The notes under the pieces were generated by a model, which saw nothing but the letters and a program-made list of their open reading frames with translations, had not been told where the DNA came from and did no database searches. Positions 1 to 46,601 of a stretch of 46,601 bases of DNA are shown piece by piece (within the stretch, counting starts at the first letter, position 1; the number at the start of each line of letters is the position of its first letter). The stretch lies in assembly GCF_036365525.1 (NCBI RefSeq), contig NC_090407.1, forward strand, positions 31,320,444-31,367,044. Direction: 5' to 3'. The stretch is from Heterodontus francisci (Eukaryota). A program made the translations under genes and the position numbers.

Positions 1-1612
1 GGGTGAGAGAGAGAGACTCCTNNNNNNNNNNNNNNNNNNNNNNNNNNNNNNNNNNNNNNNNNNNNNNNNNNNNNNNNNNNNNNNNNNNNNNNNNNNNNNN
101 NNNNNNNNNNNNNNNNNNNNNNNNNNNNNNNNNNNNNNNNNNNNNNNNNNNNNNNNNNNNNNNNNNNNNNNNNNNNNNNNNNNNNNNNNNNNNNNNNNNN
201 NNNNNNNNNNNNNNNNNNNNNNNNNNNNNNNNNNNNNNNNNNNNNNNNNNNNNNNNNNNNNNNNNNNNNNNNNNNNNNNNNNNNNNNNNNNNNNNNNNNN
301 NNNNNNNNNNNNNNNNNNNNNNNNNNNNNNNNNNNNNNNNNNNNNNNNNNNNNNNNNNNNNNNNNNNNNNNNNNNNNNNNNNNNNNNNNNNNNNNNNNNN
401 NNNNNNNNNNNNNNNNNNNNNNNNNNNNNNNNNNNNNNNNNNNNNNNNNNNNNNNNNNNNNNNNNNNNNNNNNNNNNNNNNNNNNNNNNNNNNNNNNNNN
501 NNNNNNNNNNNNNNNNNNNNNNNNNNNNNNNNNNNNNNNNNNNNNNNNNNNNNNNNNNNNNNNNNNNNNNNNNNNNNNNNNNNNNNNNNNNNNNNNNNNN
601 NNNNNNNNNNNNNNNNCCGGGTGAGAGAGAGACAGACTCTCCTTCCCCATCCCGGGTGAGAGAGAGAGAGACTCCTTCCCCATCCCGGGTGAGAGAGAGA
701 GAGAGAGAGAGACTCCTTCCCCATCCCGGGTGAGAGAGAGACTCCTTCCCCATCCCGGGTGTGAGAGAGAGAGAGACTCCTTCCCCATCCCGGGTGTGAG
801 AGAGAGAGAGACTCCTTCCCCATCCCGGGTGTGAGAGAGAGAGAGACNNNNNNNNNNNNNNNNNNNNNNNNNNNNNNNNNNNNNNNNNNNNNNNNNNNNN
901 NNNNNNNNNNNNNNNNNNNNNNNNNNNNNNNNNNNNNNNNNNNNNNNNNNNNNNNNNNNNNNNNNNNNNNNNNNNNNNNNNNNNNNNNNNNNNNNNNNNN
1001 NNNNNNNNNNNNNNNNNNNNNNNNNNNNNNNNNNNNNNNNNNNNNNNNNNNNNNNNNNNNNNNNNNNNNNNNNNNNNNNNNNNNNNNNNNNNNNNNNNNN
1101 NNNNNNNNNNNNNNNNNNNNNNNNNNNNNNNNNNNNNNNNNNNNNNNNNNNNNNNNNNNNNNNNNNNNNNNNNNNNNNNNNNNNNNNNNNNNNNNNNNNN
1201 NNNNNNNNNNNNNNNNNNNNNNNNNNNNNNNNNNNNNNNNNNNNNNNNNNNNNNNNNNNNNNNNNNNNNNNNNTCCCGGGGAGAGAGAGAGGGAGCGAGA
1301 GACTCCTTCCCCATCCCGGGGAGAGAGGGAGCGAGAGACTCCTTCCCCATCCCGGGTGAGAGAGAGAGAGACTCCTTCCCCATCCCAGGAGAGAGAGAGA
1401 GACTCCTTCCCCATCCCAGGAGAGAGAGAGAGACTCCTTCCCCATCCCGGGAGGGAGAGAGAGAGACTCCTTCCCCATCCCGGGAGAGAGAGAGACTCCT
1501 TCCCCATCCCGGGAGAGAGAGAGACTCCTACCCCATCCCGGGGAGGGGGAGAGAGAGATAGAGGCGGGGAGAGCCCTTCCCCATCCCGGGGAGAGAGACT
1601 CCTTCCCCATCC
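1..1612. repeat. Minisatellite: (GA)n-CTCCTTCCCCATCCCGG unit of ~28-42 bp, interrupted by two N gaps (22-616, 848-1273)
   Basis: Core gagactccttccccatccc(g/a)gg repeated many times with a variable GA spacer. It decays into purine-rich diverged copies up to ~2010. Confidence 0.95.
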
Positions 1613-3331
1613 TGGGGCCAAGGGAGCAGTGGGACACCCACTCCCAGCTCCAGCCCCGGGCTCCCAGCAGCGCAAATCTTGTCTCTGCCTGGAGCCCAGG
1701 GGAAGGAGAGGGACAGCAGCAGCACAGAGACCCCCAGGAGCGAGAGAGAGAGAGAGCTCAGGGTGTGGGGTGAGAGACCCTTCCCCACCCCAGGGTCAAG
1801 AGAGAGTCCCTCTGCCCCAGGGTGAAGAGTGGGTTGGGGTGGGAGGGTGGAGAGAGAGATTCCTTCCCCCTCTCAGGGCCAAGAAAGAGAAAGGTCCCAG
1901 GGTGGGGGACCAAGACCAACATAGAGCTCTGAGGATCAGGAGAGAGAGAGCCCTTCCCCCTCCCAAGGCCAGGAGGAGGGAAGGAGAGAGAGAGGGAGGC
2001 CTTCCCCTCTGCAGATAGCATTGTTTCCAAATGCAGGGTTAATATAAATGAACTATTGAAGTTTTGGGCGTTTGTGGTGGTGTAAGAGTCAGCAAAACAA
2101 TTGTTTATCATGTATCAGCACCATTGATATCATTGCTTTGTGTGTTTGAATTTCTATTTAGTTTGCCAGCAGCAGTTTCTGAGCCTCAGCTCCCAGAGAG
2201 TTTGAGTTTGACCCAGAGCTGTTAGGAGTGGAGCACCTGATTGTACTGTTATCTGCAGATTATCTTGCTGGATCCAGTATTGTGTGTGTGTTGATCTATA
2301 GTCTTAAACTTAATTTAGAAAGAAAGGCTTTGACAATGCCAAGATGTCCCAAAGCACTTTATAGCCTGGACACCGGGGAGAACTCCACTGCTCCAAAATA
2401 TTTGTTGCATGGTGTTTAGTTGCTTGGTTGAGCTACATCTGAAACCCACGGGGGAGAATTAGGCAATAATCCCGAGATTTAGTTGAAGTTTTGAAGCCTG
2501 TAAGTTTGTCTGATGGTTTGGTGAAAAATACAGGCCGTCACTGCCCGAGATGAATTTCCGCCCTCGCAGTCTAAGGTGACACACATAGAATGGCAAAGGA
2601 GTGGTAGGGGGAGGCTCCTGGAAATGCACCCCAGCATCTTGAGAAGGGCAGGCGGAAGATCAGCCATTCATCTTAAAGGGCCACTGTATTTGTGAGAAGA
2701 AACATTTGAGGCAAACAATGGAATATCATAAATGAAATGCATAAGTGCATCATTTACGTGTGACAGAAGTGGACTTTGTCTCTTTTATCTCCTCTACCCA
2801 CGCAAAAAAGAAGTCGGTCAAACATTTTTCATGCAGACACTACCCCTTTAAACTCTCAGGGCCTACTTGTTAGCCATGTGCCATTTCATTGTTGGATGGA
2901 TCACGGGGTCGTACTCCGTATTCTCTCGATTATGTGAATCACTGATAGTTTCTGCTTTCTAAATCTAGGCAACATGATGCAAAATGATACCAGCCAGGTG
3001 GCTGGGAGCTATAGGGTGCTTCAGTGGTCCCATGGATTTAAGAGGGAGGAAAAAAAAGTCCAGTTTTTCCCGCTCTTGATGGTGACCTCATTGAGAAGAG
3101 GATTGGGTTTTGTCTGTGATGGCTGTCATGGTTGAATGTCCAGCCAGTAGTTTAGGTTCATGCATGATGAAAGGCCATTTTGGGCGAGGTACTCGACTCC
3201 AGCGGCACTTGTGGAGCAGGATTCCTTCGGGAGAGGAGTTAACCAAGAAAAGAAAGACATCTGGGTGGGACTGCACTTGCCTGATTCCATTCTCATCTAT
3301 CCAGTTGTAGCAGAGAATCACCTACAATGGC

Positions 3332-3648
3332 TTTATTTATTTTATTTAGAGATACAGCACTGAAACAGGCCCTTCGGCCCACCGAGTCTGTGCCGACCAA
3401 CAACCACCCATTTATACTAACCCTGCAGTAATCCCATATTCCCTACCTACACTAGGGGCAATTTACAATGGCCAATTTACCTATCAACCCGCAAGTCTTT
3501 GGCTGTGGGAGGAAACCGGAGCACCCGGCGGAAACCCACGCAGTCACAGGGAGAACTTGCAAACTCCGCACAGGCAGTACCCAGAATTGAATCCGGGTCC
3601 CTGGAGCTGGGAGGCTGCGGTGCTAACCACTGCGCCACTGTGCCGCCC
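3332..3648 (-). mobile_element. tRNA-derived V-SINE (HE1-type elasmobranch SINE)
   Basis: Minus strand reads gggcggcacagtggcgcagtggttagc (A box), ggattcaattc (B-box-like), then the V-domain ggagtttgcaagttctccctgtgactgcgtgggtttcc, and a LINE-like tail gggccgaagggcctgtttcagtgctgtatctc followed by an A-rich end. Confidence 0.85.
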
Positions 3649-3659
3649 TTTTTCTGCAC

Positions 3660-4682
3660 CATTACCTCATAAGTCCCCCGAGGATCTGTCCTTGGCCCCC
3701 TGCTGTTTCTCATTTACCTGCCATCATCCAAAAAGATGTCAGGTTCCACGTGTATGCTGATGACACTCAGCTTCACCTCACCACCACCTCTCTTGACCCC
3801 TCCACTGGCTCTGATTTGTCATGCTGCTTGTCAGACATCCAAAATGGGAAGAAGTTTCCTCCAACTCAATATTGGAAAGACTGAAGTCATGGCTTTCAGA
3901 CCCTGCCAGATGCCATTCTGTAGTGATCAACTTCATTCCTGTCCCTGGCTGAGGCTGAACCAGACTGTTCACAACTACAGTGTCACATTTGACCCTGAGT
4001 CGAGCTTTCGGCTATATATCCGTGCTATCGCCAAGGCTGCTTATTTCCACCTCCGTAACATCACTCCAGCTCTGCCCTGCTTCAGCTCATCTGGTGTGGT
4101 GATGAAACTCACATCCATGCCTTTGTTACCTCTAGAATGATAAGTCTAGTGCTCTCCTGACCAGCCTTCCATCTTCCACTTTCTATAAACTTGAATTCAT
4201 TCAAAACCTTGCTGCCTGCATCCTAACTCGCACCAAGTCCCATTCACCGATCACCCCTGTGCTCACTGACCTACATTGGCTCCTGGCCCCCGCATACCTC
4301 AGTTTTAAAATTCACCTCCTTGTTGACAAATCCCTCTATAGCCTCGCCTCTCATATCTGTAATCTCCTCCAGCCCCACAATCCTCCAAGATCTCTGCTTC
4401 TTCAATTCTGGTGTCTTTAGCATACCTGCTTTTAAACGCTGCACCATTGGCAGCCCTCAGCTGACTGGGCCCTAACTTCTGGAATTCCCTCCCTCGGCCT
4501 TTCCGCCTCTCTACCTCCTTCTCCTCCTTTAAGATGAACTTTAAACCTATCTCTGACCAAGCTTTTGGTCACCTAATAGCTCCTTATGCGGCTTGGTTTT
4601 AAAACCTGTTTGATAATGTACTTCTGAACCTCCTTCAGATGTTTTACTTTATTAAAGGTGTTCTATGAATACAAGATGTTGC
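3660..4682 (+). mobile_element. L2-clade LINE, 5'-truncated and degenerate (RT C-terminus and 3' end)
   Basis: Remnants of YADD (tatgctgatgac ~3753), LQLNIGKTEV, AYFHLRNI and ITPVLTDLHWL, plus an L2-like 3' tail at ~4650-4682. Confidence 0.8.
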
Positions 4683-4685
4683 ATT

Positions 4686-5045
4686 TAATAAGTGCCTTTC
4701 ATGATCTCAGGACAGCCTGACGAGCTTCAGACCCTATGAAGTACTTTTGAATTATAATCAGTGTTATAATGTAGAAGCACAGTAGCTGATTTTGTGCACA
4801 GCAAGCTCCCACCAACAGCAATGTGATAATGACCAGATAATCTGTTTTTAGGTGTTGACTGAAGGATAAATATTGGCCAGGACACCTTGGCTAACTCTCC
4901 TGATCCACTTTGAAATAGTGGAATGGGATCTTTTACGTCCACCTGAGAGGGCAGTTCGGTCCTCAGTTTAACATTCCATACGAAGGACAGTACCTCCGAT
5001 AGTGCAGTACTCCCTCGGTACTGTGGTGGAGTGTCAGCCTCGAAT
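4686..5045 (-). mobile_element. Deu-domain SINE (SacSINE1/AmnSINE-related), 3' part. The 5' part resumes at ~9166-9208.
   Basis: Collinear with the intact copy at 32335-32797 (ctctcaggtggacgtaaaagatccc... gattatctggtcattatcacattgctg). Confidence 0.8.
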
Positions 5046-5420
5046 AGGAATATAGTACTCGGGAGCAAGAGTTGGCCATTCGGCCCCTCAAGCCTGCTTC
5101 AACATTCGATAAGATCATGGCTGCTCTGGTTGTGATCTCAACTCCACTTTCCTGTCTGCCCCCCATTTCCCTTGACTCCCTTCTCTATCAAAAATCTAAC
5201 TCCGCCTTGAATTAATTCAATGCCCCGCCTCCACTGTGGAAGAGAATTCCACAGACTAACAACCCTCGGAGAAAAATTTTTTCCTCGTCTCTGTCTTAAA
5301 AGGGAGACCTCTTATTCTTAAACTGTGTCTACTAGTTCTAGTCTCTCACACAAGAGAAAACATCCTCCCAGTATCCATTCTATTAAGTCCCCTCAGGATC
5401 TTGTATGTTTCGATAAGATA
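5045..5420 (-). mobile_element. CR1 LINE 3' end
   Basis: Typical CR1 tail on the minus strand (aggggccgaatggccaactc; tggaattctcttcc), similar to 46285-46601. Confidence 0.8.
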
Positions 5421-5577
5421 ATTACGAGCTCACAGGACACCAGTCTGGTATGGACTCTGTCTTTAATGAAACTGACTTTGATGGCTGCCCCCAGTCAGAG
5501 TGCCTCATGGTAGAGGTCACATGACTACGGCAAGCCAGGAGGCACATTAGTACAGTATTGCATTTCTATCCCAAACA
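5406..5577 (-). mobile_element. 3' LTR of the Gypsy element (distal boundary uncertain)
   Basis: Polypurine tract gaaaaggggga (5588-5578) is immediately followed by TG at 5577. The segment ends in ...AAACA at 5406, but that end also matches the adjacent CR1 sequence. Confidence 0.65.
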
Positions 5578-8500
5578 TCCCCCTTTTCATACAAAAAAAA
5601 ATTTGCATGCATGCATCATCATTTACACTGTGAGTTGCCCAAGGTACCCACTATGCACACAACTGTTCTCATGCATTAGTAGTTTGTCATTCTTATCAAT
5701 CTCTGCACATGCATTGCGCACACAGTCATTAAATCGTGCCAGTATCTTAATGGTGCGCGTGCGTGTTGTCAGTGGTTGTTCATCTGGTTGATTTTCCTTT
5801 TCAGGCGAGTGTCGTTCCGTTGTCACTTGTTGCTGCGGTAACTGTTGTTCCATTTGCTTTGTTGGGGTGCTGTGGACTTCTGGGGCTGATGGTTGTTCTG
5901 TGGCCTATGCAGTTCGTGAGTTCTCATCTTCCTGATCTGCGGTTGTTACGGTACATCTGGTCGTTCACTTCCACCGCATACGATCAAGGTGACAACTGCT
6001 CTACACAGGTCCCAAGTTGCCACCTGGTCTGATTCTTGTTGAGAGTGTTGAAAGTTTGTACCCTGACTGGCTCTCCAATGCTCAATTCTGGCAATGGTTG
6101 GCAGTTTTGTCAAAGTGAAATTTCACTTTCTGCTGTTTCACCTCGATTTTGTCACTCATGCCTGTTACTACTTCTGGCTTCAGTAGCTTTTTTGCTATTA
6201 GAAGAGTAGTTTGGGTGCGGCGTGACATTAGTATTTGTACCAGACTACTTTCCATGTCTTCGGTAGGTGTGTTTCTCCATTTGGGGATTGCTTTGTGCCA
6301 GATTTGTTCAATTTCTTTATGATTCCTTTGGCGATTTTCACTGCTGCCTCAGCCTTTCCATTAGACTGGGGATAGTGTGGAGATGATGTATGGTGTTGAA
6401 TTTCCCAGTCCTTTATGAAGCGGCTGAATTCTTCACTCGTGAACTGAGGGCCATTGTCAGTCATCACAATGTCTGGAATGCCGTAACAACTGGTGTGCTT
6501 TCAGGCGTTCTACAATCTCACCGGTAGTCATTGAGGTCAGCTGGTTCACCTCCCAGTAGTCAAAATAGTAGTCTACGGTGATAATCAGTTCCTGTGAGAG
6601 TGAAGAGGTCTTCTCCCAGCTTCATCTAATGTCTGTCTGGGATATCGTGTGTCATCAGCGGCTCTTTAACTTGCTTAGCTTGGTACTCGTTACACGCACT
6701 GCACTGGCTGAAGTGGTCCTTGATTTCATTGCTCATGTTTGGCCAGTAGAGCACTTCTCTTGCCTTCCTTAGACTCGATTCAATTCCTTGGTGGCTTACA
6801 TGGATGCACTTTAGCATCTCTCCTCTCAACTCTTTAGCGATAATCACTCAATTTTCTTTGCATAAGATGCCATCTTGGGCTGTCAATTTATCTCTGTAAG
6901 CCCAATATGTTCTTGTGACCACAGGAGTGTCCTTGATGCTGTCAGGCCATCCTTTCGTCACTACTTCTTGCAACACTTGTAGAGTTTGATCTTGTTGGGT
7001 AGTTTGCTTGATTTGGGCAAGGTGCTTGTCTGTCAGATTCATTGTCTCTGCTGGGTTGATGACTTCCAGAGCATGTCGAGCTGCAGCTTCACGTTGGATC
7101 TGGAAGATTTCACACTCTGTCGTAGCATCCTCTACTTTCTTCATAGGGAGTGCTGCTCTCGCTAGCATGTCCGTAATGTACATCCGTTTCCCTTGCTTGT
7201 ATGTCACATCCAGATGATATCTCTGTAACCGGAGTAACTTCCTTTGCAGATGCTTTGGAGCAGATAGTAGCGGCTTGAGGAAAATGCTTTGAAGTGGCTT
7301 GTGGTTGGACTTAGCTGTCAATTTGTCTCTTGCAAGTAGATATTGATGAAAATGTTCACAAGCAAAGACAATGGCCAGGCACTCTTTCTTGATCTGAGCC
7401 CTAGATGCAAATGCAAACAGTTGTTCTTGCTGCATTAGGGTTGTTCCGAGTCCTGTCTTGCTGGGTAACTTCATCTTTTACGTCATGGTATTTCAGCACT
7501 GGCGTTGCAGTCACTAACTGCCTTGATTTTAGTGAACGCTGCTTCTTGTTCCATATCCCAATACCACTGCATGTCCTTGGCAGTGAGTTGGCGTAATGGT
7601 TCACACTCTGACAGCAGATTGGGCAAGAATTTTGCTAAATAGTTGACGAATCCAACAAACCGTTGCACTGCTTTTTCATCTGTTGGTCGCCGTATCGCTG
7701 CTACTGCTGTCACCTTTTCAGGATCTTGGTGAAGACCTTTTGCTGTCAGTACATGACCTATGTACTTGAATTCAGGTATCTTTAATTGCAATGTTTTCTT
7801 GTTCAGCTTCAGGTTCATCTGGCGAGCTCCGTCCAGCAGTCGCACTAGATATTGATCATGGTCAGCAATGGCTTCTTCCATTGAGTCTCCACATCCATAA
7901 ACTAGCAGATCCTCTATCTTCTATAGCTTCCACTCCGGGAAGATCACTAACTATCTCATGCTGTCTGCGTTGATGCCCCTCTGGAACCATGGAAATGCCA
8001 AACGGCATGCGCAACCATCTGTATCTCCCGAACGGCGGCCAGAATGTGGTTAGAAAATTGCTGCTTTCATCCAGCTTCATTTGCAGTAACCATCGTTCGC
8101 ATCTAGGGTAGTGAAGATTTTTGCCTTTGCAAGTTGTAGCAAAATTCTTTCGATGGTTGGCATGGAGTAGTGTGATCTCTTCAGAGTTTTATTTAGATCC
8201 TTTGGGTCGATGCGTAGCCTCAGCTTTCCAGGTTGTTTCACTGCTACCAGGCTGCTAATCCATTCCATAGGGGTTGTTACTTTCTTGATTACTTGCTTCT
8301 TTTCCAGCTCTTCCATCTTGTCTTTCAGGCTGGTCTTGAGGGCCGCAGGACCTTTCCTCGGCAGATGCTGAATTGGTCTTACCCTCTCATCTACTTCAAG
8401 ATGATATTCTCCAGGAAGATAAGCTAAACCTGTAAATACATCATTGTACTCCTCTAGGATCTGTTCCACAGTCAATGATTTAGCGCACTGCGACAGGTTG

Positions 8501-8775
8501 CAAATCTCTTTTTGCATGTTGAGGGTTACCAGTCTAAGCTTTAGACTTGCTTCAGCTGAGATGAGTGGCTTTTGCTTGCCGTCTATGATCTAGAACTCCA
8601 GATCTTCGTTCTTGCCATTGCATTGGGCTCTCAGAGTAACTTGTCCTCTTGGCACTAGTATGGTGTCTTCATATAGCCTCAACCTTACTTCATTTTTGGA
8701 TCGCCATGTTGAGCCACTTTGCACAGGTCTGTGAAGGTCATAATGTTGCATGACACACCACTATCTATCTGGCAG
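5578..8775 (-). mobile_element. Ty3/Gypsy LTR retrotransposon pol, frameshifted, with gag and 5' LTR missing
   Basis: Domains in Gypsy order: protease CQIDSGVSCN (DSG 8765-8757); RT (WISSLVAVKQPGKLRLRIDPKDLNK, FGRYRWLRMPFGIS); RNase H (KECLAIVFACEHFHQYL); integrase HHCC (HVSHQG...CSAC) and DDE core (TDNGPQFTS, PQSNGKAEAAVK). Spread over several frames. Confidence 0.95.
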
Positions 8776-9165
8776 TCTCTCTCCATTTAAATATTATACT
8801 GCTTTCCTATTCCTGCCAAAGTGGACACGTTCACATTTTCCCACATTATACTCCATTTGCCAAATTTTGCCCACTCACTGAACCTATCTATATCCCTTTG
8901 TAGACTCTTTACCTTCTCTTGACAACTTACTTTCCTTCCGATCTTGGTGTCATCAGCAGATTTAGCTACCATACTTTCTGTCCCTTCATTCAAGTCATTG
9001 ATATCAATTGTAAATAGTTGAGGCCCCAGCACTGATCCCTGTGGCAATCCACTAGTTACAGCTTGCCAACCTGAAAAAGACCCAATTATCCCTGCTCTCT
9101 GTTTCCTGCTAGCTAACCAGTCCTCTTTCCATGCTAATATGTTACCCCCTAAACCATGTGCTCTG
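8776..9165 (-). mobile_element. CR1 LINE RT fragment
   Basis: Translates to VTSGLPQGSVLGPQLFTIDINDL...VAKSADDTKIG...LQRDIDR. Confidence 0.9.
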
Positions 9166-9368
9166 GTGTGGCTCAAGTCTTTGGAATGGGGCTTGAACCC
9201 ACAATCTGGTGAAAGAAAAGAACAAAATATTTGTGCCAAAATTAATCTTTCTAATTTTATAATATATTTTTAATAATTTACTAACCTCTGATGTTTGGTT
9301 TACAGCCCGAAAAGACATTTGGTCTTGAGCCAGCGTGGGGGTTGTGGAAAATATCTCCCTTTCTGAGC

Positions 9369-9627
9369 ATGGCCACTATCGGACACTTGCACGAGGATGT
9401 CCTGGTGGAGATCTTATCCTATATTCCCGCTAAAGAGTTGGTTTTAACATGCCGGTTGGTCTGCCAGATGTGGAAGGAGCTGGTGGATGGGATACATGTT
9501 TGGAAGAGGAAGTGCATTCGTGAAGGATATTTCAAAATGCACTGGGAGATGTTCCCAGACGACTGGAAAAAATTTTATTTCTATTCACCATTGAAGAAGA
9601 ATTTGCTTAAAAACCCTTGTGCAGAAG
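9369..9627 (+). CDS. fbxo6: FBA-family F-box gene A (FBXO6/FBXO44-like), coding exon 1: F-box and linker
   Basis: Acceptor ttacag|9306, ATG at 9369, MATIGHLHEDVLVEILSYIPAKELVLTCRLVCQMWKELVDG...KKNLLKNPCAE, donor G|gtgagc (phase 1). FBXO6 versus FBXO44 orthology is not resolved. Confidence 0.92.
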
Positions 9628-9725
9628 GTGAGCGCTCAGTTTACGTTTCTCCTAGGTGTTTATGTTGCACACCGGCTGCATTGATTCTTTCTGAAGCCAT
9701 CTCTCTAATGGGCTTGAGTTTTAAG

Positions 9726-9794
9726 CAGAGGGGCTCCCCACACCCCACAGAGGGGCTCCCCACACCCCACAGAGGGGCTCCCCACACCCCACAG
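9726..9794. repeat. 22-bp tandem repeat, about 3 copies
   Basis: cagaggggctccccacacccca repeated three times. Confidence 0.9.
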
Positions 9795-9960
9795 TGGGGC
9801 CTGGCTACAAATCAAATTAAAAAACCCTCCATTTTGAAGCGCTCTCTCCCTTGCTGCTGCTCTCAAGCTGGAAGGCCTCTGATTGGCTCTCCAGCTTCTA
9901 GGGCCCACCTGCCTGCCTTAATTGGACGGTAAGTCTGCCCTCTGACCATTAATTAAAGGG

Positions 9961-10352
9961 GGAGGCGGTGGCGTAGTGGTATTGTCGCTGGACTAGTAAC
10001 CCAGAGACCCAGGGTATTGCTCTGGGGACATGGGTTCGAATCCCACCACAGCAGAAGGTGGAATTTGAATTCAATTAATAAATCTGGAATTAAAAAGCTA
10101 GTCTAATGATGGCCATGAAACCATTGTCGGGTGTTGTAACAACTCCTCTGGTTCACTAATGTCCTTTAGGGAAAGAAATCTGCTGTCCTTACCTGGTCTG
10201 GCCTACATGTGACTCCAGACCCACAGCAATGTGGCTGACTCTTACATTCCCTCTGAAATGGCCTAGCAAGCCACTCAGTTAGGGCAATTAAGAATGGGCA
10301 ATAAATGCTGGCCTGGCCAGCGACGCCCACATCCCATGAATGAATAAAAAAA
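9961..10352 (+). mobile_element. tRNA-headed SINE sharing its head/body and tail with the LINE at 39317-42512
   Basis: A box TGGCGTAGTGG (9969-9979), B box GGTTCGAATCC (10033-10043), body to gccactcagtt (10280), then tail gggcaataaatgctggcc...gcccacatcccatgaatgaat plus poly(A). Confidence 0.9.
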
Positions 10353-10887
10353 AATTAATTGACCGCTCCGGGGAAAATCACAATGAGTGTCTGTTTCTTA
10401 CACAGTTAGGGCTTCTGAGCCCCATTTCAGTCTGACAGTGGGATTCAGAAGCCCGCAGGGACAATCCTGCACATTGTTTACAAAGGGATCGATGCCTATG
10501 TTGAGTGGTAACCATTTATGGGTTTGTGTCTGTAAAGGGGCAAGAGAGAAAAAGGGATCCACCAAATGGGGCTAGTGCGCTCTTGTCTGGATTTCTATGC
10601 AGTGGCACAAAGTGCTTTAAAATTATTTTTGAATTAGGCTGCCTTGGAATGGTGGTATTCATTCAGATGGTTCTGTTGATGAGTCATACTACTGTGGTCG
10701 TTGCTGCTCTGAATCTCTTCTCTTGCTCCTCCAAATATCCTCCTCCCCTCAACCTCACTGAGTTTAAGATGCATCATACCATCTCCTGTTAGAACTCACT
10801 GGCCTCAAGATTAACTGCCTCCTGATGGGTGGGAGAGAGTTGGCAGTTAAAGTGAAATGTACAGAATGTGGCCCCTACCATTTTTTA

Positions 10888-11179
10888 AAATTATTCATTC
10901 GGAGGATGTGGGTGTCGCTGGCTAGGCCAGCATTTATGGTCCATCCCTAATTATGATGAGCTGCCTTCTTGAGCTGCTGCAGTCCATGTGGGGTAGGTAC
11001 ACCCACAGTGCTGTTAGGAAGGGAGTTCCAGGATTTTGGCCCAGCAACGGTGAAGGAACAGTGATATAGTTCCATGTCAGAATGGTGTGTGGCTTGGAGG
11101 GGAACTTGCAGGTGGTGGTTTTCCCATGCATTTGCTGCCCTTGTCCTTCTAGTTGGTAGAGGTCATGGGTTTGGAAGGC
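10888..11179 (-). mobile_element. 5'-truncated copy of the 39317-42512 LINE family
   Basis: Collinear with 39317-39620. Both translate to HGxTTTCKFPSKxHTILTWNYI. Confidence 0.85.
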
Positions 11180-11894
11180 AGTGAATACCTGGGTGTCTTA
11201 GTGTCCCAACATGCAGAGACGGGATACTTATTAACATTTAAATTGGGCACCCACGATGCGATTGGGAAGTTAACTGTTAAAGGGAGGTGGATGCTGCTGG
11301 TGCCACAAGGGAGTAGTGCTTCTGCCTCATGGTGGCCTCCCCGAGCCCCATCTCCAGCCTCTGTTCAGTCCCCCACCAACACCTCAAATGGGTTTTTGCT
11401 TCAGTTTTTTAATGATTTGCCTTTCCTTTTAAGAAAGGTGGGACTGTCCCCAAGGGTCCCCAGTTGCAGCCAACTGTCACTGGTGTTCCCTCCTGTCTGG
11501 TTAGTCTGACTCCACACCCTTGGCCTTGCCGAGTTCTTCAGCTGTTTACGGCCTTCCTCCGCATTCTCCCAGGGGCCATTCTCACACACTGCCTCCTTCA
11601 GTATTCCCTTCCTCAATCAAGCTGCAGGCTTTAAAAACCTAGGCTTGGTTCATGCAACCGTGAGTACATTTATCTGATCTCCTATTCTACTCTTTTTAAC
11701 CCCGTGCACTGTGGGCCTTGGCCCTTCACCCAGGCTCTTCAATTCAAAAAATACCCTCCCGTCACTCAAAGTCTAGTCTCACATATTATGAAGGACGTTG
11801 AAGAGATCATTGAAGACTTGCCAGTGACTCAAAATCCAGAGAGTGGAAGCCAGCACTTTAGGGAGAGGAGGGGAAATTAAAAAAAAAAAAAAAT

Positions 11895-12480
11895 GATTTT
11901 GAGGGGTCCATCCAGCCTGATCCACAGAACTGTGATGCCTTGTGCATCACAATATAAATGCTTCCCAGCCCATCCATTAGCCAAATGATCACCTGGGAGA
12001 GGCGAAAAAACAGATAAAACCTCAGGACATTTAGGGGAAGGGAAAAATTTCCCTCTTACTGCCCCCGCGCCCCCAAAGGTGATCACTGTGGCCCGGATTA
12101 ACACCTTACAGCACCAACCTCCTGCATGAGGTGATCTTTTGCCCCAGACAGAAACAGGTCCAGCTCTCGCTTGAAGGAATTCAGTGAATTACCTTCCATT
12201 GAATGACACGGTAGCCTATCCAAGAGGCCCACCATTCACCTTCTGACATCTAAACTTGATCTGGCCTTACACAACTTAAAATTGTCACCGCTGGGTCTCC
12301 ATAACCTATTCAGTTGAAACAAACAGTCGACACAACCGCAAACTATTCCCTTCATCACCTCCTAAATCTCAATCAAATCACTCTTAAATCTACACGTCTC
12401 TAAAACATCAAGTCCCAGCTGCCTGAGCTTATCTTAGTAACCAAGGTGCTTCAAACTGTGAATTAATCTAGTGGTTTTCC
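11895..12480 (-). mobile_element. CR1 LINE 3' fragment (different family)
   Basis: Degenerate ORF2 C-terminus (..KLRQLGLDVLETCRFKSDLIEI..). Its tail matches 43150-43215 in the opposite orientation. Confidence 0.7.
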
Positions 12481-13109
12481 TGCACACAAATGATAGGGTA
12501 GAGGCACTCTCTACAATGCCTAATGTTCATAGCATTTTATCTGACAGATTGGAGCACCATTGGAAGAGAACATTGGCCTTTGCATTGCCATTACTGGATG
12601 GGGGGGGGGGGGGTTGCGGGGGGGAAATCAAATTATATATTTATCAGACCATTTAAATGTTTGTATATATTTATTTGAATTTATAATAAAGAAAGACCCT
12701 TGTGCTGCCACCTAGTGAATATAAATTCAGGCTCGGCACCTTTTTGCATTAACAAGTGTCTGCAGTTTAGTGTAACACTTGTGGATTCTTGCTCTATCCA
12801 TTGCAGTGCCTGATACTCTTACTTCCTCTGTGCCAGCCTTTCATTCTCATGCTTCATCCATTTGCTGTTAAAGTGACTGGAAACAACAGTATTAAAATTG
12901 CGTAGTTGCACATTGTCCATTCATCTCTTGAATGTGGGCCCTCATCTGGTCCAGAGTGATGCAATGCAAATTTCTGTTCCAGCAGTAATGTTCCTGTGTG
13001 AAATGGATGTTGGCAGCCTTGGCCTAAATTTGTACTGATTTTGCAATGTCAGAGACGACAAGAATGGCAGGTTTGGGAAGCAAAAAATGCCATATTTATA
13101 AATTAGGAA

Positions 13110-14245
13110 TTGCCTCTGAGTCAGATGGTTGTTGGTTCAAAATCTAGTCGCACTCCAGTGTAATGAGTGAGTCACTGAGGGAGTGCTGCACTGTCAGTCA
13201 TGCCATCTTTCGCATGAGACATGAAACTAAGACTCAGTCTGCCATGCCAGGTGAACATAAAAGATCAGCGGAAGAAGAAAAATGCATAGAAGGGCTGGGA
13301 TGATCTCCCTGGTGTCCTGCCAAGATAGATAGAGTAACAACAAATTGTGTTTATTTGCCACTTTTAATGTAATAAGACATCCCAAGGCACTTCACAGGAG
13401 TGTTACAAAGCAAAATTTGACACCCTTAGAGATATTAGGGCAGTTGATCAAAAGCTTGGTCAAAGAAGTAGGTTTTAAGGAGCATCTTAAAGGAGGAAAG
13501 AGAGATGTGGGCAGGGAATTCCAGAGCTTTTAGGGCCTTGGCAACTGAAGGCATGGCTGCAAATATGCAATGATTAAAATCAGGAATGCTCAAGAGGTGA
13601 GAAATAGAGCAGTTACCTTGCAGGGTTGTTGGGATAGAGATAAGCAAGACCATGGGGGGGAATTGAAAACAAGGATGAGAATTTTAAAATCAAGGAGCCA
13701 TTGAAGGTCAGGGAGCACTGGGGTGATGGGTGAGCAGGCCTTTGTGTGAGCTAGGACATGGGCAGCAGAGTTCTGGATGGCCTGAAGTCTACAGAGGGCA
13801 GAAAATAGGAGGTGGGCTAGGAGTGCATTGGAGGTAACAAAGGCATGAATGAGGGTTTCAGCAGGAGATGAGCTGAGGCAGAGTCGGAGTTGGGCTTTGT
13901 TATGGAGGTGGAAGTCCTGACGATGGCATGGATATGTGGTCGGTAGCTCATCTCAGGGTCAGATATGACATGGAAGTTGTGAACAGTCTGATTCATCTCA
14001 GACGGTTGTCAGGGAGAGAGAGAAACTTTTGTGGCTAGGGAACGGAGTTTGTCATGATGACTGATGACAGTGGCTTTGGTTTTCCCAAAATTTAATTGGA
14101 GGAAATTTCTACTCATCCAGTACTGGATGTATTCCCTGAAGCAACATCTAAAAATGGATTATCTAGTCATGATCACATTGCTGTTTTTGGGACCTTGCTG
14201 TGCTCAAATTGGCTGCAGTGTTTCCTATTACCTGCAAAAGTGCCC
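13110..14245 (+). mobile_element. Deu-domain SINE (13110-13325 and 14130-14245) split by an L2 insertion
   Basis: The left half ends ...ctccctggtgtcctgccaa. The right half resumes tattccctgaagcaacatc...gattatctagtcatgatcacattgctg, collinear with the 32335-32797 copy. Confidence 0.7.
13335..14129 (-). mobile_element. L2-clade LINE 3' fragment
   Basis: Reverse-complement homologue of 3840-4680 (aagcttggtcaaag..., tttaattggaggaaattt). Confidence 0.75.
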
Positions 14246-14533
14246 AAACTTGTATCACATAGCTTAATTTTTTTTAACTAGATATCCCTCTGCCAAACAT
14301 CAGAGCATGTACTCTGCAAACATTTCTTGCACAAGGACCAATCATGAAATCCAGGAACCCCAATTGCAAAATGACTATCAAATATTTTAGATGCTGATAT
14401 GGAAAATCTTTCATCCTTTTGCTTTAGTGTAAAATTCTGAATCTGTTGTAGATTTGCTTTGGCTGTCACTGTACTGCTGAGAGATGTGATATGATCCAAC
14501 ATAATTGCAAGTACTTTATCTATCTCGTTTTAG

Positions 14534-14660
14534 AAGATTTTCGGTTTTGGACAATTGAGGTTAATGGTGGAGACGAATGGAAAATAGAAACCTTACCAGG
14601 GGCCCATGGACAAATGTTGTCGAACAAAAGTGTAAAAAACTATTTTGTGACATCTTATGG
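14534..14660 (+). CDS. fbxo6: Gene A coding exon 2 (FBA domain start)
   Basis: ttttag|...|gtaaga, 127 bp, EDFRFWTIEVNGGDEWKIETLPGAHG...KNYFVTSYG, phase compatible. Confidence 0.93.
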
Positions 14661-15711
14661 GTAAGAACTCCATAGCACAGTGACCATCAAGGAGAGCTCA
14701 CTTCAAATCCTTCCTATTGACTGTCTTAACCTCATGATCTCCCCTTATGTCAAATGGAAGTGCAGTTCCCACATCTACTCATGCTGTCTTCTGGAAGCTC
14801 ATGTGAAACATTTCTTCATCCCTTGACAGTTCTCAACTCTGTATGAAACTGAAGTCAGTTTGAGTCCTAAATATTACTCCCACAGCTGGTTAGATCCATA
14901 TCGCACTGTTCTTGCATTCCTACATAGAATAAAAAAATTGCCATCTTATATGTCATCCCTCTCCTAGGACTACCCTCTGAACCTTGATCTTTCCATCACA
15001 AGCTTTCTCTCTTTTCTCCACCCACCCACTTCCTATCAGTACTACTATGGCCAAGACTCCATCAACTCTCCTCTCTTGTTCCTCCATAGCTATTAATAAC
15101 CTGACCTACATGTTCTCTAGTCTCCTATTATTTTACTCAGTGCACCATCTCCCATTCTAACACATTTCCTCCAGTCATTGCTTCCCTTAACTTTCCCCCT
15201 CACACAATCTCATTGTTTAAAACTGGAGCTTGTTGACACTTGACTGCTACTTCTTGATTTCCCTTTCCTTTGTTTTCTGCTTCACTGTGTCACCCTGCAA
15301 TTTGAGCCTTTGCCCTTCACTTTGCTTTTTAAATTGAAAACAAAATGTTGTCGGGTTAAACAAAGTGTTGAATGTACTCTACTTACTGCCATGCTGCATA
15401 GCTATGGAGTTAGTTTTGAACTTGCCCAAGGAGGGCAGGGTTGACCCAGGCACTGACTTGGAAGCAGTTATGAGAAAGTTAGTGGGTTGTGTAAACAAAA
15501 GTAAGTACGGATATCTCAATGGGTAACTACACCAGTCAGTATGGTGCAGAGCCTCACAGCCTAGGCTGATCTGAGTTGGGGTTAGGCCCATCAGCTAACT
15601 CAGCATGGACTGAGGGCCATACTGGTACCTCTCTCTTCTGTGCAGTTTAGCTCCACTCTGGGGGGTACATTTCCCAACTGAGTTGCAGGGGAGCTTGCCC
15701 TTTGACTTGTT

Positions 15712-16120
15712 TTGCTGACTCACCTCTGAGTCGGAAGATTATGTGTTTGAATCCCACTGCGGGAATTTGAGCACAATATCTAGGCTCAAACTCCAGTGTA
15801 GTACCGAGGGAGTGCCCCAATGCCGGTAGTGCCGTCTTTTGGATGCGATGAGGCCTCATCTGCCCTCTCAGCTGGACGTAAAAGATCCCATGGTGCTACT
15901 TGGAAGAAGAGCAGGGGAGCTCTCTCTGGTGTCCTGGCCAATATTTATCTGATTATTATCACATTGCTGTTTGCGGGAGCTGGCTTTATGCAAATTGGTA
16001 GCTGCACTTCCTACATGACAGCAGTCACTGCATTTCAAAAGTATTTCATTAGTTGTAAAGAGCTTTGGGACGTCCTGGGGTCACAAAAGGTGCTATATAA
16101 ATGTAAGTTCTTTCTTTCCT
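15712..16120 (+). mobile_element. Deu-domain SINE, near full length
   Basis: ctctcagctggacgtaaaagatcccatgg... aaggtgctatataaatgtaagttctttctt tail. Confidence 0.85.
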
Positions 16121-16166
16121 AGGTTTAAACGCAGTCTCCCCGTGCTCTTTTGTTTCTCTCTGACAG

Positions 16167-16262
16167 ATTATGCCGGAAATCTCAGACTATTGATCTGGTG
16201 GCAAATGGACTCTGGGAAAATCTGCTGGATGTATGGCAGCCTAAAATTGTAGTGAGTGATTG
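16167..16262 (+). CDS. fbxo6: Gene A coding exon 3
   Basis: tgacag|...|gtaagt, 96 bp, LCRKSQTIDLVANGLWENLLDVWQPKIVVSDW. Confidence 0.93.
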
Positions 16263-16695
16263 GTAAGTAATATTTGGATTTCAGCAAAGTGCGAAAGTGA
16301 CTGAGATCATTAGGTAGAAATCAAATGTCAAATCTAAGCAGAAATATTAAAAGCAAACTCATGATGGGTTGAGAATACTATTCTTGGTTTGTAAATATGC
16401 AATAATGGATAAAAAGGGAGTAAGTTACAGCCTGAACAATAATTGGGGAAAGTGTGTCAATAGTTAATACATAGAATAGTGAATGCACAGAAGGAATGAA
16501 GGATGTTCAGAGACAATTAAATCATGTAGAGTGGGAGGCGGCTCATGTGGAACATAAACATTGGTATTGATGGGCTGAATGGCCTGTTACTGTGCTGAAA
16601 ATTCTGTGTAAGTTTAAAGAATGGTTCTGGATTAGGTTATGTCCGAGCTGCTCAGTTGGTGCCTTGTCCTGATATACAGTATTGCACTGTGGCAG

Positions 16696-16831
16696 GTACG
16701 CAGCGAGACGCGACTGCGGGTGTATGTACAACTTGGTGGTAGAGCTGCTGTCCAAAGATGAAACCCCTATCCAGAGGTACGAGTCGGAGCAGGTCATAAT
16801 CCCGCAGTGGAGTGATGCAAAATGGAACGAG
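16696..16831 (+). CDS. fbxo6: Gene A coding exon 4
   Basis: tggcag|...|gtatct, 136 bp, YAARRDCGCMYNLVVELLSKDE...IIPQWSDAKWNE. Confidence 0.93.
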
Positions 16832-17508
16832 GTATCTCATTTTATTCGTGTTTCACTCCATTTTCTGGATCTAGAATTTTCTAGCACCACAACCTCTGTA
16901 TCTCGTTGGGAAACCAGAAGCCTTTGAGTACCATGTCACTGACAGTGTTGTTTCTGCCCTGCGTTCAGCTAGCGGGTGGTGTCCAAGATCACTTCTATGA
17001 TCAATCTCCTTGTCTTCCATTCTCCTCTTCCTCTATTTCCCCTGCTCCCTCTCTCACTCCGCCTCATCTGCCCCCTTCCCCTCTCCATCTTCCCTTCCCT
17101 CATCCCTGCCCTCTCTCCCTTCCTCTTCCCGGTGCGACTATCTTTTCAGATATTACTTTCTACTGTCAGCATAGACCAGATATTTGACTGTAGAAGGCAT
17201 TATGAATTGGTTCCTTTCCTTCTCCATTGTGTATGCACACACGGATGTACTTTGAGACAGTCCTGACTGTTTTTCTCTCATGGATACGAAGTACTAGGAC
17301 TAAGTTTATTGCCTCCACTGCTACTCTGGTGGTGATCAGCTCACTTAGTACAGGCTGAAAATGGGACCTGGGACCTACTTGCACTGCATGCTTTAGCCCT
17401 GCGTTGTTCTCTTTATTCTTACATACCCCGGGAAAGCTATAGTGCAGAATACACGTAGAATTGTTCTTTCACATGGTGTGATAACTGGTAGTATTTTTAA
17501 TGTTACAG

Positions 17509-17643
17509 ATGACTCACGTTTTCAAAGAATATGGGCCTGGTGTTCGATATGTTCGATTTTCACATGAGGGGAGAGATACACAATTCTGGGCAGGATGGTA
17601 TGGAGTGCGAGTCACCAATAGCAGCGTTTCCATAGAGCCATAA
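17509..17643 (+). CDS. fbxo6: Gene A last coding exon
   Basis: ttacag|MTHVFKEYGPGVRYVRFSHEGRDTQFWAGWYGVRVTNSSVSIEP-TAA. Spliced CDS is 753 nt (250 aa). Confidence 0.94.
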   Translation: MTHVFKEYGPGVRYVRFSHEGRDTQFWAGWYGVRVTNSSVSIEP

Positions 17644-17711
17644 TCGTGCTGGGGCCAGAGTCCGACCAAACGACTAAGACCAAATATTTTGTCAAACAAA
17701 AGCAAGTTGCC

Positions 17712-17910
17712 ACAGATGCTGGAAATCTGAAATAAAAACAGGAAATGCCGAAAAACACCTCAGCAGGTCGGGCAGCATCTGTGGAGAGAGAAACAAAGTT
17801 ACTATTTCAGGAAAAGATGACCTTTTCATCAGAAATCTCCTGAAAGATTAACCCTGTTTCTCTCTCCACAGAAGCTGCCAGACCTGCTGAATGTTTTCTG
17901 ACATTTTTGG
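17712..17910. mobile_element. Palindromic Penelope-terminus-derived element in the gene A 3' UTR region
   Basis: Arms 17761-17801 and ~17850-17889 are reverse complements. The left arm matches the Penelope terminus at 22388-22480. Confidence 0.75.
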
Positions 17911-20900
17911 CGTTATCAAAGAGATTTATTAAGTGGTTTGGTTAAATCTGATTTATGTTTGCACCTTGGATATGAGAATACCATTGAAGTCACTTTATTC
18001 TTTCACTGTCCGTGAATAACATCTGGGGGAGTTGTCGCTTTTACGATATTTATTTTCTCCTCTACCTGACCCCAAGAACATATGAAGGAGGTAAATTGTC
18101 AAAAGTGCAGTTAGGAGAACATTATTCAAAATGCTCCCCAAGTTGCAGTAATGTGTTGTCCTGTGAGTGAGTTGCACTGGGTAGTTTCCCACTTTAGTGT
18201 GAAGTCACCTTAAATGAAGAGAGTCTATACGGCTCTTGACAGCTCCGTCATGTCAGTCAACCTCGTTAAAGGGGCCTGGAGGGCAAGACACTTGAGGTTG
18301 GGTGTCTGCATTGGAGCAGGAAACGATTTCTCAGAACAGTAATCACTATTTTTATAATTCGCTATTTTTCACTGACAGAGTGAGTATTTTGAAGAAGTAA
18401 TCCATTTCCATTTAGTTGGTTCATTGTAATTAAAGCCAGATTGTTGATGAATCTATGCGATTGATATTATGTTAAATATTAGAAATGAATGTGTCAGCAC
18501 CTTTTTTGACATCTCTGTCCATTATTTTAACAACATTTTAATCCATTTTAAATGCTGGATGGAGAAATCACATAATTAATATCACTGCACAATTTCATTC
18601 CAAATATGTCTGAATTCTTTTACTTGAGATACAAACAGAACTACACAATGGAGGACCCAGTGTGTGGAATCCAGTACATACCTGATTAAAGAGCTTCAAT
18701 TAGATGTGTCAGTTCCTTATCACTTCCTTGAGATGTGTCTCTTTTCACCTGCTTGGCTCAAATGGGTTTAAAGAGGCAAATATTTCATGCAAACATGACA
18801 AACTCTCTTTAGTTTCAGTACAACACACATGCAAATACCATTGAAATGCATTAACTTGCCATTTGTGTGTGACGCCATTTTGAAAGAAGTGGCACATGGA
18901 TTTCCTGTCCTCTTCCCCACAACCAAATAAAAAGGAAGGTTTTTTTCGAAAAACACTTTTTTCATGTAAACAGTTCCCCTTTTTAACTGTTTTCATTTTG
19001 AGACATTTTTGGGATGATATTTCTCAGGGCTATTTTTAATATATTGTGTTAGTGCACTTGTTTGGTGCTGTTTTAACCTGTTTACTTTAAAATGGAGAGC
19101 TGGGAATGGTATATAAATTTCTGTAACACTTATCAGAAATATCACTGACAGCAATTACACCATGTTTACTTACAATGTTCTAGATAAGTCTGCTTGAGCT
19201 GAACTTTGTGTGTTCGTGATACATTCTAGATCAACCAACTGAGCAATGTTATTTGGTAAAAGATCAGTAGATGCTTACTACCATCATGCAGGACGTTAAT
19301 TTCTGAGCTTACTTTGCTCGGATTGGCCTAGATGGAGGAACAAATCACAACAGTGCTGGTTGGCTGAGATAAAAGCCAGTTTGCTAGAAACAGGCAACAG
19401 GTTGGTCTGTATCTTAGGGACAAGACATGTTTACTGTTCAGCCATGACCAAAATGTTAACATGTCCTTCTCGTTACATGCAGTGCATTTTCACCATGTTC
19501 TGGGTTGGGGAGCGCGAATTCTCAGAGTCCCTTAGGATCTTCCTGGACAGTGACGCAAATTTGTAAAATTTGTCCTGTTTTCATAATGAGCATAAAATCC
19601 CCATAAACCGCTTCAAAGACCAATGTGAAAGCTTTTGCACTGATGGGGCCTCACTGTCTAGAGGTGCTTATTGTGAGGAGATGCAGTGGGTAATGCTGAT
19701 GACTATTAACCTGCATGTATTGATCAAAGTATCATCGCAGCTTGTCCTTTCTCTTCTGAATGCACTGTAAATGGGCGCCATCTGCATTTGTCTCTATTTT
19801 ATCCCTAATTATTTTGTGCAGTTGCCTTCTGCAAACTGCTAGTGCAGAGACTGTGCAATACTCAAAATAATTCAGGCGGAAGTGTTCTTAATAGCTGGTC
19901 AGACTAAACACTTATCCAATGTGGCAGACCTGCAAAAATGTCTCTGTTTCACGGCAAATTATTAACCTGCTTCTCGGTCAATCAGACGTAGCAAATGTTA
20001 AAACCTTTATCTTCCCACTGTTTGAATAACTCTTACCCCGCATGCTATACTCCCTAGGAGGACACTACTGTTCTGATCTATAATTGTACATACTTTGGGT
20101 GTAAAAGAAGAATATAGTTTATATATCTGCACAAATAAAGGATTGCTAATGGTTACTGAATGCAATGACAATGTATGTGAGTTTGAGAAGATTTCTCCTG
20201 GTTTGTTTTTATAGCAAATTGGCAAAGGCTTTCAAAAAGGGAGTGTTTGGAGACGCTGCAGCACATTGGAATCCTGCAGCTTGACCTTCTTGAGGAGGGC
20301 CTGGTCTGGGACTACCACCCAGGTTCTGAACTGTACAGGCCCAAGCACCACCAACTGCCCCCCTAACTTGCAGGCCGAACTTGCCCTTCTGTGGGATCCA
20401 GCCTGACGCGCTTCCTGCCTGCTTGGCTGGATTAGCGCTTGCTGCTGCTTTTGGATGAAAAGGACACGGGGGAACAAAAAAAAAAGCAAATTGAGGATGA
20501 GATTATTTTTCTGATTGTACTTACCTTCACTTGTTCAATGAGGAGAAATCTGGATGATGTTGATTGGAGCCTGCATCAGGCCCCAGGCCTTAGCCACCAG
20601 TCTCACAATAAGCAGATATTATGTGTTCCTATGACCTGTTGGCAAACCTTGCTTTCCTCCAGGGCAATCTGAACATGGAGCAGCTTCAGAGCTTCCTAAA
20701 AGTTTCGTCTGGGAATCAGCTGTGATCGAGATGTCCCTGAGGCTATTCAGTATCTATGTCATTGCAAGCCAACATTAGTTGGCCATGCAGGTTTCCAATT
20801 GTCACATTGGAGGCAAAAAGTGAGACAAAGCTCTTCCCAAGTCCACTTCAGCTGCGCAGAAAAACAACACCCACCTATAACTGGGGCTGTGTGCAGGACT

Positions 20901-20934
20901 CTCTCTCCAAATAGTGACTTGGGATCATTTTTCA

Positions 20935-21097
20935 GGTTAAAGTCTCATCTGAAAGACAGCACCTCCGACAGTGCAGCACTCTCTCTATTGCACTGAAGTG
21001 TCAGCCTAGATTATGTGGTTAAGTCCTGGAGAGGGTCTTGAACCCACAATCTTCTGAAGGAGTCACAACAGTGCTACCAGCGAACCAAGGCTGACAT
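20935..21097 (-). mobile_element. Deu-domain SINE 5' fragment
   Basis: tctcatctgaaagacagcacctccgacagtgcagcac...ttgaacccacaatcttctga, the reverse complement of the start of 32335-32797. Confidence 0.75.
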
Positions 21098-22029
21098 CCA
21101 TTACACTGGGAATCTCATTCAGAGAGTCGTGGAATAGCTGGTGGAAGATGGAAGTGTCTGACTGCTGCGAAATATCTACTGTCCTGAGGCGGAGTCTCAG
21201 GCATATTGATAGGGTAGAGGGGGAGATTTACTCTGCATTTGATCGTATTATAGTTGATCTGAAAGTGTTTGATATGGATACTGGCTATCTAAAATGGAAA
21301 GTATTCCATTCCCAATACTAATTAAACACAATAACCATATGACGCTCATCTCAACATGAAGACAGTTGGTCTTGCATAAGCTGTTCTCAGAAACGCTCGT
21401 GCTGTGTATTTGAGTCTGAATTAAACATTAACAGTGGAAATGAAGGCAGAGCCTGGGGAAGGTAAAAATTAACATTAATTAGGGATCCATCAGGGAAACT
21501 CGACAGACTGTGGGTGAGGAAATGCTGATATGTGCTGTTAAAGCAGTGTGACTGTGTTGGCTCAACCATTCCAGATCTGCTCACTTACGGGATGCTGTTG
21601 ACTGATTAGGTTTAACAAAGCAAGTTCATTGTTGAGAGGCTTTAATAATGTGCTGGTTAAGTATCTGGTTGGGATTGTGGGGGTGGGGGGGGGGGGGGGG
21701 GGTGTTAGAGACTGAGATGATCAATACTTCATGGAGCACAATGGACACTGCTGGGACACCCAGAGAGGGTAGGACTTCAGGGTGATACTTTGGATATTTG
21801 CTTGATTAGCTTTGGGAATCAGGAATTATTTATGCAGAATGTCCCTCAGAGATTAAATGAGTGGCGTTGAGCACATGATGGATTGCACTGGAAGCAGAAT
21901 TGGTGGGGTGAATAGCAGTTTCTCCTTTCAAGCCTCTTTAATGTTAGGACATGGAGTGAAATGTATGGAATCTTATGAGTGAATGGGGATTTCAGAATTG
22001 TACACATTATTTCCATATGTGACTTCACC

Positions 22030-23225
22030 TGAGCCTTGATCAGACTCCATCAGGAGAACTGCGTTTAGTTTTGGGCACCACACCCCAGGAAGCATTAGCC
22101 TTGGAGGGGGTGCAGTGCAGATTCACCAGAATGACACTGGGTCTTAGAGGGTTAAATTATGAGGACAGGCTGCATAAGCTTGGTTTGTATTGCCTTGAGT
22201 TTAGGAGATTGAGTGATGATCTGATCCAGGTGCTTAAACTGTCAAAAGGATTTGATCGATACAGCAAAACTATTTCCTCTAGCGAGGGTATCAAAAACAA
22301 GGGGCATAATCTTAAAATTAGAGCCAGGTTGTTTCGGGCGGAAATCGAGAAGAACTTTTTTGCACAAAGGGTGGTGGGAATTTGGAATAAAAACAGAAAG
22401 TGCTGGAAATACTTAGGTCAGGCAGCACCTGTGGAGAGAAAAAGAGTTCACGTTTCAGGTCAATGCCTTTTTATCAGAAGTGGGAAAAGTTAAAAATGTA
22501 ATAGGTTTTGAGCTAGTAAAAGTGGGGCGGGGCGGGAGGTGTCTGAAAAAAGAAAGAAAGGGAAGGCCTGTGATAGGGTGGAAGACTCGAGCGATTAACT
22601 GACAAAAGAGTTGGTGGTGCAGGGTCAAAGGGAGTGGTAATGGGACAAGTAAAGAAATAAAGAAACAAAATATGTGTCCGGAGCAGGTGTGAATGGCAGA
22701 ATGATGAACAGCTCTCGTCCGTAAGCAAAAAACAAGAGTAAGGCCGAAACACGCAAAGAAAAGGAAAAAAAATGGAGCAGAGGTTACAGTTGGAGATTGT
22801 TGAGACTGGACGAGGGGGAGAAAAAATAGAGTTGAGATGGGAAGAAACCAGTTCAGTAGGGCAGGAATAGGCTGAAACAATGGATCTATCAGGAGAGTCC
22901 TGTTTGTGGATTTTGGGAAGGAGGCTGAAGCAGGCTGTTCGGGGTTAGGCAACAATGACATTGGAGAGCATGGAGGGACAATCTCTGGAAGAGATGAGGC
23001 CTGTGACAGTCCTGGAAAGAGTGTTTTGATGTTCAGCGGAAATTTGGTTCTGTCTTCCCAAAGGCTGTTGACGCTGCGGCAATTGGAGATTTTTGGGTTA
23101 AGGGTATCAAAGAATTTGGAGTAAAGGTGGGAAATGGAGTTGAGGTGCAGATCAGCCATGATCTAATTCAATGGTAGGAGCAGGCCCAAGGGGCTGAATG
23201 GCCTGCCCCTGTTCCCAAAGTTCCT
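22030..23225 (+). mobile_element. CR1 LINE 3' part (22030-22387 and ~23040-23225) interrupted by Penelope
   Basis: ALEGVQCRFTRM..GLNYEDRLHKLGL..FAQRVVGIWN, then the CR1 tail aggggctgaatggcct after the insert. Confidence 0.85.
22388..23037 (-). mobile_element. Penelope-like element fragment (terminus and RT piece)
   Basis: Minus strand ~22920-22800 encodes PKIHKQDSPDRSIVSAYSCPTELVSSHLNSIF, matching the Penelope RT motif LPKIHK..RPIVS. Confidence 0.8.
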
Positions 23226-25485
23226 TTGGCATGGCCAGGTTTAGAATGACTTCTTTTAGTTTATAGCCTTCAAGACATGGCTTGAAATGGTCACAATCAG
23301 CTGGAGTACAGCGACAGTGCCAGAGCCACATAGTTACCAACCATCTGCTTTGTGTATGTTGATCACGTCTTTCAGGCCCCATTTGTGCAGTTTCGCAGGG
23401 CCTGGAAAACATCTGACTTCAGTGGCTCCCTGTGTGGACAGCATGAACAGGGACTCAAAACATGTGCGGAGGATGGTAACGTGCTGAAGACAATGAAGGC
23501 GTTACATTAGACGTTTTGAACAGAAATGTGACCTCTTCTGATTAATGAATGCTTCCTCTGAGCATTAATCCATAGTCACCCTTGAGCTGGGTCTCCCAGG
23601 TTGCTTGCAGTTAGCGTGGTCATTTTATTGCCTGGTTGAAAAATGACTATCGGAGGGTAAGATGGAGGGAGGAGGAGGGTGAAGAGCAGTTTTCAGTAGC
23701 TGCTTTCTCAGTTGCTGTTGAAAACCCCATTACATTATAAATAAGGCAGGTTAATTTTTTTTTGTTTATTGGTACCAATAGATTTCCAGGTGTTTTTGGA
23801 TGGGGAATCAATAAAAAGTATTTTTCCTGAACTTAAGGAAAAAAAATCCTTGAAGTTTCCCATGTTTTCATACTAAAAATGAGGCCTGGAGAGGTATGCA
23901 AATATCAGGACATGCATGCACATGGTGTTCTATATACAATGATGTGGTCCCTGATGTGATGTGCAGACATCTCTGGACCCAGTTACTGACAGGGAAGGAA
24001 ATGAAGGCTGTGCCAGGGCAAAGCATTAGCTAGGCATAGGGCAAGGGCAGCAGTGTGCTAACTGGTATCACACGATAGCCCCCTCAAGATTGAGGCCATC
24101 AATCAAAGGCTGAGTGAGGTCACAAAGATGCTGCTTACGAAAAGCAAGATTGTCACTGTCCCTCTGTGTTAATCCCCAACAGTTTCTAATTTTGAACTAT
24201 TATAGTTGCAGCTAAGTGGCCAGAATCACAAGAGTCAATGCAGAATCTTCCATTTTACTTTTACACAAAACAAGACTGAATTTGACAGAAACAGATCACC
24301 ATATAGACAGACGATCAATTAGACATTGATTTTATTCACATTACATATGTGTGCATACATTTCAATGCTGTAGCTCCTATTTACCATGAATGACATTTTC
24401 CCCTCGACCTAGAAACACTGGTTTCATGTCAGTACCTCTTTTCCCCAAAATGCATTATTGCTGTTCATTGCCAAAGCTTGCAGTTACTTTCTTCAGCCAC
24501 TAGAAGCCCCTGCTTCACATGAAAAAGGATTTCAGAAAATTCTACGTCCAAGCTAACCTTTCAATGTTTCTCGGGAAACTCAATGTTTCTTGTAGCTCTC
24601 CCTGATGCAGCAAAATATTATGTGTTCAGCGATTATGGTTCAGATAGATTCTGAGATTGGAAGGAATGTGTTATTTTGGAGAATGAATTTTGCAGATTTT
24701 GTGAAGAGCTAAAGAACTAGGAAAAGGAGCCTTGGCCATTAAGGCAGTAAATGTTATACACATCATAACTCTTTGCCAATTGTATTTAACAGGATCATTG
24801 GTATAGACAAAGGATGCGTATGGCCAAATAACAATTGTTCAAATCCAACTAAAGCATTGTACTACTTCCTCGGATTGCAGGTCGTTGCGTCTCTGGCGAA
24901 CTCTGATTGGCAGACTACATGAGGTTGTCCTGCTCAATTAAAACTAGCACAGATATAAGTGACAGCACAGGGGAAATATAGGAATTATTCACAGTTAGAA
25001 CTTCTGGCTGCGGAGTTATTTGTTAATTGTGTCTCACAGATTCATCCCAACCGAGCAGACCAAATAACACAAATGCAGTGTTGTGCAGTGCATGCATTCA
25101 TGGGGGTTGTGGTCAGCTGGAATAAAATCAACCACATTAGCTGCCCCAGCTATTTTTTCTAGTTGGCATTTAATGCAGGACAATATGAATTCATTGCCAG
25201 GAGAGTGAGGGAAGGAGGGGGAGGGAGGAAGAGGGTTGGGTGGGGAGTGGTGGGGAGAGTATATTGTTTGGTATTCCTCAGCTTAAATCCTCTGTTTGCT
25301 GTTACCTCTGCCAGGCTACTGCGTGCACTGTGCTAAGTATCTATTTCCTTTGGCACAATCGGTATGAATAGAATGCCTTTGTCCAATATACTGGGACCTG
25401 CTGGAAAATAGAACTCATGCCACGCTAAGTAAAAATAGTGCAAAGTCGGTTGCAAAAAGCATCGGCTGATCAGTTTGGGGCAAGG

Positions 25486-25620
25486 TTATTGCTCCACGGT
25501 GACAGTGCTGTTGGTGATCCTGGCACCATACCATCCTCCCCAAAACTGTGAGTCCTTTCCTCCATGTGTAAACTTTACATATCGAACACCAGGCCCATAG
25601 TTTGTGAAAGTGTTTGATAT
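25486..25620 (-). CDS. FBA-family F-box gene B (FBXO2-like), last coding exon
   Basis: ttgcag|ISNTFTNYGPGVRYVKFTHGGKDSQFWGGWYGARITNSTVTVEQ-TAA. Spliced CDS is 744 nt (247 aa). Candidate poly(A) signal AATAAA at 24336-24331. Confidence 0.94.
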   Translation of the reverse strand: MSNTFTNYGPGVRYVKFTHGGKDSQFWGGWYGARITNSTVTVEQ

Positions 25621-25892
25621 CTGCAAATCAAGCAAAGCCAATCATTACTGAATGGTTAATTGGGAGTGGTCGCATTCAACAACAACTTGTATTTATATAG
25701 CACCTTTAACATAGCAAGATACTATCAGGCCGAAGTGAGGCATTGTAATTCATGCTGTCAGCCTCCAGCAAATCCTAGGTATAAAAGCAGTTTTTACAAG
25801 TATTCCCCCTTTGAATTCCCTTCCCCTTTAACCACAACATTCCTCACAAGTAAGTGAGGGATTTACTCATTTTTCATTCTTGCCTAATGTAC

Positions 25893-26028
25893 CTCCTTCC
25901 ATTCTGCGTCACTCCACTGTGGGACATGAATTGTGTCAGACTTGTACTCCTCGATCATGCTCATGTCTTCAGACAGAAGTTCGACGTGTAGTTCATAGTC
26001 AAAACCAGAGTCGTGCCTCCCTGCATAC
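25893..26028 (-). CDS. Gene B coding exon 4
   Basis: ccctag|...|gtacat, 136 bp, YAGRHDSGFDYELHVELLSED...VPQWSDAEWKE. Confidence 0.93.
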
Positions 26029-26184
26029 CTAGGGATGAAGAAGAACCATACCTCATGGGCAAATCACAGATATCTTTCAGGAAGCAACTCAGTAGCTATA
26101 CTGAGACATAATGTGGTGTATTCATCAACTTAGACATTGTAATTCAAGAGTTATGAGCAACATTAGCCATGGGGGAGTTCAGAC

Positions 26185-26420
26185 CTAGGGGATAATAAAT
26201 CAAATATGGAACTCAGGAGAAGCTTCTTTACTAAGACAGTGTTGAGAATGTGAACTTGCTACACATGGAGTAGTTGAGGCGACTGGTGTAGATGCCTTTA
26301 TGGAAAGCTTGATAAACCCATGAGGGAGAAAGGAATAGAAGGATATGTTGATAGGATGCTATGAAGCAAGGTTGGGCCGAATGGCCTGTTTCTGTGCTGT
26401 GCATTCTAATTAATTTCTAT
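26185..26420 (+). mobile_element. CR1 LINE 3' end
   Basis: Ends in the tail gttgggccgaatggcctgtttctgtgctgt. Confidence 0.75.
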
Positions 26421-26780
26421 TGCTCTTGGAATGGCTAGAATCTGCAGCACAGTGGTGAGTTATGCTGCTAAGGTGGAGCTATCTTTATTCTCGCCTGCCC
26501 CTTTAATGATCTTTATTCTCATCTGTCCCTTTAAGGCTGCCGTTTAAAGGGTGGGGAAGTGGTTTGAATAAATACATCCTGAGGCTTGCCGTTGCTACAG
26601 ATTGACAGTTGCCTGTAAATGTTCAACTACTGCCCTTGAGGAGGCAGGTTATCAAGGTGAGGAAAAGCAGTCAGAAGTAGCTGGGGGGCTTTTATCCTAT
26701 CCTTTTACTCCTGCACTTTTCATACTTTGAAGCGTGATGCCTGAAATGTGAGGAGCACACACTGCTCTCACAATGTGCCT

Positions 26781-27540
26781 GCCTCTCCCCCCCTCTCCCC
26801 TCAACCCATCTCCCCTCCTCACCTCTGCCCACCTCTCCCCTCATCCCTTTCCATCCTCTGTCCTTTCCCTCCCCTCTTCTCCACCGTCCTCTTCTCTTAC
26901 CTCCTCTCCTCAATCTCCTCTCCTCCACCTTCCTCTCCAGCATCCTCTTTTCCCCTTCCTTCTTCTCCACCTTCCTCTCCTCACCCTCTGCTCCCATTCT
27001 CCTCTCCCCACCTTCCTCACCCCTACCCTCCTTTCACCCCTCCTGTCCCCACCCCTCATCTCACCTCCTCTCCACCTCCACACCTCACCCTCCTCTCCCC
27101 TACCCTCCTCTCACTTCCCTCCTCACCCCTACCTCTCCCCTTCTCTCACCCCACCTCTCCCCTCCCCTTCCCCTCTGCTTCCCTCCCATCCCTCCCCTCT
27201 CTGCCCCTCCTCTCACCTCCCCTCCTGCTCCCCTCCTCTCCTCTCCCCCTTCCCCTCTGCTTCCCTCCCATCCTCTCATCCCTCCCCTCTCTGCCCCTCC
27301 TCTCACCTCCCCTCCTGATCCCCTCCTCTCCTCTCCCCCTTCCCCTCCACTTCCCTCCCATCCTCTCATCACCTCCACCTCCTCTCCTCACCTCTTACCC
27401 ACCTTCCTCTCCCCGCCTAATCCTCTCTCCTCCCCTCCCCTCCCCTCCTTTCACCCCTTCCTCTCCTTACCCTCTCTTCTCACTGTTCCTCTTTACTTCC
27501 CTCCTCTCTCCCTCCCCCACCTTCTTCTCCCCTCACCTCC
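26781..27540. repeat. Polypyrimidine (C/T-rich) low-complexity tract with an internal ~80-90-bp tandem duplication (~27165-27370)
   Basis: Almost no G on the + strand. The block cccctctctgcccctcctctcacctcccctcctg occurs twice. Confidence 0.9.
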
Positions 27541-28434
27541 TACACCTTTTGAAAAGCTGTCATAGGCAAGACTGATCGGTTCCCTGATCTAGAGTCATAG
27601 AGTCATTTACGGCATAGAAGGAGGCCATTCGGCCCATCGAATCCATGCTGGCTCTCCATGGAGCAATCCAGTCAGTACCACTCCGCACCCCTCCCCCCCA
27701 CCCCCGATCTGTACTTAAACTACAGTGAACTCTAATCCATTTAATGAGAACAATTGGGATTCAGATTGTGTAATAAGTATAAGGATGAGTAAAGAGTTGA
27801 TAAGCAACCATACCCTATTTGTACAATGTCATCAATGTATGGTTAATGTTAGTGTTTGGCAGAGCATGAATTGTAAATTTAACACTAAGCAGAACTGACA
27901 ATACAAAAATGATTGGACACGGAGACGCAATTTTGCTTCTCTTCCAAGTCTCCCTTCTTCCCTTGTTTAAAGGCACTCAGTCAGACTGGGGTCCAGGTCA
28001 AGAGGTGCCCACAACACCCAGGGGTCCTTGTCAACATGGCTGAGTGTTACCAGGTTGGACAGCGAGTGTCACTAGTTAGTCAGCTATAGAAGGCATGGCA
28101 GCCGAACCCAATCCTGTCCTGACATCGTGTCTGCAGACACAGTGTTTCAGGAAATCCTGGTCGATTGTTTATCCTCTCTTGATCTCATCCATGTTAATTG
28201 TAGCTATCCAGTCTTAAACCTGTTAACTCAGAGCAGCCCAACAACCAAACTTGGAACGTTCTTGGTCTGCACAGATTAGCGTGATTGCGTATGAAGCATT
28301 TGCCCACTAAGCTAAGGTACAATTTTGCAATGTACATAAGGAGACAGGTGCATCCCATTGAAGTTCCACTCAGATGTGGGCAGTATTATCCATTGTAACT
28401 GACTGAATGACATTGTGTTTTCCAGCTTGCTTAC

Positions 28435-28530
28435 CAGTCCTTCACAGTAATAGGAGGCTGAACGTTGTCCAGTGTCTCTGCTTCAAATCCTTCGGAGACC
28501 AGGTTAATTAGTTGAGATTTTTGGCACCAT
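28435..28530 (-). CDS. Gene B coding exon 3
   Basis: tattag|...|gtaagc, 96 bp, WCQKSQLINLVSEGFEAETLDNVQPPITVKDW. Confidence 0.93.
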
Positions 28531-28789
28531 CTAATAAAGAGAAAAATGCAACAACTGAAGACAGCTCTTAATAGCTGTTAATAAAGATGCTGTATATTGC
28601 TGTTAGTAGGGCAGCTGCTTAGGCCTGAGTTTGAACAACTGCTTCATGCACTTCTGCTACATTGTCTCAGGCTCATCAACCACAAAACAGAGACTGAACA
28701 GCTGGGGACTAGCCGAGTTTGACATCATCCTCACCTCTGGCACCTGAGTAAATGTCTCACCTATCTGTTGGCTATAAGAGTCCAAGGAT

Positions 28790-29470
28790 AATGAAATCCT
28801 ACAGCACAGAAGGAGACCATTCAGCCCATTGTGCCTGTGCTGGCTCTTTGAAAGAGCTATGCAATCCCACTCTTTCTCCATCTTTTCACTTTTCATGCAT
28901 ACATCCAAAGTACTTGATAATTAAACTGGTAACAACCATTATGTGCTTTTGGCAAAACTGCTTCACAAACGGTCCTTGAGAAAACTAGAAGTTACAACTT
29001 TTCTCAAGGAACATTTCCTAGAATCTCGTGGAACAACTTTTTCCCTCTGCATCTAAATTAATAGTGATAAGAATGAAAGAAAAGCAGACATACAGGACTA
29101 AATCTTTGCTATATATCCAATTCCCTTTTGAACGTTACGATTGATTGTGCTTCCCAACCCTTTCAGCCAGTGCATTCCAGATCACAACAACTCGCATCAT
29201 GAGAAAATCTCTCATCTCCCCTTGTGGTTCTTTTGCCAATTACCTTAAATCTGTTTCCTCTTGGTACTGACTTTCCTGTCAGTGGAAAGTTTCTCCCTAT
29301 CTACTTTATCAGAACTCTCCATAATATTGCACATAATTAAATCTCACCTTAACCTTGTCTGCTCTAAGGAGAACAAGCCCAGTTTCTCCAATCTCCCCAT
29401 GTAAGTGAAGTCCATTATCCCTGGTATCACTCTAGTAAATCTCCTCTCCACCCTCTGAAGTCCTATGCTT
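28790..29470 (-). mobile_element. CR1 LINE 3' fragments (tail ~28790-28880; ORF2 end ~29110-29470)
   Basis: LQRVERRFTRVIPG...RLEKLGLFSLEQTRLR, plus the tail gggctgaatggtctccttctgtgctgta. Confidence 0.75.
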
Positions 29471-29659
29471 ATTTCTGAGGGACCAATAAGGGTGATACTG
29501 GATTGCCCCAGTGTCATCGACAGGAAAACAATTCTCTGAGCACCCCTCTTGTGAGGAGGCATGACCAATAGAATACTTTAAACATAAAGTCTTATTTGAA
29601 TAAAAAGAAAAATTATAATCGAAACCATAATGTTGTTGGCTGTGCCAACCAGGCACTCT

Positions 29660-29960
29660 TTTTCACTCGTTCTTGGGACGTGAGCGTTGTTGACAAGGCC
29701 AGCATTTATTAACCCTCCCTAATTGCCCTCGAGAATGTGGTGGTGAGTCGCCATTGCAGTACATGTGGTATAGGCAGGCCCACAGTGCTGTTAGGGAAGG
29801 AGTTCCAGGATTTTGCCCCAGTGACGATGAGGGAATGGTGATATAGTTTCAAGTTAGGATGGGTGTGTGGAGGAACTTGCAGGTGGTGGTGTTCCCATGT
29901 GTCTGCTAGGTGGTAGAGGTCACAGATTTGGATGATGCTGTTGAATGAGGTGTGGTGAGT
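29660..29960 (-). mobile_element. 5'-truncated copy of the 39317-42512 LINE family
   Basis: Collinear with 39320-39640. Confidence 0.8.
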
Positions 29961-30254
29961 TGCTATTCCCTGAACGGCCCACCAGTCACAGAGGATAAGT
30001 ATCCCATGCGCATTGAATGTGCAAAATTTCAAAACAGTTCATTCCAGGTAAGGGTGAAGACCTACAGCTACCTCTAATTCAGTATTAATTGGTAATTTCA
30101 GTCAACATGAACAATGCAAAATGCTCCACGATGAGGTACTCCTCTGTTGTTGGTGTTCAGGCACGTTGCAGGTTGCAGAGAGGATAAAGCTTAGCCATGC
30201 TCTCCAAAGGGGTGTCCAAGCTTCTGTCTTCCTGGGCCACACTGTAAGTATGAT

Positions 30255-30640
30255 CATGTAGTGGTTATATTACTGGACCAGTAATCCAGAAAACATCAAC
30301 TCGATTTGCACTGTGGCAATTTTAGAATTTGAAATCAGGTAAAATAAATCCTGAAATAGGGCAGGAAAACAAATGACTATGAAGCTGTGGTCATTGGATT
30401 GTCATAAAAACTCAACTGGTTCATGAATGCCCTTTCGAGAAGGAACCGGTTATCCTCTGAACTGCCCTATGAATGGCCCAGCAAAGTACTCAGTTGAATC
30501 ACACCATTGCAAAGAACAACAAGAATATATAGAAGTACAAGAAGAAGGTCCATTAGCAGCTTCTCAGGACATCTAGGAATGGGCAATAAATGCCAACCTT
30601 ATCAGTGATGCCCACATCTGGAGAATGAATCATTAAAAGA
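30255..30640 (+). mobile_element. Older, diverged relative of the 9961-10352 SINE
   Basis: gtagtggttatattactggaccagtaatccaga head, ctggttca body and gggcaataaatgcc...tgcccacatc tail. Confidence 0.7.
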
Positions 30641-31801
30641 AAATGACTGGGTCTAATTATGGCTACTGTCCTGTACGTTCACTTACAGCTTATTGGTTTG
30701 TATCAGGCCTCATCTCAACAAGTGTTCACTCAAATCCAGCTTTGGAGAGATTGACGAATGAATGACACGCATGACATGGCCCAGATGCCAATGGGATATT
30801 ACTATTACAGCCTCTATGCTAGTTGATATAAGGCATTGTGAGCCAAGGTAAGACACTCAGATCACTGATGGGAGTGACTGATGCCACTGAACTCCAGAAA
30901 GCATAGCAGGTCAGACTTTGTAACACATGAGAAAACAAGTCTAGACGTAGCAAAAGCATGGATAATGGTGGCAGTTGTGGCTGAGGTAAGGGTGGAGCTG
31001 AGCATTGTTGCAGAGGCATGGTATAGGATGTGAAATTTGAAGCTCAGGTCTGGTTAAGCAGGTTGCCAAGGTTTCAGCTGAACGACTGGCAGGGGGAGGG
31101 GGAGGGTGATGGAGTCAATAGCAAGGCAGCAGGGTTTCTGGTGCTGTCTTCTCAATGTTCAGCTGGAGGATGTAATGATTAATGCATGATTTAACATTAA
31201 ACTGTCTGTCAGACAGCACAAGGGGTGGTGGTGGGGGTGAGGGAGGCTGATCCCATGCCAGCAGATAATGTTACTGATGGGCAGCAGACAGATAAGGAAG
31301 AGGAGTGGGCTAAGGATCTTTGGGGAACTCTAGACATGACTGTGTGTGTGCGGTGCGGGGGAGGAGGGACGGGGTGGGGGTGTTGGGCAATTGCAGTGAC
31401 TGAGCTAGGTTGGAATGACTGGGTTGTGAAGGGGATCCAACTCAAGAGTTGGCCAGCTGGCAGAGGGGGAACTGGCGAGGGCTGAGTTACCTACTCCAAA
31501 CCTGCAACCTGAAGGCAGGTAACAGAGGTTTCTAGAAGTGAAACAGGGTTGGTCCTCCAAAGCCACATGGGCCAACCTCAAAATAATTTGGGAGGTCATG
31601 ACCACCCTCACTCCCCAACACCTCCCCATGGGCTCCACCACTGGGTGATTGGACCATTGCTGAAAATGTGCTGGCTATGTTTGGACAGGTAAGAGTGGAA
31701 CCAGGTGAAGGTGGACCCACAGAGCTGGACAAATGAAAAAAGAGGAGCTTTGCTGACACAGTAACTCATCGACCTCTGTAGGATATTCTTGGAATTCTTA
31801 C

Positions 31802-31928
31802 TCGAAAGATGTAACAAAATATTTTTGGATGTTTTGATTAGGAAAGGGCTTCCCACTGTCTCCTGGAAGATCTTCAACTTTCCATCCATCTCCATCATTA
31901 TCTGTAAGTACCCAGAAGTTGAATTCTT
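31802..31928 (-). CDS. Gene B coding exon 2
   Basis: tcacag|...|gtaaga, 127 bp, EEFNFWVLTDNDGDGWKVEDLPGDSGKPFPNQNIQKYFVTSFE. Confidence 0.93.
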
Positions 31929-32334
31929 CTGTGAAAATTGGAAAAGACAAATTGTTACTCCATACATCACTTGGATAATTTATACATTTTTAAATTTCGA
32001 GAATGTTATGTGTTCCCTATACACTTATCTATTTCCTTTTAAGGAGATGCAATTATCTTTTTGTTTGTTTTTCTTTCCCATCCAATCTTTCGAATTCACC
32101 ATCTCTCCTGAGGTTGGTGACTTGTGCTGGATGTGGTTTCCAGGCCTTTGGCACCTTACCCAATGACCATTCTGTCAGTAAAGGACAGTGAAACCCAGGG
32201 TCTGATAGGCTGATGGGTGTGGCAAAGCCAAGCTCCACTTTGCCCTCAACCAACATCCACACATAAGCTGTTTCAGCACAGGATGTTGAATAGCGAACAG
32301 GGACAGGAATCCTACCTAATCTTTCTTATTTTTG

Positions 32335-32797
32335 TCAGCCATGACTCCGTGGTTAGCATTCTCACCTCTCAGTCAGAAGGTTGTGAGTTCAAGGTCCACT
32401 CCAGAGATTTTGAGCACATGATCTGTGCTGACACTCCACTGCAGTACTGAGTGAGTGCTGCACTGCTGGAGGAACGGTCTTTTGGATGAGATGTTAAACT
32501 GAGACCCCGTCTGCCCTCTCAGGTGGATGTAAAAGATCCTATGGCATTGTTTAGAAGAGCAGCAAAACTCACCCTGGTCAATATTTATCCCTCAACCAAC
32601 ATCACTAAAACTGATTATCTGGTCATGTATCTCATTGATGTCTATGGAAGCTTGCTGTGCACGATTTGGCTGCCACGCTTCCTAGATTACAATAGCAACT
32701 ACACTTCAAAAGTACTCAATTGCATGTAAAGTGCTTTGGGACATCCTGAGGTCCTGAAAGGTGCTATATCAATGCAAGTTTTTAAATTTCTTTCTTT
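32335..32797 (+). mobile_element. Deu-domain SINE, full length
   Basis: tRNA-like head (gtggttagc...gagttcaaggtcc), Deu-type body and tail aaaggtgctatatcaatgcaag. Confidence 0.85.
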
Positions 32798-32894
32798 TGC
32801 CTCCCTGCACTACGGGTGGGTGCTACGACGGCCAACTGTAACAACCCTTTTACCATGCTGAATGGGATTGAATAGCTTAGTAGAAATAAGCGAT

Positions 32895-33250
32895 CAATTT
32901 TGGGTGTTGATCTGATCGAGGTGTTTAAGATGATCAAAGAATTCCAGAGAGTCGATGCAGAGAACCTACTTCCTCTAGCAAGGGAATCAAGAATGGGAGG
33001 AACAATCTTAAAATTAGAGCTAGGGCATTTAAGAGAGAAATCAAAGGGTCATGTAAATCTGCAATTCTCAAATGGCTTGTGGTTGCCTGGACAATTGGAG
33101 CTTTCAATAAAGAGATCGATAGATTTTTGTTGAGTAAGGATATCAAAGGATCTTTAGCTAAGGTGGGTAAATGGAGTTGAGGTACAGATCAGCCAGGATC
33201 TAATTGAGCTCGAGGGGCTGAATGGCCCATTATTGTTCCTAATATTCCTG
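32895..33250 (+). mobile_element. CR1 LINE 3' end
   Basis: DLIEVFKMIK followed by the tail gaggggctgaatggccc. Confidence 0.8.
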
Positions 33251-33374
33251 TGGATCCCTTTATATTTCAAAGCCACTCCAGCTAGGGAGTTACCGGGACC
33301 ATTCAATGCACATGCAAAGAGAAAACAAGCATGATTCTGTCGAACATACATGACCACAAGTTTCTGGGACAAAC

Positions 33375-33624
33375 CTTCTCCACATGGGTTCTTGATTAGA
33401 TTTTTTTTCACAGGTGTACAAAAATAAAATGCATCCCAGTCTTCTGTCTTTATATCCTGCTTTTGTTTTGGCAAATCGTCATCTTGAAATTGTAGGTTTA
33501 GTCCATCCACAAGCTCCTTCCACTGTTGACAGACGAGTCTACAGATGAAAACCAACTCTTTTTGAGGGATGTAGGAAAGGATTTTGAGCAAAACCTGCTC
33601 AGGTAAAGACTCTATGGCGGCCAT
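33375..33624 (-). CDS. Gene B coding exon 1: F-box and linker
   Basis: Acceptor ttacag|33660, ATG at 33624, MAAIESLPEQVLLKILSYIPQKELVFICRLVCQQWKELVDG...KKNLIKNPCGE, donor G|gtttgt (phase 1). Confidence 0.92.
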
Positions 33625-33774
33625 ATTATTCAATGGCTTCTGGTCAAGCGTCTGCTTCAGCTGTAAAGAATATTTCAGAGAGATTAGTTTAGATTTTGAC
33701 AAAAGGTGGACATCATGGCATATGACATCAGCAGAACTATTTGGCTTAACAAGTTAGTTTAAAACAGTAGAAGC

Positions 33775-34160
33775 AGAACATAGAATTACATAGAATGTAA
33801 CGCACAGATATGGGATACTTGGCTCAACAGGACAATCCTGGTCCACATGAGCCTCCTCCCATCCTTCTTCATTTAACCCCTATCAGCATATCCTTCTATT
33901 CCTTGCTCCCTGATGATTTTATGTAGTTTCACCTCAACCACTCCATGTGGTAGTGAATTCCACATTCTTTGGGTAATGAAGTTTCTCCTGAATTCCCTGT
34001 TGGATTTGTTACTGAATATCATATATTTATGACCCCCAGTTTTGGTCCTGCCCACAGGTAGGAACATTTTCTCTGTGTCTACCCTGTCAAACCGTTGCAT
34101 GATCTTAAAGATCTCTATCAGGTTACCCCTCAGCCTTATTGTTTCTGGAGAAGAAACCCG
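33775..34160 (-). mobile_element. CR1 LINE 3' end
   Basis: FDRVDTEKMFL..TKTGGHKY..FRRNFITQRMWNSLP and a short-repeat tail. Confidence 0.8.
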
Positions 34161-34289
34161 GCCTGTAAAATTTAGGGTTTGAAAACTTCAGTTGGAGCCT
34201 GAAAGAAATATTGGGACATAAGAAGGGGGTAAGCTTCTTTCAACTTGCTGCCCAGGCATAGAACTGGAAGCATAATATTACAAAAGAGG

Positions 34290-34730
34290 TATTAATGGAT
34301 TAAGTAAATGAGCAAAACTGTGGCAAATGGATTTCAATATAGGCAAGTGTGTGGTCACTCACTTAGGATCAAAAAAGGGCAGAACAGCAGATATTTTAAC
34401 CTGTGAAATGCTAGAAACAATGGCGATCCAAAGAGATTTGGGGGTCCTAGTATATAGATTGTTAAAATCTACAGAAACTAATCAAAAAGGCTAATGGAAT
34501 GCTGGTCTATCTAGGAGGACTAGAACACAAGGGGGTAGAAGTCATGCTTCAGTTATACAAGCCCTGGTTAGACCACACCTGGAGTACTGTGAGCAATTCT
34601 GGGCACCACGCCTTACGGAGGATATATTGGCCTTGGAGGGAGCGCAGTGTAGATCTACCAGAATGATACCTGGACTCCGAGGTGTAAATTATGAGGCGAC
34701 ATTGCATAAACTAGGATTGTATTCCCTGGA
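34290..34730 (+). mobile_element. CR1 LINE ORF2 fragment
   Basis: ctggttagaccacacctggagtactgt (LVRPHLEYC), ALEGAQCR. Confidence 0.85.
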
Positions 34731-35090
34731 ATGTTATAACAGGTGTCCATTCTACAATGGCGGTTTGACATCCAGGTGCAAGTTGAAAATCTAACCCAAG
34801 GTTCCACCTGAGAGGGAGAGAGATGGGGAAAGTTGAAGAGGAAGTTGATCCACACGATATACCTCAGAGTGAGAGTTTGGCAGAAGTAGGTGGGAGATAA
34901 GATCATGACATGAATTCTGATGTTTGCTTTGTAGATTGTGAAAATTAATTGAACATCTTTGAAGATACTCCAGTTGTCTGCATGTATGCATAGGGATTGG
35001 AGCTGGTTTAATCTCATATGATTAAAGGTTTTCCTTTCTTTTGACTTACAAATGGCCTGTGAATTTGTACTGTAGCTAGAAATAATGAAA

Positions 35091-35690
35091 TGGGCTGGAA
35101 TTTTACTCCACCCGTGGGAGTGGGCTGGAGGTGGTGGGGCGGGGGTTGGCGGGATAGGGTGCGTAAAATTGAGTGGGAGGCGTGGGTGCCGTTCTCGTCG
35201 CCTTCTACCACCTCCCCACCGATGCAATTTTGCGGCAGCAGAGGTAACAAGCAGCCTGTTCACCCCAGGCAAATTAAAGCCCTTAAATGGCCAATTAATT
35301 GCCACTTAAGGGACTCCTCCTGCTGGCACTGGTATATTACCAGTGGAGGACGGGTGGTTCAGTAGCTCAGAAGGCTGCCCAGTAAAACCTGGCAGCCTCC
35401 TTGCGGGCTGTTGGGGACCCTCCTGATAGAGGGACCCCCTCCGTGGCACAAGCCGTCCGCACTGGAGCACCTCCCCCCCCTTTCGATTGACACCCCCCCA
35501 CCTAACCATCCCAGCCAATTGTCCCCAGCAAGGCCCCACACACTTGCCTGTATTCCGGGACATTGTCCATGTGCTGGACCTGGCTAGGTGCAGTCCCAGC
35601 AGTGGCCACCACTCCCAGCAGAGGTGGGCTCACCACTGACTTTTTCTGCTGATGGGCGGGGCCTTCGGCCCGATGTAAAATTCTGGCCCA
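35091..35690. mobile_element. MITE-like non-autonomous DNA element with terminal inverted repeats
   Basis: tgggctggaattttac (35091-35106) pairs with gtaaaattctggccca (35675-35690) at 14/16 positions. GC-rich interior. A similar end occurs at ~44730. Confidence 0.7.
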
Positions 35691-37151
35691 TGGTTCCAGT
35701 TGTTCATTCCCAGATGCTTTGGGGTTTAATATGTCAGGGTATGGTTTAGCAGACTATACTGCTCAGCTTCGGCAGAGATACAGGATGTGGGTTTCATGCC
35801 CATTGACTTATTTTTGCCGCCACATTGTGAAACGAGACAGCCAAGTTAGTTTTGGGATAGAAAGTGGGTCAATAGGCTAGGATGGTAACAAGGTGACAGT
35901 TGGTGTTTCGTGGAAACTATGTCATTTCTTGCGTCTTGGTCACAATACTTGTTATCAGGATCTAATGAATCATCTCGGACAGTCTGTGCGACGAGTGACC
36001 TGTAAAGATCTTGAGCTTTTCTACCCAATTTGTAGAGCGAGGCAGCATCGACAAAGGTTACGTCTTTAACCAGGGAAAAACGGGGTAATTGCTTTAATTT
36101 CTCGGTGTGTTTACTGGTTAAAGAAATTGCTTGTGTTTGGACTCAGTCAAACACAATAAAAGGATAACATTTCAACCATTTTTGACTTGTCAGACTTGAA
36201 TTTTCAAACATCTTATAACCTTAATAATTAACATCTCAATATCATTGTTACATTGGGGTGTACAGGACCATAAAAGATCAGGTGCATCCACCAATTCCAA
36301 AGGTTGAATATAACAAGGACTAGTCGATCTCATACCTCTCAATCCCTTTCTCTGCCATATATCTATCTGCTTCCCTCCTGAATCAGCCTCCTGGTCAGTC
36401 TGTTTTATATACCCAGCACCCTCAATGTGAGATAGTTCAATACAAATTGTTTTTCATCTTCCTTCTTCTGAATTTCAGAGTTGGCTTCCAGTTTGTGATT
36501 ATGTCAATTTATTAGGGTTCAATTTACCTAGAAACATGAGAAAGAGAGGCAAATGGAAAAGAAATGACTGATTTTAAAATCTGGTGCTTAAAAACAGGAC
36601 GGCCTGCTCTAAACCAGATGAGTGGGAAGCCTACTCCCAGTGACTGGTCAAGAGTATCACAGCGAGAGGCCTAGTAAATAGTCAACTATCAACCTTCAGT
36701 TAGACCACAGGGGAGGAGAGACGTGAAAGATTCTGGAGCAAATAGATGGACTAATCAAGGGCACTCATTTATTTGCCTGTGTTTTTTTCCCCTAAGCTTG
36801 CGTGTGTAGATCCCATGTACTTTTTAAAAAGAGATTTATTGTGCTGTTCTGGTAGGGGTGTTACAATTGGTGCCCCTAGCTCAGAGTGTGAAGAGATGAT
36901 CAGCCAGAGTTCTTGGTCCTGAACACTGTCCAGTGACAGCTGTCGGAAAGATATGTCTGGACATCAGGTGAGGACTTGGTGCTGATGCCTCACATACTGG
37001 ATTCTCCACTGACACTCACTGCCTAATCTTGCACATGAAGAATGACTACCTGGGTGAGGCACTGGAGAGCAACCAGTGCCCAGAAAAGCATACATGCCAG
37101 CTATTACCAAGAAAGAGAGAAGAAAAAGATCCCTGGAGAAACAGCCTATTT

Positions 37152-38035
37152 TAATGGGAGCAAACTGTAATGTCTTCTGAGATGTTCCCCTGAGTTGTAA
37201 AGCAGCAATGACACAGAGACCTGATCACCCCAGCACCTCTCAAGTTTCATCGTCCATTACATTATGATATTATGCCCAATAACCTAGTTCGGTGCAATGA
37301 TGCTGCAACGTATTATAATAATCTGTATCACAATATAATTAGACGTTATGTTTCCTGTTCCTAAACTCCCAGAGGGGAGCTGCCCTCAAAGGGATTAAAG
37401 CTCAGTAATGGGATTACAGCACTGTCAGGCCGATCAATGAATTTATCCGTTTTGCTTTTTAGATTATGTTGTTCTGGGGATGTGGGTGTCACTAGTGAGG
37501 TTGGCATTTATTGCCCGTTGCTAGGAGCCCTGAGAAGGTGATGGTGAGCCCTCTCCTTGAACTGCTGCAGTCCGTGATGTTAGGTCGAAAAATTCCAGAA
37601 TATCTACCCTGCGACAATGGAGAACGGTGAGCATGAAGGAATGACAACATATGTCCAAGTCAGGATGATGGGTGACTGGAGGACTTGCCAGCAATGCCCA
37701 CATCCCCAGAGCAAAATAATTTAAAAAAAGGAACGGATAATTCACTGATGGGCTTGGCACTACTGTAATCTGATCACTGAGCTGTGGTTCCTTCAAGGGC
37801 AGTTCCCTGCTGGGAGTTTAGGATTAGGAAACTTACCCTCAAATCATATTGTGATACAGATTATTATAATACGTTGGAGTATCATATTGTAATGAACTAG
37901 AATGTTGGATCATAATATCATAATGTAATAGGACCATGAAAGGCGAGAGGTGCTGGACAGATTGGGTCTCTGTGTCGTTGCTGCTGTTACACCTCAGAGA
38001 ATACATCAGGACACAGGTACAGTTTGTTCCCATTA
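37152..38035. repeat. Long diverged inverted repeat (arms ~37152-37500 and ~37680-38035)
   Basis: For example, caacgtattataataatctgtatcacaat versus attgtgatacagattattataatacgttg, and taatgggagcaaactgta versus tacagtttgttcccatta. Confidence 0.9.
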
Positions 38036-39316
38036 TTGGAGGTGATGGTGTTCCCATGATATTGCTCCTGTCGCTCTTACTTTATATTATTATATTATAT
38101 TTTCATGTATTTCACTATATTTATTACTGTATTATACTGATATCACACTATAATGTTACAGTCTGACATTATATTACTCTGTATTACGCACTCTGCTCCC
38201 TAAAACTCAAAGCTTCGTCACACATAATTCTCTAAACACTGGTCTTCCTTGTCATAGAATTACATAGAATTTACAGCACGGAAACAAGCAATTCGGCCCA
38301 ACTGGTCTGTGCTGGTGTTTATGCTCCACATGAGCCTCCTTCCTTCTAAGGCGAGTGAAAAGCAACCCTGCACTTTGCAACGGTAAGAGTATAAAACTGC
38401 TATGCTCAGGGTATTATAGTTACAACATTTAAAGAGAGGTGGAAAAAAAGTCAGGCCTGTAAAGTCATCTGAGGTGCCACACCACTGGCAGGACTCCAGA
38501 TTGATCTGCATTGCAGTGTTTAAACACAGTTCATGGTATAAATCCATGGTGTGACTCACATTAGATCACTGCTACATTTTCTATTTCTGGAGGCACTATA
38601 AGCATGTTGTAACCTTTCAGTAGAAAACCTTCAGCTTTTTATAACTAACTGGAAAATGTACAAGCACTGAACAGAAAGATAAATTGTACCTCATCTTAAA
38701 TCTCTGGACAAAGCATATTTTTGAGCCAATTCTATTGCTTCCTCACCTCTGTAACTAAAACCCAAGCTAACCATCACTAGATCATCACATCTTCACTCCT
38801 CTCCTCTCATATTCTTTCCAACCTTGGTGATGTCCTGTACTACAGGCCTCGGCCTTTACCTATCCTTCTCAATTTAAAGGAGACAGATTTCCCTTACTTT
38901 TAACTACATTCTTGTGTTGCGATTACACCATCTCTTGTATTCTGCTACTTACGGCCTCTTCCTGTGGAGATTCAGACCTGGTCTCTTAGTTAGCTGAAAC
39001 CTCAGTCAGTGCAACTGTCGCACGCAACAGCACTGAGCTGCACATGCTCTGTGCAACATCAATAACCTGGTGCTCAGCCCAGTCAGTGACCGTAATATAT
39101 GGAAAGAAAAGGCCAGCAGCATATAAACTGCACGGTGTGTGACGGTCTATTTCAGTGCCTGTTGCACATCCCTTGCACTTATTTTTTTTTATCGGGGAAC
39201 AACACTGCACAAGCCTAACACATTTCGTTACATTAGCTCACTGAAAGTGAGGTTTACACTAATTTGTCATTTTTAAGACTCGTACTTTTACAGATTATTC
39301 CGTTTATCTCCTTTTT

Positions 39317-42300
39317 AAAAATTCATTCATGGGATGTGGGCGTCGCTGGCTAAGCCAGCATTTATTGCCCGTCCCTAATTGCCTTTGGGAAGGTGGTGGT
39401 GAGCTGCCTTCTTGAACCGTTGCAGTCCATGTGGGATAGGTAGACCCACAGTGCTGTTAGGAAGAGAGTTCCAGGATTTTGACCAGCGACAGTAAAGGAA
39501 CGGCGATATAGTTCCAAGTCAGGATGGTGTGTGACTTGGACGGGAACTTGCAGGTGGTGGTGTTCCCATGCATCTGCTGCCCTTGTCCTTCAAGGTGGTA
39601 GAGGTCGCGGGTTTGGAATGTGCTGTCTAAGGAGCCTTGGTGCGTTGCTGCAGTGCATCTTGTAGATGGTACACACTGCTGCCACTGTATGTCGGTAGTG
39701 GAGGAAGTGAATGTTTGTGGATGGGCTGTCATCAAATGGGCTGCTTTGTCCTGGGTGGTGTCGAGCTTCTTGACTGTTGTTGGAGCTGCACCCATCCAGG
39801 CAAGTGGAGTGTATTCCATCACACTCCTGACTTGTGCCTTGTAGATAGTGGACAGGCTTTGGGGAGTCAGGAGGTGAGTTACTCACTGCAGGTTTCCTAG
39901 CCTCTGACCTGCTCTTGTAGCCACAGTATTTATATGGCTACTCCAGTTCAGTTTCTGGTCAATGGTAGCCCCTAGGATGTTGATAGTGGGGGATTCAGCG
40001 ATGGTAATGCCATTGAATGTCAAGGGGAGATGGTTAGATTCTCTCTTGTTGGAGATAATCATTGCCTGGCACTTGCGTGGCGCAAATGTTACTTGCCACT
40101 TATCAGCCCAACCCTGGGTATTGCCCAGGTCTTGCAGCGTTTCTACACAGACTGCTTCAGTATTTGAGGAGTTGCGAACATCCCCACTTCTGACCTTATG
40201 ATTGAAGAAAGGTCATTGATGAAGCAGCTGAAGATGGTTAGGCCTAGGACACTACCCTGAGGAACTCCTGCAGTGATGTCCTGGAGCTCAGATGATTGAC
40301 CTCCAACAACCACAACTTCCTTTGCGTTAGGTATGACTCTAACTAGCAGAGAGTTTTCCCCCTGATTCCCATTGACTCCAGTTTTGCTAGGGCTCCTAGA
40401 TGCCATACTCGGTCAAATGCTGCCTTGATGTCAAGGGCACTCACTCTCACCTCACCGCTTGAGTTCAGCTCTTTTGTCCATGTTTGAACCAAGGCTGTAA
40501 TGAGGTCAGGTGCTGAGTGGCCCTGGCGGAATCCAAACTGGGTATCACTGAGCAGGTTACTACTAAGCAAGTGCTGCTTGATGGCACTGTTGATGACACC
40601 TTCCATCACTTTACTGATGATTGAGAGCAGGCTGATGGGCAGTAATTGGCCGGGTTGGACTTGTCCTGCTTTTTGTGTACAGGACATATGTGGGCAATTT
40701 TCCACATTGCAGGGTAGATGCCAGTGTTGTAGCAGTACTGGAACAGCTTGGCTCGGGGTGCAGCTAGTTCTGGAGCACAGGTCTTCAGTACTATTGCCAG
40801 AATATTGTCAGGACCCATAGCCTTTGTAGTATCCAGTGCCTTCAGTCGTTTCTTGATATCACGCGGAGTGAATCGAATTGGCTGAAGTCTGGCATCTGTG
40901 ATGCTGGGGACTTCAGGAGGAGGCCGAGATGGATCATCAACTCAGCACTTCTGGCTGAAGATTGTTGCAAATGCTTCAGCCTTATCTTTTGCACTGATGT
41001 GCTGGGCTCCCCCATCATAAAGGATGGGGATATTTGTGGAGCCACCTCCTCCAATTAGTTATTTAATTGTCTACCACCATTCACGGCTGGATGTGGCAGG
41101 GCTGCAGAGCTTAGATCTGATCTGTTGGTTATGGGATCGTGTAGCTCTGTCTATCGCATGCTGCTTACGCAGTTTGGCATGCAGATAGTCCTGTGTTGTA
41201 GCTTCCCCAGGTTGACACCTCATTTTGAGGTATGCCTGGTGCTGCTGCTGGCATGCCCTCCTGCACTCTTCATTGAACCAGGGTTGGTCTCCTGGTTTGA
41301 TGGTAATGGTAGAGTGGGGGATATGCCGGGGCATGAGGTTACAGATTGTGGTTGAGTACAATTCTGCTGCTGCTGATGGCCCACAGCACCTCATGGATGC
41401 CCAGTTCTGCATTGCTAGTTCTGTTTGAAATCTATCCCATTTAGCACGGTGATAGTGCCACACAACACGATGGACGGTATCCTCAATGTGAAGGCGGGAC
41501 TTTGTCTCCACAAGGACTGTGCGGTGGTCACTCCTACCAATACAGTCATGGACAGAAGCATCTGCGACAGGCAGATTGGTGAGAACAAGGTCAAGTATGT
41601 TTTTCCCTCTTATTGGTTCTCTCACCACCTGCCGCAGACCCAGTCTAGCAGCTATGTTCTTTAGGACTCGGCCAGCTCGGTCAGTAGTGATGCTACCGAG
41701 CCACTCTTGCTGATGGACATTGAAGTCCCCCACCCAGAGTACATTTTGTGCCCTTGCCACCCTCAGTGCTTCCTCCAAGTGGTGTTCAACATGGAGGAGT
41801 ACTGACTCATCAGCTGAGGGAGGGCAGTAGGTGGTAACCAGTAGGAGGTTACCTTGCCCATGTTTGACCTGATGTCATGAGACTTCATGGGGTCCGGAGT
41901 CGATGTTGAGGTCTCCCAGGGCAACTCCCTCCTACTGTAGACCACTGTGCCACCACGTCTGCTGGGTCTGTCCTGCCGGTGGGACAGGATATACTCAGGG
42001 ATTGTGATTGCAGTGTCTGGGACATTGTCTGTAAGGTATGATTCTGTCTGTCTGACTATGTCAGGCTGTTGCTTGACTAGTCTGTGGGACAGGTCTCCCC
42101 AGATGTTAGTAAAGAGGACTTTGTAGAGTCGACAGGGACTGGGTTTGCCGTTGTCGTTTCCGGTGCCTACTTCGATGCCAGGTGGTCTGTCCAGTTTCAT
42201 TCCTTTTTACTGACTTCGTAGCGGTTAGGTACAACTGAGTGGCTTGCTAGGCCATTTCAGAGGGCATGTAAGAGTTAACCACATTGCTGTGTGTCTGGAG

Positions 42301-42512
42301 TCACATGTCGGCCAGACCAGGTAAGGACAGCAGATTTCCTTGAACCAGATGGGTTTTTACAACAATCGACAATGGTTTCATAGCTTTAATTCCATATTTA
42401 TTAATTAAATTCAAATTCCACCTTCTGCTGTGGTGGGATTCGAACCCATGTTTCTAGATCCCGGGTCTTTGGGTTACTAGTCCAGTGATAACACCACTAC
42501 GCCACCGCCTCC
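39317..42512 (-). mobile_element. Near full-length CR1-group LINE with a tRNA-derived 5' head and a single (now broken) EN-RT ORF
   Basis: A box 42504-42494, B box 42446-42436, ATG at 42200. APE endonuclease motifs: TESYL, GGTVVY, VGDFNVH, LDLVLTN, SDH. RT motifs: GPDNI, QFGFR, LDIKAAFDRVWH, GVPQGSVLG, YKAQVRSVMEY. 3' tail ...catcccatgaatgaat. Confidence 0.92.
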
Positions 42513-43989
42513 TGCAAAGGTTTTCTTGACTTTGTTTAATTGGGTATTCAGATAAGTTGTTCTCCCAGGCTTTTTATTTTGTTTTTGTGTGAATCTTGTG
42601 CTCATGAAGCAGGGAGGCTGTAAATGGAGTAATTCCCATTTCAGATACTCTAGGGAAATCTTCTGACTGGTGGGATTGGCTTTGGCTCATAGTCTTCCAG
42701 CAAGGAAGGCTACAGCGGCAGCTCTGCCTGAGGCTACCGGGGAGCTGTAAAGGGAGGAAAAGGAAGGAGAGGTTGAAGAGGAGAGAAAAGAAACAGATAG
42801 ATTGTCATGCGTATACTGCATTGACATTGACTTTATTTTCACAGTGATGCACGTTGGGCTGTGATTTGCCCACTGGCTCATATTGTGAAGTTGAAAGTGC
42901 TGTTACACGAGAGCATTCGAACTATAATCATAGAGCTGGCATGAAGCAAAACCACGCTGCACTGATGCCACGGTTATTGTGTAAATACAGCCTGAATATG
43001 GAGTCAGGGCTCAGTCCAACACTGGAAGAAAACTGAGTGAGGTTTCCCCGAGGTAGAGCTTTGAGCCTTAAACACTGATTCACTCTCCACTCTCAGCTTC
43101 ACGCTGGTGCTAAACTTGGATCCACCTCTTGTGCTCCTGATGCTTCCCTGGGGTGGGGAGTGTATATATTGTGAGGCACAAGGCATCACAGTTGTCTGGG
43201 ACAGGCTGGACGGACCAGAGAGACTTTTCCTGCCCCTCATTGTTCATAATAAAATGTGCTACAGTTGAGGATCTCCACCTGGCCTGTTGTGGACCAGATG
43301 ATCCATTTTGTGAGCGAGTTGGGACACCAGGAGAACTCACGGCTATTCTCCCATGGCCGCACTGGTCAGTGGGTGCCTCAGTTTAATGTCTCACCCTAAG
43401 GGTTATGAGCCTGAAGTTAAAAAGCTTGCAAATACTGGAGGCAGTGGATCAATTTTGTTTTTACTTGCCAGTACCTAATGTCATTTTATATCACCAAATG
43501 GAAACAACTCATGCTTTTATGTTATATTGTTGGCAAGCTATTTGACCACTGGAGGCATCACCGGCAAATTGGCTCCTGATATTCACAACAAGCAAACTTA
43601 CCAGCCCAAATCACTGGAGCGTCATTAGGAATGTGAATCCTGGTTGGCCCTTCTGCTCTAGTAGCCCACAGATGCTGAGGTTTACTGAAGTAGCCTCCAC
43701 ACATCCACACACTCTACCCCAACTTCCCTCCCCAACCTGGCCAGCAGGATCAGTCAGTTCAACAGAGGTCAGTTTTGAGCTTTGACCTTCCAGAAGTGTG
43801 TGTTTTGGTACTACACCAGGTTGTGTATTTACACAGTCATTGAGTCATGGGGGACCAATCAGATACCAGAAACAAAACAGAACCCGAGACTGAGGATTCG
43901 CTTTCTGAGCTGCAGTAAGCATTCAGCCCAGAAGGTGGAGCTGCACACCAGGAAATGTTCATAATTCTATTCAAGTTAATGAAAAAAAT

Positions 43990-44632
43990 ACTTAGATTTA
44001 TATTGAGCCTTTCATGATCTCAATACATACCAAAGCACTTTACAGCCAAAAAAATACTTTTGATGTGTACTCACTGTTGTAATGTAGGAAATACAGCAGC
44101 TAATTTGTGCACAGCAAGCTCCCACAAACAGCAACATGATAATAACCAGATCATCTCTTTTAGGTGTTGGTTGAGGGATTAATATTGGGTAGGACACTGA
44201 GGAGAACTTCCCTGCTCTTCTTCAAATAGTATCATGGGATCTATTACATCCACCTGAGAGGGCAGGCAGGGCCTCAGTTTAATGTCTCATCTGAAGCAAG
44301 GCACCTCTTGGAATGAGTTCTTTATGTCGTCTGATGCAGCATAAATGAAATGTGTGGAATCTAGTTGGTTGAAGATCTCAAACAGGTTTATCACAGCTAA
44401 ACTATTATATACAGTACAGGACAAACTATTCATAGAACCTTACTCTGGGTGTTACAGTTGCAGAGTGACCCTGGCTTGTAGTCACATGACTGCATCCTGG
44501 TACTAAGGTCAATAGCACACCAAGATCTTAAAAGGATATCACTCTTAAAGGCAATCACACAACACCTCTGACAGTGCAGCAGCCCCTCAGTACTGCACTG
44601 CAAGTGTCAGCTTAGATTATGTGTTCATGTCT
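43990..44632 (-). mobile_element. Deu-domain SINE split by a solo-LTR-like insert
   Basis: 43990-44308 and 44565-44632 join into a copy collinear with 32335-32797. Confidence 0.85.
44309..44564. mobile_element. Solo LTR-like insertion, 256 bp, with 5-bp target-site duplication
   Basis: CCTCT(44304-44308) TG...CA CCTCT(44565-44569). Contains GTCACATGAC, like the LTR at 5406-5577. Confidence 0.75.
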
Positions 44633-44929
44633 CTGCTGAGGACATGATCACCAAGAGGAATAAGCTCCCTCTCCTGAATGTGTGTGGAATTACATACAAT
44701 CAATCTATTGGTGATGTTTGAAAACACAATGGGCTGAACTTTACCAAGCTCCTGACATCGGGCTCCGGGGTTGGGGGATGGTGCTGGAAAATGGTTCCGG
44801 TAGTGGTCCACCATGGAAGCCGATGCCAGGAGGACCAGGAGACTCCATGGCGTTCCCCCCGCTGCTGGGCGACAGGAACTCAATTATAATATTGAAATAA
44901 ATGGGGTGAATAATTTTAAATAAATTTAA

Positions 44930-46285
44930 CTTGGAGTGGGAGAGGGAGGATCCAGTTGTCGTGGTCCACGTGGGAACCAACGACATAGGTAGAACTAGGA
45001 ATGATACTCTGCTGAGAGAGTTCGAGGAGTTAAGGTCCAAATTAAAATGCAGAACATCAAAGGTAATCAACACTGAATTGTCACCTGGGCCATGCGCCAA
45101 TTGGCATAGGGTCAAACAGATTAGAGAATTAAACATGTGGTTCAAAGAGTGGTGTTGGGAAGAAGGGGTTTTGATTCATGGGGCACTGGCACCATTACGC
45201 AGGAAAGAGTGAGCTATTTCATTGGGATGGGCTCCACTTAAACTGGGCTGGGACCTGTGTCCTGGCCAATCGTATAAATAGGGCTGTGGACAGGACTTTA
45301 AACTAACAGAGTGAGGGGGTGGGTAGGGTTTGGGTTAAGGGGGATTTCGAAATCCAAAGAGAAAGGTCGAAGCATCGGAACAATATAATGTTGTGGGTAA
45401 AGACAAGCAGAATGGAACAGGAAGGACAGAGAGTTTAGCAAAATTTGTACATCAGCAAATAAGGTCATTGCAGGGGATAGAGGTAAAAAAATGAAATTAA
45501 AGCTTCTTTATCTGAATGCATGAGGAATCTGCAATAACGTAGATAATCTAATGGCACAAATAGAGGTAAATGATTTTGATCTAATCGCCATTACAGAGCC
45601 AGGGTGATCAAGGTTGTGAAATAAATATTCCAGGGTACACAATATTTTGGAGAGACAGACAGAATGGCAAAGGGGGAGGCGTAGCTGTATTAGTAAAGGA
45701 TGACAGAAGGACATTAGTGAGAAAGGATCTGGCCTCAGAAGATCATGAAGCAGAATCAGTATGGGTGGAAATTAGGAATAGCAAGAATCAGAAAACACTA
45801 GTGTGAGTGGTTTTTAGGTCCCCTAACAGTAGTTATACTGTTGGACAGAGCATTAAAGAAGAAATTATTGGAGCTTGTAACAAAGGCAGTGTAATAATTG
45901 TGGGGGACTTTAATCTTCACATAGACTGGGACAATGAAATTGGCAGGAGTGGTCTAGAAGATGAGTTTCCAGAATGTTTTTGTGACAGTTTCTTGGAGCA
46001 ATACATTGTGGAACTGACTAGGGATAAAGTTATCTTAGATCCAGTATTGTGCAATGAAGCAGGGTTAATTAGTAATGTCGGAGTAAAAGATCCATTGAGA
46101 AATAGTGATCATTATACAACTGAATTCCATATTTAGTTTGAAGGTGACATACTCCAATCGCAAACAAAAATCTTAAACTTAAACAAAGCCAATTATGTAG
46201 GTATGAGGTGAGAACTGGTTAAGGTTAATTGGCTAAATAGACTAAAAGGTATGGCGGTAAATGATCAGTCGGAAACGTTTAAAGA
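44930..46285 (+). mobile_element. Conventional CR1 LINE, 5' part: ORF1 esterase and ORF2 endonuclease, degenerate
   Basis: DPVVVVHVGTNDIGR (SGNH esterase of CR1 ORF1), then LYLNA, LIAITE, GGGVA, VGDFNLHIDW and SDH. Confidence 0.9.
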
Positions 46286-46601
46286 ACATACAAATTAGGA
46301 GAAGGAGTAGGCCACATGGCCCCTCGAGCCTGCTCCAGCATTCAACAAATTCATGGCTGAACTGATTATTCCACATTTCCACTTACCCCTAATAACCTTT
46401 CACCCCATTGCTTATCAAGAATCTATCTATCTCTGCCTTAAAAATATTCAAAGACTCTGCTTCCAGTGCCTTTTGTGGAAGAGAATTCCAAAGACTCATG
46501 ACCCTCTGAGAGAAAATGTTTCTCCTCATCTTTGTCTTAAATGGGCGACCCCTTATTTTTAAACAGTGACCCCTAGTTCTAGATTCTCCCACAAGGGGAA
46601 T
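46285..46601 (-). mobile_element. CR1 LINE 3' end, running off the window
   Basis: GESRTRGHCLKIRGRPFKTKMRRNIFSQRVMSLWNSLPQ. Confidence 0.9.

Follow-up and report, generated by a model that had tools for sequence, protein, structure and literature searches.

Protein-coding LINEs are conventionally assigned to Pol II and non-coding SINEs to Pol III, and SINE-like 5' ends have reportedly been found on some LINEs such as Ingi/Vingi. Zenon LINEs normally lack ORF1 (PMC13343379), and the Zenon-1 consensus sequences published for the elasmobranchs CarCar, RhiTyp, ScyCan, HypSab and SquAca (Stuart et al. 2026, PMC13343379) are 3.24-3.31 kb long, with a single ORF and an A tail. In Lepidoptera a Zenon-derived SIDE, Persaeus, is described as an internally deleted non-autonomous partner that lacks both homology to tRNA and a promoter for Pol III (PMC6740152). 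The words tRNA, promoter and polymerase do not occur in the main text of PMC13343379, so it gives no description of the 5' head, the avoidance of T-runs, the lack of an AUG or the partner SINEs that we report here. Our search of the full-text literature found neither an autonomous Zenon described with a head of the Pol III type nor a Pol III-transcribed LINE, although an earlier mention elsewhere is possible. The architecture that we describe is real and family-wide; it stands on a known LINE family and is apparently undescribed.

The stretch of DNA analysed (the window, 46,601 nt from Heterodontus francisci) contains, on its minus strand, a dead full-length copy of elasmobranch Zenon-1 at 39312..42512, the family length being about 3.29 kb. 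A tRNA-derived head occupies 42423..42512 (-), with the A box at 42504-42494 and the B box at 42446-42436, so that the first-pass annotation of this DNA was right to place both boxes at the 5' end. Next comes a leader or body at 42233..42422 (-) that is common to the LINE and two partner SINE families. The remains of a single EN-RT ORF span 39375..42246 (-), with EN at about 42122-41515 and RT at about 40654-39900, both matching Pfam; a 54-nt 3' UTR and the tail lie at 39312..39374 (-), where AATAAA at 39366-39361 precedes T5A5 (about T1A9 in the family). The copy is decayed, with at least seven in-frame stops, several frameshifts and a difference of 4.5% from the family majority sequence, and no target-site duplication was found at it. 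As the annotation had claimed, there is no sense-strand run of four T (T4) between 42512 and 39322, the first T5 falling at 39321-39317, and its dozen or so T4 runs on the opposite strand correspond to the 12 runs of A4 or longer that we counted on the sense strand. The longest T4-free stretch on either strand of the window measures 3,440 nt and contains the element, the next longest being 1,502 nt.

Judged by its sequence, the window element represents the Zenon LINE already published from elasmobranchs (PMC13343379). It has a single APE-RT ORF without ORF1 and a poly-A tail, and its head and leader follow the published elasmobranch Zenon-1 rows near letter-for-letter over the first 400 nt, the part compared, where no sequence difference was noticed; length, single ORF and A tail are also as published. 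The Zenon elements of hagfish, coelacanth (CR1-5_LCh) and Lepidoptera likewise have an A tail and lack ORF1. In a quick RT tree, which held no labelled Zenon, the shark element fell apart from canonical CR1 and with unlabelled invertebrate-type proteins (SH-aLRT 99). The window copy leaves no room for an ORF1, as had been pointed out, and the family majority sequence (3,289 nt with one 975-codon frame) has neither an ORF1 nor a T4, in agreement with what the annotation expected of a family consensus. The missing ORF1 is normal for Zenon and therefore no evidence for Pol III.

The family carries the head as an integral part with a sharp boundary. It is not confined to the window copy, a possibility that the annotation had raised against itself: the exact head-to-ORF junction pattern has 7,333 matches in this genome, and the elasmobranch rows in the supplement of PMC13343379, compared by eye over their first 400 nt only, all begin with an A box (7/7, from five species, one a ray), keep an intact B box in 6/7 and show no T4 in 7/7. 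Searching the genome with the element's 5' 813 nt gave 10,730 candidates, of which 40 were scored, 39 being retrieved besides the window copy. In this 5'-biased sample the head was reached as part of the copy in 30/39, with two more ambiguous. A mid-ORF query returned 10 copies out of 20 contiguous to the head, and the others were either broken or 5'-truncated within family positions 328-665, no second 5' end recurring among them. The family's 5' boundary is sharp and lies 10 nt before the A box, the two boxes are spaced 64 nt start to start, and ARAGORN called intact heads as tRNA-Thr(agt) in 6/10 of the family and SINE loci scanned. One locus considered as a second Zenon family (L046) was rejected as such, being of the same family.

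Outside the elasmobranchs the picture differs. Unlike shark Zenon, two hagfish rows and one coelacanth row showed no tRNA-like head by eye in their first 400 nt, and all three carry T4 runs at their 5' ends. Upstream of 80 metagenome homologue ORFs we found no A and B boxes together, and T4 was present in 80/80. Since the elasmobranch rows carry the head and the hagfish and coelacanth rows and Persaeus are without it, the head was likely acquired within elasmobranchs.

Two SINE families are the Zenon LINE minus its ORF, amplified on their own. One such partner lies in the window at 9959..10354 (+) and consists of the first 321 nt of the LINE fused to the final 65 nt, with a head that ARAGORN classes as tRNA-Thr. 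Its junction has 333 exact copies, with the two-part form in 20/20 loci checked, and a junction 2 nt longer has 3,659 exact copies. In both families the head is about 97% like the LINE head, and the tail corresponds to the final 65-67 nt of Zenon. The independent amplification of SINEs that carry this head supports, by inference, a working Pol III promoter. An internally deleted non-autonomous partner is what Persaeus is to its own Zenon. A likeness is found also in tRNA-derived SINEs (SINE2), T+ SINEs such as B2 among them, which share with Zenon an A/B-box head, a sharp 5' end, a short A tail and an upstream AATAAA (PMC8466645); in contrast to tRNA-derived SINEs, Zenon is 3.3 kb long and encodes its own EN-RT. 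Among sharks, SacSINE1 and the DeuSINEs (PMC5499810, PMC7245038) are tRNA-headed SINEs like the Zenon partners, but SacSINE1 is described with an L2-2_CM-like tail and a Deu body where the partners carry the Zenon tail. We rejected a Deu domain or SacSINE1 identity for the head, which, like the leader or body behind it, bears no by-eye resemblance to five published Deu rows; the partners are neither SacSINE1 nor DeuSINEs.

The absence of T4 from the ORF is by itself a weak signal (P=0.14-0.25 with Markov models of order 1 and 2, about 0.08 under synonymous-codon permutation and 0.03 in a regression on homologues); the graded avoidance of all T-runs is a strong one. At synonymous sites T was chosen in 159/470, 46/228, 4/52 and 0/5 cases where the resulting run was 1, 2, 3 and 4 or more (Fisher 7e-6), and no such trend was seen for A, C or G. 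Under the permutation, which holds protein and codon usage constant, TTT runs numbered 4 against 13.2 expected, with 0 of 4,000 shuffles as low, and T4 or TVTTT 0 against 5.0 expected (P=0.003). In mammalian assays the shortest sequences reported to terminate Pol III are TVTTT and TTTT (PMC8466645). The depletion that the annotation had proposed to measure against codon-shuffled controls is thus present when T3 and interrupted runs are counted and falls short for T4 alone.

These controls also bear on the possibility that the lack of T-runs is a by-product of a C/A-rich composition and low Phe content, the head being incidental. The ORF is indeed only 20% T and 1.8% Phe, and some nulls leave T4=0 at P=0.08-0.25; yet the deficit of TTT persists with protein and codon usage fixed, and an RTE ORF of this genome with equal T content (0.21) has 25 TTT and 4 T4 runs (TTT contrast P=1.4e-4), which largely refutes this explanation and leaves it highly improbable. 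The RTE control family (L068, L270-L299) is young, with copies 96-97% alike and a frame that runs for 1,055 codons or more. Further controls came from two canonical CR1 fragments of different families in the window, at 44930-46285 (+), where the five sense T4 runs of the annotation were confirmed, and at about 8800-9190 (-). Two CR1 families of this genome have 14 and 13-15 T4, and neither these nor the composition-matched RTE showed a T3+ trend. The RTE did, however, show a mild shortage of interrupted T-runs (21 vs 35, P=0.006; 7 vs 13, P=0.016), so part of the T-avoidance is generic.

Among 63 homologous ORFs of at least 450 codons the shark Zenon ORF is the most T-run-depleted (log OR -1.81 vs a minimum of -0.90), most homologues being more T-rich. 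The next most depleted is that of a metagenome contig (L178; log OR -0.90, T3 25 vs 40), upstream of which no A or B boxes were found. Across 40 copies of the family (119 kb) there are 18 sense T4 vs 542 A4. An older subfamily, whose majority sequence was built from 3-20 copies per column, differs at 58 codons synonymously and at 24 non-synonymously and still has no T4, and neither subfamily's majority sequence contains an internal T4 terminator. Purifying selection has acted on the ORF, in which runs of T are avoided on the sense strand. That the element shuns the target of its own endonuclease was rejected as the cause, as this would be strand-symmetric, yet A4 runs occur as often as expected. 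In the commonest head allele (14 copies) a TATTT lies between the A and B boxes; this counts against the Pol III reading, TATTT being a moderate terminator in mammalian assays (PMC8466645).

We consider it probable, at roughly 0.65, that elasmobranch Zenon is transcribed by Pol III. Like a Pol III type 2 transcription unit, the element has an A and a B box close to its 5' end and is free of internal T4. TFIIIC and Pol III would use the boxes of the head, T-run avoidance would reflect selection against premature termination, and transcripts would terminate in T-runs of the tail or of the flanking DNA, with priming at the short A tail in the manner of SINEs. The annotation had proposed that the ORF was selected to be read through by Pol III: the avoidance that this proposal implies is present, while the use of Pol III is itself deduced from sequence features. 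The element is also present in contigs assembled from RNA runs, which are silent on strand, start and polymerase.

An unlikely alternative is that Zenon took over the 5' end of a SINE and yet depends on Pol II, with a promoter either in the head or in the flanking DNA. Recombination with the partner SINEs would then maintain the A and B boxes, and U-runs would be avoided for another reason, for example RNA stability, cryptic splicing or decay. The SINE and LINE heads do evolve together, and the mild T-depletion of the RTE suits this explanation, but the depletion in Zenon is several-fold above that of the equally intronless, composition-matched RTE and of all 63 homologues. Ten upstream AUGs and no in-frame AUG suit cap-dependent scanning poorly, whereas LINEs are generally regarded as Pol II transcripts (PMC5786205). 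The AATAAA upstream of the tail counts against the Pol III reading in that it fits Pol II as well, although it is found in Pol III-transcribed T+ SINEs too (PMC8466645). Both polymerases might also be used, with Pol III RNA being reverse-transcribed and the protein supplied in trans from rarer Pol II read-through transcripts. Such dual use would account for the head and for the avoidance of T-runs without requiring an uncapped RNA to be translated, and the SINE partners show that trans-mobilisation occurs; we nevertheless regard it as quite improbable, given that purifying selection on the ORF is most readily understood if the RNA that is copied also encodes the protein used, and that the missing AUG would still be unaccounted for.

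The 3' end is relevant to transcription by Pol III, our preferred reading, in that no fixed 3' terminator was found, a feature not required of SINEs, whose transcripts can end in flanking DNA. The T5 at 39321-39317, which the annotation had picked out as the first sense-strand run, does not represent the family: T>=4 occurs in 20/73 LINE and SINE 3' ends and a single T in 41/73. The length of T is bimodal and falls as the length of A rises (rho -0.48), and long T is scattered over subfamilies and also occurs in SINEs; an inherited terminator was rejected on these grounds. Given this trade-off and the 20/73, the window T5 likely arose after insertion. A comparable post-insertion growth of T-runs at short A tails is described for B2 and other T+ SINEs (PMC8466645), and Zenon ends parallel it. 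The A-rich tail of the family is about 9-11 nt long, with AATAAA 45 nt before it; copies with both AATAAA and a T-run would resemble T+ SINEs (PMC8466645), AATAAA fitting Pol II equally.

The start of translation required a different assignment from that of the annotation, in which an ATG at 42198..42200 (-) led into EN. This ATG is in the EN frame in the window copy only, through a 1-nt insertion (about 42138). Across the 40 copies examined it is in frame in 1/35 measurable ones, 26/35 sharing one out-of-frame spacing, and we rejected it as the family start. In contigs of other organisms two non-CpG differences are silent in the EN frame and alter the AUG frame. The family ORF runs for 975 codons from stop to stop, with its first Met at residue 285, past the EN domain, and its leader has 10 AUGs upstream of the EN start; a single copy (L048) has 538 open codons, the N-terminus among them. 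Ahead of EN lies a basic stretch that can be aligned to the N-terminus of P0009, the best relative from outside sharks, and the likely start of coding is therefore close to the GCT at 42222.

Twelve nt upstream is a predicted hairpin at 42235..42260 (-), whose 7-nt anticodon-like loop, CUAGCAA, is complementary to GCTA at 42219..42222 (-), a candidate codon mimic in the EN-RT frame. GCTA is kept in all five published species across a variable linker, in frame in 4/5 and off by one in the SquAca-1 row, and contigs of four organisms show no indels of at least 30% share around it. We considered a start set by a tRNA-mimic IRES, in which translation would begin without Met at or just after GCT through pairing of the loop with the codon. 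The model likened is domain 3/pseudoknot I of the dicistrovirus type 6 IGR IRES (bioRxiv 10.1101/2024.04.17.590008), which the Zenon leader would resemble in a predicted anticodon-like loop that could pair with an in-frame codon before a non-AUG ORF; the upstream pseudoknots and L1.1 motifs are features of the IRES, and the likeness of Zenon to it is a resemblance only. This start is speculative and less likely than not. The folding z-score of the hairpin is only -0.8 to +0.5, so its stability is unremarkable; it is invariant and hence offers no compensatory changes or covariation, and a competing local hairpin is present. Rfam gave nothing below E=0.2 and no IRES family at E<=10, and viral contigs gave no match. 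Other starts were rejected: neither of the near-cognate codons ACG and ATA that follow the hairpin is conserved, and an in-frame AUG-GCC-UAG in the hairpin with read-through, or a UUG after it, is disrupted in the SquAca rows by a stop and in RhiTyp by a linker shorter by 1 nt, rows that are consensus sequences and may contain errors.

Taken jointly, these features could describe an autonomous Zenon transcribed by Pol III, whose uncapped RNA would be translated without an initiator Met through a type 6 IRES-like leader; the SINEs would be ORF-deleted forms with promoter and ribosome-binding region retained and the frame-setting codon lost, and they could capture the enzyme at the ribosome. As a whole we regard this combination as doubtful. 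With a Pol III promoter joined to a 975-codon ORF, the family, which has full-length copies in the thousands and is conserved across sharks and rays, would in itself be a natural protein-coding Pol III transcript. It would pose two testable questions, the translation of an uncapped 3.3-kb RNA and the origin of SINEs by ORF deletion, and a compact single-RNA insertion system is a possible use.

Several minor observations concern the copies themselves. Of those reaching mid-ORF (L110-L129) half are full length, a high share for a CR1-group element, and the truncations cluster at family positions 328-665. Many copies (L031-L069) have short deletions at small direct repeats, at family position about 540 and elsewhere; about half lack the same 4 nt, which breaks the frame. 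The window also holds four older pieces from the 3' part of Zenon or of its SINE, at 10893-11178 (-), 29667-29964 (-), 37477-37688 (-) and 30557-30630 (+), which are 76-87% like the family majority sequence.
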